The notes under the pieces are model-generated. The model saw only the letters and a program-made list of their open reading frames with translations, was not told where the DNA came from and ran no database searches. A program made the translations under genes and the position numbers. DNA of 59,327 nucleotides from Thermoplasmata archaeon (GTDB lineage: Archaea > Thermoplasmatota > Thermoplasmata > RBG-16-68-12 > JAFNFQ01). Where the stretch lies: the NCBI GenBank assembly GCA_041489255.1, contig JBGPQV010000018.1, positions 1-59,327 of the forward strand. The letters are read 5' to 3'. Shown here piece by piece: positions 1 to 59,327 of this stretch (position 1 is its first letter; every line of letters begins with the position of its first letter).

Positions 1-231
1 CGACTTCTATTGGAAGCTTCGTCCCGAACGGATCTTCGGCTTAGTCGACTCGTGGTTTTGGGAGGGATATCTTTAAATGGAAACTGATTACGGGATAAGA
101 GAAAAGGCCTGCTGACCTCCTTCCGGAGTACATCCGATGGTACAACGGGGATCGGTTGTCGCTCGGAATAGGGGGGACACATTCGAGCATCTACGCCTAG
201 AGGAATGTTACCGATGTCCCTTGACACAACA
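1..231 (+). mobile_element. Degenerate IS481-like transposase C-terminal fragments and IS ends
   Basis: 2-75 reads DFYWKLRPERIFGLVDSWFWEGYL*. ~120-200 reads PEYIRWYNGDRLSLGIGG..IYA*, resembling the YxxWYNxxRxHxxL tail of DDE integrase-core transposases. The segment ends in ...GACACAACA (231), the ACA terminus typical of IS481. Confidence 0.45.
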
Positions 232-345
232 GGGGAAAATGCTTGATATGCCAGACACGACTAAAGACTTTCATTGCGAGAGTGGCAAGGCACACAAGAG
301 ACATGGCGCTATAAGCGTCAGAGTCCACAGAAAGACGCACAAACG

Positions 346-885
346 CTAGAGCCTACCCGTAGCAAGCAGGGCGGAGCTGGCCGTCAGGGAATAACTGTAG
401 CCAGGCTCGTAGCCGCCCGCGGGCCAGTGGACGCCTGGGGCGGGCAAGTGCTCGGCCTTCTTGAATATGCTTATCGTGTCCCCGACCGACAGCCCAGCCC
501 CGGAAACGCCATGGTACACGGCCTTGTACGTCGGCGAGTTCGACAGGGTCAGGTCTGACAGCGGGACGCGGTTGAGCTTTATCACACCGCTCCAGTCGTA
601 GATGATGAGCCCCACGGAAGACGACAGTATGCCTGGGCTGTCCACGTGGCTGACTATCAGCGTCCAGTTGCCGTCCTGGTAGTCGGACATCACTATGTCG
701 ATGCTGTCCTCACCAGCCGACGACCCGGGCAGCAGACTGCTCACCATGACGAACAGCGTGCTCACGAGAACCAAGGTAATCGCGACCAATAGTATGGTGG
801 CGATGACCGGAGATACTGCTTCTTCATCCTTCCGGATGAGCCAAGACTTCTTCGTTTCTTGTCCTCCTGCGGGAGCTGGCCACAC
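346..885 (-). CDS. Archaeal type IV pilin (Pilin_N/DUF1628-like)
   Basis: Class III signal KDEEA|VSPVIATILLVAITLVLV. GTG at 885 is preferred over the track start at 936 because a TATA-like TATTTATA lies ~25 nt upstream (907-915). Confidence 0.85.
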   Translation of the reverse strand: MWPAPAGGQETKKSWLIRKDEEAVSPVIATILLVAITLVLVSTLFVMVSSLLPGSSAGEDSIDIVMSDYQDGNWTLIVSHVDSPGILSSSVGLIIYDWSGVIKLNRVPLSDLTLSNSPTYKAVYHGVSGAGLSVGDTISIFKKAEHLPAPGVHWPAGGYEPGYSYSLTASSALLATGRL

Positions 886-1232
886 GATTGCATCTCGCTT
901 TGAGCGTATAAATATATTGTGCTTGCGCAAAGTCAAGGGTCATCGGCAACATATCCCGGGCACAACAGAGAGACGCGATCGAGCATCGGTACGGCGGCAG
1001 AATGGTCCCGGCGAAGCCTGCGGCGGTCCAGACATCGCTCGCCGACGTCGTTCGACCATGAACACTCGTTTCTTTGCGGGGAAAATGACGGTGAATCGCT
1101 CCGAAAATGCGTACAAACCCCCATTTCCGATGCAACAGGCCATCGCACAAACGCACCGTTTCAAGTGACGAGGTTTCGAGGGCGTCTTACAGATAAGAAT
1201 CGACCAGCCAGTATTCCCTTTCCTATCGACAT

Positions 1233-1241
1233 CTATAAATA
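1233..1241 (+). promoter_or_regulatory. TATA box of pilus operon
   Basis: CTATAAATA ~60 nt upstream of ATG 1302, which has a GGTGTG RBS-like motif. Confidence 0.5.
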
Positions 1242-1301
1242 GCGTAGGGGGGTTGAGACAACTTGAGTTGCCCCCTCCCCGTTCTCAGTAGGTGTGACAC
1301 T

Positions 1302-2390
1302 ATGAGACGCATAATTGCTCACAAGAAGAAGTGGGACGAAGAAGGCGTTGCCTCGACCGTCGGGACGATAATGGGCCTGCTGATTTTCCTGACCTTTTTG
1401 AGCCTCATCGTCAATTCGTACGTCCCGGTCTGGATGAAGGACTCGGAGTCCTCGCACATGAACGTCGCCTATGGACAGTTCGGCGACTTCAAGGAGTCGA
1501 TCGACACGCAGATGCTCTACGCACGCATGTCAGAGCTGGCGGGCGTCCACTTCACCCCGACCACAATCTTCACCCCGATAGCATTGGGCCTGGACGGCGT
1601 CCCGATATTCTCGTCCCCGACGCTCGGCCTGCTGACCGTGGACCAGGCCAAGGCGCCCTGGAACGCCTGGTTCGGCTACTACCCCAACAAGGTCGTCAAC
1701 GTCAAGCAGGTCGTGAACGAGAGCGCGGGCGGATATGTGAGGCTCGATGTCTACAACAGGTACTTCGTCCCGCAGACTCTGGCCTACGAGAACGGCGGTG
1801 TGCTGAAGGCCCAGAGCGACGGGATGGTCCTGAGGGCGGAGCCGACGTTCGACATCACCTTCGTGAACAACACCGAGGAGATCACCCTGGTCATGATCAC
1901 GATGCTGGGCTATGGTTCCATCCAGGGCTCCACGACCGAGGGAATTCACGCGAAGGTCATCAGCGCGAGCATGGACGAGTACAAGCGCGTGTGGACCGAC
2001 GTCAGCCTGAACCACACGACCCCGTTCGGCCTCGCCTGGTGGGGTTACTACAACAAGACCCTGAGCGACCTCTTCGGGATCACGCCGGACAGGTACATGC
2101 CCCCCAACCTCTGCACGCCAGACAACCCCAGCGATTCCGGTTACCCCGGGTACTGCTACACGCAGCAGAGCGTCCCCGTCTACGGACGGATCCCTAGGAT
2201 GGTAAGGAGCCCCTACTTCAAGATCGACCTTACGCTGAACCAGACCTCGCTGGACTTCAGAATCGTGATTACGTTCAAGAACGACTATAGCAACATCTAC
2301 GCCCGGATGATGCCGATCAAGACCCTGCGAATCATGAAGGTGGTAGTCAACACGGCGGTGGGCGGGATCGGGTCCCTGGTGGACATCTGA
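1302..2390 (+). CDS. Large minor pilin-like protein with class III signal peptide
   Basis: KKKWDEEG|VASTVGTIMGLLIFLTFLSLIV; first gene of the pilus assembly operon. Confidence 0.75.
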   Translation: MRRIIAHKKKWDEEGVASTVGTIMGLLIFLTFLSLIVNSYVPVWMKDSESSHMNVAYGQFGDFKESIDTQMLYARMSELAGVHFTPTTIFTPIALGLDGVPIFSSPTLGLLTVDQAKAPWNAWFGYYPNKVVNVKQVVNESAGGYVRLDVYNRYFVPQTLAYENGGVLKAQSDGMVLRAEPTFDITFVNNTEEITLVMITMLGYGSIQGSTTEGIHAKVISASMDEYKRVWTDVSLNHTTPFGLAWWGYYNKTLSDLFGITPDRYMPPNLCTPDNPSDSGYPGYCYTQQSVPVYGRIPRMVRSPYFKIDLTLNQTSLDFRIVITFKNDYSNIYARMMPIKTLRIMKVVVNTAVGGIGSLVDI

Positions 2391-2399
2391 GGTGATTGA

Positions 2400-4058
2400 G
2401 TGGCGAAGGCGATTCGGAAGATAATGCTGCCCAAAGGCACCCTGGCTAGCGGAGCGAAATGGGAAGGCACGCGCGGCTCGTACCTCACGCCGATACCGCT
2501 CGTGGGGGAGAACACCGAGGAGGTCGAGGTGATCCCTATCAGGGAGCCGTTCTCCTACTCGCGCGTCGTGTTCAACAAGGAATACTCCGAGTACCTCTAC
2601 GAGGTCTGGGAGCCGCTGCTGGACGAGAAGGAGAAGAAGCTCCTCGAGATGGTCAAGGACGCCCTCACCAGGACGCTCGAGTACGAGCTGGAGAAGATGG
2701 CGGCGAAGGACAAGGAGGAGTACCTCAAGGAGGCGGTCGAGAGCTTCATCAAGTCGCGAGGGATCGCGATGGAGAAGAGCTCGAAGGACAAGGTCATCTA
2801 CTACATCATCAGGGACTTCGTCGGCTACGGGAAGATCGAGACCCTGATGAACGACCCCAGGATAGAGGACGTGTCCTGCGACGGCACGAACATCCCCCTG
2901 TTCATATTCCACCAGAAGTTCGAGAGCATCAAGACGAATGTGATCTTCCCGACCGACGAGGAGATCAACAACTTCGTCGTCGCGATGGGGCAGCGCTGCG
3001 GCAAGCAGATCTCCGTCGCGAGCCCCCTGCTCGACGGCACGTCGGTCGAGGGGCACAGAGTCCAGGCGACGTACTCGAGAGAGGTCACGACGAGGGGGTC
3101 CTCCTTCACGATAAGGCGGTTCAAGGAGAAGCCTTTCACCCCTGTCGAGCTGATCAAGTTCAACACCGCTTCGCCTGAGATGGTGGCCTATCTGTGGAAC
3201 GCCGTGGAGCACGGCAAGTCGGTCATGTGCTGCGGCGGTACCGCCAGCGGGAAGACCGCGACGCTGAATAGCGCGGCGCTGTTCATCAGGCCAGGCGCCA
3301 AGATCGTGAGCATCGAGGACACCCGTGAGATCAACCTCCCGCACGAGAACTGGATTCCCGGCACGACGAGGAGCGGGGTAGGCGAGAGGGGGCCCGACGG
3401 CAAGGCGGCGGGAGAGATAGACATGTTCGACCTCGTCAGGGCGGCGCTGAGGCAGAGGCCCAACTACATCATTGTCGGAGAGGTCAGAGGGAAAGAGACC
3501 TACACGATGTTCCAAGCGATGGCCACCGGTCACCCGACGATGAGCACTATGCACGCGGACTCGGTCAAGTCGATGGTCAACCGTCTGGAGAACCCGCCTA
3601 TCAACACCCCGAGGATACTCCTGACCGCGCTGAACCTGGTGGTCATCCAGACCCACGCGAGGGTCGGCGACAGCATCGTGAGGCGCATCAAGCAGGTCGT
3701 CGAGCTGGTCGGGTTCGAGCCGGAGACGAACGAGCTCATCACCAACACGGTGTACGAGTGGGACCCGGCCACGGACACTTTCATCTTCAAGGGGCACAGC
3801 TTCATCTTCGATGAGATCATGGAAATGAAGAACATGACCCACGAGGAGATGGACGCGGAGTTCCAGAGGCGCGTGGATATCATCAACTACATGGTCGAGA
3901 AGAACATAATCGACTTCAGGGAAATCGCCAGGATCGTAGTCTCATATTACCAGTACCCCGAGGAGACCGTCAAGAAGATCAGGGACGAGATGGGGTGGAT
4001 CAGGGAGCAGCCGCTGCCCTCCGGCGAGGAGGAAGCGGGAGGTGAGACCGTTGGCTGA
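2400..4058 (+). CDS. Type IV pilus/T2SS assembly ATPase (FlaI/PilB/VirB11 family), copy 1
   Basis: Walker A GGTASGKT, SIEDTRE, LRQRPNYIIVGEVRG, ATGH..STMHA. Confidence 0.95.
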   Translation: MAKAIRKIMLPKGTLASGAKWEGTRGSYLTPIPLVGENTEEVEVIPIREPFSYSRVVFNKEYSEYLYEVWEPLLDEKEKKLLEMVKDALTRTLEYELEKMAAKDKEEYLKEAVESFIKSRGIAMEKSSKDKVIYYIIRDFVGYGKIETLMNDPRIEDVSCDGTNIPLFIFHQKFESIKTNVIFPTDEEINNFVVAMGQRCGKQISVASPLLDGTSVEGHRVQATYSREVTTRGSSFTIRRFKEKPFTPVELIKFNTASPEMVAYLWNAVEHGKSVMCCGGTASGKTATLNSAALFIRPGAKIVSIEDTREINLPHENWIPGTTRSGVGERGPDGKAAGEIDMFDLVRAALRQRPNYIIVGEVRGKETYTMFQAMATGHPTMSTMHADSVKSMVNRLENPPINTPRILLTALNLVVIQTHARVGDSIVRRIKQVVELVGFEPETNELITNTVYEWDPATDTFIFKGHSFIFDEIMEMKNMTHEEMDAEFQRRVDIINYMVEKNIIDFREIARIVVSYYQYPEETVKKIRDEMGWIREQPLPSGEEEAGGETVG

Positions 4059-5094
4059 AGGAGCTAGCTTCGACACTCTCACGACGCGCAGGACGCTGCA
4101 GAAGACCAAGCGCACCAGGCCGGGCGAGGAACTGGTGGTGAGGCCTCACCACCAGGTCATGCTGCCCAAGGGCTCAAAGCCGGTCACCGTGCCGCTGAGC
4201 CCGTTCCAGGCGATGTCCTGGCGGGTGATGGGGAAGTTCGTGACCTCCAGGTACGAGGGCAACGAGGAGCTCGAGGAGAACCTGCTGAGGGCTCACATGC
4301 GTTTGAGGCCGGAGGAGTACGTCGCATGGGGCTGGATGTCTCTGGCGATCATCTCGGGCGTGTGCGTGACGTTCGGCGTGGTCCTGGGCATATTGCTCTT
4401 CGTGATGGCCTGGCCCCTGCTATACGTGATCCTCTACCCCGCAATGATAATCATGCTTCCGATACTCTTGACTCGGATGGTGTTCTTCGGGCTGTCCCGG
4501 CTCTACAGGGGCATGCCGGCGGGCAGGGCGAAGAAGCGCGGCAAGATCATCGACGCGAAGATTACCGGCTCCATGAGCTTCATCTCCGCCATGGCCTCGG
4601 CCGACGTCCCCATCGACGTCATCTTCAAGGAACTCTCCCGCCAGCCGATCTACAAGGAAATCGCGAAAGAGGCGGAATGGATCACCAGGGACACGGAGCT
4701 CCTCGGGGTCGACATCCTCACCGCCGTCAGGAGGGCCGTGGGCAGGACCCCCTCGACGAAGTTCCAAGACTTCCTGCAGGGCGTGGTGACGACGAGCACG
4801 TCCGGCGGCCAGTTGAAGCCCTACTTCCTAGTGAAGGCCGAGCAGTTCGAGAAGGAGGACAAGCTGGATATGAGGAAGAAGATGGAGACCCTCGGCATGC
4901 TGGCCGAGTCGTTCGTGACCGTCGTGGTCGCGTTCCCCCTGTTCCTCGTCGTGATTATGGCGATAATGGCGCTCATCAGCAAGACCGGCAGCGGCTTCGT
5001 CACGACGCTGCTGTTCGCCGTCGTCGGGCTGATGATCCCCATGTCCCAGTTCGGCTTCATTTTCGTCATATGGAACATGGAACAGGAGGCCTGA
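4051..5094 (+). CDS. TadC/FlaJ-like (T2SS F) membrane platform protein
   Basis: Transmembrane helices plus T2SSF core (ELLGVDILTA..TPSTKFQDFLQG). TTG start follows GGAGGTGA. Confidence 0.9.
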   Translation: MAEGASFDTLTTRRTLQKTKRTRPGEELVVRPHHQVMLPKGSKPVTVPLSPFQAMSWRVMGKFVTSRYEGNEELEENLLRAHMRLRPEEYVAWGWMSLAIISGVCVTFGVVLGILLFVMAWPLLYVILYPAMIIMLPILLTRMVFFGLSRLYRGMPAGRAKKRGKIIDAKITGSMSFISAMASADVPIDVIFKELSRQPIYKEIAKEAEWITRDTELLGVDILTAVRRAVGRTPSTKFQDFLQGVVTTSTSGGQLKPYFLVKAEQFEKEDKLDMRKKMETLGMLAESFVTVVVAFPLFLVVIMAIMALISKTGSGFVTTLLFAVVGLMIPMSQFGFIFVIWNMEQEA

Positions 5095-5098
5095 CTAG

Positions 5099-6031
5099 AT
5101 GGCACGCAAAGAGTTGGAAGAGGCCAGGACAAGGCTCTACCAGAAGTCCGACAGGACCAGGATAATCCTCGGGGTCGGTGGCGCGCTGTTCGCCGTCATG
5201 CTGATCATAGGCATCCTGAACGGCATCGACTCGATCAACACCACGGGGAGGCCCAGCGAGCTGCCGATCCGGCGGGCGATAACTTGGGTCACTATCGCGG
5301 TGATGTGCTTCATCGGCCCCTACGGCTTCTACGCCTCCGGCAAGCAGAAGCTGGTCAAGCAGATAGAGCGCAGGCTCCCTGACTTCCTCCGCGACGTCGC
5401 AGAGGCCGGCCGCTTCGGCATGATTCTCGCCGAGGCGATAATGGTGTCCTCTTCAGGAAGATACGGCAAGCTTACCCCTGAGATCAAGAAGATGGCCGCG
5501 CAGATATCCTGGGGAGTCCCGGCAACCGAGGCGCTGCGGCTGTTCGCCATACGCGTCAAGACCCCGATGACCGAGCGTGTCGTGAGCATCATCGTCAAGA
5601 GCAGCGACGCTGGCGGTGACGTCGCGGACGTGCTGACGATGGTCAGCCACGCGACCAAGGAGACGCAGCTGACGGAGGAGGAGAGGAAGATCTCCATGTC
5701 CACCTACGTCGCTGTCATCTATATCTCCTTCCTAGTTTTCATCGTCACGATCTGGATCATGAACGTGACGTTCCTGCCGAAGATGGTCGAGGCGGGGACG
5801 TCGCTGTCTAGCGGCGGGGTCGGCGGCGCGAGCACGGTCGAGTCCCCTCTTGCGAAGGACATAGTCGGGGTCGTCAACACGATCCAGCTGGCCTTCATCA
5901 CCGCCATGCTCGTCCACGCCGTGGGCGACGGCATACTCGCCGGGGTCCTCGACAACGGCAAGATAGCCACCGGTCTGCGCCACTCCTTCATCATGCTCTT
6001 CATCTGTGTTCTGAGCTTCATGGCGATGTAG
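5099..6031 (+). CDS. TadC/FlaJ-like (T2SS F) membrane platform protein 2
   Basis: IERRLPDFLRDVAE..YGKLTPEI..ISWG..GGDVADVL motif and transmembrane helices. Confidence 0.9.
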   Translation: MARKELEEARTRLYQKSDRTRIILGVGGALFAVMLIIGILNGIDSINTTGRPSELPIRRAITWVTIAVMCFIGPYGFYASGKQKLVKQIERRLPDFLRDVAEAGRFGMILAEAIMVSSSGRYGKLTPEIKKMAAQISWGVPATEALRLFAIRVKTPMTERVVSIIVKSSDAGGDVADVLTMVSHATKETQLTEEERKISMSTYVAVIYISFLVFIVTIWIMNVTFLPKMVEAGTSLSSGGVGGASTVESPLAKDIVGVVNTIQLAFITAMLVHAVGDGILAGVLDNGKIATGLRHSFIMLFICVLSFMAM

Positions 6032-6039
6032 GTGATAAC

Positions 6040-7854
6040 ATGGCCGCAGCTTCCGGAAAGGACGTCGCGAAGGAGATCGAGGAACTCGACCGCAAGGAGG
6101 CCGCAGCATCGGCGAAGCTGGCGGCGCTGAAGAGGGAGACGAGCGAAGCGGAAGAGATGCTCGAGAAGATCGAGAAGAAGAAGCGGGGCGCCATATTCTC
6201 CGCCCTCGACTCGTTCAAGAGGAAGTACTTCAAGTCGCTCCTCGGGGACAAGGGCGTCAAGGTGCTCGCCCCCAAGCTCAGCGCGGTGGAGGAGAAGACG
6301 CTCGGCATGATCACCACCATCCCGAAGATCGTCAACCCCAACATGAGGGAGATCGAGATACAGCCGGTCCTGAAGAACTACTCCTACGTCAGGGTACTCT
6401 ACGACACGATGGCCAACGAGTACTTCTACGAGGTGATCGAGCCAAAGCTCCTCGAGGAAGAGGAGGAGCTGCTCGAGGTCCTCAAGGAGATCCTGGTCGA
6501 GAGCCTCGAGATGACGGAGGACGAGCTCCCGAAGACCAAGGAGACCTACCTCAGGAGGATCGTCGAGGGGCTGCTCAAGGAGCTCGGCGTGAACCTCCAC
6601 CCCATCTCGAAGGAGCGCGTCATGTACTACGTGATCAGGGACTTCATCAGGTACGGGCCCATCGACGCGGTCATGATCGACGTCCAGGTGGAAGACGTGT
6701 CCTGCGATGGCGTCAATATCCCCTTCTACATCTACCACAGGAAGTACGGCTCCATCCCGTCGAACCTCCGCTTCAACTCCGCCGAGGAGGCCGACTCGTT
6801 CATCGTCTGGCTCGCGCAGAAGTGCGGGAAGCACATCTCGGTCGCGATGCCCATGCTGGACGCGACGGTCCCCGACGGCTCGAGGCTGCAGGCGAACCTC
6901 GGGAGCCACGTCACCAAGCGCGGGTCCTCTTTCACGATAAGGCGGTTCAGGGAGAACCCGTTCACCCCGCTGGACCTGGTCCGCTTCAAGACCATGTCGC
7001 CGGAGATGATGGCGTACTGCTGGCTCGCGATCGAGAACGGCCAGAGCATGCTGATCTGCGGCGGCACCGCGAGCGGGAAGACCACCACGCTCAACGCGAT
7101 CCTCCTGTTCATCCCGCCGCAGATGAAGATCACCAGCATCGAGGACACGAGGGAGCTGAACCTGCCCCACGAGAACTGGGTGCCGCTGCTCACCCGCGCG
7201 GGATTCGGCGGGAAGAGCCACATCACAGGCAAGGCGGCCGGGGAGATAGACATGTTCGACCTGCTCATCACCGCCCTGCGCCAGAGGCCGCAGTACCTGA
7301 TGGTCGGAGAGGTGAGAGGCCAAGAGGCGTTCGTCGTCTTCCAGGCCATGGCAACGGGCAAGAGCGCCTACACCACCTTCCACGCAGACGACGTGCAGAG
7401 CATGGTTCACAGACTGGAGAACGACCCGATCAACCTGCCGAGGGCGCTCGTGGCGGCCCTCGACATCGTGCTCCTGCAGGCACAGGTGAAGGTGGGGACC
7501 GACATGACCAGGCGGGTGAAAGGCCTGGTCGAGGTCGTCTGGACGGACCCTGAGAGCAACGAGCTCATCACCAACTCCGCCTACACGTGGAACCCCGCCG
7601 ACGACTCGTTCAACTACAGCGGCCACAGCTACGTCTTCGAGAAGATAATGCAGGCCAGGAACTGGAACCAGAAGAGGATGGAGCAGGAGGTCAAGAGGCG
7701 CCTGGACATCTTCGACTACATGAAGAAGGTGGCCATCCAGAACCACAGGGACGTCGCCAAGATAGTCTCGGGGTACTACAGGGACCCCGAGGGCTGGATA
7801 AAGCGGATCAGGGAGTCCCTGGCGGCCGACAAACCTCCGACCAACGGCGCGTAG
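6040..7854 (+). CDS. Type IV pilus assembly ATPase, copy 2
   Basis: GGTASGKT, SIEDTRE, LRQRPQYLMVGEVRG; N-terminal coiled-coil extension. Confidence 0.95.
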   Translation: MAAASGKDVAKEIEELDRKEAAASAKLAALKRETSEAEEMLEKIEKKKRGAIFSALDSFKRKYFKSLLGDKGVKVLAPKLSAVEEKTLGMITTIPKIVNPNMREIEIQPVLKNYSYVRVLYDTMANEYFYEVIEPKLLEEEEELLEVLKEILVESLEMTEDELPKTKETYLRRIVEGLLKELGVNLHPISKERVMYYVIRDFIRYGPIDAVMIDVQVEDVSCDGVNIPFYIYHRKYGSIPSNLRFNSAEEADSFIVWLAQKCGKHISVAMPMLDATVPDGSRLQANLGSHVTKRGSSFTIRRFRENPFTPLDLVRFKTMSPEMMAYCWLAIENGQSMLICGGTASGKTTTLNAILLFIPPQMKITSIEDTRELNLPHENWVPLLTRAGFGGKSHITGKAAGEIDMFDLLITALRQRPQYLMVGEVRGQEAFVVFQAMATGKSAYTTFHADDVQSMVHRLENDPINLPRALVAALDIVLLQAQVKVGTDMTRRVKGLVEVVWTDPESNELITNSAYTWNPADDSFNYSGHSYVFEKIMQARNWNQKRMEQEVKRRLDIFDYMKKVAIQNHRDVAKIVSGYYRDPEGWIKRIRESLAADKPPTNGA

Positions 7855-7968
7855 GCAGAAAGAGTCGTCAGTCTGGGCGTGTTCAGCTTCCAGCCTGATT
7901 GCTGACGCGCTGCACCAGTCCTGGCTGCGTTCTCACGCGGGACTTAGGGGGGGGGAGGAGGTCAATCC

Positions 7969-10900
7969 CTAAATCTCCTCCTCGCTCGACGTCCCCTCGC
8001 CCTGGGCCGCCCCTTCCTGGCCCTCTCCCGGCTTCCTGATGACGACCTTCCTCTGGATCACAGTCGGGGTGACCGGTTTCTTCACGACGACCTTCTTGGG
8101 CACGGGCTCGACGGGGCGCGGCTCTGCCGCCTGGGGAGCCTGCTCGGCCCTCGCGGGCTCCTTCTTCTCTTCCTTTGGCGGGGGCCTCTTCTTCGGTTCC
8201 TCCTTCTTCATGAGGGTGCCGCACTTGTGGCACACCGTCGCGTTGATCGAGTTGAGTGTGCCGCAGGACGGGCAGGGCTTGCTGCCCATCTTCCTCATCT
8301 CTTCCTCGTCGCGCAGCCAGTCCTCGAAGGTGAGGAAGCTCGGCTGCTTCTTCCACCAGGCCTCGAACTCCTCGTCGCTCAGCGGCCTGCCTATCTCGGC
8401 CTGCGCCTGCTCGCGGAACTTCTTCTTGACCTCGTCGTACTGCACACGCATCTTCTGCTCGTAGTCGGCCATCTCGACCTCGCCGGTCGCGAACTCGACG
8501 CCGCACTCCGGGCACTGCTTCACGTCGAGCGGGATCCAGGCCTGACAGTTCGAGCACTTCGCCATGTCCTTCTCGAACTCGACGCCGCACTTGGGGCACT
8601 TGACCGAGTCCTCCGGGATGAATGCGCCGCACTCGCCGCACTCGACCAGTTTCCCCAGTCCGACTTTCTTGGTGTAGGCGATGACGCCGACTATGACGAC
8701 GACTATGACGATTATGATGAGGAGGAACATCCACCACGGCAGTCCGAATATATTTATTTCCTTCACGCTCTCGACCGTGATCTTGATCGTCAGCGGCTGG
8801 ATGCCTTGCTGCGACGTGAACTCGATGTCATACGTCCCGTCCGACGCGGTCGACGGGATCAGGGCATCCACGAAAAGGAAGGCCCCGCCGAAGTCGCCGT
8901 TGGTGCTGGCGGACAGCACGGTCTGGACATCTCCCTCCTTCCTCATCGTCATGTCGATGGGGAGGTTGGGGATCGGTTCACCGGCTGCCACGGTCGTCAC
9001 CTGCCCCACGACCGTGAACGTGGCGCCGGGCTTGAACTTCAAACCGGCGGGAGTCGTGCTGAGGGTGAATTCGCCGACCGGCAGGAGGACGTTCAGCGTC
9101 ACGTTGGCCGCGTTGTTCGCCTCGCTGACCTCGCCGATCACCATGGTCGAGTCGACCCACACCGTGAACTGGTATGTTCCATTCGCCTCAATCGCGGGGA
9201 TGCTGTTGATCTGCATGTCGATCGTGCTGTTCGACTGCGCGCTGAGGTTCAGGTTGGTCATCAGCGAGAGACGGTCGCTCGAGCTCGGCGGCCAGACGCC
9301 CGCCCTCATGTAGTATATGCCAACTGAGAAGCCTGTGGCGCCGGTGTCGCCGTAATTGTAGATCTTGACCGGAACCAGGACGTGGCCTCTTTGGGTCATG
9401 TCGTAATGGTCCGCGAAGTCGGTCCGAATGATCGCCAAGTCCGGCGGGCTGGCGACGTACACCTGCATCGTGACCGAGTTGTCCACCGGGTTATAGTCAA
9501 TGTTCCTCATGCCGCCGGAGATCGTCGCCGTGAACATCAGGTCGTGCGAGCCTGTGCTCGGGGGTATCCATTGCAAGCTGGTCGTCGCGATTCCCCCGCG
9601 GTTCACCCTGAACGGGTCGGAGATGTCCGAGGCGGTTGGGCTGCCATCTATCCTGAGCTCCACCCTCACGTCAGTCCCGTCGTTCGTCCCTATGTTCGTG
9701 ACGTCGACGGTTATTGTCAGGGGGTTGCCCTGTATCGCCGTCGGTATGTGCACCTGCGACGCCTCGATGTGGAGGTCAGGCCACGTGTAGAGGTACAGCT
9801 GGGTTTTCCCGATATTGTTGAACTCATTCGTCTCCTTTATCGAACCGCCGTCGCTCGGAATTCCAACCGGCGGATCCACGACGACTGAGATGACATACGT
9901 CAGCTCGAACGCGCCCTCCGGCTTGTCCCAGGTCACGACGGCCGGAGCCGTCCCGCTCAACGGGACTGATATCATCTGCCGGCCGATGTACGTCGGCCCG
10001 TATGATGCGTTGGTGAGATCCATCAGGCCGTCGCCGTTCGTGTCCACGTCCTGATAGTAGAAGTTGACCCAGACCACCGGGACGCCTATCTCGCCCGTGT
10101 TCCTGATTGTCGCAGTGATGGTCAACGCCCTGTTGATCGGCTGCTGGTTGATGCCGCCGTTGTCCCCGGAGAACGAGATCGATTGGACGCTCAAGTCCGG
10201 GGTCAGCCGGCTGAAAGTCAGCCTGAATGTCAGATCGCTGTCCAGCAGCAGGGTGATATCCTGGTCCGGCACATAGCGCGTGCCGTTGATTGTAGCGTTG
10301 CCAGAGGCGGTATAGGTCGCGTTCATGTACTGAGACTGCACGGACGCGAACCTTTCCTCCGAGGGCGCCTTGTATAGAATCATGCCCTGCGGAGCGTTCA
10401 CCGGCCAGGACGTGCTGTTCGTGCCGAATATGTCGACTCCCGGGGTCGGGTTGGGCAGGCTTTCGCTCCTCAGGGTGACCATGTTCAACCTATAGAGCGA
10501 GATGTTTGTGTTCGACTCCGGCCTCAGGAACGCTCCAGTTCCGTCGACCGCCTCGACAGCTAGCCACCAGAACCGGGTGACCTTCGCCTTCTGCGTTATC
10601 GTACCCTCCCACCATCTCGTCATCTTTGTCGTGATGACATCGGTGATGTGGGCGTACTGGTGACCGCCGAAGACCAGTTGGTTCGTGAGAATCTGGTCGA
10701 GAGTTGCGTTGCGCAGGTCGATGTCCGGAGTCGCGAGGTTTCCATCATCCGACCTCAGGGCGATGTAGTTCGTGCCGTCCATGATCGGATCCCAGACCTT
10801 CGTCAGGCCTGCGGTGTCCACGTGCAGCCTCTTGCCCTGGAAGGTGACCCTGTTGAAGAACACGCTCGCACCGTGCGCGGAGATGTCTGCCTTCACGGTC

Positions 10901-13515
10901 GAGTCGGTCAGTTCCACCACCCCGTTCCCGCCAACCTCGAACACGCCGTCGCCCTGGTTGGTGTTGAGATTGATGCTGCTGCCGCCCCACGCCTCAACCC
11001 TCCCGGTGCCGCTGACGTAGAGGACGACCGGCCAGTTGTCGCCGTCTCTCGCTGTTATGGTCGAGTTGATCAGCGTCAGCGTGCCCGTGACCTTGATGAA
11101 CACGCGCCCGCGTGCCTCCTGCGGTTCCGTCACTACAATGCTACCATCGATTATCGTGACATGCCCGGAGATTATGATGTTCTGAGTCACGGGCAGGTAG
11201 GTCAGAACGTGAGTCCCGGAATAAGTGATCGGCGCCGGGCTCTCCTTGAAGACCTGCATCGTCCTCGTGGCGGAGTTGTCTTGCTCGTAGAAGCTTCCCT
11301 CGGGGATGACATCGGCGCTGTCGACATGGACTCTGAGAGTGTGATAACCGTAGGTGGTTGGAGTCCATTGGGCATTCGATGTCACCAGGCGCTTGTCGCC
11401 GACTCCCAAACCAGCTGTCGCAACTGCAGTGCCTACCGCTTGGCCATCGACATAGAACGAGACGTCGAAGTTGCCCGCCGCATTGGCTTGGCCAATGTTC
11501 CGGACAATCGCATATAGCGAAATCGACGTGCCCCATGTCGGGAAGGGATCGCTTGCGCCAAGATCGTCTGTGTAGGAGATGAGGTTCGGGGCCGGGACGA
11601 CCGTCAGCGTATTGATGCCCTTATTGTTCGTCTTGAGATATGGCAGGTTCTCGGGTATCAAGTTCCCCGGATCCGCTATCGCGATGACCGTGTAGATACC
11701 GTCGCTCGGCGGCACCCATGCGAATGAGACTTGGACCGACCCGCCCGGAAGTATCTCCTGGCTGGTCGTGTTGGTGCCCACGAGCGTGCTCTCGCTGTCG
11801 ATGTAGAAGTTCACGATGACGTGGGCGGGTGCATTGGTGTCTCCCACGTTGTTGATCGTCACATCGAGATTCACGGGGTTGCCCGCGAATCCGGTGAGAG
11901 TGGGGACGACGGTCTCAAGGTCAGGTCCGAGAGGCGTCACCGGAAGCGGAAACGAGTTCTGGTTATTCCCTTCGTTCGTCTCCGCCACGGTATTCTGCGG
12001 GTCCATGGCCACTATGATAGAATGCGTGCCGCCTTGGCCGGGCGGCATCCAGACGAACGGCTGAAGATCCACGGTGCTGGTCAGGTCTATCAGGGGCACA
12101 ATCTCCTCGTATATCAGCGCGGCCGGCGAGACCACGTTGTCATAGACCCTGACGTCAACGTCCTTGGCCCTCCCGAGCCCGTCATTCGCGACCGTGATGT
12201 TGATCGTCACGGGAGTCTTGTTGGTGGGATTGAGTGGGGCATAGCTCATCGAGTCCGGCCTGAGGTCCGCCAGCGGCTGGACGAGGTCGGTCAATTCGAG
12301 AATCACGGCGACGCTGTTCGATGCGGCATCGACGACGGGGTAGTGTGCAAGCCCAACCTGCTTCGTCGCGGAATGCGCGCCGGTTGTCGCAGTTATGTTG
12401 TAGTTGCCCCAGAAGTGCACGCCGGTCGTGTCGACCCTGTCGCTCACGAGCGGTATAGTCGCCTGTCCCGCCGGGTTCGTCGTCTTCCAGTTGCCGGCGT
12501 TCCTGCCGAGATAGGCCAGGACGTCGTCGTGCGGCATTATCGCGCCGACGCTGCGGTCCGGGTACTGCGCGTCGGTCGTCGTTCCGCTGTAGGTCATCCT
12601 CAGGATCGCCTGGTCTACCGGAGCCCCGTTTTGATCGACCACTGTCACGTCTGCGCGTCTGTAGACGTAGGCCGCCGTTGCACCAGTCACATTGATCGCG
12701 TTGCTGTAATCGATGGGGTTGGCCGGCTTCTGCGTGTCGTCGAAAGTCGGCCACAATAAGAACGCCTGGGCGGGAGCGGTCACGTCGAGCGTGTTGTGCG
12801 TTGGACCGCTGCTCGTTGCGTTCGCGAGGTCGATGCCGATGTAGCTGCCAATCGCAATGAAATGGGTGTTACCGGTCAGGTTGACCTGGCGTCTGGGGTC
12901 GTTGACTCCCGCCTTCTCGAACAGGTCCTGAAGCGTGGAATCGTAGATTCGCACCACGCTCGTGTCGAACGCCATCGCCGGCGCATCGTCGTCCTCGTCG
13001 ACGTTGTTCGTCCAGCCCGCGACGCTGTCGAGGGCCTTGATCGTAGATTGGCTCATTATGACGGTCGCGCCGTTTGCGGTGAACCAACCGGGGAATGCGA
13101 GAACGGCCCCATTCTTCATCTCAAGCCTGCCCGAGACCTGGAAAACCAGCTTGAGGTAGGGGTCGATCGTATCGCCCGTGACCGTTACCACGGCATTATC
13201 CAATATCAGCGTGCCTGAGACAGTCACCGAGTAGTGCTGGGTCGTCGTCTGCGCGAACTGTATCCCGCCGTCCTTCAATGTCAGGCTGGCGCCCGGGTTG
13301 ATGATCAGGCTGCCAGTGGCAGTGTACATGGTTCCTTCGCAGACTTCGGTCCCGGTCACGGTCCAGTCGCTGCCGGCCGGCCACGTGGACTGGCTGCAGA
13401 TGCTGGCCTTGGCGGTGGGCTGCACCCCGACGAGCGCCATGAAGGCGGAGAGGGCGACGGTCCACACGACGAGCACACTCAGAACTCTACCATAGAGGGG
13501 GGGTAGGGCTTTCAT
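7969..13515 (-). CDS. Giant single-pass surface protein: signal peptide, beta-helix-like segments, multiple CARDB repeats, TM helix, cytoplasmic zinc ribbons
   Basis: Repeated PDL...V.N.G...DP.N.I.E.NE.NN CARDB motifs; TM WWMFLLIIIVIVVVIVGVIAY; six CxxC knuckles after the TM. Confidence 0.85.
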   Translation of the reverse strand: MKALPPLYGRVLSVLVVWTVALSAFMALVGVQPTAKASICSQSTWPAGSDWTVTGTEVCEGTMYTATGSLIINPGASLTLKDGGIQFAQTTTQHYSVTVSGTLILDNAVVTVTGDTIDPYLKLVFQVSGRLEMKNGAVLAFPGWFTANGATVIMSQSTIKALDSVAGWTNNVDEDDDAPAMAFDTSVVRIYDSTLQDLFEKAGVNDPRRQVNLTGNTHFIAIGSYIGIDLANATSSGPTHNTLDVTAPAQAFLLWPTFDDTQKPANPIDYSNAINVTGATAAYVYRRADVTVVDQNGAPVDQAILRMTYSGTTTDAQYPDRSVGAIMPHDDVLAYLGRNAGNWKTTNPAGQATIPLVSDRVDTTGVHFWGNYNITATTGAHSATKQVGLAHYPVVDAASNSVAVILELTDLVQPLADLRPDSMSYAPLNPTNKTPVTINITVANDGLGRAKDVDVRVYDNVVSPAALIYEEIVPLIDLTSTVDLQPFVWMPPGQGGTHSIIVAMDPQNTVAETNEGNNQNSFPLPVTPLGPDLETVVPTLTGFAGNPVNLDVTINNVGDTNAPAHVIVNFYIDSESTLVGTNTTSQEILPGGSVQVSFAWVPPSDGIYTVIAIADPGNLIPENLPYLKTNNKGINTLTVVPAPNLISYTDDLGASDPFPTWGTSISLYAIVRNIGQANAAGNFDVSFYVDGQAVGTAVATAGLGVGDKRLVTSNAQWTPTTYGYHTLRVHVDSADVIPEGSFYEQDNSATRTMQVFKESPAPITYSGTHVLTYLPVTQNIIISGHVTIIDGSIVVTEPQEARGRVFIKVTGTLTLINSTITARDGDNWPVVLYVSGTGRVEAWGGSSINLNTNQGDGVFEVGGNGVVELTDSTVKADISAHGASVFFNRVTFQGKRLHVDTAGLTKVWDPIMDGTNYIALRSDDGNLATPDIDLRNATLDQILTNQLVFGGHQYAHITDVITTKMTRWWEGTITQKAKVTRFWWLAVEAVDGTGAFLRPESNTNISLYRLNMVTLRSESLPNPTPGVDIFGTNSTSWPVNAPQGMILYKAPSEERFASVQSQYMNATYTASGNATINGTRYVPDQDITLLLDSDLTFRLTFSRLTPDLSVQSISFSGDNGGINQQPINRALTITATIRNTGEIGVPVVWVNFYYQDVDTNGDGLMDLTNASYGPTYIGRQMISVPLSGTAPAVVTWDKPEGAFELTYVISVVVDPPVGIPSDGGSIKETNEFNNIGKTQLYLYTWPDLHIEASQVHIPTAIQGNPLTITVDVTNIGTNDGTDVRVELRIDGSPTASDISDPFRVNRGGIATTSLQWIPPSTGSHDLMFTATISGGMRNIDYNPVDNSVTMQVYVASPPDLAIIRTDFADHYDMTQRGHVLVPVKIYNYGDTGATGFSVGIYYMRAGVWPPSSSDRLSLMTNLNLSAQSNSTIDMQINSIPAIEANGTYQFTVWVDSTMVIGEVSEANNAANVTLNVLLPVGEFTLSTTPAGLKFKPGATFTVVGQVTTVAAGEPIPNLPIDMTMRKEGDVQTVLSASTNGDFGGAFLFVDALIPSTASDGTYDIEFTSQQGIQPLTIKITVESVKEINIFGLPWWMFLLIIIVIVVVIVGVIAYTKKVGLGKLVECGECGAFIPEDSVKCPKCGVEFEKDMAKCSNCQAWIPLDVKQCPECGVEFATGEVEMADYEQKMRVQYDEVKKKFREQAQAEIGRPLSDEEFEAWWKKQPSFLTFEDWLRDEEEMRKMGSKPCPSCGTLNSINATVCHKCGTLMKKEEPKKRPPPKEEKKEPARAEQAPQAAEPRPVEPVPKKVVVKKPVTPTVIQRKVVIRKPGEGQEGAAQGEGTSSEEEI

Positions 13516-13720
13516 TTTATTGCCTCCGCGATTCGATACTTGCTACGGAGAATCTGCCCTGCAGGCTCTGCGACAATCAGGCATCGGTCTTCGATGAGGA
13601 ATGGCGTATTTAAGGGTTGCTTTACGATTAAACTGCTGGCTCGCCGCGCAATGGAGGGAACCGCGACGGCGACGCCGTCCGCGACGCGTTTTCCACCGGA
13701 AATGGAGCTTGAGGGGCTCG

Positions 13721-14908
13721 CTAGACCACGCGCTTCTTGACGACCTTCTTGACCGGCGCTGGTAGGGCCTTCCTGCCCTTCTCGCCCTCGGACTCCTCGC
13801 CGCCCTCTTCCTCGGCGCCGAGCCTGTGTCCGCAGGCGTAGCACATTATCGCGTCTGGACTGATCAACGTGCCGCACGCGGGGCACGGAATCTCGGCCGC
13901 CTCGGCCTCCGCGGCCTCCTCGAGCAGCCTGTGTCCGCAGGCGTAGCACATTATCGCGTCTGAACTGATCAACGTGCTGCACGCGGGACAGGGAATCTCA
14001 TTGCCCTCTGCCGCAGCCTCCTCCGCCGGCGCCTCTTCGGCCACCTCCTCCTCGACCACCACGGCCTTGGGCTCAGGCTTCGGGGTCTCGACCCTTGGCG
14101 CCGGGGCCGGGCCCCTGGCTGCGGGCGCCGCTACCCGCCCAGGCAGGGTCGCGGGAATCCTCGTCACGCCGGGCGCGGGCTTCGCCGCGGGCGCGGCCGC
14201 GGGCGCCGGCCTGGCGGCGGCGGGTGCCTGTGGCTGTGCCGGGGCGGGGGCCGCCTTCGCCGCCCTCAGGTTCTCCTCCATCGCGAGCAGTTCCTTCTCC
14301 TTCTCCGTCAGCCTGCGCGCGTCCTCCGCGAGCTTCTGCTTTCCTGCGGTGATCGCCCCTTCCTCCTCCAGCAGCCTCTTCTCCCTCTCGACCAGCTTCT
14401 CGCCCTTCTCTATCTGCTGGTTCAGAGAATCCTTGTAATCCTTGAGTATCTTGAGTTCTTCCTCTTCCCGCGCGATGACATTGTTCTTCCTCTCGGCCAG
14501 CTCGGCGGCGAGGACCCTGGACTCTTCCTCTCGCGCTGCAATCTCCTCCTCTCGCTTGATGACTTCGGACTGGCGCTGCGCGATCTGTCCCTCGCGCTCC
14601 TTGAAGGAGGCTTCCATCTCCGAGACCCTCTTGCCCTCCGCCTCGATCTGCTGCTCCCTGTCGGCGAGCCTCGTCTCCTGCTCAGCCAGCTCCTTCTCCC
14701 TCGCCCTGATTCCCCTGTCCCGGGCGTCGATGTCGTCCCTGAGTTCGGAGAGTCGGGTCTTCTCTTCCTCCAGCTTCGCGGTCTCTGCCTCGAGCTGCTG
14801 TCTCTGTTCGGCGATGGAGCCCTTCAGGCTCTTGAGCTCCTCTTCCTTCGCCTTCTGCTCCTGAATCCTTTTCTCGACAAGGGCCCATACAGATTCGTCG
14901 GCTGCCAC
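13721..14908 (-). CDS. Coiled-coil protein with Ala/Pro linker and two tandem double-zinc-ribbon repeats
   Basis: E/K/R-rich heptads for ~215 aa, then CPAC-x10-CYAC twice. Confidence 0.75.
   Translation of the reverse strand: MAADESVWALVEKRIQEQKAKEEELKSLKGSIAEQRQQLEAETAKLEEEKTRLSELRDDIDARDRGIRAREKELAEQETRLADREQQIEAEGKRVSEMEASFKEREGQIAQRQSEVIKREEEIAAREEESRVLAAELAERKNNVIAREEEELKILKDYKDSLNQQIEKGEKLVEREKRLLEEEGAITAGKQKLAEDARRLTEKEKELLAMEENLRAAKAAPAPAQPQAPAAARPAPAAAPAAKPAPGVTRIPATLPGRVAAPAARGPAPAPRVETPKPEPKAVVVEEEVAEEAPAEEAAAEGNEIPCPACSTLISSDAIMCYACGHRLLEEAAEAEAAEIPCPACGTLISPDAIMCYACGHRLGAEEEGGEESEGEKGRKALPAPVKKVVKKRVV
13821..13999. repeat. 74-bp direct repeat (13821-13894 and 13926-13999)
   Basis: About 70/74 identical by eye; encodes the duplicated zinc ribbon. 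Confidence 0.9.
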
Positions 14909-15019
14909 GTCATTTCCCCCTTGAGCACTTCGCCTCGGGTGGAGTCCTCATATGCGAATCTCCGCGGACATATTTACTGAGGCTTTAATAACTATCGCCC
15001 TGCGAATCATGGCAGACGC

Positions 15020-15733
15020 TCAGTCGCCCTTACTCTCGAATATCGATCCGAGGACGGAGATGCCGCCCTTGTGGACCTCGAGTGAGTGCTTTTCCATACT
15101 GTGCTCGCACGCCCTCATCTTCTCGACCTGTAGGTACCTTGTGAGCTTGCCCCTCGACCTGTCCAGCCCGAGCATAATGATGCCGTCGACGAGGAAGCCC
15201 TCGTTCCCCAGGAGCATCGGCTCGCCGCCTATTGACCTCTCCATGACGACGAGGCAGATCAGGTTCTGCTCTCTCAGAGACTTGAAGAAGTAGAACATCT
15301 TCTTGCGCATGTTCGAGACGTCCTCCATCAGGGAATAGAGCGCGCCGAGAGAGTCGAGCGCGAACACGGTGAACTTCTTCCCGTGGATCTTCTTGAAGTG
15401 CTCTATCATCTTCTCGATGAACTGCAGGTAGTCGGTCGCCTCGTCCTCCCCGACGACGCGGTCGATCTCCCTCAGATCAGTGAAGTCGGAGATCTGCATG
15501 TTCAGCGAGACGTCGATGCCCAGGCTCTCCATGTTCTTGAGATGCGAGTGCACCGTCTCTTCCAGAGTCGTGTAGAGGCCGAATTCGCCCGTGTTCTTCA
15601 GGTACTTGGACATCAGGCTGTAGCAGAATGAGGTCTTCATGCTGCCCGGCGGCCCCGTGACCAGGATGATCTTCGGCGGGGTTATGTCGGTCTTGAATAC
15701 CCTCTCGAGGCCTTCAATCGAGTTTTTGAACAT
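15020..15733 (-). CDS. KaiC/RAD55-family RecA-fold ATPase
   Basis: GPPGSMKTS, YTTLEE, FALDSL, DGII, LQVEKMR. Confidence 0.9.
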   Translation of the reverse strand: MFKNSIEGLERVFKTDITPPKIILVTGPPGSMKTSFCYSLMSKYLKNTGEFGLYTTLEETVHSHLKNMESLGIDVSLNMQISDFTDLREIDRVVGEDEATDYLQFIEKMIEHFKKIHGKKFTVFALDSLGALYSLMEDVSNMRKKMFYFFKSLREQNLICLVVMERSIGGEPMLLGNEGFLVDGIIMLGLDRSRGKLTRYLQVEKMRACEHSMEKHSLEVHKGGISVLGSIFESKGD

Positions 15734-15855
15734 GAAGGGGCTCCATTTGCGACAGCAAGCGGGGTGTCTGCTGTCTGCATGGATGGTGGAACTTCATTTT
15801 AACCTTGCTCTCGCATTGTAAATTCCATAGGGGGCTGTATGGAGGGCCGCCTGTC

Positions 15856-17556
15856 CTAGAAAAGGCCGCTGACCTTCCCCTTGTCGTCTATGTCGACCTT
15901 CGTGCCCGCCGGTTCGGTCGGCAGCCCGGGCATGGTCCTCATCTCCCCGCAGAGGGCGTAGAGGAAACCCGCACCCGCCGAGACCTTGACGTCGCGGACG
16001 GTGAGGCGCCAGCCCTTCGGCGCGCCTTTCAGCCTAGGATCGTCAGATATGGAGAGGTGCGTTTTGGCCATGCACACGGGGAGCTTGTCGAACCCGTGCT
16101 TGCTGAGCCTCCTGATGCTCGTCTCAGCCGTCGTCGTGTAGTCGACGCCGTCGGCTCCGTAGATCTTCAATGCAATCGTCTCGATCTTCTGCTCAATCGA
16201 TGCTTCGAGGGGATAGAGGAATTCGAATTCGCTGCGCTTCTCGCATGCCCTCATGACCGCCTTCGCGAGTTCGAGGCCCCCGTTCCCGCCATTCGCCCAG
16301 ACCTCGTTCGTGACCGCTTCGTCGGCGCCTGATTTCATCGCCTCTCTCTTCGCCACCTCGATCTCCGCCTCCGTGTCCGCCGTGAACCTGTTCACCGCGA
16401 CGACCACGGGAACCCCGAAGAGCCTCATGTTCTCGATGTGCTTGGCCAGGTTGACGCATCCCTTCCTGACCGCCTCGACGTTCTCCTTCCCGAAGATCGC
16501 CTTGTCATAGGGCTTGCCCGGGCGCAGCGAATACGCCCCGCCATGCTCCTTCAGCGCCCTGATTGACGCCACGATCACCACACAGCTCGGCCGGTATCCC
16601 GCCACCCTGCATTTGATGTCCATGAACTTCTCCGCGCCGCAGTCCGCGCCGAACCCGCTCTCCGTGACGACGTAGTCGGCCAGCTTCATCGCTACCTTGT
16701 CCGCCAAGATCGAGTTGTTGCCGTGCGCAATGTTCGCGAACGGCCCCGCGTGGATTATCGCGGGATCGTTCTCGAGAGTCTGCACCAGGTTCGGCTTGAT
16801 CGCATCTCTGAGCAGGGCTGCCATCGAACCCGCGCACTTCAGGTCCTCCGCGGTCACCGGCCGCTTATCATACGTCCATCCGAGGACTATCCTGCCGAGT
16901 CGCCTCCTCAGGTCCTTCAGGTCCATGGCCAGCGCCAGTATCGCCATCACCTCGGACGCGGCGGCGATGTCGAATGAGGCCTGCCTCGGGACCCCGTCCT
17001 CCCTGCCGCCGAGACCTATGACGACGTTCCTCAGCGACCTGTCGTTGACATCGACGCACCTGTTGAACGTTATCGAGTGCGGGTCGATGCCCAGCTTGTT
17101 CCCGTGGAAGATGTGATTGTCGATGAAGGCGCTGAGGAGGTTGTTGGCCAGCGACACCGCGTGCGTGTCGCCGGTGAAATGGAGGTTGATGTCCTCCATT
17201 GGGATGACCTGGGAGTAGCCGCCTCCAGTCGCCCCGCCCTTGATGCCGAACACGGGGCCCATGGAAGGCTGCCGCAGGGTGGTGATCGCCTTCTTCCCGA
17301 GGCGGTTCAGGGCCATGCCCAGTCCTATGGTGGTTACGGTCTTCCCCTCGCCGAGCGGCGTCGGCGTGATTGCGGTGATGAGAATAATCTTGCCTTCCGG
17401 TTTGTCCTTCAGCCTCTTGAGGACCTCCATGCAGCATATCTTTGCCTTGTACGCTCCATAGGGCTCGATCTCGTGCAGGTGGAGCCCGGTCGACCGGGCG
17501 ATGACTGAGATGGGCTTTATCCTGGCTTCCTGCGCGATCTCGAGGTCCGACTTCAC
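15856..17556 (-). CDS. fhs: Formate--tetrahydrofolate ligase
   Basis: TPTPLGEGKT, GIKGGATGGGYSQV, HAGPFANIAHG, PVCMAKTHLS, TMPGLP. Confidence 0.97.
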   Translation of the reverse strand: MKSDLEIAQEARIKPISVIARSTGLHLHEIEPYGAYKAKICCMEVLKRLKDKPEGKIILITAITPTPLGEGKTVTTIGLGMALNRLGKKAITTLRQPSMGPVFGIKGGATGGGYSQVIPMEDINLHFTGDTHAVSLANNLLSAFIDNHIFHGNKLGIDPHSITFNRCVDVNDRSLRNVVIGLGGREDGVPRQASFDIAAASEVMAILALAMDLKDLRRRLGRIVLGWTYDKRPVTAEDLKCAGSMAALLRDAIKPNLVQTLENDPAIIHAGPFANIAHGNNSILADKVAMKLADYVVTESGFGADCGAEKFMDIKCRVAGYRPSCVVIVASIRALKEHGGAYSLRPGKPYDKAIFGKENVEAVRKGCVNLAKHIENMRLFGVPVVVAVNRFTADTEAEIEVAKREAMKSGADEAVTNEVWANGGNGGLELAKAVMRACEKRSEFEFLYPLEASIEQKIETIALKIYGADGVDYTTTAETSIRRLSKHGFDKLPVCMAKTHLSISDDPRLKGAPKGWRLTVRDVKVSAGAGFLYALCGEMRTMPGLPTEPAGTKVDIDDKGKVSGLF

Positions 17557-17597
17557 TCCAGATGTCCCCCTGATGGCGGTGCAGAAATCGACGGAGC

Positions 17598-17633
17598 ATA
17601 ATAATCATTGCTCAGGCAAAAACGAAGGGATAA
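17598..17633. repeat. Left att site: 13-bp core plus inner arm AAAACGAAGGGATAA (17619-17633)
   Basis: Core is identical to 39232-39244; arm is a 13/15 inverted match to 39210-39224. Confidence 0.85.
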
Positions 17634-18929
17634 CTAGGGTTTCAGGACTTGGTCTGAGCCTACAGACGATACGACTGCCTTCATGCGGACGTTTTCCAAG
17701 CGGGAAGCCATCTCCATCGTGCCAATCTCCCCGGCGAGGTAACTCCGCATGACCTCCGTAGCCTCCTGTGGTATGCCTTGCACCAGGTTCACCGAGGGCT
17801 GCTCCAAAAGACCAAGCGGTCCATTTGGGAGCTTCAACGCCTGCTCAGCAAGCAGATCGTCCATGGCGGGCGCATCATACCAGTCTCGCATGGAATCGCC
17901 CGACGCGGCGTCATGGCCCATCAGGACCGCCGACGCTGCTTTCGAGAGACCCGCTCGACGGCAAGCACTTGCGACCCAATGCCTGAGATCGACGGGTCTC
18001 AGTTTCGGCAGATCCCATTTCGACCTGAGGCGCTCCCATTGAACGGTAAACATGCTCACGCCGCACTCCCTGGCGGGCTCGACGTGTCCCACGCAACTTC
18101 TCCATGGGATTATCGGGTGTTCCGGATAGGCCGGCACGATCTTTCGCCATTCCTGCAGGGCTTGGACCACATCCGGGGGCAACCGTGCCGCAACTCCGGC
18201 ATAGGTCTTGAAGTCCTCAGCCGAGCCGTCCGCAATGATGGACGTGGGCGTGCCGTTCTCATCATGCTGGACGTTTCGCCATTTCAGATGGCGCACGTGT
18301 GAAGGTCTCCATCCATGCTGCGCGATGAGCAGGAAGAGCAACCGCAGATAGGCGTCGGTTTCGCGCGAAATCGCTTCTCTCCATTTCCGCACATCATCAT
18401 CCCTGGGGCTGTTGCGACGTCTCGTGGGTGGTAGTCTGCCGATGTCCGTGTCCTTGTTTATTGGCCAGGGTAGGCCGATGCCGTTAGCCCAGACGCTCTT
18501 GAGTGTTGCGAGGTACCAGCGCCATGACGGTTTTGTCCTAGTCTGTAGGAACTGAAGGACTATCTCCTTGCCCTTCTTGGCCGCCAACTGCCGCCTTGAG
18601 TACTGTTCGAAGTCCACGCGGTTGGCGAAGGTATGGAAGGCCCGCTCGTAATCCTGCTGCGCCGATGGCTTCAGCCTCGCCCTCGTGTTCTGTCGGAAAC
18701 GCTCCAGAATGTCATTGACCTTCAACGGAAGATCACTGTCAATCTGTGCTTTCGCAAGTCCGTCCTTGTCCCCATTCCCGAGGGAGTTCGCCCCGGCGGT
18801 GCCGAGGTCTCGGGTTTCTTCTTCATTTCCATCCTCTAGACGTGAGTTTTCCCCTACCTCACGACCATCGACGGGAGGGCTCTCCGAGGATATAGGGGTT
18901 GCCATAACCAAACGGTTCTGGCTAGCCAT
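17634..18929 (-). CDS. Tyrosine recombinase/integrase
   Basis: HGWRPSH (catalytic R), FKT (K), PVDLRHW, LMGH, DWY (Y). The stop codon abuts the att arm. Confidence 0.85.
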   Translation of the reverse strand: MASQNRLVMATPISSESPPVDGREVGENSRLEDGNEEETRDLGTAGANSLGNGDKDGLAKAQIDSDLPLKVNDILERFRQNTRARLKPSAQQDYERAFHTFANRVDFEQYSRRQLAAKKGKEIVLQFLQTRTKPSWRWYLATLKSVWANGIGLPWPINKDTDIGRLPPTRRRNSPRDDDVRKWREAISRETDAYLRLLFLLIAQHGWRPSHVRHLKWRNVQHDENGTPTSIIADGSAEDFKTYAGVAARLPPDVVQALQEWRKIVPAYPEHPIIPWRSCVGHVEPARECGVSMFTVQWERLRSKWDLPKLRPVDLRHWVASACRRAGLSKAASAVLMGHDAASGDSMRDWYDAPAMDDLLAEQALKLPNGPLGLLEQPSVNLVQGIPQEATEVMRSYLAGEIGTMEMASRLENVRMKAVVSSVGSDQVLKP

Positions 18930-19608
18930 TCGACACCCCCGAAACGTCCTTCTCGCTATGGGTAGTCGTTTCTAATGCCGAAACGACGCTTTTGGCAAGC
19001 CGCCTTGCGCTCGTCGGGGGTATCCCCGTCCTAGTAGTTATCTCGGCCCATGAAAGCCCCTGCGCTCGCATCTCCACGATCCGCGCAGACTGAATGCCGT
19101 AATCCTTCCGAGGGCGGTTCGGCGGCTTGCCGCTCCTTGTCTTCCATTCCCCGGTGTCCTTGTGGACCTCCCGGAGACGGCTGAAACTCGCCTTGATTCT
19201 CTCGCTCTTCCGCTCCGATTCCATCTTGGCGAAGGTTGCGACCAAGGCGATCGCGGCCTCTGCGAACGGGCCTGCGCTGTCCAGGTATCGCTCCATGTAG
19301 CTGACCCATTTGACATTCTGCTTGGTCAGTTCGTCGAGCATTTTCAAGGTGTCCAGTGCCCCTCGCCTTTCCACGCGGTCCAATGCCCAGAATACCAGGA
19401 TGTCGTACTTCCGTTGGTGTGCCCCGAGCAGGGCCATCTCCAATTGGGGCTTGTGGATTTCCCTGCCCCTGACCGCCTCGTCGACGTACTCCTGCGTGAC
19501 ATCCCAACCGCGTTCCGAGCAGAAACCCCTCAGCTGCACTAGCTGGTTCTCCGTCTCCTGCCGGTCGGTCGAGACCCTCGCATAGAGGGCGGCCCTCATG
19601 TCAGTCAT
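18922..19608 (-). CDS. Serine recombinase (resolvase/invertase) with C-terminal HTH
   Basis: AALYARVSTDRQ, WALDRVER, MESERKSERI, GLSWAEI HTH. Confidence 0.92.
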   Translation of the reverse strand: MTDMRAALYARVSTDRQETENQLVQLRGFCSERGWDVTQEYVDEAVRGREIHKPQLEMALLGAHQRKYDILVFWALDRVERRGALDTLKMLDELTKQNVKWVSYMERYLDSAGPFAEAAIALVATFAKMESERKSERIKASFSRLREVHKDTGEWKTRSGKPPNRPRKDYGIQSARIVEMRAQGLSWAEITTRTGIPPTSARRLAKSVVSALETTTHSEKDVSGVSNG

Positions 19609-19843
19609 CGAGCCTCCTGGTGAAGACGGGCGGTCTCGGCGGTTTCACGACCTCGACGTACCCCGCCCCTCCGCAGTGGCCGCAGTTCACGGTCCCATCA
19701 GGACTTGCGAGTTCTCCCGTTCCCTTGCACCACCAACATTGCTCGTGGTTGCATGACTCAACGTCCTTCTCGCTGCACCCGCAAGGGAGGTTGTCGTGGT
19801 CGTCCATGACATCCTTGAGGGATCCCCGGTCGTCCGCGATCAC
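19601..19843 (-). CDS. Small DnaJ-type CxxCxGxG zinc-finger protein
   Basis: CWWCKGTG and CGHCGGAG; GTG start overlaps the upstream stop and has GGAGG upstream. Confidence 0.6.
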   Translation of the reverse strand: MIADDRGSLKDVMDDHDNLPCGCSEKDVESCNHEQCWWCKGTGELASPDGTVNCGHCGGAGYVEVVKPPRPPVFTRRLDD

Positions 19844-20403
19844 GTGGTCTCCCTCCCGACCGATTCGACCTGGGGATGTTTGTCGTGCTTCCCGCACGAG
19901 CACATGGCCGGATGCCGACCGAGCATGATTCCCCTGGCCTTCCTTTCAGCCAGGGCTGCCCGGATAGACTGTGCTCGTCGTCCCTCCCTGTCCTGCTTGT
20001 CTGCCTCAAGCGCGGACATTAGAGAAAGCATCCCGTCAGCCTTGGCGGAATCCTTCCCTCCGTCGAAATTGAGTTCCGGCTGCCGGACGAAATGCCACGC
20101 GCAACCGGCTTCCCTGATGCCCCGGAGGATCTTCAACGCCTCTCCGTGCCCGCGCAGGTCCGAGAGCGACATGAACACGATGAGCGAGAAACGGCGCTTA
20201 CGCGAGTCCCTGAGAAGCGCCGGGAGAGAGGACCGGACCCGTCCGCCATTGCAGATGTCGGTGTACGATCTGACGACCATGAACCCTCTCGATTCCGCAT
20301 AGTCGGATACCTCGCGGTTCAACCCCTCGACGGCATCCTGCGCGTGAGCCCGCAGATAGATGGCCGCCCTCGTCCGTGCGTGATCGGCGGTCTTTGCCCT
20401 CAT
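19840..20403 (-). CDS. Serine-recombinase-like protein lacking the catalytic Ser and the HTH
   Basis: RAAIYLRAHAQD replaces YxRVST and SDLRG replaces DRLxR; it retains AAL..RKARG..LGR. Confidence 0.75.
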   Translation of the reverse strand: MRAKTADHARTRAAIYLRAHAQDAVEGLNREVSDYAESRGFMVVRSYTDICNGGRVRSSLPALLRDSRKRRFSLIVFMSLSDLRGHGEALKILRGIREAGCAWHFVRQPELNFDGGKDSAKADGMLSLMSALEADKQDREGRRAQSIRAALAERKARGIMLGRHPAMCSCGKHDKHPQVESVGRETT

Positions 20404-21155
20404 GGAGCACCCCGCTGCACGGGCTTCATCGGGCAACCCGGCCAGTGGTAGCTTATCTCGCCCCTCGCCATGTCGATCAGGTACCACTTGCCATCATTTC
20501 CGAGGCTGAAATCGACCGACCACCAATCCTTGAACCGCAATGCCACTTCCCCGGCGATCTCCTTGACCTCGGGATGCGGGCAGTCCGATATTCCCTTGAG
20601 ACGCTCTTTCCAGTCAGCCGCCTTTGGCTGCTCGAATGCCGCCTCGAACGCCTCCATGGGCCAGTAGGGGTGCCGGCACTCGACCCCGCCGTCCCGCACG
20701 AAGTATCGGTGCTCGTGATTGATGGGCATGTCCCCATGAAAGGCCTCGAAGACGGTCTGCATCGGCACATACTCGCGCACGACGAGCCATCGATAGGGGA
20801 GGCCCATGATGTCGGCGAGCTCGTTGGCTTCAAGTAGAGCGTAGATGTTGCGGCCAAGGTGGTCCTCACTCCGCACGAAGCAGGTCTCCTTCCAGGAATG
20901 CTTCCCCGAGGCGTAGTCGGTGCGGATGAAGACGGGGTACTCGAATGGTATGAGTCGCCTGACCCTCTCGACGAACTCAGGCGGGATGCCTTTGTCCATC
21001 CAGTCCAGGGTCTTCGTGATCGGCAGGGCGATGAAGACGGTCTCCGGCACATGCAGGTCGGCTACCCTCGGGAACCAGTAGGCCATGCTGGTCTGTCGTT
21101 GAATCTCCATGTCCAGCATGACCGCCTCTGACTGGCGAGCGTCCTTGGCGGTCAT
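20400..21155 (-). CDS. ATP-grasp fold protein (R2K/Cdc123-like)
   Basis: PVFIRTDYASGKH, LVVREYVP, EHRYFV, WSVDF, WYLIDM. Confidence 0.7.
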   Translation of the reverse strand: MTAKDARQSEAVMLDMEIQRQTSMAYWFPRVADLHVPETVFIALPITKTLDWMDKGIPPEFVERVRRLIPFEYPVFIRTDYASGKHSWKETCFVRSEDHLGRNIYALLEANELADIMGLPYRWLVVREYVPMQTVFEAFHGDMPINHEHRYFVRDGGVECRHPYWPMEAFEAAFEQPKAADWKERLKGISDCPHPEVKEIAGEVALRFKDWWSVDFSLGNDGKWYLIDMARGEISYHWPGCPMKPVQRGAP

Positions 21156-21385
21156 TCCGCCCTCTTTCTCAGCATTTGATTTCTGTTGAGATAGAAAGGA
21201 TAGTTCTCTTCCTCGCGGACCTCCGGCGGGTGCGAATATTCTCCATGGGATGTATTCCACCATTTCTGTAATCGTTCATTCTTTTTCTTGACGGCGGCGA
21301 GGTCGGTCTCGAGGACGCGGATGCGCTCATTTAGCATGTTAATCTGTTCTTGTAATCCCATAACGACATCATCGAACTCGCTCAT
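21152..21385 (-). CDS. Small coiled-coil hypothetical protein
   Basis: Translationally coupled ORF within the leftward operon. Confidence 0.55.
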   Translation of the reverse strand: MSEFDDVVMGLQEQINMLNERIRVLETDLAAVKKKNERLQKWWNTSHGEYSHPPEVREEENYPFYLNRNQMLRKRAE

Positions 21386-21386
21386 C

Positions 21387-21617
21387 TCAATCAGTCCCCC
21401 TTCTCAGCACTGATGAATCCAAAGGACGGTGGGCCCCCCATCGGCCCATTCTCGTCATACGAGCGGTTTGACTGCAAGTCCTCTCCTCCCTCAGGACGCC
21501 TTCCGGGTAGGGCATCCAGCAACATGAGCAGTAGTACCGCCAGGACCAAAGGAACCTGACCCTGATGCCCATGTTGTCGACCGGGTGACCGCAATGATGA
21601 CACCTGTGCAGCCTCAC
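21387..21617 (-). CDS. Small Cys-rich hypothetical protein
   Basis: CHHC..CSCC; start overlaps the upstream stop. Confidence 0.45.
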   Translation of the reverse strand: MRLHRCHHCGHPVDNMGIRVRFLWSWRYYCSCCWMPYPEGVLREERTCSQTARMTRMGRWGAHRPLDSSVLRRGTD

Positions 21618-21922
21618 GACGCATCCTCCCCTTGGTCACGGGGGTGTTCATCCCCGCCGATCGCGTCGGGACCGTGCCCATTATCGTTCAGTCCATCCTC
21701 CAGCAATCCCTCGCATAGCCTCCTTACCGTGGTCCTCCCGAGGTTGAGTCCATCGGCAATCTGTGACCATGACTTCCCGGCGAGGCGCATGTCCCTGGCC
21801 TTGTCGACGGCCTCCCGCGGCACCGGCGGTCTGCCTCGCTTCCTCCTGCAACCCCCCTCGGCGGGATTCCCCGAACCGCACGTGGTGCGTTCCTCGGGTG
21901 TGCTCCTTTCCTCACCGGGCAT
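21614..21922 (-). CDS. Stand-alone Hin/resolvase-type HTH protein
   Basis: KRGRPP..GKSWSQIADGLNLGRTTVRR. Confidence 0.75.
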   Translation of the reverse strand: MPGEERSTPEERTTCGSGNPAEGGCRRKRGRPPVPREAVDKARDMRLAGKSWSQIADGLNLGRTTVRRLCEGLLEDGLNDNGHGPDAIGGDEHPRDQGEDAS

Positions 21923-22179
21923 CAGGTCCCCTCCTTGCCCGCGCCCAGGATGAGGTCCACGTTGGCCAGAATCACAGCCCTTGTCCGCTTCCACCTCTCC
22001 TCCCTGACCTGCTCAACCGTCTTACCCTCGGCGAGCGCACGCGCGGCATCGACGTGCTTGCACGGCCTATCCCTGTAGTAGTTGTCCCGGCATGTGCATC
22101 CGTCCGTCTCGACGTCCACGATGTAGTCTCCGACCCTGTAGACGCTGCCGCCGACGTGCTCCGCCTTCAGGTCATCCAC
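21922..22179 (-). CDS. SWIM zinc-finger protein
   Basis: CTCRD-x6-PCKH. Confidence 0.8.
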   Translation of the reverse strand: MDDLKAEHVGGSVYRVGDYIVDVETDGCTCRDNYYRDRPCKHVDAARALAEGKTVEQVREERWKRTRAVILANVDLILGAGKEGT

Positions 22180-22859
22180 TCGATGCTCACCCCCGAGTCC
22201 GACACGACCATGGCGGCTATCAACGACCCGAACCCGAACTGGCGGGAGCGGTGCGCCTTGATGTGGATGAGGGTCCTGCCGGGCCCCTTCTCGACGACGA
22301 AAGGCTCCAGGAGCTCCTTGGCCCCGAACTGCGCCTTATCGCCGAAAGCCCTGTGGGGCTTGCCCTGCGCCTCCGCCAGCTCGCTTATCGGCTGGTTCGT
22401 CACGATCGCCTGGCCGCCCCTCACGTATGCCCATTCCTTGAGGCTGCCGAACATCCCTATCATGTCGAGGAGCGCCCCGCCCCGCTCACGGAGGTCCATC
22501 CTTGAGAACCTCGCCAGGACGGGGAAGCCTATCGAGTCGATCACGACCAACTCGGGACCCGTCTTGCCCTTCTTCGGCAGGGCGTGTATCAGGTCGGACA
22601 GCTCTTTGTAGAGGGGGATGTACCGATATGCGTCCCCGAGGACTGCCGCCTGGGACCGCGTCAGGTTCCTCTCGGTGTCGACGTAGAGGACGGAGGCGTT
22701 GCCCTTGATGGCGTCGTGCGCGACCTTGTGAGCGAACGTCGTCTTGCCCGTCCCGGTGTCCCCGAACAGCTCGACCACGTCGGCGTCCTCGAAGACCCGC
22801 TTGAGCTCCTTGTAGTCATTCTCGCTGTGCCCTTTCAAATCCTGCTGAGTCGATTGCAT
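22167..22859 (-). CDS. RadB-like RecA-superfamily ATPase
   Basis: ELFGDTGTGKT, LYVDTE, LVVIDSI, IVTNQ; start at MQSTQQ after GGAG. Confidence 0.85.
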   Translation of the reverse strand: MQSTQQDLKGHSENDYKELKRVFEDADVVELFGDTGTGKTTFAHKVAHDAIKGNASVLYVDTERNLTRSQAAVLGDAYRYIPLYKELSDLIHALPKKGKTGPELVVIDSIGFPVLARFSRMDLRERGGALLDMIGMFGSLKEWAYVRGGQAIVTNQPISELAEAQGKPHRAFGDKAQFGAKELLEPFVVEKGPGRTLIHIKAHRSRQFGFGSLIAAMVVSDSGVSIEWMT

Positions 22860-22863
22860 CTTT

Positions 22864-23001
22864 TCACTCTCCTTTTGTCTCATGCGAAGGAGCGTCATCG
22901 CCCGGCCTCGGCTCTTTGATGGCCTTGCGGTCGGGCCTCCGAGAAGCTGGAGGGCGGCCCATGCTCCGGGCCCGGCGGGGCTTCGGATAGGGGCGCTTCA
23001 T
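22864..23001 (-). CDS. 45-aa basic peptide (below the ORF-track cutoff)
   Basis: MKRPYPKPRRAR...; fills the gap between coupled genes exactly. Confidence 0.35.
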   Translation of the reverse strand: MKRPYPKPRRARSMGRPPASRRPDRKAIKEPRPGDDAPSHETKGE

Positions 23002-23754
23002 CTAACCGACCTCCTCCCTGCCAAGATGGGCCTCCAGACAATCGGGGCAGCGTTTGCCGCTGTCACCGTCTGGGCAATCCTTGAGGTGACTTCGGTTGAA
23101 CAGTAGGCCGCAATCCACGCAACTCTCGACGACGCCGGCAGCCTCGGATTGGAGCGGGAAGGGGCGGTAGGTCTGAGCGGACGTGACCGCCCCCTCGATT
23201 ATCTCGACGAGGGACTGTTCGAGCCCGCCGAGTATCCCGTTGAGCCGATCGCGGGTGTCCTGCACGAGGGAAAGAGCCTTCGCGTATTCCCGCCGGACCC
23301 ATTCGTCGTCTGGAGGGGAGTCGAGGCGCTGCATAGTCCCGGCCGTGAGAGCCTTCGTCCCTTCATCCGATGAATTTAGGCATGGCTCTGTCGGGGCTTC
23401 CCCGACTTCGATGTATTCCAGACACCGGGAGCAGTTGGCCGCATAGACGCCGGTTGCCCGGTTGCGGAACACCATGACTCTGCTGTCACACTTCGGGCAT
23501 GTGGCAATCTTGAAGTTGGGGACCGGTGGATCTGCTCCGTCTTCCCCAGGGAGTCCGACCCCGCCATAGCCCTCGCCCTTGCATGAAGCACAGGGCGTCA
23601 ACCCATCATCCTGTACGACCTCGCCGACGCCGTGGCACTCTGGGCAGACTGAGCGGCCGTTCAGGTTCCGCCCGCACGTCCTGCAGAAGCCGGTGCTATC
23701 CATGGGTGAGCCGTCATGGGGGCAGCGTGTCTCGGCGGAGACCTCGGCGATCAT
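23002..23754 (-). CDS. Multi-zinc-finger hypothetical protein
   Basis: About eight CxxC-type knuckles. Confidence 0.6.
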   Translation of the reverse strand: MIAEVSAETRCPHDGSPMDSTGFCRTCGRNLNGRSVCPECHGVGEVVQDDGLTPCASCKGEGYGGVGLPGEDGADPPVPNFKIATCPKCDSRVMVFRNRATGVYAANCSRCLEYIEVGEAPTEPCLNSSDEGTKALTAGTMQRLDSPPDDEWVRREYAKALSLVQDTRDRLNGILGGLEQSLVEIIEGAVTSAQTYRPFPLQSEAAGVVESCVDCGLLFNRSHLKDCPDGDSGKRCPDCLEAHLGREEVG

Positions 23755-24542
23755 CAGCGGTGCCTCCTTGAGCGGGGGATGGGGGGTTCGTTGTCGGTCG
23801 GGTCCTCCGTCGTCATGAGCTCGCCTTTCAACCGCTCCCTCGCCAACTCGACGAGGGGGTCTGGGTCAGATTCGAGGGGGTGACCTGCCTCTGAGAGCTT
23901 CGACATGATCGCATTGACCCGCCTGACTTCCTTCGGCCCCGCCTCCGCGGAGACGAGACCAGCCGGTAGGCGGTCGTGAAGCTCCTGGGCAGTTATGAGC
24001 GAGCCATCGGAGGAAAGCCCCCACCGTCTGTTGCGTTTGAAAATCCAAAGCCGGGCGAGTGCCACCATGCCTCTGGCGTGAAGTCCAGCGGCCAATGCAG
24101 AATAGGTCCGCTGGAAGTCCTCGTCGTCGTCAGGGGGCAGGATGTATTGGAGGCCCGAGGCAACGAACCGTGACGTTGCTTCCGCGAGGGGTATCAACGC
24201 TTCGACGACCATATCCTCACGCCGGAACCGCCCTCGAGTGTCCCTGACCTCATCCTTGGTGAAAGTGACGAACATCTCGTCTATCTCGATGCCCCGCAGG
24301 GGGACCTTGGCGCAGTTCTCGTATCGAGCTCCACATGCCTTGCAGACGTGCTCCGCCAAGACGGTCGGTCGGCCGCAACCGCAGACGATCTTAGGCTTTG
24401 CCCATCGGTCCAGTCGTCCCTGCCAGACATGGACCTTGTTTCTGATGCCGCCGAAGACCAGGACGATCTCGATGGGGCGTGGATATGCTGCGGTATCGCC
24501 GAACAAAGCAGCTCCCGGCGGGCTCTGACTCTGCCCGTTCAT
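23754..24542 (-). CDS. Divergent Ku-like DNA end-binding protein
   Basis: Collinear with prokaryotic Ku: LVFGGIRNKVHVW (cf. ISFGLVNIPVKLY), VCKACG, LRGIEIDEMFVTFTKDEV (cf. VKGYE..YV.LT.EEL), YILPP..TYSALAAGLHARGMVALARL (cf. YYL.P..AY.LL..AL...GKVAIAR). Confidence 0.6.
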   Translation of the reverse strand: MNGQSQSPPGAALFGDTAAYPRPIEIVLVFGGIRNKVHVWQGRLDRWAKPKIVCGCGRPTVLAEHVCKACGARYENCAKVPLRGIEIDEMFVTFTKDEVRDTRGRFRREDMVVEALIPLAEATSRFVASGLQYILPPDDDEDFQRTYSALAAGLHARGMVALARLWIFKRNRRWGLSSDGSLITAQELHDRLPAGLVSAEAGPKEVRRVNAIMSKLSEAGHPLESDPDPLVELARERLKGELMTTEDPTDNEPPIPRSRRHR

Positions 24543-25108
24543 GGCACTGCCCCCTGATCCGCTTCCTGAGGTTGCACCTGCGCGGGAGGGACTCCCGCCA
24601 ATGCCCCCTCGTCGATGCTATGGACGACGATCCGAAGTTCGTGGTGGAATGGCTTGAGGGGCTTCCTGAGTTTCTTCGTCGGGATGTTGCCTACTCTGAC
24701 GACGATGACCTTCGGCCTGGCCCCCCTGCGCTCGACTTGGAGACCGACGGGCCAGGCGTCGACTATGAGGACATAGAGAACGTCAGCCAACCGGCGGGGA
24801 CCCTCTGACGGCTTGAACCGCCATCCCATGACGGTCACGATCGCGCGTTCCACGCGTGGTAGCGTCAGGTCCGCCAAGAGAAGGCCCACGACAATCCTGC
24901 CGCCCTTGTCTATGCCGACCACGACGTCTCGCTTAAGATGGCAATGGCGGGTCTTCCTAGGTGCTGGTTGGACCCTGATTCCTCTCTTTTGGAAGAGTTG
25001 GAGAAGCGCCTCGTGTAGAGCCGCCATCCTGTCCCGCGTAGCGGGAACACGTCCTTCCCCGGGCGTAGCCGGGGAGGATACTGGGTAGATAGGGGGTTCA
25101 AGAGTCAC
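24539..25108 (-). CDS. Hypothetical protein
   Basis: Coupled to both neighbours by overlapping start/stop codons. Confidence 0.55.
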   Translation of the reverse strand: MTLEPPIYPVSSPATPGEGRVPATRDRMAALHEALLQLFQKRGIRVQPAPRKTRHCHLKRDVVVGIDKGGRIVVGLLLADLTLPRVERAIVTVMGWRFKPSEGPRRLADVLYVLIVDAWPVGLQVERRGARPKVIVVRVGNIPTKKLRKPLKPFHHELRIVVHSIDEGALAGVPPAQVQPQEADQGAVP

Positions 25109-27075
25109 GGGGGTCCTCCTTGCTCATTGACCTTCTGATCTGAAGGTGACAATCTGAGGCGGACTCTCAAGGCAGCAACCTGAGCTTCGGCCAAAGGATG
25201 TCCACCCTTCTGCATCTCGTCTCTGACATGGGCCTCGACAAGACCGGGGGGCATATTCCGTTGTGAGTGGACATTGAGGATGTCGTGAGCGCGGCGGCAA
25301 GCCTCTTCGAGGACGGGGTCCTGACCGTCAGTAGGAAAAGGGTCTGGCAGGTCTGGTAGGTTTGGCTCTACTCCATATGGAGTAGCGGCAGACCCGCCAC
25401 ACTCGCCAGACCCCTTTGGAGACTCTGGTTGGTCTATCTGCTGCTGCTTGCTCGCCGGCTTGTCCGAGGTATCAGGTCCCTTTCGGTCCTTTTCCTTGTT
25501 CTCTTGCAGGATTCTGGGGAAGATCGCCATGAATCGACGCCCCTCACGCTCCACCCGCTTCCAAGTCGGCCCCTTCTCTTTCGAGAAGCCCATCTCATCG
25601 AGGACCGCGGCGAAGCGATTGCGGGATACGTCAACGTACTCCCTACACTCACGGAGATACCGTTGTACGGCCAGGCGAAGGTCTTCCACTGAAACCTCAT
25701 CCTGCTGAAAGAGTGGGTTCGACTCGATGGCCTCGATGAGGACCGCATTCTCGGATTCGAGCTCAGGTTCCTCAATCGCCTTTTTGCGTATCTCGGCCTC
25801 AAGGTCGACGCCAAGCAATTCGGCGATGAGAAGGAGCGTGCGGGCGGTGTCTCGCTGTCTCAGCAAAGTACAGTCCTTCGAGACCCGATCAAGTTTCGCC
25901 TTGAAGTCCGGTTCATGCGTCCGAAGGAGTGCCCACGTGCCGTCCCGATTTCTTGAGACCTCCTCACAATTTCTTCGTAACCATAGAGCAGGTGGCGCGA
26001 GGAGACGCCTGAACCCTTCACCGGCGCCATCATCAGAGAATCGCGGATCCGTCGCCGCTTCCATGGCGAGGAGAATTGCCCGACTGACGAGGGCGGGCCA
26101 TGGCTTCTTTCTAAAGGTAATAAAGATCGGGCCACCATAGGGAATTTCCTCTGGGCTCCGCTTCCCCTTCTCATCGGGTTCACCGAACTTGCCATATTTG
26201 GCACCCCAATCATGACAGGCTAAGAGGTACCCTTTAATTCCAGGGTTATCTTTCTCCGCTTCATCGCCCTCATCGATCCCGAGTAAGATCGGCCCCTCAG
26301 CCCTGGCGGATCTCAGGAATGGGATAGTTGCGAATGCAAACCACTTCCCCCCGCCGAGGTACACAAGTACCTCCGCGCATCGACTCTTGCCTGCGCTGAT
26401 GCTAGGGGCCCATGGAATGCCATGTATCGCGCCACCTATCGAGGCTAACAGAGGAGCCAGGTGGCCCTGAGCCGATAGTAGAATCCCGACCACGAGATCC
26501 GCTCGTGGTGCACTGATGACCCGCCCGACCCAGTACCGAATATCCTCCCAGGTCAGGTGATTCGCGAGAAGTTCAACGTCCTCTGACTTCCATCCCACGG
26601 GCCACTCGTTAAGAAGGCCTTCATCCCTTAGCGTCTTCTGGAGAGCATCGAATCCAATCCCCTTATTGTCATCCTGAAGCGCTTCGAGCGCGTGAGCTTC
26701 ATCCATCCCGTTCAGGCGGTAGCGACGGTAGGATTCAATGGCTACAACCATCCACATCGCTCCCTCTGCCTTGTGGTGCTCTTCTCCGGGCTCGTGTTCC
26801 AGCTTGAGCGACGTGCCTCGTAGGACATGATTCAGAATCAGTTCTGCCCCGCCGGGATTACTCAGCAAGTCGTCTAGCATCGAGCCGTTCGGTCCATCGA
26901 CCAATTTCAGCAAACGACTGACGACATACTTGCGACCGACTCTTTCCTCGAGCTGCTTCGCCTTGTCCAGCCAGGCCTCGCGGGCACCGCCCTTGTCAGC
27001 AAGGTCATCCCGCTGACGGACGAGTTTTAGAACCTCATCAGTCACGGGTATTGGTGGTGCATCTTCACCGTTCAC
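25105..27075 (-). CDS. Putative replication ATPase/helicase-like protein (DUF3631-like)
   Basis: Degenerate Walker A APSISAGKS, Walker B LLGIDEGDE, SRAI Arg finger, C-terminal wHTH-like SRNRFAAVLDEMGF. Confidence 0.55.
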   Translation of the reverse strand: MNGEDAPPIPVTDEVLKLVRQRDDLADKGGAREAWLDKAKQLEERVGRKYVVSRLLKLVDGPNGSMLDDLLSNPGGAELILNHVLRGTSLKLEHEPGEEHHKAEGAMWMVVAIESYRRYRLNGMDEAHALEALQDDNKGIGFDALQKTLRDEGLLNEWPVGWKSEDVELLANHLTWEDIRYWVGRVISAPRADLVVGILLSAQGHLAPLLASIGGAIHGIPWAPSISAGKSRCAEVLVYLGGGKWFAFATIPFLRSARAEGPILLGIDEGDEAEKDNPGIKGYLLACHDWGAKYGKFGEPDEKGKRSPEEIPYGGPIFITFRKKPWPALVSRAILLAMEAATDPRFSDDGAGEGFRRLLAPPALWLRRNCEEVSRNRDGTWALLRTHEPDFKAKLDRVSKDCTLLRQRDTARTLLLIAELLGVDLEAEIRKKAIEEPELESENAVLIEAIESNPLFQQDEVSVEDLRLAVQRYLRECREYVDVSRNRFAAVLDEMGFSKEKGPTWKRVEREGRRFMAIFPRILQENKEKDRKGPDTSDKPASKQQQIDQPESPKGSGECGGSAATPYGVEPNLPDLPDPFPTDGQDPVLEEACRRAHDILNVHSQRNMPPGLVEAHVRDEMQKGGHPLAEAQVAALRVRLRLSPSDQKVNEQGGPP

Positions 27076-27150
27076 GGCAGCCGCCTCCCCCGTTGAACCT
27101 TCAAGACCGCCGACTTCTTGATGCTCCAGTCCCCGTCCCGTCGCTGGAGG

Positions 27151-27158
27151 TTTATAAA
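27151..27158 (-). promoter_or_regulatory. TATA box for the leftward operon
   Basis: TTTATAAA ~75 nt upstream of GTG 27075, with GGAGG in the leader. Confidence 0.5.
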
Positions 27159-27255
27159 ATATTCATCCTCTGATATAATTGTCCCTCGGAGGACACGGAG
27201 GCTGCCTTTTTCCTCGAAGGTGACCACGTCCTCAGTTGCAGAAGCAGACACAAAG

Positions 27256-27639
27256 TCACTCTCCGATTGATGGTCGGGGTCGTTCGCCGAATAAGATCAT
27301 CAGCCCTCCGCCGATTAGGAGACCGACCCCGCAGCCGACTACTGCGAGGCCGTAGGTGGTGTGCCACACGAGAAAGCCGGAAAAGAGAAAGAAGACGGCG
27401 AACCCAAAAAGCAGCCAAACTTCTCTTGCGAGACCTGTGAGGTCAAGGCCGTAGCAAACGAGACCCACGGTCAAGCTGACCGTTCCGATCAAATAAACCA
27501 GCACAGCAAGATCCCTCAGGATCGGCGCCATACTGAAACCTATGATGATGAAGACGAGGCCCAGCACCGCAAGCGCCGGAGGGAGCCACTCGAGGACTTT
27601 CTCGCCACGGCTCGATGTGTGATTCATCAAGTTTTCCAC
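27256..27639 (-). CDS. Small four-TM membrane protein
   Basis: Four hydrophobic stretches. Confidence 0.65.
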   Translation of the reverse strand: MENLMNHTSSRGEKVLEWLPPALAVLGLVFIIIGFSMAPILRDLAVLVYLIGTVSLTVGLVCYGLDLTGLAREVWLLFGFAVFFLFSGFLVWHTTYGLAVVGCGVGLLIGGGLMILFGERPRPSIGE

Positions 27640-27642
27640 CTC

Positions 27643-27873
27643 CTATATCAGGCTCGCCTTGCCCTCCTTGAGTCTCCTGGTGAAAAGCCGGATCGCCGCA
27701 GCCATCGAGAGTTCGTACTTCGCGCATTCCTCCTTGAGGATGGCATGGGTTTTCCGGTCGACCATCACCGCCATAGTGTTGCGTGAGGCTCTAGCTTTCG
27801 TCCTGCAATCAACGCACAGAAGGTCGTCTCCCGTGGTCTCGTCTCCGCATGTCTTGCATCGTTGAGAAGTCAT
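27643..27873 (-). CDS. Zinc knuckle plus ribbon-helix-helix-like regulator
   Basis: CKTC..CVDC followed by TMAVMVDRKTHAILKEEC..LSMAAAIRLF. Confidence 0.6.
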   Translation of the reverse strand: MTSQRCKTCGDETTGDDLLCVDCRTKARASRNTMAVMVDRKTHAILKEECAKYELSMAAAIRLFTRRLKEGKASLI

Positions 27874-28031
27874 GGTTCTCGTACCCTGCGAACAGGCTAA
27901 TGGTTAATGGGGGTTAGAATAGTGCGGTCATCGGATTGCTTGTGCAAACTGAAGGGGAAATATCGCAGAATGGGCAGATGTATGGGGATTTGAGGGCATA
28001 TTATATATATCGTCTGCGACATGTCTTACAC

Positions 28032-29108
28032 ATGCCCGCTCAGAGACGCTCATCCGGCATGTGGACGATCGGGAAAACTGAGGATGCAGCACTGGAAGTC
28101 CTGTATCCCGGTACCTTCGAAAAGCGGATGGAAAAGAAGCTCGGACGTCCGAAGGCCCTCACACCACGAGAAGTCGGAAAGTCCATCGCAAATCGATACG
28201 GCAACAAGCCGAGTCGCAATACCACGGGTAATGCCCTCCGCAGTCTCGAAGAGCAGGGACTTGTCGAGAACGTAGGAAGTGCGCGACACCCCCATTACAG
28301 ACGACCGGCTAAATCAGACCACAAGAAGATTCTGGGTCAATTGCTGGAACGCGCGAAGACGAGAGAACGCGAGAGAGACCTGAGAGCGGTGCTGGAGATG
28401 ATGGGCGTCATTCGGTGGTGGCAGAAAATCCCGAAGGAATTTCGACACCTCATGAGAGTGCCAGTGATCCACAAGTTCAAACACCCGGAGTCCGCCTCAA
28501 CCTTCGTTGGGAAAGATGGGGTCTTGAAACAAGCTGGACTGCCAGGCGTTTATCAGGTTGGACCAGGGACATTCTGGAATCTCCCCCGTGAGGACCTCCA
28601 CCGAATAGGCGATCATATCAAAGCGATTCAGGCGATTTGGACCAACGCCATAATAAGACTCCATGAAGAGGAAACGAGAGCCATGGAAGAGATGATGGCC
28701 GACGCGTCCAAGAACAACGAGGTCGATTCGCTTTTTGGGACGACCTTCGTCAGCGCCGAAGGAATCGATAGAATGGCGAAGGAGAAGACACCTCAGTATC
28801 AAGGATGGAAGAATGCAAGATTCCGAGAGATGATAACACTGCCTTGGGCTCTCGTCATCAAATGGGGAGCGAATTGGGGCGATTTCGACCTTCCTGACGT
28901 ATTGAATGTAAAGGGGGACGCAGCGGGTCATGAGGCCGCATTTGCGATCGGTCAGACAAAAGGTCGTCTGAGAAAGGAAGGAGCCGGGGGAAGTGTTCTC
29001 ACTCCAGAATCATTATTGTATAAGAATTATTATCTAGATTTCTGGAGCGAGCTCGATATGCAGATTTATCAGAGGTCTACCCAACGTGGTTCATCCAGTC
29101 AGGGTTAG
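28032..29108 (+). CDS. N-terminal winged-HTH protein, probable regulator
   Basis: LTPREVG..SRNTTGNALRSLEEQGLVE; AT-rich TATA stretch at 27998-28010. Start uncertain. Confidence 0.6.
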   Translation: MPAQRRSSGMWTIGKTEDAALEVLYPGTFEKRMEKKLGRPKALTPREVGKSIANRYGNKPSRNTTGNALRSLEEQGLVENVGSARHPHYRRPAKSDHKKILGQLLERAKTRERERDLRAVLEMMGVIRWWQKIPKEFRHLMRVPVIHKFKHPESASTFVGKDGVLKQAGLPGVYQVGPGTFWNLPREDLHRIGDHIKAIQAIWTNAIIRLHEEETRAMEEMMADASKNNEVDSLFGTTFVSAEGIDRMAKEKTPQYQGWKNARFREMITLPWALVIKWGANWGDFDLPDVLNVKGDAAGHEAAFAIGQTKGRLRKEGAGGSVLTPESLLYKNYYLDFWSELDMQIYQRSTQRGSSSQG

Positions 29109-29346
29109 ATTACTCGGTCCCCATGCCCATGTGAAGTCTATCCTTAGTCACCGCTGCGCCTGAGTGCCTCAAGTATCTCGAAGGCTCTCTTCTTGACGAC
29201 CTCTCCAGGCTCCTCCTCCAGAATACCGTACTCGGAGTTCAGGTCGTTTCATGGGTGAGGGAAGTGAATCAAGGTCGTTGGCGTGACTTCATACGAATAC
29301 CTGTCCCCCATAACTATAAGTCTCGCTTCTTGGGTTCATCAGGAGC

Positions 29347-30087
29347 ATGGATGCTGACACCATCATCGGATGGATTATCGCGGGTCTCGTGACCGCCGGG
29401 AGCGTTCTGTTTGCTCACTATCTCATGGGAAAGTGGAATGACAGGAGGGAGGATAGGTTGACCGTGTTCGAGCCGATACGTCGGGAAATGAACGCAATCG
29501 TCGAAATGGCAGACGTGGCCAAGTATGGCCACACTATCTGGACCCCCAGCGACGACTTCAAGGGGATTGTGGCACGAGGGGTGCTCCATCCCAAGAGGCT
29601 CAAGGACCTGCACGATGATGTCGACCGCCTCATGGCTCTCCTTGCAGAGCATGAATCAGCTTGGAAGATTTACTATAATACCCGAGTCGGGGCAATGGAA
29701 ACGGCCATGAGGAATACGGCGGTCAAGATCGTCGGAGGGGGGACAACGAACCTGCTCGACGCCGCGAGTTTCAGCCACAGCGATGATGAGCTTATGAGAG
29801 CCCTCGCATCAATGGATATAACGGAGTTCATGCCGCTCTTGGAAACGAAACTCAAGTGGCATCCACTGGCGAATATCGAGTGGCTGCAGATGAGCCGACC
29901 GTTCGAGAAGGTTTGTGAAGAGATACTCAATCTCGTCAAGCCGCAGAGCGACAAGTTCACCGCCTCGGCAACCGCCTTGCTGAATCAAGCCAAGAGAATC
30001 AGGGACGCCTTGGACCTCGCCATGAACCGGAGCTCCGGTTATTTACAATCGAAACCGCCTCCTGTCGACTTGAGCAAGGGAGTGTGA
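29347..30087 (+). CDS. Hypothetical protein with N-terminal TM helix
   Basis: IIGWIIAGLVTAGSVLFA followed by a helical domain; GGAG RBS. Confidence 0.65.
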   Translation: MDADTIIGWIIAGLVTAGSVLFAHYLMGKWNDRREDRLTVFEPIRREMNAIVEMADVAKYGHTIWTPSDDFKGIVARGVLHPKRLKDLHDDVDRLMALLAEHESAWKIYYNTRVGAMETAMRNTAVKIVGGGTTNLLDAASFSHSDDELMRALASMDITEFMPLLETKLKWHPLANIEWLQMSRPFEKVCEEILNLVKPQSDKFTASATALLNQAKRIRDALDLAMNRSSGYLQSKPPPVDLSKGV

Positions 30088-30127
30088 TCCTGATGCCGCC
30101 TTTCCGTGTTCGTGACCGGGGTGCCCG

Positions 30128-30709
30128 ATGACTGCTGTTTCATTCGGGACCGAAGACGACGTGCGCAGCCAAATCAAGCAACTGCAAGCAACCTGCACCC
30201 CCTACGAGCTTATTCGGACTTTCGATGATCCCAACGCCCCGTCGGTCGATTCCTCCATCCCGACGTTGTTCGTCGACCCGCCGACCATCTGGGCCAAGAA
30301 CCCGCTTGAGAATCAACAGGGAGACGAGCATCCATCGGGGGAATACGAATGGGAGGCTCATGAGGTGACCATGGGGCTTCACACCTTCGTTACTCTGGAG
30401 GTCTGGTGTCAGAGCGAACCCAGGCACACCTATCGTTTCCAATTCTGCATGGTCACCCCGAGCGGCCGCAAGATGGCCGCGATCCTCGCGGATACGACGA
30501 AGGGCGAGGACGGACGGTTGAACCGCTTCCCCGCCAGGTTCAACCTGCTCTTCAAAGTCCCGGAAGGATTCATGCCGTGCGCCGAGCCCATCAACGTGCA
30601 ACTCATGGGTACGTCGACGATGCTCGTGGCATCCGCCCTGATGCCGCCGGACGCCCTTCATGTCTATTCCGAGTCCGGGTGCCCGTTCTGCAAGGAAGTG
30701 GATCCCTGA
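30128..30709 (+). CDS. Hypothetical protein
   Basis: 193-aa ORF with coding-like codon use. Confidence 0.55.
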   Translation: MTAVSFGTEDDVRSQIKQLQATCTPYELIRTFDDPNAPSVDSSIPTLFVDPPTIWAKNPLENQQGDEHPSGEYEWEAHEVTMGLHTFVTLEVWCQSEPRHTYRFQFCMVTPSGRKMAAILADTTKGEDGRLNRFPARFNLLFKVPEGFMPCAEPINVQLMGTSTMLVASALMPPDALHVYSESGCPFCKEVDP

Positions 30710-30815
30710 CAATAGGTTTGGTGGGAGCAGTGATCGGGTATCCGATTATCGATTTCGGGGACCTCAATACCTACCAGCTAAGGTGGCGGGGGTTGTCTTG
30801 GAATCCTCCAAGGCC

Positions 30816-31019
30816 CTATGTCAGCGTCTTAATAGATGACGTTTCTTTCTCTTTCTCTACGTCTTTCTCTTTCTTTTGTGTTCTCTCTTTCTTTTTCTCT
30901 TGGAAATCGACCTCAGCCTTTTCGAGTTTCTTGGCGAGAAGTTCCTCCCGCCGCCGTAGTCGTTCTATACGACGAGATGAAGTATGAAGTAACAGTGTCC
31001 GGACCCGCTCATTGACCAT
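30816..31019 (-). CDS. Small K/E-rich hypothetical protein
   Basis: Low-complexity charged ORF. Confidence 0.35.
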   Translation of the reverse strand: MVNERVRTLLLHTSSRRIERLRRREELLAKKLEKAEVDFQEKKKERTQKKEKDVEKEKETSSIKTLT

Positions 31020-31197
31020 CCTGCCGCCATTGCTACATACCGTCGAAAAGCCTAATACCCATGAGCGTGCTATTATATGTCAGAGTGCGATAATTGAGTC
31101 CTCCAGCATCCGTATCAACCGTGAGAATCAGGACTGGGAGTGAATGCGGGGGGCTTAAGTATCAGGCGGCAATGAAACATTTAAGAGTCGATAACCC

Positions 31198-31488
31198 ATG
31201 CCCAAGAAGACAGGGAGAGGAACGGGAGTGAACCGCGACACTGCTAGGGTAGTATTCAAAGTGAACGTCTTCAAAGATGAGGACGGATATTTCGTGGCAT
31301 ACTGTGAGGAGATACCGGGATGCGCGTCCCAGGGCAAGACCCTCAAGGAAGCGCAGAGGAATTTTCTGGAAGCACTGATGGGATGTCTTGAGACCCTCGC
31401 AACGATGACGCCTCGCATAAAGACGAGGCCGACCTCAGGACCGCCGGTGACGACGAGCAGGATCGCCCTGACAGCAACTCCAGCTTAA
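31198..31488 (+). CDS. hicB: HicB-family antitoxin
   Basis: DEDGYFVAYCEEIPGCASQGKTLKEA. Confidence 0.9.
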   Translation: MPKKTGRGTGVNRDTARVVFKVNVFKDEDGYFVAYCEEIPGCASQGKTLKEAQRNFLEALMGCLETLATMTPRIKTRPTSGPPVTTSRIALTATPA

Positions 31489-31503
31489 CCCGGTGGCCGC
31501 CCC

Positions 31504-31734
31504 TTGGCAAAACTGCCACTGATCTCTGGAGCCAAAGCCATCAAGGTCTTCGAAGAGGCGGGATGGGTTCAGTGTCGACAGCACGGAAGCCACGTCATCC
31601 TGGTGAAAGCTGGAACGAGTATGATTCTAAGCGTGCCTCTCCACGATCCGCTAGGTCGAGGGCTCCTGCGTCACCTGATCAGAGTCTCGAATCTCACGGT
31701 TGAAGAGTTCTGCCGAATCCTTGACAGCACCTGA
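31504..31734 (+). CDS. hicA: HicA-family mRNA interferase toxin
   Basis: RQHGSHVIL..LSVPLH..LGRGLL..LTVEEF. Confidence 0.92.
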   Translation: MAKLPLISGAKAIKVFEEAGWVQCRQHGSHVILVKAGTSMILSVPLHDPLGRGLLRHLIRVSNLTVEEFCRILDST

Positions 31735-31765
31735 AAGACGGCTTCCGCTGACTAGCCTCCGGGAT

Positions 31766-32758
31766 TCATTGTGACATCGGCGGCTGATACGATTGCTGGT
31801 GGACTGTCGGGCGTCTTGGCCGTCGAATCAGGACCGCAACGACCAAGGCCGCTGATATGCCAACAATCAGGAGGAGTAGGAGCAAAGCCACGCTTGTGTT
31901 TGAGATCCCTCCGCCGCCTCCAGTGCCGTCTCCTGTGTTCCCACCGATTGGCCCGTTGGGAGTGGAGTCGCAGGTATCGCCGATCCCGTCATGGTCGGTG
32001 TCGGTCTGGCTGGGATTGTAATTGTACCGGCAGTTGTCCTGGGAATCGGGAATCCCATCGTTATCCGCATCCGGAGGCAGAGGGGCCGTCACCGATACGG
32101 AGACCGAATCCGAGGCCGTCCTTCCGAGCCCGTCCGTGACCGTTGCCGTTGCTGTGTAGGATCCCGCCGAATCATAGGTGTGCCCGAGCGAGGAACCGCT
32201 CCCTGTGTCTCCATCCCCGAATACCCATGAAACAGAGTATCCCCTGGCTGGGCCGGTCACCTGCCCGTTGAACGAGACGTACAACGGTGCTTGACCGGAA
32301 TTGGGATTTGCTGTCACGATCACTGAGAAAGGTTCTGGTGGGATTAGCACTGTTATCGTTTGACTCCAGCTGTGCGTCTCCGTCCACCAATCACCCACGG
32401 CCTTCCCGCTGACATCCGTTTCGACCGTGCAGCTCCCCGAATAGGTCTGCGATACCCTGATGGACCTGGTGAACGTCTTGTAGCCACCGCTCGAAATCGA
32501 TTCACTGGACCCATCGTCGTACTTGAAGTAATAGCCGCTGCCAGAAGTCTGCCAGCAGAAGTGGCTGAATATCCAGTACACGTCCAGGGTCCCGCTCACG
32601 TCGTTCCACAGCGTGAAATCGAAATCCACCAGCTCGTTCTGATAGACACTGACCGGGTCAATACACGCCCTCCCGGTCCACGCCGAAACGGGTAGCGCGG
32701 TCATTGACAATCCGATGCTCAACAGCATGCTCACTACAACTATCATTCTCTTCATCAT
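31766..32758 (-). CDS. Membrane-anchored surface protein with PKD domain and thrombospondin type-3 repeats
   Basis: Signal peptide; WVFGDG..HTY..AGSYTATATVTD; DADNDGIPDSQDNC..NPSQTDTDHDGIGDTCD; C-terminal TM. Confidence 0.88.
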   Translation of the reverse strand: MMKRMIVVVSMLLSIGLSMTALPVSAWTGRACIDPVSVYQNELVDFDFTLWNDVSGTLDVYWIFSHFCWQTSGSGYYFKYDDGSSESISSGGYKTFTRSIRVSQTYSGSCTVETDVSGKAVGDWWTETHSWSQTITVLIPPEPFSVIVTANPNSGQAPLYVSFNGQVTGPARGYSVSWVFGDGDTGSGSSLGHTYDSAGSYTATATVTDGLGRTASDSVSVSVTAPLPPDADNDGIPDSQDNCRYNYNPSQTDTDHDGIGDTCDSTPNGPIGGNTGDGTGGGGGISNTSVALLLLLLIVGISAALVVAVLIRRPRRPTVHQQSYQPPMSQ

Positions 32759-33010
32759 CGACCCTCCTCTCTCTTGTTCCTCCGCGCAGGACATCCCCCT
32801 TATGTCGGGTGGATCATTCCCCCGCGTCCTATCCTCGGAGGTAGATTCACTTATCATCTCATATAGCTTTGCCCGCGATCGGGGCTGGATGGGGCTTATG
32901 GGATGCGATTGGACATGTACCGTGCCAAACGCCTAAGGAAAACCCGGGGATGGGGCGTGTGTGTGCACCCTCATTCCCCAGGGTCAGCGGGATTGCGTCC
33001 CGCGTGACTG

Positions 33011-33865
33011 TCAAGCAATGTCCTGGACGGCCTCTCCTGATGCCCCCGGCTCCCCGATCAGTCTCGGCGTCCTTGAGGGAAACCGACTGTTGCGCCTGGC
33101 GGCGCAGACCTGTTGAACCTCGTTGAAGTCCCTCAGGCTCACGATTGCCGGATGATTCCCGTGCCTCAGGATTCCATCCCATTCGAGGACGCCGGCATAG
33201 ACGGGATTATGCAGGATGTGGGCCAGCCCCATCTTCGACCATTCCCTCCCATTCCTCGTCGTAATTCCCCTTATCCAGAGGTCCGTCCTCAAGTCCTCGA
33301 AGGATGCGCCCTCGCAGTATCGCGTGAACATCAACCTCACGGCCGCGGCTTCCGATTCCTCGATGGTCAGGCTGCCGTCTTTCAACCGAAAGCCGTATGG
33401 AACCGGCGAGCCGAGGAACCCGCCCCCGCTCTTGGCCTTCTGGCTCATCCCCATATAGACGCGCTCGCCTATTTGCTCGCTCTCGAGCTGCGCGATCCTC
33501 TGGATGATGTCGACGACGAAGCGCCCCATCGCGGTGCTGGTGTCGAGCGATTCGGTGGCGGAGACGAAATCCTTGCCCCATTTCTGGAGGTCGTCCATCA
33601 TCTCCATGAAGTTACGCGCGTTCCTGTGAATGCGGTCCATCTTGATGACGAGGATAGCGTCCCACTTCTCCCTGTCTTGCATCATCCTCTGATAGGCGGG
33701 CCTTTTGACGTTTCTCCCCGAATGCCCCTCGTCCACATAGGCGTCGGCTACCGTCCATCCCCGGGCCATGCAGTAGGCCAGTAACCTCTCTCGCTGCGCG
33801 TCAAGAGAGAAGCCTTCCTTGGCTTGGTCATCAGTGGAAACCCTTGTGTAGATTGCCGCGATCAT
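33011..33865 (-). CDS. Serine recombinase with recombinase domain (short LSR-type)
   Basis: AIYTRVSTDDQAKEGFSLDAQ, KMDRIHRN, PYGF, ILHNPVYAG, HPAIVS; no obvious Zn-ribbon/coiled-coil domain. Confidence 0.92.
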   Translation of the reverse strand: MIAAIYTRVSTDDQAKEGFSLDAQRERLLAYCMARGWTVADAYVDEGHSGRNVKRPAYQRMMQDREKWDAILVIKMDRIHRNARNFMEMMDDLQKWGKDFVSATESLDTSTAMGRFVVDIIQRIAQLESEQIGERVYMGMSQKAKSGGGFLGSPVPYGFRLKDGSLTIEESEAAAVRLMFTRYCEGASFEDLRTDLWIRGITTRNGREWSKMGLAHILHNPVYAGVLEWDGILRHGNHPAIVSLRDFNEVQQVCAARRNSRFPSRTPRLIGEPGASGEAVQDIA

Positions 33866-34137
33866 TGCCCTCCGTATCCATCGTCGGGGATGTCCTCGGG
33901 GCAGGGGCCGTCGTGGATCTCATAGCCCAGCATGCCCGCCTCACACTCGAGGAGATCTTGAACCTTGCCAGCCGAGGGTGGCTTCGCCGCGCAATTCCAC
34001 GCCACGAATCCCTTGCCGTACCATTTCACGGGCTTCCCGTTTATTCTCAGGCTGCTTACCCAACGCCACCGATCCTTCACAAATCGCCATCCAGTTTCCT
34101 CACCTGCGGTCTTCGATTCAACATCTCCCTCGCTCAT
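33862..34137 (-). CDS. Hypothetical protein coupled to the recombinase
   Basis: ATGA overlap with the recombinase start. Confidence 0.55.
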   Translation of the reverse strand: MSEGDVESKTAGEETGWRFVKDRWRWVSSLRINGKPVKWYGKGFVAWNCAAKPPSAGKVQDLLECEAGMLGYEIHDGPCPEDIPDDGYGGQ

Positions 34138-34482
34138 CGGATGTCTCCTGCCCTACGTGCGTCGGGGCGATGGGTCTTCGGAGTATATTTTAATTGCGGA
34201 GGACGATACCCTATCCGCGCGAAAGCGGGGGACGTTTGGTCTCCGAGTCCCTACGTGCAACAGGATTCTGAGATTGTCCCTCGCCGCGAATCATCAAGCT
34301 CCCGGTTTCCACGATTGTCCGTCAGCACTGAATGCGTTTTGAAACGGAGGGGTAGGCTTCCTAGAGAACGGCGGCAGAAACGTATGCCTTTAATCGCAAC
34401 CCATGTCCGGACATGCTAGGATACCTGATTGCGGGAAGCGATGCAAAAGCGGAAAAACCCTTACGACGGCCCCCTGACGCCC

Positions 34483-35253
34483 TCAGGAGCCTGTTTCCCC
34501 GAGGTCCCACCCCTCGAATCTCAGGTACGGCTTGATGCGCTTGCTCAGGATGCGCCATGTCGACGGGGATGCCTCGATGCCCATTGCCTTCCTGCCGAGC
34601 CTTGATGCCACGACGAGGGTCGTGCCGGTGCCCGCGTAGGGGTCCATGACGCGATCGCCCGGGCTCGAGAGACCGAGGATGAGCCACCTGACCAGCTCCT
34701 CGGGCTTCTGCGCGTAATGCCCGAGGGCCGTTCCCTCCCGCACGGATGGGCAGTAGATGACGTCGACCGGGAGACGCCATCCATCGCTTTCGCTCTCGAC
34801 GGATCCCAGTGTGGTCATGGCGCTATAATGAGACGGCGGGGCATGCTGCCGCCTGTGGTAGGGTTCCGCGAGCCATCCGAGCGCCCTCCTGTTGAACATC
34901 ATGGCGTCGGTCGGCGCATCCTTGCGGGCGAAGACGTGGATCAGTTCGTGGGCATGCAGGGGATGGAAGTTGCTCGACCACGGCATGCTCTGCTTGAGCC
35001 AGACGAGTTCGAACCTATGCCTCAGCCCGACCGACTCGAAGGCAACGAGGCATCTGGCCGCCATTGCCGCCATGCCGTGCAGGATCACCTGCCCGTCCGC
35101 CTTCAGTATCCTCTGGACTTCGACACCGAGATCCCGCCAGTCAGGGACCTTATCCCATTCCCCGCTCGTCGTGCCGTATGGCGGGTCGAGGTAGACGAGG
35201 TCGAACGAGCCGCCGGGCAACGCCTTGAGACGGTCCTCGGCTAGCCCGCTCAC
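34483..35253 (-). CDS. Orphan N6/N4 DNA methyltransferase (beta class)
   Basis: YLDPPY precedes QKP..L and VMDPYAGTGT. Confidence 0.9.
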   Translation of the reverse strand: MSGLAEDRLKALPGGSFDLVYLDPPYGTTSGEWDKVPDWRDLGVEVQRILKADGQVILHGMAAMAARCLVAFESVGLRHRFELVWLKQSMPWSSNFHPLHAHELIHVFARKDAPTDAMMFNRRALGWLAEPYHRRQHAPPSHYSAMTTLGSVESESDGWRLPVDVIYCPSVREGTALGHYAQKPEELVRWLILGLSSPGDRVMDPYAGTGTTLVVASRLGRKAMGIEASPSTWRILSKRIKPYLRFEGWDLGETGS

Positions 35254-35459
35254 CGCGATCGGGCGATACAATACGGGGGGGGGCCGTAGGACTCGATGTT
35301 GCGCACCCTCGCCTTGCCCTTGAAGTACCAGCGGCCGCGCAGGTAGTACCTGCCGTGGTCTTTAGTTAGAAAAACGCTCTTTGCTAGGCGGTCATAGGTT
35401 AGAAACCTGCTGTCGGTCTGGTCTTTTCTATCCCGGCAGCTCGGATGGAGCACATCCAT
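35250..35459 (-). CDS. Small basic hypothetical protein
   Basis: GRYYLRGRWYFKGK; overlaps the MTase start. Confidence 0.5.
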   Translation of the reverse strand: MDVLHPSCRDRKDQTDSRFLTYDRLAKSVFLTKDHGRYYLRGRWYFKGKARVRNIESYGPPPYCIARSR

Positions 35460-35545
35460 TTTCTAACTTCCCGGGGGTCCGGGACCCGTCGAGGTCGGGA
35501 CTGACCAGGCGTGATCGGCCAGTCTCGGGACGAGGATGCGCGGCT

Positions 35546-37012
35546 TCACCTGTACCGCCTCTTGCGCTTCTCGCGGTACACCATAAGGAGAATGAAGATG
35601 AAGCCGATGCCCGCGATGAAGACGAGCGCCCTGACGCCGTTGGGGCAATCGACCGGCATCTGCATCGCCACCTCCGCGCCGGACAGATAGACCGCCGTGG
35701 CCTTGACGATGTGATAGCGCGTCCCGACCTCCAGGGGGCTGTCGCCGACGGGGAGCGATACCCGGCCATTGGGGTCCGTCCTCACCGTTGAGCCGTCATC
35801 GAGCTGCCACCGGACCCAGACGACGTTGAGCTCGTAGTAGTCCTGGACATCGACGCAATCGAGCACCTGGAGGAGCGGATTGTATTGACAGAAGGGGATG
35901 GGAGGACGGAGGAGAGTTCCGCCGGTGTCGGTGATGGTGACGCGGGCAACAAGGAGGTCGATGGAATACGTCGTCTGCGTGGGGTCGGGGTTGGAGTATG
36001 TCCGTATGATGACGTCGCCTCTGGCGTCCGTCAGGTATCGGGTGTCGACATAGGGGGCGATGCAGAGTCCGGCGGCGACGGTGAGGCCGTTGATCTGCAT
36101 GGTGAATCCCTCGGTGTCGCCCGCGAGGGAACAACTCAGGAAGATTTCGACCTGGGAGACTTGCTCGGTCGGGACGTTGATGGTGGAGGAGATGTCGAGC
36201 CAGTAGGGAGTCTGGTAGGTGACGATGACGCCGGCGTAGGTGGCGGTCACATGTCTGTCGATACTAACAGCGGTCAAAGCTACTAAATTAAGGTCGAGAT
36301 CAGCCAAGTTCGTAGAAGTCCAAGCGTCGCCGTCGCAACTGAGAGGCCAATCATCTGTATAGTTAGCGAAGGCTTGAGTAATCACCGGATATGAATACGA
36401 ACATGCCCCAGACGAATCCTCTACCGTGAAAGAGAGTATGTGGGTATCTGTTTCATTCATTCTTGCCCAGACGAATACGGACACTCCCGTAATCACAGTA
36501 CTGACGGGCAAAAGCGGGTCTAAAAGATTGAACTGGTCAAGGTCTGCATCGTCGGTGGCATGATTGACGAGAGCCGCGATATAACTCGTGTTGTCGTCCG
36601 GTTCAAGCATCGCGCCAGGATACGGGCACGTCAACGCCCCGGTGTGATTCGCCGTGGGCAACCCGACGGGACAGGGAGGCGTATCGTAATAGACGTAATC
36701 CCAATCGACAGCGACATCGTTGAACGGCAGCATCATCACCGTCGTCGTCCCATTATTCGCTTCGGTCTTCGTATCCGAAACGCTGTCTCCTGCGCTCTCA
36801 GCGCTGAAGCCCGAGGAGGTGCCTTTGGTCACGCTCTCCGACACTAAGGGGTAGTCGATTATCTCGTCTGCCTTGGATGGATGCGCGGCGAGGAGGACGG
36901 GCATGAAGAGGAGGGTTGCCACCAAGAGGATGGTCAGTGGCTTGAGCCTGTTCTCGCCGCGCATCGGCAAGTTGCATTCATGTTCGTGCTCACCGGTTCG
37001 ATATGTTTTCAT
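35546..37012 (-). CDS. Secreted, C-terminally anchored beta-rich protein
   Basis: Signal-like LTILLVATLLFMPVLLAA; TM plus basic tail REKRKRRYR. Confidence 0.75.
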   Translation of the reverse strand: MKTYRTGEHEHECNLPMRGENRLKPLTILLVATLLFMPVLLAAHPSKADEIIDYPLVSESVTKGTSSGFSAESAGDSVSDTKTEANNGTTTVMMLPFNDVAVDWDYVYYDTPPCPVGLPTANHTGALTCPYPGAMLEPDDNTSYIAALVNHATDDADLDQFNLLDPLLPVSTVITGVSVFVWARMNETDTHILSFTVEDSSGACSYSYPVITQAFANYTDDWPLSCDGDAWTSTNLADLDLNLVALTAVSIDRHVTATYAGVIVTYQTPYWLDISSTINVPTEQVSQVEIFLSCSLAGDTEGFTMQINGLTVAAGLCIAPYVDTRYLTDARGDVIIRTYSNPDPTQTTYSIDLLVARVTITDTGGTLLRPPIPFCQYNPLLQVLDCVDVQDYYELNVVWVRWQLDDGSTVRTDPNGRVSLPVGDSPLEVGTRYHIVKATAVYLSGAEVAMQMPVDCPNGVRALVFIAGIGFIFILLMVYREKRKRRYR

Positions 37013-37016
37013 GAGA

Positions 37017-37289
37017 TCACTGCCTGGATGTCCTCCTGAGCGTCCCTCCCCCCTTCTTGGTCAATGTGACCATGATGCCATTCCCGTTGCCGATCGGCCC
37101 GACCTCGATGGTGCACTGGCCCATGAGGGCAAGGTCGTTCAGGTCGCGGGAGAGCGTCAGGCTGCCGACTCCATGCCGCTCTAGGATCACGGCGGCCAGG
37201 TTCTTGCGTGATGACTTGCCGCCCGATTCCTCGAGTGTGGATAGGATGTCCCGCAGCCTTTCGACGCGGAGGGTGTGCTTGGATGCCAT
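37017..37289 (-). CDS. Small winged-HTH protein
   Basis: SSRKNLA..GSLTLSRDLNDLALMG. Confidence 0.6.
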   Translation of the reverse strand: MASKHTLRVERLRDILSTLEESGGKSSRKNLAAVILERHGVGSLTLSRDLNDLALMGQCTIEVGPIGNGNGIMVTLTKKGGGTLRRTSRQ

Positions 37290-37300
37290 CCGGCCATGAT

Positions 37301-37320
37301 TATATCGTATCCGCGATATA
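37301..37320. promoter_or_regulatory. Palindromic operator TATATCG-N6-CGATATA
   Basis: Perfect 7-bp inverted repeat 12-31 nt upstream of the wHTH start. Confidence 0.55.
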
Positions 37321-37428
37321 GAAATAGTGAAAACATGATGTTTCTCTGACTGACCAATGTCCGCTTCGAGTGATCTGCCTCAAGTGGAATGATGCCAAGC
37401 GAGAATTATTCCGACCATGCTATAATAT

Positions 37429-37679
37429 CATCCCGCCAAAGCCCCTCCATAGGAGAGTTGCCCTGCAATGGAGAAAAGCGGTCGTTTACCCCGTATGAAA
37501 CGACATCAAAGCGGATTCCGTGGCCTCCTTAGTATGGAGGGGGACGCCAATTCGCTCCATATGCAGCGGGTCGTGGTGATCCCGAAGTGACATTGATTTC
37601 TAGCCGACGGTCAACGACTCCAGCTTGAGCGGCAGTTCGGATAGTCTTTGCGAGGCCGACCGGATCGCTGGCGGGGATG
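37429..37679. ncRNA. Candidate structured non-coding RNA or ssDNA element
   Basis: No ORF of 60 aa or more here; terminal pairing 37429-38/37669-79; 10-bp helix 37442-51/37533-42; internal hairpins. Confidence 0.4.
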
Positions 37680-37691
37680 CCTGTCTAATAT

Positions 37692-37952
37692 CTACTCCAA
37701 GCGTATCTTCGGCGGTGCTGGTAGAAGCCGGCACTCTTCGCAGAGATCATCATGCGGGACCCACCCGTAGAACATCCTACTACACCAGGCGCACCTGATG
37801 TATTTCCACTCATCCCTGATCTCGGCTACTGGCTCAGGCGGGGTAGCCTCAGCGATGCACCACAGGCATCCCTCTGTCTCCGGCTTCGTGTAGTCAGGCG
37901 CATAGGGTCCGTCATGGTGTCTTCCACATTTGATTCCCTTCTCCGTCTTCAT
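37692..37952 (-). CDS. Small zinc-finger protein
   Basis: CLWC, CAWC..CEEC. Confidence 0.55.
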   Translation of the reverse strand: MKTEKGIKCGRHHDGPYAPDYTKPETEGCLWCIAEATPPEPVAEIRDEWKYIRCAWCSRMFYGWVPHDDLCEECRLLPAPPKIRLE

Positions 37953-38030
37953 CTTGTTTATCTCACTACTGAGATAGGATAGCGGGGATTGGCTGCCCCG
38001 CTCCGGCGCCGGGATCCCGCCTGGCGAGCA

Positions 38031-38333
38031 CTAGTCATAGGCGTGGTCGTGGTGCTCGAAGCGCACGAGGACGACCTTCCTACCCTCGACCGTCCACATG
38101 AGAACCCACGGGCCGATGTGGACGCCGTAGCACCCCTTGAGTTCATACTTCTTCGGAGTCCCCATATCGAAGGGGTTTCGCAGGACCTCCTCGAGCTTCT
38201 CCTGAATCCGCTCCAGCAGGATGGGGTCCTTCTTCTTGAGCTTCTTGAAGGCTCTCTCTAGCTTGGGAGGAATCACCAACTCGTACCCATTTCGACCGGG
38301 CCCGGCCAAAGACACCGCCTCCTCACCGGACAC
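38031..38333 (-). CDS. RelE/YafQ-family toxin
   Basis: RAFKKLKKKD..LKGCYGVHIGPWVLMW..FEHHDHAY. Confidence 0.85.
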   Translation of the reverse strand: MSGEEAVSLAGPGRNGYELVIPPKLERAFKKLKKKDPILLERIQEKLEEVLRNPFDMGTPKKYELKGCYGVHIGPWVLMWTVEGRKVVLVRFEHHDHAYD

Positions 38334-38349
38334 CGGGATGGGCCAGCCC

Positions 38350-39000
38350 TCACAGACTGCCCATGTAGGCTTCGAGTTCCTTCTCGTTCCTTATCGTCTT
38401 GCCCTTTCCCGCTCTTGCGTCGGCGATGTTCTTTCTAATCTCTCGAACTGCCTCGCCGCTCTTCAATTCCCTCCAGCAGTTAGCGTAAGTGTCGAAGTCG
38501 ATCAACTCGCCGTACTTGCTGCTGCGGAACGGGTAGGTGTCCTTTGACGCCTCGACAAGGTTCTTGGTCTTCACGGAGTACCATTCCTTGATCACCTCGT
38601 CCAGGATGTGCATCTCTTCCTTGGGGAGGTCGACCGAGGTCTGGGGCATCTTTGCCTTGTAGAACTTCGCATCCCGGCCATCCTTGGTTTTTCCGCGTTC
38701 CATGCCGATGTCGGGATGGACGCTATCGGCAATAATGGCGACTCCCTGACTCCAGGGGCCATAGTTCCAATTGACGAAATCCGCCCTGGAGAGGCGCCTG
38801 CCCAGTTTCTCAATCGCCCTCAGCTCCGCCATGTAGTAGAGCTTCATGAGGCGGCTCGCGGTGACCCGATAGTCCCTGGGATGGCGGAAGACGAGCCAGG
38901 TGACTATGTCCTTGACTCTCTTGGCGTCTTCTGCGGAGAACTCCGTCTGGGGCGGAAACTCGGAGAACTTGATGCCGATCTCTGCCCTATCGTTCTCCAT
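38350..39000 (-). CDS. Panacea (DUF4065/SocA) antitoxin
   Basis: LMKLYYMAE...DFVNWNYGPW motif; lies upstream of the RelE-family toxin. Confidence 0.85.
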   Translation of the reverse strand: MENDRAEIGIKFSEFPPQTEFSAEDAKRVKDIVTWLVFRHPRDYRVTASRLMKLYYMAELRAIEKLGRRLSRADFVNWNYGPWSQGVAIIADSVHPDIGMERGKTKDGRDAKFYKAKMPQTSVDLPKEEMHILDEVIKEWYSVKTKNLVEASKDTYPFRSSKYGELIDFDTYANCWRELKSGEAVREIRKNIADARAGKGKTIRNEKELEAYMGSL

Positions 39001-39209
39001 GCTTTCGTTCTCCTCCTGCGTCCATAATCAACCGCTCGGGTATATAGTGATTGGCAACCCTTTCTCAGCGTGAAGACAGGGGGATGATGAAAGTGCCCTC
39101 CCGACGCGACTCGCCGTCGGGCTGTTCGAAAAAGGAAAGGTGCCCCGCCCTTTCAAGCGGGGCTTGGGGGGAATGGGGACGGGATGGACCAGTGAGCGTC
39201 CGACAGTGT

Positions 39210-39244
39210 TTATCCCTCTGTTTTCGGCGGGATAATAATCATTG
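39210..39244. repeat. Right att site: inner arm TTATCCCTCTGTTTT plus 13-bp core
   Basis: Matches the left att site (17598-17633). Confidence 0.85.
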
Positions 39245-39320
39245 GGCTTTCCCACCACGGTCGCTTCAAATATCCCTCCCGCCATCGCGAGGCCGAGGAG
39301 CGCCGGGCCGGAGGCCGGAC

Positions 39321-40202
39321 ATGGTCGCGGAAATAATAGACGGTACCAGGATCGCCGAGAAGATGCGGGCCGAGATGAGGGCGAAGATCGCCGAGCTGAA
39401 GAGCAGGGGGATAACACCTGGTCTGGCGACAGTCCTCGTCGGCGACGACCCTGCCTCGAAATCCTATGTGGGCATGAAGGGCAAGGCATGCGTGGAGATG
39501 GGGATGTTCTCCGTCGGGGAGAGATTACCCGAGCAGGCGACCGAGGATGAGCTCCTCAGGGTGATCGAGAGGCTGAATGAAGACCCGCGAATCCATGGGA
39601 TCCTCCTCCAGCTGCCCCTGCCGAAGCACATCAATGAATCGAGGGTCATCTACGCAGTCTCTCCGGAGAAGGACGTGGACGGCTTGCACCCGGTGAACGT
39701 GGGGAGGATGATCTCGGGCGAGCCGGGCTTCGTCCCCTGCACGCCGCGTGGAATCCAGGAGCTGCTCATCAGGAGCGGTCACAGCCCCGAGGGCAAGCAC
39801 GTCGTCATCGTCGGGAGGAGCAACCTCGTCGGCAAGCCGCTCGCGAACATCCTCATCCAGAAGAAGAAGGGTGCCAACGCCACGGTGACCGTGTGCCACA
39901 CGGGGACGAAGGACATCGCGAAGCACACGAGGGCGGCGGACATCATCGTGGCGGCGGCGGGCAGACTGAACATGATCACGGCGGACATGGTCCGGGAAGG
40001 CGCGGTCGTCATCGACGTCGGCACGAACAGGGTTGACGACCTTACCGCCAAGAGGGGATACAGGCTAGTCGGCGACGTTGACTTCGAGGCGGTCAGGCAG
40101 AAGGCGGGCGCGATCTCGCCCGTCCCCGGCGGCGTCGGGCCGATGACCATCACGCTGCTCCTCGCGAACACGATAGAGGCGGCGGCCAGGACTGTCCGCT
40201 AG
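39321..40202 (+). CDS. folD: Methylene-THF dehydrogenase/cyclohydrolase
   Basis: PGLATVLVGDDPAS, QLPLP, KDVDG, PCTP, GRSNLVGKP, PVPGGVGPMT; GGAGG RBS. Confidence 0.97.
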   Translation: MVAEIIDGTRIAEKMRAEMRAKIAELKSRGITPGLATVLVGDDPASKSYVGMKGKACVEMGMFSVGERLPEQATEDELLRVIERLNEDPRIHGILLQLPLPKHINESRVIYAVSPEKDVDGLHPVNVGRMISGEPGFVPCTPRGIQELLIRSGHSPEGKHVVIVGRSNLVGKPLANILIQKKKGANATVTVCHTGTKDIAKHTRAADIIVAAAGRLNMITADMVREGAVVIDVGTNRVDDLTAKRGYRLVGDVDFEAVRQKAGAISPVPGGVGPMTITLLLANTIEAAARTVR

Positions 40203-40286
40203 GCGGACGCTCCCGCCGATCCAGCAGCTCATGGAGGATAAGAACAAACAAATATTCCCCCGCACATGCACGGCTGCGGTGACGGG

Positions 40287-40535
40287 ATGGCACCACTGAA
40301 AGAATTGTCCGACTACGAGGACGAGCGAAGGCAGGAAAAGTTCGCCAAGACGGAAGTGCACAACGCCGAGTCCGTCGTGAACGAGGCGCGGAGAGGTAAC
40401 TACGACGTTGCCGAGGCGGCGCAGACACTCGCGCACGCCAAGGAGAAGTTCGAGGCAAAGGACTTCTCCAAGGCGATCGAGCTTTCCTTGGAATGCAGGA
40501 AGATCGCCTACGCGCTGATGAACAAGAGAGGCTGA
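40287..40535 (+). CDS. Small helical hypothetical protein
   Basis: Host-like codon use. Confidence 0.6.
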   Translation: MAPLKELSDYEDERRQEKFAKTEVHNAESVVNEARRGNYDVAEAAQTLAHAKEKFEAKDFSKAIELSLECRKIAYALMNKRG

Positions 40536-40551
40536 CCGCGGGGGGTCTCGC

Positions 40552-40821
40552 TTGCCCAATCAGAACACGAAGGTGAAGCTGGAGGAAGACCTCAAGCTGA
40601 TACCGGGTACGTTTTCCGTGCACGTGATGCTCGACAAGAAGAAGTTCACCGAGGAGGACAAGGAGCGGCTCGTCGGCGCGATACAGGACGTGGTCTACGC
40701 GATGAAGGTGCAGAACATCGGCCACTATCCCCTCGAGTTCGACGCGCACAACGCGCACGTCATGATCAGGAAGCATCTCGCGTCGCACGGCGAGAGGATC
40801 AAGGTCGCGTACGCGCGGTAG
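40552..40821 (+). CDS. Small hypothetical protein
   Basis: Host-like codon use; TTG start. Confidence 0.6.
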   Translation: MPNQNTKVKLEEDLKLIPGTFSVHVMLDKKKFTEEDKERLVGAIQDVVYAMKVQNIGHYPLEFDAHNAHVMIRKHLASHGERIKVAYAR

Positions 40822-40833
40822 TCGTCTCGGGCG

Positions 40834-42123
40834 CTACATCGTCAGGGCGCCGCCCATCAGGTCCCTGAGCATCGCGAGAAGCGACGCGTCCTTCGCCTTG
40901 ATCTCGTCGAGCACGGTCTCGATCGCCCTCTTCTTCCCGCCGCCATCCATCGTGTAGATCCTTTCGATGATGTCGCAGAGGAGCCTGGGGTAGAGCGAGT
41001 AGAGCCGCGGGTTCGCCATGTACTGCGAACCCTTGCGGAACGTCGCCAGGTCGGTCAGGACATTTTCCCTCCGGAGGATCTGGCTGTATGCCCCCAGGCC
41101 GACTTCGGAGAAGTCGCCCCGGCTCGCAGCAAGCTTGACCGCCTCGGCCGCCGCCATGCCCGACGCGATCGCGAGATCGACGCCCCTGAATGTGTATCCG
41201 TGGTTGATCAGGAAACCCGCCGCGTCGCCTGCCGCCAGGAAGTTGTCTGCATACGGGCGGCGGAGCGTCCCGACGCCCAGCTCGGGGATCATGTGAGACG
41301 AGTACTCGATGACCTTCCCGCCGCGGAGGAGCCGCGCGATGGTCGGATGCCTCTTGAACTTCTCCTGGAGTGCGTGCACCTCGACCTTGTTCGCGGAGAC
41401 CTCTTCTGATGACACGACCAGGCCGAGGGAGACCGTGTCCTTGTTGGTGTAGATGAAGCCGCCGCCGTGCAGGAACCCGCTCGGCTGGCCCGCCAGAACG
41501 TAGGCCGCGCCCTCGTTCTCTGCGACGCCGAACCTGTCCTGTATCGTCTCCGGCGGCAGGCCGATCGTCTCCTTGACGCCGACGGAAACCATCTGCGGCG
41601 GCATCTCGCCCCTGAGGCCGGCTCTTTGCGTGAACTTCGAGACGACGCCGTCCGCGGCGATCACGACGTCAGCGCCGATCCTGTCGCTTCCCGCCACGAT
41701 GCCTTTCGTCCTGCCGCCTTCCATCCAGAGGTCGTCGACCCTTATCTCGGTGATCAAGGTCGCCCCGGCCCCCTCCGCCTTCTGCGCGAGCCAGCTGTCG
41801 AACTTGGAGCGCAGGGCGGTGAAGCTCGCCGCCTTTCCTGAGGCCAGTCGGGGCGACTCGAACTGCACGAGAAGGGACTGGTCCTGGGTCATGAACGCGA
41901 AGCAGTCCTTGGTGACCATACTCTCCACCGGGCAGTCGTCGCGCCAATTAGGGACGAGCTTGGAGAGGGGATAGGAATAGATGCGCCCGCCGAACACGTT
42001 CTTCTGCCCGGGGGTCTTTCCGCGCTCGACGAGAAGCACCTTCAGCTTCTCCCGGGCGAGTGCAATCGCTGCTGCGCTCCCTGCAGGACCCGCGCCTATG
42101 ACGATTGCGTCGTAGCGCTCCAA
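40834..42123 (-). CDS. fixC: FixC-like ETF:quinone oxidoreductase flavoprotein
   Basis: IGAGPAG, ERG..PGQKNVFGG, IEYSSHMIPE, AGDAAG..RGVDLAIASG. Confidence 0.85.
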   Translation of the reverse strand: MERYDAIVIGAGPAGSAAAIALAREKLKVLLVERGKTPGQKNVFGGRIYSYPLSKLVPNWRDDCPVESMVTKDCFAFMTQDQSLLVQFESPRLASGKAASFTALRSKFDSWLAQKAEGAGATLITEIRVDDLWMEGGRTKGIVAGSDRIGADVVIAADGVVSKFTQRAGLRGEMPPQMVSVGVKETIGLPPETIQDRFGVAENEGAAYVLAGQPSGFLHGGGFIYTNKDTVSLGLVVSSEEVSANKVEVHALQEKFKRHPTIARLLRGGKVIEYSSHMIPELGVGTLRRPYADNFLAAGDAAGFLINHGYTFRGVDLAIASGMAAAEAVKLAASRGDFSEVGLGAYSQILRRENVLTDLATFRKGSQYMANPRLYSLYPRLLCDIIERIYTMDGGGKKRAIETVLDEIKAKDASLLAMLRDLMGGALTM

Positions 42124-42202
42124 AGTATCTGGCCTCCGCGGCGGTCGTGGCCGGGGCTCGACAAGATTCGGGCGCTTTAAAATGTTTGGACAGGGCGGGC
42201 AC

Positions 42203-42853
42203 TCAATCGTCCAGGGCGGCGCGGACCGGCCATATCGCCCTCGACCGCACGGAGAGCATCATCGAGGTGAAGCCGAGGCCCATGAGCAGGAAGGTCCCGA
42301 TGGTCGAGGTGAGCAGCGGATCGATTGCGGCGGTGCTCTCCAGACCGCCGTAGAATATCAGATAGCCCCACGCCCAAAGCGCGCTCAATAGCAGGAGGCA
42401 CAGCCCCACGCCCCAGAGGAAAGCGCGCCACGGACGCCGGGGCAGGATCAGATGGCTCCACCTTTCCCATCCCTTTGCATTCCGGTCTGCCTCCTTCGTT
42501 CTCAGCATCAGCAGGAACGCCGGGACTAGCGGCAGGGCCAAGAACGCGATTGCGATGGCGGGGTTCGCGGAGAACGAATGGTTCGTGCCCGCGTTGTATG
42601 TCGCGGCCACGGTTTTCCAGGAGAACCCATTCGCGATGACGAGAATCGCTGGCTGCACTTCCCAATGTTCGGATTCGGTCGTGCACGTCTGGCCAGGCGG
42701 GTTGCATGATGACCATTCCGAGACGAGAACCTGAACGGGGCACAGCGGCGAGAACAAGGCGACGACATATGAAAGGCAGAGGATGAGCGCCGCGGGGACT
42801 CTGATCTTCTCGAGGGATGTCATCGGTGGACCGGTTCCTGTCATTGACCTCAT
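42203..42853 (-). CDS. Membrane protein
   Basis: Four hydrophobic segments. Confidence 0.6.
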   Translation of the reverse strand: MRSMTGTGPPMTSLEKIRVPAALILCLSYVVALFSPLCPVQVLVSEWSSCNPPGQTCTTESEHWEVQPAILVIANGFSWKTVAATYNAGTNHSFSANPAIAIAFLALPLVPAFLLMLRTKEADRNAKGWERWSHLILPRRPWRAFLWGVGLCLLLLSALWAWGYLIFYGGLESTAAIDPLLTSTIGTFLLMGLGFTSMMLSVRSRAIWPVRAALDD

Positions 42854-42963
42854 GCGGTTGCAAGCTACAAAGCTTTCCCGACAAGGGAGGCGGACGCCTG
42901 CTGGCGGGAATTCAGCGATACCTTTTTATCGGTCGCGTTCATGGCTTTCATTGAGGGCTTCCC

Positions 42964-43983
42964 ATGGTAGAGAAGAAGGCGGCGGTCGCGAAGCAGACAG
43001 CGGTCGCGAAGCAGGGCAGAGAGAAGATCGGCATAGGCAGACTGCTGGGGATGGTGGGCGGCATCATCACTCTCGTCGGGGCTCTCTTGCCCTGGGTGAC
43101 TCTCTCCGGTGGCCGGCTCTCTTCGCCACAGATGTTCCTCGGAGTCTCGACCGGATTCTTCGGGGTACTATTGAGCCAACTGGGCTTCTTCGGCATCGTG
43201 ATGATGTTCGACGGCAAGAAGACGACCTCGTTGGGCGGCCTGGCCCTGGGCGCATCCGGTTTCGTTTTGTCGGTTCTCACCCTGGCATCCCTGGGCGTCC
43301 TGTCGGTCGGCGACACGTCCGGAATCAACATCGAAATCGGCCTCGGCATCTACGTGTGCATAGTCGGATCGATCATGCTGCTGGTGGGCTCCATCCTTGC
43401 ACTGATTGAGGCGGGCAAGCCAAGGAAGCTGCCGATACCGCCGGCGAAACCCGCCAAGAAGGGCAAGCCAGTCGAGGCCTTGGTGCTGTTCGCCGCGACT
43501 CTGGCGGGGGCGGTCCTCCTGCTCGCATACCCGTGGACCTACGGAAAGGCGGACGCGGTCGGGGCCATCTACTTCCTTTACGGACTGATACTTGCGCCGA
43601 CCTCGTACTACGTGTTCAAGGTCGAGTACTGGACCTGGGGAACTCTCCTCATGGTCCTGATACTCACAATGCTGTTCGCGATCCTTGCGTCCACATTCGT
43701 CCTGCTCGCCTACGCGGACGCGCTCGCGATCATCCTATTCTTCACGCAATCGACCTATGGCGTCGGCATCTGGAAGGTCGACCGGGCGAGGGAAGAGGAG
43801 CAGAAGAAGGCCAGGGACGTCGTGCGCACGGCGAACCCCGAGGGCCTTCACTGCCCGAGGTGCAAGAGCTCGGACGTCTACATCTGCGACGACGGCTCGA
43901 CGTACTGCAGGAGCTGCAAGACGGGCTTCGTGAACATACACGACACCTCGGCCAAGCCGAGGAGCTCGATGCAGGGAGTATAG
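42964..43983 (+). CDS. Multi-pass membrane protein with C-terminal zinc ribbon
   Basis: About eight TM helices; CPRC..CRSC. Confidence 0.75.
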   Translation: MVEKKAAVAKQTAVAKQGREKIGIGRLLGMVGGIITLVGALLPWVTLSGGRLSSPQMFLGVSTGFFGVLLSQLGFFGIVMMFDGKKTTSLGGLALGASGFVLSVLTLASLGVLSVGDTSGINIEIGLGIYVCIVGSIMLLVGSILALIEAGKPRKLPIPPAKPAKKGKPVEALVLFAATLAGAVLLLAYPWTYGKADAVGAIYFLYGLILAPTSYYVFKVEYWTWGTLLMVLILTMLFAILASTFVLLAYADALAIILFFTQSTYGVGIWKVDRAREEEQKKARDVVRTANPEGLHCPRCKSSDVYICDDGSTYCRSCKTGFVNIHDTSAKPRSSMQGV

Positions 43984-44077
43984 GGTAAGGCAGCTCAGGT
44001 CGCGTGAGAGGTCTCGGTTGAAATACCTCCACGGTTATCGCTGAACTGCGTCCCTCCAAGAGCCGGGGCGCAGAGGA

Positions 44078-45238
44078 GTGAGGATGGTTTCCTTCGAGCT
44101 CACCGACGAGCAGAAGCTGATGCAGAAGACCGCGCACGAGTTCGCCGTGAAGGAGATCAGGCCCGTCGCGATGGAATGCGACAGGAGGGGGGACATCCCC
44201 TGGGGCGTTCTGAGGAAGGCTCACGCCCTCGGGCTGACAAACGCCATGATCCCCGCCAAATACGGCGGCGGCGGAGTCGAGAGCATCCTCGGCAACTGCG
44301 TGGTCATCGAGGAGCTGATGTGGGGATGCGCGGGGATCGCGACTTCGCTGGTTGGCGGGGCGCTGGCCTTCCTCCCGATCACGTACATGGGCACGGAGGA
44401 GCAGAAAGCGAGGCTACTGCCGAGGTTCTGCGGCAGTGAGCCGAAGCTCGGCGCTCTCTGTGTCACAGAGGCGGATGCTGGAAGCGACGTGGCGGCAATC
44501 GCGACCAAGGCCGAGACGAAAGGCGGCGAGTGGGTCATAAACGGCGTGAAGCGTTTCATCACGAACGGCGGCATCGCGGAGATACACGTTGTATTCGCGA
44601 CGGTCGACCCGAGCCTGAAGTACCTCGGCCTCCGGGCTTTTGCGGTGGAGAAGGGGAATCCCGGATTGAGACAGGGGAAGGTCGAGGACAAGATGGGGAT
44701 CAGGTCATCGCACACCGCCGAGGTCATCCTGGAAGATTGTCACGTGCCCCTGGAGAACCAGCTTGGCGGGGAGACCGAATCCGCGTTCTACGGCGCGATG
44801 ATGACGCTCGAGCGCACGAGGCCTCTCGTCGCTGCGGGGGCGATTGGCGTGGCGAGGGCGGCGTACGAGTATGCGCTTGACTTCAGCAGGAAAAGGAAAG
44901 CCTTCGGGGCGCCGATCGCGAAGAAGCAGGGGATTGCATTCATGCTCGCCGACATGAAGACGAAGATAGACGCGGCGAGGCTCTTGACCTGGCTCGCAGC
45001 GTGGAGGGCGGATAACAATATGCCGATGAACAAGGAAGCGGCGGAGGCGAAGCAGTTCGCTGCCGATGCCGCCATGGAGGTCACGACGAACGCCGTGCAG
45101 ATCCTCGGCGGCTCGGGCTACATGAAAGACGAGCCTGTAGAGAAGTGGATGCGCGATGCGAAGGCCTTCCAGATTTGGGAGGGGACGTCGGAGATACAGA
45201 AGCTGGTCGTCTCGAGAGAAGAGATCGGGGACCTCTAG
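44078..45238 (+). CDS. Acyl-CoA dehydrogenase
   Basis: TEADAGSD, NGVKRFITNG, KMGIR, QILGGSGY, IWEGTSEIQ. Confidence 0.96.
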   Translation: MRMVSFELTDEQKLMQKTAHEFAVKEIRPVAMECDRRGDIPWGVLRKAHALGLTNAMIPAKYGGGGVESILGNCVVIEELMWGCAGIATSLVGGALAFLPITYMGTEEQKARLLPRFCGSEPKLGALCVTEADAGSDVAAIATKAETKGGEWVINGVKRFITNGGIAEIHVVFATVDPSLKYLGLRAFAVEKGNPGLRQGKVEDKMGIRSSHTAEVILEDCHVPLENQLGGETESAFYGAMMTLERTRPLVAAGAIGVARAAYEYALDFSRKRKAFGAPIAKKQGIAFMLADMKTKIDAARLLTWLAAWRADNNMPMNKEAAEAKQFAADAAMEVTTNAVQILGGSGYMKDEPVEKWMRDAKAFQIWEGTSEIQKLVVSREEIGDL

Positions 45239-46380
45239 CCCTCACGCTCGATTATCGTCGCGATCCCCTGGCCGAGCCCTATGCAGAGGCTCGACAGCCC
45301 GCGCCTCGAGCCCCGCCGCTCCATCTCGTGCAGCAGGGTCGTCATGAGGCGCGCTCCGCTGCAGCCGAGGGGGTGACCGAGGGCTATCGCACCGCCATTC
45401 ACGTTCATCCTCGCATCATCGATGCCGAACGTCTTCGCCGTGGCAAGAGGGACAGACGCGAAGGCTTCGTTGATTTCCCAGAGGTCGATGTCCTCGACCG
45501 CCAGACCGGCGCGCTCCAGCGCCTTCCTGATGGCGGGAATCGTGCCGTCGAGCATGACGACGGGGTCGACCCCGACCACCGCCATCGAGACAACCCGTGC
45601 CCTCGGCTTCAGGCCGAGTTCGTCGGCTTTCTCGCGTGAAGCGAGGAGCAACGCGGCGGCGCCGTCGCTGATCCCCGAGGAATTGCCCGCAGTGATCCTC
45701 CCATCAGGCTTGAACGCCGGCTTCAGCGCCGCCAGTCGTTCGAGGGTCGTGTCTCGCCTCGGATGTTCGTCGACGTCAAACCGCGATTCCTTCCCGGAGT
45801 CATCGACGGCTGGAACCGCCACGGTCTCCTTCAGGAACAAGCCGCCGTCGATGGCGGCGATTGCCCTGCGGTGGCTCTCCAATGAATATTCGTCCATCCG
45901 CTGGCGGGTGATCCCGTACTTGTCCGCGACGAGATCGGCGGAGATCCCTTGAGGCACGAGCTGATAGCGCGCGAGGTAGCGCGGGTTGAATGCGTCCACG
46001 TCCGAGAGCAGCGGCACGCGCGTCATGCTCTCGACGCCGCCGCCGATCATCATGTCCCCGCTCCCCGACATTATCGCCTGCGCGGCGAAGTCCACCGCCT
46101 GCTGTCCTGAGCCGCACAGCCTGTTCACGGATGTCCCCGCAACAGTCTCGGGGAAACCGGCGATCAGCGCCGCGAGGCGCGCGATATTCAGTCCCTGCTC
46201 CTTGATCTGCGTGTTGCATCCGAGGATGACGTCTTCCACTTGCCCGGGATCGACCCCCGCGCGCGCTACCAACTCTCTGAGCACGAGCGCGGCGAGGTCG
46301 TCAGCGCGGACGTCCCTCAGCGCGCCGTTCCTCTTCGCGATCGGTGTCCTGACCGCCCAGACTATCACGGCTTCGTGCAT
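45235..46380 (-). CDS. Acetyl-CoA acyltransferase (thiolase)
   Basis: NRLCGSG, EINEAFA, NGGAIALGHPLG, LCIGLGQG. Confidence 0.96.
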   Translation of the reverse strand: MHEAVIVWAVRTPIAKRNGALRDVRADDLAALVLRELVARAGVDPGQVEDVILGCNTQIKEQGLNIARLAALIAGFPETVAGTSVNRLCGSGQQAVDFAAQAIMSGSGDMMIGGGVESMTRVPLLSDVDAFNPRYLARYQLVPQGISADLVADKYGITRQRMDEYSLESHRRAIAAIDGGLFLKETVAVPAVDDSGKESRFDVDEHPRRDTTLERLAALKPAFKPDGRITAGNSSGISDGAAALLLASREKADELGLKPRARVVSMAVVGVDPVVMLDGTIPAIRKALERAGLAVEDIDLWEINEAFASVPLATAKTFGIDDARMNVNGGAIALGHPLGCSGARLMTTLLHEMERRGSRRGLSSLCIGLGQGIATIIEREG

Positions 46381-46476
46381 CGAACTGTCCGAACCGCCGC
46401 AAGCCGGACGGGAGATATCAATCCTCGCAGCCGCCCCGGCGAAAGGCTAATGACCGCGGCCCGCAATCGCAGGTGC

Positions 46477-46701
46477 ATGGCACGGTTGGCACCGCCGAAA
46501 GAGAAGGGGAGCGAGACGTGCATGGTCTCGGGCTGCAAGGAAGATGCAGCGCGTTCGATATCAGCCGACAAGCTGAAGAAGACGCTCTCCGGGGTCTCCC
46601 TCAAGACGGACTCGAGGAGAATCCACATCTGCAAGACTCACTACCGCCAGTTCCGCAAGAAGACGAAGGGGGAGAGGGAGCTGGAGAGGCTCGGCTGGTA
46701 A
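46477..46701 (+). CDS. Small basic zinc-binding protein
   Basis: CMVSGC..HICKTHY; AGGTG RBS. Confidence 0.7.
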   Translation: MARLAPPKEKGSETCMVSGCKEDAARSISADKLKKTLSGVSLKTDSRRIHICKTHYRQFRKKTKGERELERLGW

Positions 46702-46738
46702 GGCACAGGTTTAACACCAGCCCGGCTTTGGTCGGAGT

Positions 46739-47857
46739 GTGAAGTCAGCTGCGGTGCTGTTCCTCTCCAGCGGCGCTTCCTACGCGAGCCTGGTTTTCGT
46801 CGCGGGATTCGCGAAGGACAACCTCGGCGCGACCGCGTTCGAAGTCGGGGTGATCGTGGGCTTCTTCAACTTCACGTTCCTGCTTTCCTCGTTCATCCTC
46901 GGGCGCCGGGCGGACATGCACGGAAGGAGGCTCATCCTCATCTCAGGTCTGATCGCCTCCGCAGGCGCGTCCGTGACGCAGACATTCGCCTATGACGCGT
47001 TCACCCTGGCCCTGAGCAGGGGCCTGGTCGGCTTTGCAGGCGGGGCGTATCCGGCGGCCCTCCTGACGTACGCGCAGGAGACGAACGAGAAGATGGGGAA
47101 GTTCTCCTCGTACGGTAGCCTGGGATGGGGTGTCGCTTCCCTCGTCGCGGGTGCGCTCGGCGTGTACTGGCAGATATTCGCCCTCACCTCCGGGCTCTTC
47201 TTCGCGGGCTTCCTCCTGGCGCTCGTCATGCCATTCGGCGAGGAGAGGCTCGTGAGCGTCCCCCGTTTCCCCCTGGCCATCCTGAAGAAGAATCTGCCGA
47301 TCTACGGGGCGATGCTCATCCGCCACACCGGAGCGAACGCCGCTTGGGTCCTTTTCACGCCCTACATGATCGAGTCGCTGCATTTCGACCTGCTGCAGGT
47401 AGGGGCCGTCTACGCGATCAACCCGATCTTCCAGTTCATCGTCATGCAGGCCACCGACAGGTTCAGGAGCATCCCGCTGGTCTACGTCGGCCTCCTGTTC
47501 TCCATTCTCGGGTTCCTCGCCATGGGGTTCGCGACCGACTTCCCGCAGATGATGCTCACCCAGCTGCTGATAGGCGTGAGCTGGGCGGCGCTCTATGTCG
47601 GCTCGGTCAAGTTCGTCATGGAGAGGAACTTGGAGAGGGCGACCGCGACCGGTCTGCTCAACTCGACCATAGGCGTGAGCTCGATCGCGGGGCCATTCAT
47701 CGGCGGGACCCTCGTCACCGTATCTCTCGCAATCGGCCTGCCTCCGGATCTCGCGTACAGGACTACATTCTACGCGGCGGCGATCATGGCCCTGATCGCG
47801 CTGGCGGCGCTCCCTTACATCAACGGCCGCAGGGCTATCCCAAGGCCAGCTTCCTGA
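46739..47857 (+). CDS. MFS transporter
   Basis: Motif A GRRADMHGRR; about 12 TM helices. Confidence 0.92.
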   Translation: MKSAAVLFLSSGASYASLVFVAGFAKDNLGATAFEVGVIVGFFNFTFLLSSFILGRRADMHGRRLILISGLIASAGASVTQTFAYDAFTLALSRGLVGFAGGAYPAALLTYAQETNEKMGKFSSYGSLGWGVASLVAGALGVYWQIFALTSGLFFAGFLLALVMPFGEERLVSVPRFPLAILKKNLPIYGAMLIRHTGANAAWVLFTPYMIESLHFDLLQVGAVYAINPIFQFIVMQATDRFRSIPLVYVGLLFSILGFLAMGFATDFPQMMLTQLLIGVSWAALYVGSVKFVMERNLERATATGLLNSTIGVSSIAGPFIGGTLVTVSLAIGLPPDLAYRTTFYAAAIMALIALAALPYINGRRAIPRPAS

Positions 47858-48254
47858 GGCCGTCCCTGCCGTCCATCTCCCGCGTCATCTGGAGCCTCGA
47901 GAGCTTCTGGATGCAGACCTCGCCTACCGTCGCGACGGTCGCCTTGAAGACGTGGCCGCCCTTGAGGACGAAGTCCCTTCCCGAAACGGCGGCATGGAGG
48001 TGCATCGGCGGGTCGGAATTGAGGGTGATCGTCCCGTGCAGGCCGACCAGTTCGTGGGCCTCTGGGAATGTCTTGCGGTGGTACTGCCTCCCGTCGAAGT
48101 AGCCGAGCTCGAAGTCCTTCAGCTGCCCTATGCCGAAGACGACGTAGCCGCTCGACACGCCCTGGTCCCACGCGGCCTTCCTGAGAGACTCGAGCATGTC
48201 CTCCCCGTCGTCCATCCTCACCATCACGATGCTGCCGTCAACGGCCGACCTCAT
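47835..48254 (-). CDS. PPC/DUF296 domain protein
   Basis: ELVGLHGTI..HLHAAV..GGHV. Confidence 0.88.
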   Translation of the reverse strand: MRSAVDGSIVMVRMDDGEDMLESLRKAAWDQGVSSGYVVFGIGQLKDFELGYFDGRQYHRKTFPEAHELVGLHGTITLNSDPPMHLHAAVSGRDFVLKGGHVFKATVATVGEVCIQKLSRLQMTREMDGRDGLRKLALG

Positions 48255-49224
48255 CCTTCCGCCTCCTCCTCTGCTGCAGGCTCTCCGCCTTGATCTTCAA
48301 TCTGGAAGCGATCTCCCTTGCGAGTTCCTGCGCGCTGCTGCCGACGGTGTAGACCTGGCGGGGCTTGCACGCCGCGACGAAGTCCAGGAGGTCGTCGAAG
48401 TCGGCGTGGTCCGTCAGGGGGAACTGCGCGTCCAGCTCGCCGCCGTGCGTGAAGTTGAAGACCCCGCACCATCCGGAGACGTACGCTCGCGACCCGCCAT
48501 TCTCCCTAAAGGAGGAGAACTCCTCCGGCGCGCCCGCGCCGAGCCAGTTCCTCGACACGACGTATGCCCTGGCCTCCTTCTTCTCTTCCTTCGTCATTTC
48601 GCCCATGCGGCGGTAATTGAGCCTGTGACCGTGGGCCACGTAGATGTCCGCGATGTCTGCCATCCTGTCGCTCACGACAGGCTCGACCTTGATCGTGTTG
48701 AGCAGGGCGACGAGCTCCTGCGCCTTCCCGAACTCTATCGCGCCGAACGCGACCGACCTGGTCGCCAGCTGCGACTCTGCCCAGGAGAGCACGTCCTTCT
48801 CCACCTCCCTCTTCGGCGGGAGAGAGAACTGCGGCCTGCCGTAGGTAGACTCGACGATCAGGGTCCTGCAAGGCCGGGGGACCGCGACACCGCAGGTCAG
48901 CCCGCCCTCGGGATTGAAATCTCCGGTGTAGAGCGCGTCGCCGGCCTCGACCATTGCTGAACCGAAGGTGTGACCCGCGTCGTGGAACTTGACCTCGAAC
49001 CCGCCGTACTTTTCGCTGCCGCCAATCCGCAGCGGTTTGCCCGCGCCCCCGCCGAGACGGACCTTCATCACCGCAAGCGTCTCAGGAGTCATCAGCGCGC
49101 CTCGCGACAGGTGGTCCATGTGCGCGTGGCTCACGATGGATCCCTGAGTCTGCGCGTGAGGGTCCATGACTATCTCCTTGATCCCGTCCTGGAGGCAGAT
49201 ACCCCGGTCGTAGTAGACGCGCAT
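48238..49224 (-). CDS. Metallo-beta-lactamase (beta-CASP/Cft2-like) nuclease
   Basis: SHAHMDH, AGHTFGS, YTGD, ESTYG, DHADF; TGATG overlap at the start. Confidence 0.88.
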   Translation of the reverse strand: MRVYYDRGICLQDGIKEIVMDPHAQTQGSIVSHAHMDHLSRGALMTPETLAVMKVRLGGGAGKPLRIGGSEKYGGFEVKFHDAGHTFGSAMVEAGDALYTGDFNPEGGLTCGVAVPRPCRTLIVESTYGRPQFSLPPKREVEKDVLSWAESQLATRSVAFGAIEFGKAQELVALLNTIKVEPVVSDRMADIADIYVAHGHRLNYRRMGEMTKEEKKEARAYVVSRNWLGAGAPEEFSSFRENGGSRAYVSGWCGVFNFTHGGELDAQFPLTDHADFDDLLDFVAACKPRQVYTVGSSAQELAREIASRLKIKAESLQQRRRRKDEVGR

Positions 49225-49616
49225 CAGCCCCTCCGCGTGAAGACGTACCTCACCGGTATGCGGTGCTTGATCCCGGTCCAGTACCCGCACCGCTCGCAGT
49301 GATAGCCGAGGGTGACCGTCCCGCCCCAGACTGTCATGTTCCTCACTCGTTTCAGGTGGGCCGTGCAGACGGGGCACTTCGCCATCGACCTCGTCTTGCC
49401 GGACTCCCTGCAGATAATCTTCAAGTCCACTGTCCCCGAATCGATCGCGACGTGCCTCACCCTCACCTCGCCTATCTTGAAGACCTCCTCGCCCTGCATC
49501 TCCTTCTCGACGAGCCTCTTCAGCTTCCTCTGAGAGTCGACCTCCCTCTTGGTCGCGATGACTCGCTCAAGCGCGGCGGCTACCTGCTCGTCGTCGGGGA
49601 TGCGGTAGCGAGGCAC
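49224..49616 (-). CDS. Zinc-ribbon hypothetical protein
   Basis: CPVC..CERCGY. Confidence 0.75.
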   Translation of the reverse strand: MPRYRIPDDEQVAAALERVIATKREVDSQRKLKRLVEKEMQGEEVFKIGEVRVRHVAIDSGTVDLKIICRESGKTRSMAKCPVCTAHLKRVRNMTVWGGTVTLGYHCERCGYWTGIKHRIPVRYVFTRRG

Positions 49617-49935
49617 GTGTGGTGTAATGAGGGCGGTGATACATATGTTTCGACTATTCCGACCAATGGACTCGCGATGCCTGGTCAGGCCCTTTACTAA
49701 AAAATCCGATCTGGGGCATCAAGCGGCAGGGCGACTTTGATGGCGGTGATTTTCGGAGCGTTGTACTGGATGGTGATCTGTCGCTGACTCATGGACTCCG
49801 CGGGATGGTCACCCACTCTTCAATCCTCAATCACCTCTCCGGATGATTCAGTTCACGGAGTGTTTGCGGTCCAATATCGCCAATTGCCCAAGCTTCTGTC
49901 TCGTTGACTATCCGATGTCGGAAAATGAGGCCCCT

Positions 49936-50526
49936 CTATGACCCAGGCTTGGATGTCTCCTTGCTCTCCTCTTCCCGCTTCCTCCGACCCCTGCGAGGAA
50001 GCTCGACCTTCCCAGTCCTCTCGATCCGGAAGATGAGGTCGTCGTAATCGTCGTCGTCCTCACCCTCGTTGCATCGGTACCGATAGCCATTCGGGAGTTC
50101 CTCCACGAGCATCCCGGCGAAGCTCTCGCAACTCCAGCGTATGAGTTCTCCCTGAGTGCCCCTATATTGGTACGAGTTCCAGACCCAGAGGATTCCCTCT
50201 TTTGTTCTGCAATGGATGCGGTGCTCGGAATGCGTTTCTTCGAAGGGGATCATGACTGCTCGCTTGTAGACACTGCCATCCACCGATATCGTCCAATCAG
50301 TCGCAAGCGTTGCGAACTGCTCCCAATCCGAGTTGACGTCCTCGAAAACGAGGAGGAACATCTCGCCATCCTTCGCCTGTATTCCGTGTTGCTGCCGTGC
50401 CTCTGGGAGCCTGGGAGGGTTCCACCTCACGCGGTCGGTCTTCTCCCCCCGCCGGCTGAGCGTATATGGGACGAGATATTCCAGCTCCTTGTCTGTGAAC
50501 TCCTTGTCAGGCACGGCATCGTCCAA
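49936..50526 (-). CDS. Hypothetical protein
   Basis: 196 aa; ends with a DDDYDDLIF motif. Confidence 0.55.
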   Translation of the reverse strand: MDDAVPDKEFTDKELEYLVPYTLSRRGEKTDRVRWNPPRLPEARQQHGIQAKDGEMFLLVFEDVNSDWEQFATLATDWTISVDGSVYKRAVMIPFEETHSEHRIHCRTKEGILWVWNSYQYRGTQGELIRWSCESFAGMLVEELPNGYRYRCNEGEDDDDYDDLIFRIERTGKVELPRRGRRKREEESKETSKPGS

Positions 50527-50659
50527 TGCATTTACGAATATTCAATGTGTTGCCGCCCCATCTGTATATAAGCTCACCGCGGAAAGCATATACAGGCCGC
50601 GCGATTGCTCAGCAGCGCACGGCGCGACGTGTTCTGCCGTGCGCTGGGAGGTATCTCTG

Positions 50660-51970
50660 ATGCAGCGAAAGAGAGCGATAATCATGGGAGCGGCGGGCAG
50701 GGACTTCTGGAACTTCCAGAGGGTCTTCAAGGACCGCGAGGAGTACGAGGTCGTCGCCTTCACAGCCGCGCAGATACCGAACATCGTCGGGAGGAAGTAC
50801 CCGCCGTCCCTGGCGGGGAAGCTCTACCCTCAGGGCATCACGATATACTCGGAGGAGGACCTTCCCCAGCTCATCTACCGCCTGAACGCGGACGTCGTCG
50901 TCTTCTCATACAGCGATGTCAACTACGATTACGTCATGCACAGGTGCGCGCTGGTCAACGCCTGCGGCGCGGACTTCATGCTGCTCGGCACGAAGAGCAC
51001 GCTGATCAAGTCGGCCAAGCCCCTCATCAGCATCTGCGCGGTCAGGACGGGGGCGGGGAAGAGCCAGACCACGAGGCGCGTGACCGAGGTGCTCCAGAAG
51101 AAGGGGCTCAAGGTCGCGGTAATCCGCCACCCGATGCCGTACGGCAACCTCGAGGACGAGGCGGTCGAGCGCTTTGCCAATTATGACGACCTTGACAGGT
51201 ACAAATGCACGATCGAAGAGAGGGAGGAGTACGAGCCTCACATCGATAAGGGCGTCGTGGTCTTTGCCGGCGTAGACTATGAAGCGATCCTGCACGAGGC
51301 GGAGAAGGAGGCGGACATAATCCTCTGGGACGGCGGGAACAACGACCTGCCGTTCTACAAGTGGGACCTGCACATCGTCGTGGCGGACCCGCTCAGGGCG
51401 GGAGACGAGCTGCGCTATCACCCGGGCGAGACGAACCTGCGCCTCGCCGATGTCGTCATAATCAACAAGGTCGACTCGGCGACGCCCGAGAACATCGAGA
51501 AGGTCCGCCAGAACATCAAGGAGAACAATCCCGACGCGATCATCGTCGAGGCGGCATCCCCGATCAGCGTCATCGACCCGGAGCCGATACGCGGCAAGAG
51601 AGTCCTGGTGGTGGAGGACGGGCCGACCCTGACGCACGGCGGCATGACCTACGGGGCTGCGACCATAGCCGCCAATCGGTTCAACGCCGCGGAGATCGTC
51701 GAACCCGAACCGTTCGCCGTCGGCACCATCAAGAAGACGTTCAAGAAGTTCCCGCACCTGAAGAAGGTCCTCCCCGCCATGGGCTACGGCGACAAGCAGA
51801 TCGCGGAGCTGCAGGAGACGATCAACGCGATCGAATGCGACCTCGTCCTGAGCGGCACCCCGATAGACCTGAGGAGGGTGCTCAAGGTCAACAAGCCCGT
51901 GGTGCGGGTGAGGTACGAGCTCGATGAGATAGGCCACCCGAACCTCGAGGACGTGCTGAAGGACTTCTGA
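50660..51970 (+). CDS. Cyclic 2,3-diphosphoglycerate synthetase-like P-loop protein (COG2403)
   Basis: MGAAGRDF, AVRTGAGKS, RHPMPYG, TIEEREEYE, WDGGNND, EDGPT.THGGM. Confidence 0.9.
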   Translation: MQRKRAIIMGAAGRDFWNFQRVFKDREEYEVVAFTAAQIPNIVGRKYPPSLAGKLYPQGITIYSEEDLPQLIYRLNADVVVFSYSDVNYDYVMHRCALVNACGADFMLLGTKSTLIKSAKPLISICAVRTGAGKSQTTRRVTEVLQKKGLKVAVIRHPMPYGNLEDEAVERFANYDDLDRYKCTIEEREEYEPHIDKGVVVFAGVDYEAILHEAEKEADIILWDGGNNDLPFYKWDLHIVVADPLRAGDELRYHPGETNLRLADVVIINKVDSATPENIEKVRQNIKENNPDAIIVEAASPISVIDPEPIRGKRVLVVEDGPTLTHGGMTYGAATIAANRFNAAEIVEPEPFAVGTIKKTFKKFPHLKKVLPAMGYGDKQIAELQETINAIECDLVLSGTPIDLRRVLKVNKPVVRVRYELDEIGHPNLEDVLKDF

Positions 51971-52027
51971 GCGGTCCGACCGCGAGATGAAGCATATTCG
52001 CGATTCCTTCTCCCGCCAGACTCTGCG

Positions 52028-52642
52028 TTTTGGCCTAATTTATGGCCGAAGAATCGAGTGTTCGGAGAGGACGGTCGATCATCTTCCTCGCCCGGCTCAG
52101 TACAGATCTGCTGGTTCGAGCCAGACACGCCTCCACGTATAATGCACGTGCAGTCCCCGAAGGAACGCTGCGAAATCATCCGCGTCGGCTTCCTTCATCA
52201 TGAACGCCGATTGACCTACCTTCTCCACGCCAGGCCTGGATGTGAGACCAGGATAGTAGTACCGCTTTTTCCTTCCGTCGACCTTCGCGGTGACCTTTCT
52301 CCCGGAAACGAATCGCTGGATCGTCACCGATTCGGCTCGTTGATACTTGCGCGTGTCGTAGGAGACTATGATGCGGAGCACCGCCGCAACATTCTCGACC
52401 TTTCCGTCATCATCAGGCAGCTCGTCATCCCTCATGAATTAGTGAATGTCCGAGCCCATCATAAGGCGCATCTTAAGAGAGGTGGCCGAAAGTGCACGTT
52501 GCAGGGCGGTCCTTTTCTCATGATGTCCCTTTTTGACCAGCTCTTGGGCCAAACTCAAATCGAGTGGCGGCATGATTCCGGATTCCTTTTTCGGATGACC
52601 GAGAGAATCGTATCCTCACTCTTGGCCTCATTTCTGGCCAAA
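52028..52642. repeat. Three TTGGCC-N8-GGCCAA palindromes (52028-52050, 52531-52553, 52621-52642)
   Basis: Read directly from the sequence; two of the three copies have one substitution. Confidence 0.7.
52097..52435 (-). CDS. Small Cas2/VapD-fold-like protein
   Basis: IIVSYD at the N-terminus and VGQSAF near the C-terminus. Confidence 0.45.
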   Translation of the reverse strand: MRDDELPDDDGKVENVAAVLRIIVSYDTRKYQRAESVTIQRFVSGRKVTAKVDGRKKRYYYPGLTSRPGVEKVGQSAFMMKEADADDFAAFLRGLHVHYTWRRVWLEPADLY

Positions 52643-52826
52643 GGAGACGCATCGAGGCGAAGGCGACCTGCGTTCCTCAATCAAATCGCGCAACCATGGA
52701 GCTCCTCCTCTCCGTGGGTTTCGTTGCGTTGTTTTGGGTGCTATATCATGTCTATGCCATGCCGGGTCTCAGCGGTTTCATAGCAGGAAAACCTAGCAAG
52801 TCCTCCAAGAATGAATTCACTCATTC

Positions 52827-53069
52827 TCAGGCATTCCCTTTCTTGTTGAGTCTCGACATGAGGATGAAAACAGAAACCAACAAGCCGACTAGGAAAATGA
52901 GCAGTCCTATCGCGCCTAGAGTCAATGCCGTCTCGGTAGTCATGTTTTCATTCATCGAGCCGCCCATTCCGATCCAGAAAACCGCCCCGCCCATGGCCAT
53001 CAGGCATGCTGATACTGCCATCGCAACCACAGTCACTGTCGATCCGGCTCTACTTCTGGTTCCTTTCAT
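52827..53069 (-). CDS. Small two-TM protein
   Basis: Two hydrophobic helices. Confidence 0.55.
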   Translation of the reverse strand: MKGTRSRAGSTVTVVAMAVSACLMAMGGAVFWIGMGGSMNENMTTETALTLGAIGLLIFLVGLLVSVFILMSRLNKKGNA

Positions 53070-53263
53070 TCAGACTACATCCGTTTCAGGTCTTTGCTCC
53101 AAGAGCCGCAGAACAGAGCAGCATCTCCATGAGTGCGACACACAATCCCGAGATATAAGTCTGCGGGGGGACGGGAGGGCCAACCTACTTGAGGTCACTC
53201 ATGACGTTTCCTCCCGATTCCTTTCCACCTGAAATAACGCAACGGAATCCCCTCCGCGCAACG

Positions 53264-53271
53264 TTATTATA
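53264..53271 (+). promoter_or_regulatory. tRNA TATA box
   Basis: TTATTATA ending 25 nt before the tRNA. Confidence 0.65.
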
Positions 53272-53295
53272 GAGAGGCCAAGATGAACGCGAAAC

Positions 53296-53380
53296 GCGAG
53301 GGTAGCCAAGCCTGGCCAAAGGCGAAGGACTCAAGATCCTTTCTCGAAGGGGTTCCCAGGTTCAAATCCTGGCCCTCGCA
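53296..53380 (+). tRNA. tRNA-Leu(CAA)
   Basis: Acceptor stem GCGAGGG/CCCTCGC-A; anticodon arm AAGGA-CT CAA GA-TCCTT; long variable arm; GGTTCAAATCC T-loop; CCA not encoded. Confidence 0.96.
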
Positions 53381-53426
53381 TCATACCTCAGGTTTAAATC
53401 GTTGGAATGCTCTACCATTGGACTGC

Positions 53427-54629
53427 ATGCAGACGGAGAGCACCGGAGGCGACATCTACGGCCTTCCTGGGAAGTTGAAGAGGAAGTTGGCGTGGATAAG
53501 GAAAGCGGAGGAAGTCTCGCCCCACAACAGGTCCAAGATCCTGGGGTTCGAGCGTCACTGTCGCGCGAGCGGGATAGGTGTCGCCCGGACCCTGAGGTAC
53601 CTGCAGGATCTGCCCCGCTTTGCGGAGATGCTCGGCAAGGACGCGGAGAAGGCGACGAGGGCCGACGTGGAGAGGGTACTCCGCGCGATCGAGGACTCCG
53701 ATTACTCGCCGCGAACCAAGCTTGACTTCAAGGCGAGCGTGAAGCGGTTCTACAAATGGCTGAACGGCGGTGAGGAGTATCCAGATTGCGTTCGCTGGAT
53801 CAAGACGGGAGCGAAGCTCAACAACGAAAAGATTCCGGACGCGCTCCTCACTGAGGAAGACGTGAAGAAGGTCATAGGCGTCTGCCGCAACTCCCGGGAC
53901 CGCGCCCTGCTGTCGACCCTGTGGGAGTCGGGATGCCGCGTATCCGAACTGCTCACGCTGCACATAGGTCACGTCGCCATCGAGGAGACGATCACGCGCA
54001 TCACCGTCCACGGCAAGACGGGGATGAGGCGCGTCCCCCTCTTGGACTCCACGCCCTACCTCGTGGAATGGCTAGACGACCATCCATTAAAAGAGGAGCC
54101 AAACGCCCCGCTCTGGGTGGGAATCGGGAATCCCGGCCGAGGAAGGAGGCTGCAGTACGGCGCCTTTAGGAAGATGCTGAGGGAGACCGCGCGCAGGGCA
54201 GGCATCAAGAAGGACGTGAACCCTCACAACTTCAGGCACAGTCGTGCCACATTCCTGGCGAAGCACCTGACGGAAGCCCAGATGAACCAGTACTTCGGCT
54301 GGGTCAGGGGCTCCGACATGCCCGCCACATACGTCCACCTCTCAGGCAGGGACATAGACGAGTCGATTCTGAAGATGCGCGGCCTCCTCAAGCCGAAGGA
54401 GGAAGCCGTGGAGAGCAGCCTGGCTCCGATTCCCTGTCCGCGGTGCAAGCTGATGAACAAGGCGACGGGGAAGTTCTGCGCGCGCTGTGGGGCAGTCTTG
54501 GACATAGGGACCGCGGTCGGGATGCAAGAGAAAGTGAAGGAACTCGATGAGAAGTTCTCGCGATTGCTCAGCGACCGTTCGGTGCAGGAGTTCCTGGTCA
54601 AGAAGCTCGGAGAACTGGGTATCACTTAG
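53427..54629 (+). CDS. Tyrosine integrase with C-terminal zinc ribbon
   Basis: SGCRVSE, GKTG.R, HNFRHSRAT, FGW, YVH; CPRC..CARC; own TATA (TTTAAAT, 53393-53399). Confidence 0.93.
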   Translation: MQTESTGGDIYGLPGKLKRKLAWIRKAEEVSPHNRSKILGFERHCRASGIGVARTLRYLQDLPRFAEMLGKDAEKATRADVERVLRAIEDSDYSPRTKLDFKASVKRFYKWLNGGEEYPDCVRWIKTGAKLNNEKIPDALLTEEDVKKVIGVCRNSRDRALLSTLWESGCRVSELLTLHIGHVAIEETITRITVHGKTGMRRVPLLDSTPYLVEWLDDHPLKEEPNAPLWVGIGNPGRGRRLQYGAFRKMLRETARRAGIKKDVNPHNFRHSRATFLAKHLTEAQMNQYFGWVRGSDMPATYVHLSGRDIDESILKMRGLLKPKEEAVESSLAPIPCPRCKLMNKATGKFCARCGAVLDIGTAVGMQEKVKELDEKFSRLLSDRSVQEFLVKKLGELGIT

Positions 54630-55031
54630 GCTGGTATCCGTGCAGTTTCCTATCCATAAAGAATTCGAAACAAGAGCAACTTGGCTACGGGAAACCGGTC
54701 TCGAAAGATGTTTACTTTGTAGTCGATGGTGGTGGTCTGTATTTGCTGGGCATCCATGTTCGCTCACATGACTTGTAGACGCAGGTTCACGCCTGAAGAG
54801 GTCGGGCGTTCGACGCCCCCGCAGAGTGAGCTGGCGTTATGGGAAGGAACCTCGTCGGCCAACTCGCCGGGCCACTGGCAGATGGCGCCAGCGAGAGGCG
54901 GATCGCAGAGGTAGTGCTACGCCTGTCATCCTATGTACTGGCAAACAGGAGAATCACCATCTTGACTGTCTCCGCGGCGTAGACTACAAAAGCCCGGAGA
55001 TTATTCCGTCTACACGCAAGGGGGCTAAACG

Positions 55032-55271
55032 TTGGACATCAGACAAGCATCCAGACGTCGACTAGCCGGCATCCTTAAAGGATACCTCCAGAAAGAGCGA
55101 TGGGTGACAGAGGTGCGGCTTGAAAGCGAAATTCTTAGGTCGCACAGCGTGACAGAGTTGCATGAGGTTCTCAGCTCGCCTGAGTTCCAGTACCTCCATA
55201 CGATCAATCCCGTGCGGATGGGGCGTCTTGAGGCTAAGTTTCTCGGGACCATCGACCATCCCAATGACTAG
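55032..55271 (+). CDS. Hypothetical protein or gene fragment
   Basis: 79-aa ORF with TTG start. Confidence 0.3.
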   Translation: MDIRQASRRRLAGILKGYLQKERWVTEVRLESEILRSHSVTELHEVLSSPEFQYLHTINPVRMGRLEAKFLGTIDHPND

Positions 55272-55395
55272 AACCATGAGATGCCGACAAATGCGATTGC
55301 CGTGCCCATGGACCAAAGGAGCGGACCCGTTGATGAGATTTTCTCGTCAGTCAACTCAATTTCAATTCCCGCAGCTGTCGTCGAGGGCAGGCATA

Positions 55396-55647
55396 TCAAT
55401 GCAGTGCTTGGACGAGAAGGCGACCCTTCCCGGATAATGTGTACATGATACGGCGATCCTGACGCTCCTTCACCAGGAGCCCCTCTTCCTCGAGTTCCCG
55501 GAGATGCGTGTAGATGCCGGTGAGGGGCAGGCCTGTCCTTTTCGAGATCTCGTATCCGTGCATCGGTTTCTTCTCCAGTGCTTCCAGGATCTGTCGCTTC
55601 GGCCTGCTGAATACTGCCACGTAGGTCCGTGAGGCGTGAAGTCCCAC
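55396..55647 (-). CDS. PadR/ArsR-like winged-HTH regulator
   Basis: KPMHGYEISK..GIYTHLRELEEEGLL..YTLSGKG. Confidence 0.85.
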   Translation of the reverse strand: MGLHASRTYVAVFSRPKRQILEALEKKPMHGYEISKRTGLPLTGIYTHLRELEEEGLLVKERQDRRIMYTLSGKGRLLVQALH

Positions 55648-55725
55648 TCAGGGAAAACATATATAATAGACGAATCTAGTATAGTGTCATAGCGTGCAAG
55701 GCGATCCCTGAGGATCCTGTGCATC

Positions 55726-58700
55726 ATGAAGGAGGGGAATCTCTTGGAGGAAGTCGAAGGAACTGCATCTGAGCCACGTGTCAAGAAAGGTCGCAGGAAA
55801 GCGGTAATCGCGGTCGCGGTCCTGTTGGCCGCGGCAGTGGTGTTGACCTCGCTGTACGTGCTGGTCCTCGCTCCCGGCGCCCCATTCGGAGGCCCGGGCG
55901 GACAAAACGAGCAGAACGTCGAGGATTCCATTCTGCTCTACGACCCAAGCGGCAGGAGCTACAAGAGCGGTACCCGGGGCGGGGAATCCACGGGCACAGG
56001 TTACCTCGTCGAGGACTACAAGGGTACTCCAAATGTTCGCAGTGTCATCGTCGAGTCTGACTCGCCCATCATGGCGATCGGCGATGCAAACCTCGTCAGG
56101 TCGACGGGTGATTCCTGGAAGGTATCATCCTTCACGCCAAAGATCGCCACCACCACATCGCAGGATGTTGTGGCTGCTGACCCGCTGTCTCTGGATTTCA
56201 CGAACATTGAACTCGACCTCAACGCAGTGGATGCGATATATGGCAACCATACGTTCGGCCTCGGGTTGGGCCAGAATGAGGACTTCATCTTCGTGTCGAC
56301 GGAGAGGATGCCTGCGTTCTTCACAAACGTGCACGTGAAGGGCGTGGTGATCGAGCCGACCTTCCTTTCCTCTTTGAGAATTTTTGATTTTGACGTTCTC
56401 CAGGATTTCCAAAGGTTCGCAGCCCAGATGCGAATCCCGACCCATGCGGAATCGACGGCATTCCTGCTCGTCGATTCGTTGGAGTACAAGGACACCCGTG
56501 TCCTGGAGGGGGATGTCCACGATGTCATACTGCCCGAGGAAGTGGCCTCATTGGGTTTGAATCTCGTGGGCGCGGATGTCAATTCCAACGGTTCGCGCTT
56601 CCTCCTGAACGTCACGCGGAACATAGACGAGGTTCTCGTGACCTTGGGGGAGAAAGCCAGCACCCTGCAGAGCATGGACTACTGGTTCATCCTCGGGACC
56701 AGGAACCTGACATACGGGAAAATGAAGGGTCTCGTTCGACTCAATGTGTCGGAAAGCGACTTCACGGCGATTCAAGGTCGTCTTGGCCTGTCTTTCCAGT
56801 CTCCCTCGGGTCTTCCCTTGCGTTTCCACATCGGGGCGACTGCGGATCCCGACCCGCAAGCTTCGATCTACGTGAAGAAGGAGGTCCGCGACCTCTGGTC
56901 TCTTCTGCAGGTGACCCATTCCAACCCGCCTGTGGCAGCCGTGGAGGTGAACGCCTTCGCGCTCGTTCTGGACTACAAGAATGTCGCGGACTACCTGGGA
57001 AATGCCCTAGGTCTCAGCGAGAGTACCATGGAGAAGCTGCATGCGCTCGCAACCTTCCGAAACCCTGCAATGGCTTTGCTGTTCGACCGGAATCTGACAG
57101 CCTCCCTGCAGAACCCCAGCGAGACCCTCTGGAAGTACGGGACAATCGCTTTCATCAGGGACTTTCACTCAAGTCAGGACATCCTGTACTATCTGAATCT
57201 GAAGGGTGAGGTGTACGACAGCTGGATGTTCCTTGGCGTCTCGCCCACAGACCTGTCCTCGATACCTATGCTCGTGGTGGATGCCCAAGTGAACGCAACG
57301 GAAGGCGTGTTCTCAGGTCACCTCTGGGACATCTACTCGAGCCAAACGACGGCCTCGACGCTGGTCGTGGACACGGATGGCTTTGCAATCGGCACGACGA
57401 TCAAGACTATTTTGAACTACACCCAGTACAAGGCCTATGTGAAGTACCTGCCAGTGGATGTCGGCTTCTACGACTTGCACGACAAGATCCCATTGGCGTT
57501 CTACCACGTCCCAATGTTCTATCCTTCCTGGGGAACGGGCCCAACGCACCTTGGCACACACGTAGCAGTGAAGGCGCTTTTCGTGCGTGGACAAACGCAA
57601 CGAGATAATCTCGCCTCGTTTCTCAACCGGTTCTTGGGCCAGGACTACGCCTCCACTGAATTCGCCAGTCTTGCGGCAAACCTGCTGACGAACACTTCGT
57701 TCATCGAGATGCTCGACGGTTTCTTCCTGGTTTTCTCCGTCAGGGAGGCTCCGGTGACCACGAACCTGACGATATCTTCTCTTGCAGCAAGCAACCTGGT
57801 CTACGAAGGTAGCGGTGGCGTGAACGCGGACGTGACGGCAGTAGTGTCCCGGAGAGGAGACTGGTTGGACTTCAACGCAATCGTCGTCCGCTTCGTTGTT
57901 ACATCGCCCAGCGGTCAGATCTACTCCCAGGACACACCCTCGATCACCGGGGGCCTTCTAGACACCCCCGTATCACCGTTTCTGCCGCTGCACATCGACA
58001 CACCAGAAGCAGGCGTTTACCGCGTCGACGCGTACCTGATGAAGCTTGAGGAGTTCGGGACAGTGGTTGACGCCAAGAGCGCCAGTTTCACCCTCACGAT
58101 CATCGGCCCACCCGACCATCTCGACGTCGTTCACACGGCAAGTTCCCCGCAGGAAGCAGGCGTTCAGTTCGACGTCACTGTCAGTATCCTCGACAGCCAG
58201 GGGAACGTGGTAACGCAGTACTCCGGCACAGTGAGCTTCACGAGTTCGGATCCGAATGCGATCCTTCCCTTACTGCCGTATACCTACAAACCGATTCTGG
58301 ATCAGGGATCGCACACATTCACTGTGACGCTGAAGACGGCAGGAACGAAGACCGTCACTGTGACGGCGACCGGTGTTGCTTCGCCGACTCATACGTTCAC
58401 GGTTAGTGTTGTGCCAAACCAGAACGCGGTGAACTGGAGCATCGCGATGGTCTCCGGGGACGGACAGAGAGCACCGCGTGGAAGTACGCTCCCCTTGCCG
58501 TTCGTCGTCCTTGTGACGGACGGATTCGGGAATGCTCTGCAGGGTGTCCAGGTGGACTGGACAATATTCTTCGAACCGTATATCTCGAACCCCGGGTCGC
58601 TCTCTCCTATGACGACGATCACGGATGCAGCTGGCGAAGCGGCATCAACATTGACCCTCGGACCTGGTATTTTTCCGAACGGGATATACAAAGTGAAGGC

Positions 58701-58755
58701 AAGTCTCGCCGCAAAACCACTTGCTTTTGTTCTGTTTACAGCCACAGCGACCTAG
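55726..58755 (+). CDS. 1009-aa N-anchored surface protein with C-terminal Ig-like (Big_1/invasin-type) domains
   Basis: N-terminal TM; AG..FDVTV..D..GN..YSGTVSFTSSD; SGDGQ..LP.PFVVLVTD.FGN..TDAAGEA. Confidence 0.8.
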   Translation: MKEGNLLEEVEGTASEPRVKKGRRKAVIAVAVLLAAAVVLTSLYVLVLAPGAPFGGPGGQNEQNVEDSILLYDPSGRSYKSGTRGGESTGTGYLVEDYKGTPNVRSVIVESDSPIMAIGDANLVRSTGDSWKVSSFTPKIATTTSQDVVAADPLSLDFTNIELDLNAVDAIYGNHTFGLGLGQNEDFIFVSTERMPAFFTNVHVKGVVIEPTFLSSLRIFDFDVLQDFQRFAAQMRIPTHAESTAFLLVDSLEYKDTRVLEGDVHDVILPEEVASLGLNLVGADVNSNGSRFLLNVTRNIDEVLVTLGEKASTLQSMDYWFILGTRNLTYGKMKGLVRLNVSESDFTAIQGRLGLSFQSPSGLPLRFHIGATADPDPQASIYVKKEVRDLWSLLQVTHSNPPVAAVEVNAFALVLDYKNVADYLGNALGLSESTMEKLHALATFRNPAMALLFDRNLTASLQNPSETLWKYGTIAFIRDFHSSQDILYYLNLKGEVYDSWMFLGVSPTDLSSIPMLVVDAQVNATEGVFSGHLWDIYSSQTTASTLVVDTDGFAIGTTIKTILNYTQYKAYVKYLPVDVGFYDLHDKIPLAFYHVPMFYPSWGTGPTHLGTHVAVKALFVRGQTQRDNLASFLNRFLGQDYASTEFASLAANLLTNTSFIEMLDGFFLVFSVREAPVTTNLTISSLAASNLVYEGSGGVNADVTAVVSRRGDWLDFNAIVVRFVVTSPSGQIYSQDTPSITGGLLDTPVSPFLPLHIDTPEAGVYRVDAYLMKLEEFGTVVDAKSASFTLTIIGPPDHLDVVHTASSPQEAGVQFDVTVSILDSQGNVVTQYSGTVSFTSSDPNAILPLLPYTYKPILDQGSHTFTVTLKTAGTKTVTVTATGVASPTHTFTVSVVPNQNAVNWSIAMVSGDGQRAPRGSTLPLPFVVLVTDGFGNALQGVQVDWTIFFEPYISNPGSLSPMTTITDAAGEAASTLTLGPGIFPNGIYKVKASLAAKPLAFVLFTATAT

Positions 58756-58947
58756 CGTGTAATTGACACATTCAAGCGCTATTGGAAAGGATGACCTGAG
58801 GAGAATCGCGGTATCTGGCAGCCATCAGTCCGACCCAGCGGAGTTGTGGTCCATGTAACACATACCCGACGTGGGTGTGGTCCGCTTTCTTGGGACTTCG
58901 CGAGGCATAAATAGGCCGCGCAGTATTGACGAGACTGGAGAAACCTC

Positions 58948-59133
58948 ATGATAGACGATGAGATAAAGAGGATCGCTAACACCGTGGTGGCATGCCCATA
59001 TTGTCGGGAGTTGTTTCGGATTTCAGCTGGATGGTTCTTTGCTGATAATCCGTCTGCGACGAGGGAGCCCGAGAAGATGTTTCGAACGTATGTCTCGAAG
59101 CAAGTGGATGGGAAAGGTCGATACCTCGACTGA
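58948..59133 (+). CDS. Small hypothetical protein (CPYC)
   Basis: GGAG RBS; 61 aa. Confidence 0.4.
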   Translation: MIDDEIKRIANTVVACPYCRELFRISAGWFFADNPSATREPEKMFRTYVSKQVDGKGRYLD

Positions 59134-59327
59134 GGGTCCGCATCTTTCATTTGGGATCAGGCGAGGTGACACGGGGTCAGCCGAGGGTGTAGTGTTTCAT
59201 GCAACGTAATCGGCTTTTCTGCGACAGATACTTCTTAATAGCAATTTGTCTCTTTGTCTTGGCAGCTAAGGGATGGGATTCAGATTATGCAGCCCCGGAA
59301 ACCAGTGAGGCTTCTACGGCGAGACGA

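Follow-up and report, generated by a model that had tools for sequence, protein, structure and literature searches.

The 58-bp imperfect palindrome formed by joining the two ends of a 21.6-kb integrative element in a Thermoplasmata archaeon is most probably the attP of that element, recombined by the tyrosine integrase (Int) encoded directly beside it. Its inverted arms would act as extra binding sites, and comparison of related sequences suggests that the layout is a hallmark of the entire integrase family. The window, i.e. the whole stretch of DNA that was analysed (59,327 nucleotides), carries the element in its integrated state, with the following features:

17611-39244: integrated element, 21,634 bp with one core copy counted, between fhs and folD
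15856-17556, minus strand: host flank, fhs (formate-tetrahydrofolate ligase)
39324-40202, plus strand: host flank, FolD
17598-17610: core, left copy (attL side), 41 nt upstream of the fhs start codon; single copy at empty sites
39232-39244: core, right copy (attR side), 79 nt upstream of the folD start codon
17619-17633: int-proximal (P′) arm, minus strand reading TTATCCCTTCGTTTT, beginning right behind the int stop codon and in line with the half-site consensus of the family
17611-17618: spacer of 8 nt between core and P′ arm
39210-39224: distal (P) arm, plus strand reading TTATCCCTCTGTTTT, the inverted partner of 17619-17633
39225-39231: spacer of 7 nt between distal arm and core
17634-18929, minus strand: tyrosine integrase (Int) of a Thermoplasmatota family, 431 aa, abutting the P′ arm
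18922-19608, minus strand: small serine recombinase, 228 aa, with a Resolvase domain and a C-terminal HTH region, overlapping the int start by 8 nt
33011-33865, minus strand: LSR-type gene, 284 aa (302 in the open frame), whose only domains are Resolvase and Recombinase

The boundaries of the element are exact and its insertion was precise. The core, ATAATAATCATTG, is a 13-bp direct repeat present in exactly two copies in the window, and none of 100 shuffles gave two matches. In a genome of the same genus (G001), the fhs flank is 97% identical through the core and then continues into the folD side, with one core copy and nothing between. Run X9 contains a 1,498-nt contig that matches positions 17170-17610 with a single difference and then the 30 letters following 39244, and run X6 a 1,763-nt contig that is identical to 17170-17610, the match ending at 17610 and 1,322 nt further following; the integrated form is present in runs X1 and X4. 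Direct repeats at both ends and a one-copy empty site in relatives, the two marks of a site-specific integrative element, are thus both found here. The contigs of these four runs, apart from 36 loose ends, showed no attP junction belonging to the window's element; as contigs drop rare forms, this says nothing on excision.

The element carries genes for a DNA methyltransferase, ParE, SocA/Panacea, HicB-like and Ku-like proteins and ATPases. Since PHROGs gave no virion genes in it, it is not called a provirus. Toxin-antitoxin-type genes lie at its right end (38031-39000), where a ParE-like toxin stands beside a SocA/Panacea-domain protein, and a HicB-like antitoxin gene is found mid-element (31198-31488). 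A protein resembling the Ku70/Ku80 beta-barrel (23754-24542, Pfam E 2.7e-08) is encoded beside unannotated genes and an AAA/Sak4-like ATPase (22167-22898).

Joining the ends yields an attP of 15+7+13+8+15 = 58 bp with its axis at the A7/T8 step of the core. The arms, TTATCCCTCTGTTTT and TTATCCCTTCGTTTT, agree at 13/15 positions and differ at 2/15, and they lie 14-29 bp from the axis. The preliminary description, which had reported a 58-bp imperfect palindrome with 13/15 inverted arms and an AT centre inside the core, was reproduced in every one of these points. Dyads of this quality are rare: among random junctions made from the window, 22/20,000 had a 15-nt dyad with at most two mismatches centred in a 13-mer, and 19/20,000 random contiguous segments of the window had a comparable one, making chance an unlikely origin. 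Throughout the 2.74-Mb genome (41 contigs, the window being one whole contig), the two arms are the sole copies of a degenerate pattern searched with at most one mismatch.

The symmetry is a property of attP. A reconstituted attB gave no dyad even at up to four mismatches, and on the host side no arm-like match with up to three mismatches was found within 150 bp of either core. In symmetry profiles, attP matches at inner positions 1-5 and again at outer positions ~13-32, attB at the inner positions only. An arm-like match at 39400-39414 lies inside folD, and as the same codons differ in G001 it was taken as chance. Within the element, ~120 nt inside the right end, a third arm-like sequence (39073-39087) matches at 12/15 positions and is inverted relative to the distal arm. 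None of the other six elements described below has such a third copy, and it was dropped as a family feature; in the window's own genome (G000) it is unexplained or chance.

The enzyme encoded next to the site is, as judged from its structural model, a divergent tyrosine recombinase, and its gene (17634-18929) abuts the P′ arm, in agreement with the adjacency noted earlier. Against Pfam PF00589, Int scores 26.6 bits, the gathering cut-off being 27.1, and most of its homologues have a precomputed PF00589 match. The AlphaFold model (pLDDT 84.2) aligns with XerA (4a8e) at a VIA-align Z of 17.7 and with Cre, lambda Int, XerH and Tn1549 Int at Z 13-15 (lambda Int Z 13), over residues ~60-345/376. 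Across 46 homologous sequences, R208, K241, R316 and Y351 do not vary at all, and H339 is kept in at least 90%. Alignment with XerA 4a8e pairs the R, K, R-H and G-H motifs of the two proteins. Because the XerA alignment stops before Y351, we infer rather than read from it that this residue is the nucleophile. The gene product hence combines the catalytic fold and core-binding domain with the R, K, R, H/W and Y residues by which the tyrosine recombinase superfamily is recognised. Beyond these parts, residues 1-60 are modelled as disordered, and C-terminal helices (~380-421, ~45 residues) extend past the ranges aligned to known recombinases. The model contains no lambda-like N-terminal arm-binding domain, and no DNA-binding domain for the arms was identified in Int.

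Int belongs to a family of ~420-aa proteins whose source annotations are Methanomassiliicoccales, Thermoplasmata and Thermoplasmatota, the best identity being 54%. A profile search recovered the family in 13/401 genomes of the class and at 79 metagenome loci. As a single-protein query, Int found no relative in genome contigs or viral contigs, nor did a profile scan of the viral contigs; a second genome search with the family of G077 added no genomes. By tblastn at E ≤1e-3, Int had no match in 72,556 plasmid records or in 50,697 phage and virus records, among which the presence of SNJ2 is unconfirmed.

Homologues at ~40-55% identity lie in elements with the same att layout. To find the ends of such elements independently of the arms, direct repeats were searched within 90 nt after the int stop codon, offsets being counted from the first base of that codon. 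This search placed the cores at +26 in G000 (13 bp), +28 in G077 (11 bp) and +29 in G103 (13 bp), the elements of the latter two measuring 25,227 and 11,038 bp. Each reconstituted attP has inverted arms starting from the int stop codon (13/15 matches in G000, 13/16 in G077, 18/21 in G103), and the corresponding attBs are without arms. Two metagenome elements, L071 (8,213 bp) and L080 (10,774 bp), gave reconstituted dyads of the same layout, although these are not independent of the dyad because their far ends came from an arm-based search; the same search with reversed arms returned two matches in 42 loci. The two other far-end matches among the four obtained in these 42 loci, L064 and L075, were rejected as 8-9-bp repeats off the expected core position and without extended arms.

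Circular episomes, in which the dyad can be read intact on the contig without any reconstruction, add two more cases. L052 is an 8,059-bp episome (contig of 10,820 bp with a perfect terminal redundancy of 2,761 bp), and L096 and L097 (contigs of 7,843 and 8,017 bp) are circular permutations of an episome of ~7.88 kb; in each, an intact dyad directly follows int. Intact dyads were found at 3/73 loci versus 18/3,040 random positions.

Both halves of the site are available in seven elements only, five integrated and two circular (G000, G077, G103, L071, L080, L052 and L096/L097), and all seven have the dyad layout. The preliminary description had itself named arms that are not conserved in homologous elements as a finding that would count against it, and the site passes on this point. 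The order is invariably int stop codon, 14-21-bp arm, spacer of a few bases, A-tract/T-tract core, spacer and inverted arm. Dyads span 50-66 bp, identity cores 9-13 bp, and the arm sequences vary between elements while being inverted within each. For the int-proximal half-site, 54 non-redundant loci gave the consensus stop-AGTTTA-N7-GATTTCG-N7-AAAnnnnTTT. The dyad axis lies on the centre of the A-tract/T-tract core in G000, G077 and G103, where the axis dinucleotide, placed to within ~1 bp, is palindromic (A|T, G|C and A|T, respectively). On the basis of these sequences, a compact symmetric attP is characteristic of this uncharacterised archaeal tyrosine integrase family of the Thermoplasmatota/Methanomassiliicoccales type.

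In the homologous element of G001, the far end is absent from the contig and the repeat search gave a 9-mer only, and the contigs of G198, G317 and G015 stop inside their elements. Just after the int stop, L044/L045 (G198, G317) carry a 14-nt direct repeat, TTTATACAGCCAAT, twice and 32 nt apart, together with a perfect 10-bp palindrome, CCAATATTGG, unlike the usual half-site.

The family data also bear on whether the element might instead be a transposon, with the arms as terminal inverted repeats and the 13-bp repeat as a target-site duplication. In the integrated state the arms do form an inverted pair, each set 7-8 bp inward from one copy of the direct repeat. Yet on the circular episomes both arms surround a single core, and the core itself follows a consensus shared across the family, an A-tract and a T-tract around a short centre, and keeps a constant distance to int, which is unexpected of a target duplication. 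Moreover, the inverted repeats start off the element ends and no transposase was found in the element, leaving the transposon reading with next to no probability.

The next question is which recombinase acts on the site. The preliminary description had left the integrating enzyme ambiguous between the adjacent tyrosine recombinase and the LSR-type gene, a view that the wider comparison does not sustain: the dyad goes with the tyrosine integrase family, including two genomes with no Resolvase-domain gene at all. Whole-genome counts of Resolvase-profile matches stand at zero in both G077 (98% complete, in one contig) and G103 (88% complete), versus 10 in G000 and 7 in G001, so the dyad layout is independent of a serine recombinase. 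Since the same design recurs beside related tyrosine integrases, a tyrosine rather than a serine enzyme is likely, and Int is very probably the integrating enzyme of the element, to the extent that this can be judged from sequence.

If the LSR-type gene (33011-33865) integrated the element, the dyad would be a serine-integrase attP cut at the central AT. Such sites, as described for one integrase, are pseudo-palindromes of ~50 bp with 25-bp half-sites and a zinc-ribbon motif at bp 16-24, near the distance of the arms (PMC3783163). The gene product does have both a Resolvase (PF00239, 134.8 bits) and a Recombinase domain (PF07508, 61.2 bits), the combination expected of this type. However, the match of the 284-aa protein to the serine-integrase profile phrog_95 is confined to 88-364 of its 651 positions, and the protein had no zinc-ribbon family match at E ≤0.001 and no coiled-coil match. 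It therefore falls short of a large serine integrase, which has a zinc-ribbon with an inserted coiled coil and ~450 aa or more, and it lacks the very parts on which the structural LSR model of site choice relies (PMC3783163). Three paralogues elsewhere in the genome (73, 57 and 43% identity; open frames of 295-425 aa) make the gene look like a separate multi-copy unit. Trios of side-by-side Resolvase genes with open frames of ~300-425 aa recur at G000:C28:14922-17872, G000:C25:26748-29659 and G001:C36:48962-51873, one member of each being akin to the window's LSR-like gene.

The att sites themselves also speak against an LSR. The dyad is present in genomes without any serine recombinase, and attB has no copy of the arm, shifted or unshifted. 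A serine-type attB, i.e. a dyad with the outer motif shifted ~5 bp inward, was not found in the reconstituted attB, whose symmetry is confined to the inner five positions. Ghosh and colleagues reportedly concluded in 2003 that the orientation of serine integration depends solely on the central dinucleotide; by this rule, a palindromic axis dinucleotide such as those of G000, G077 and G103 would not set orientation for a serine integrase. The LSR-type gene, put forward earlier as a serious candidate, is for these reasons an extremely improbable one.

The 228-aa serine recombinase encoded at 18922-19608 was absent from the preliminary description. It could conceivably use the dyad as its crossover site, either for integration or for multimer resolution of the circle. 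Its gene overlaps the int start and recurs beside int in relatives, full-length partners of this kind retain a catalytic YxRVS-type motif, and a palindromic AT at the centre can occur in the crossover sites of resolvases. Against this, the dyad occurs in genomes with no Resolvase-domain genes and on an episome whose int partner is a small tyrosine recombinase, and many resolvase-type partners have lost the catalytic region. Resolvase half-sites, furthermore, reach only ~14 bp from the centre, whereas the arms lie at 14-29 bp. A role of the small serine recombinase at the crossover is consequently very unlikely.

With Int as the enzyme, the proposed mechanism runs as follows. The site would be the attP of the 21.6-kb element, and Int (17634-18929) would recombine it with an A/T-rich attB core of 13 bp between fhs and folD. 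The strands would be exchanged within the 13-bp identity, where a short overlap without palindromic sequence would sit on the dyad axis; this overlap probably falls within the non-palindromic middle of the core, and TAATCA is one way to place it. The inverted 15-bp arms, present in attP only, would be extra protein-binding sites that mark the element's own site and aid assembly of the recombination complex. Core half-sites of Cre, Xer and lambda span 11-13 bp, and because the arms are farther from the axis than this, ordinary core binding cannot explain them. Int might bind them by a region that belongs to neither its core-binding nor its catalytic domain; alternatively, a second pair of Int protomers might do so and then capture the bare attB. 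Arm binding by Int, the cleavage positions and directionality are all points that we infer.

What reads the arms is less certain than which enzyme catalyses. That Int itself does so is moderately favoured: the half-site consensus is unchanged whatever gene lies upstream of int. Alternatively, Int would catalyse while a small HTH protein encoded upstream of int reads the arms as an architectural or directionality factor; this protein is the 228-aa serine recombinase here and a resolvase-derived or other HTH protein elsewhere. One blastp cluster of resolvases and resolvase-derived proteins accounts for the gene upstream of int in 24/75 loci, which were not de-replicated; its members include L041:12347-13066, L049, L056, L073, L077-L081, L091 and L106 and often overlap the int start. 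Pfam Resolvase was matched by 9/52 upstream proteins submitted, plus those of G000 and G001, and short resolvase-like HTH segments lie upstream of int in L052 and L071. In 144-aa upstream forms the N-terminal catalytic serine region is gone while the E-helix and HTH are kept, which suggests a DNA-binding role for these resolvase-derived proteins. There is also a precedent in SNJ2, where a co-transcribed wHTH protein (Orf3) has been proposed to bind the P/P′ arms (PMC5861418).

Nevertheless, the consensus is the same whether the upstream gene encodes a resolvase, a resolvase remnant, an HTH_23 protein, a small tyrosine recombinase or a Prim-Pol, Int being the constant partner. In L096, for instance, the gene upstream of int encodes a 220-aa protein with a Phage_integrase domain, and the dyads of G077, G103 and L096 occur without resolvase-like sequence (tblastn, E ≤1e-3). 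Arm reading by the upstream HTH protein is accordingly rather unlikely, and recognition by Int remains the preferred reading. A bolder and still speculative proposal, which we consider possible but on balance doubtful, is that the tyrosine recombinases of the Int family have come by convergence to use sites built like those of large serine integrases: a symmetric 58-66-bp attP with two-part half-sites read by Int, an attB core of ~10-13 bp, possibly in promoters, and resolvase derivatives without a catalytic domain as directionality or architectural factors.

Among characterised systems, the SNJ2-type integration modules of haloarchaeal pleolipoviruses come close in several respects. As far as these modules are described in the sources cited, they also have an archaeal tyrosine integrase that stays intact after integration and an identity core of 13-14 bp (PMC5861418; PMC8371274), and they share a core at a fixed short distance after the int stop, small proteins co-transcribed with int and P/P′ flanks that are conserved among relatives (PMC5861418). 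They differ in their targets: the SNJ2 core is found within tRNA genes, in their 3′ portion (PMC5861418), as opposed to the intergenic core found here. The terms 'inverted repeat', 'palindrom' and 'imperfect' are absent from the main text of the SNJ2 paper, to which, as distinct from its supplements, this statement applies (PMC5861418).

Lambda attP resembles the present site in having extra sites in attP only, a short-core attB and a 13-15-bp identity that holds the overlap, yet in the outline given by a review it measures ~240 bp, has asymmetric arm sites far from the core and relies on host bending factors (PMC8371274). Here, by contrast, the whole site spans 50-66 bp, with two arms only that are strictly dyad-symmetric and abut the core region. 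The LSR attP, as reported for the A118/LI integrase, is a pseudo-palindrome of similar size with two-part half-sites and an outer element 15-25 bp out, in which attP and attB differ (PMC3783163). The present site departs from it in that the partner is a tyrosine recombinase, the identity core comprises 9-13 bp versus a required dinucleotide and attB is wholly without the outer element. With loxP, dif and FRT, finally, it has in common, following their published description (PMC4111918), a short asymmetric centre that both partners share and that inverted repeats enclose. In those systems, however, the two partner sites do not differ and their repeats directly border a spacer of 6-8 bp, whereas here the long repeats occur in attP only and are separated by ~7 non-conserved bases from the A/T core.

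In the main text of the reviews and papers searched, whose supplements may list the family, the dyad layout is not described. In its main text, a review of archaeal tyrosine recombinases mentions neither Methanomassiliicoccales nor Thermoplasmata, and it states that archaeal serine recombinases have never been fully investigated (PMC8371274).

Taken as a family trait, the layout turns a one-off palindrome into a rule and settles which enzyme serves the att site. It is also of practical use: because attP follows int immediately, the int gene alone suffices to predict the ends of the element carrying it, and a defined site of ~60 bp with a core of ~13 bp is available to try as an integration tool in archaea without genetic systems. 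Were the convergent site indeed read by Int, it would amount to a self-contained, short-site integration system for archaea. On the mechanistic side, it poses the question of a tyrosine recombinase using sites 14-30 bp from the crossover.

The A/T-rich cores are located where archaeal promoter elements are expected, the window's core lying 41 nt upstream of the fhs start, and the integrase family may target promoter (TATA-like) sequences. A core-like box in G001 (L018:2785-2797) likewise sits ~24-36 nt upstream of tRNA-His (2821-2895).
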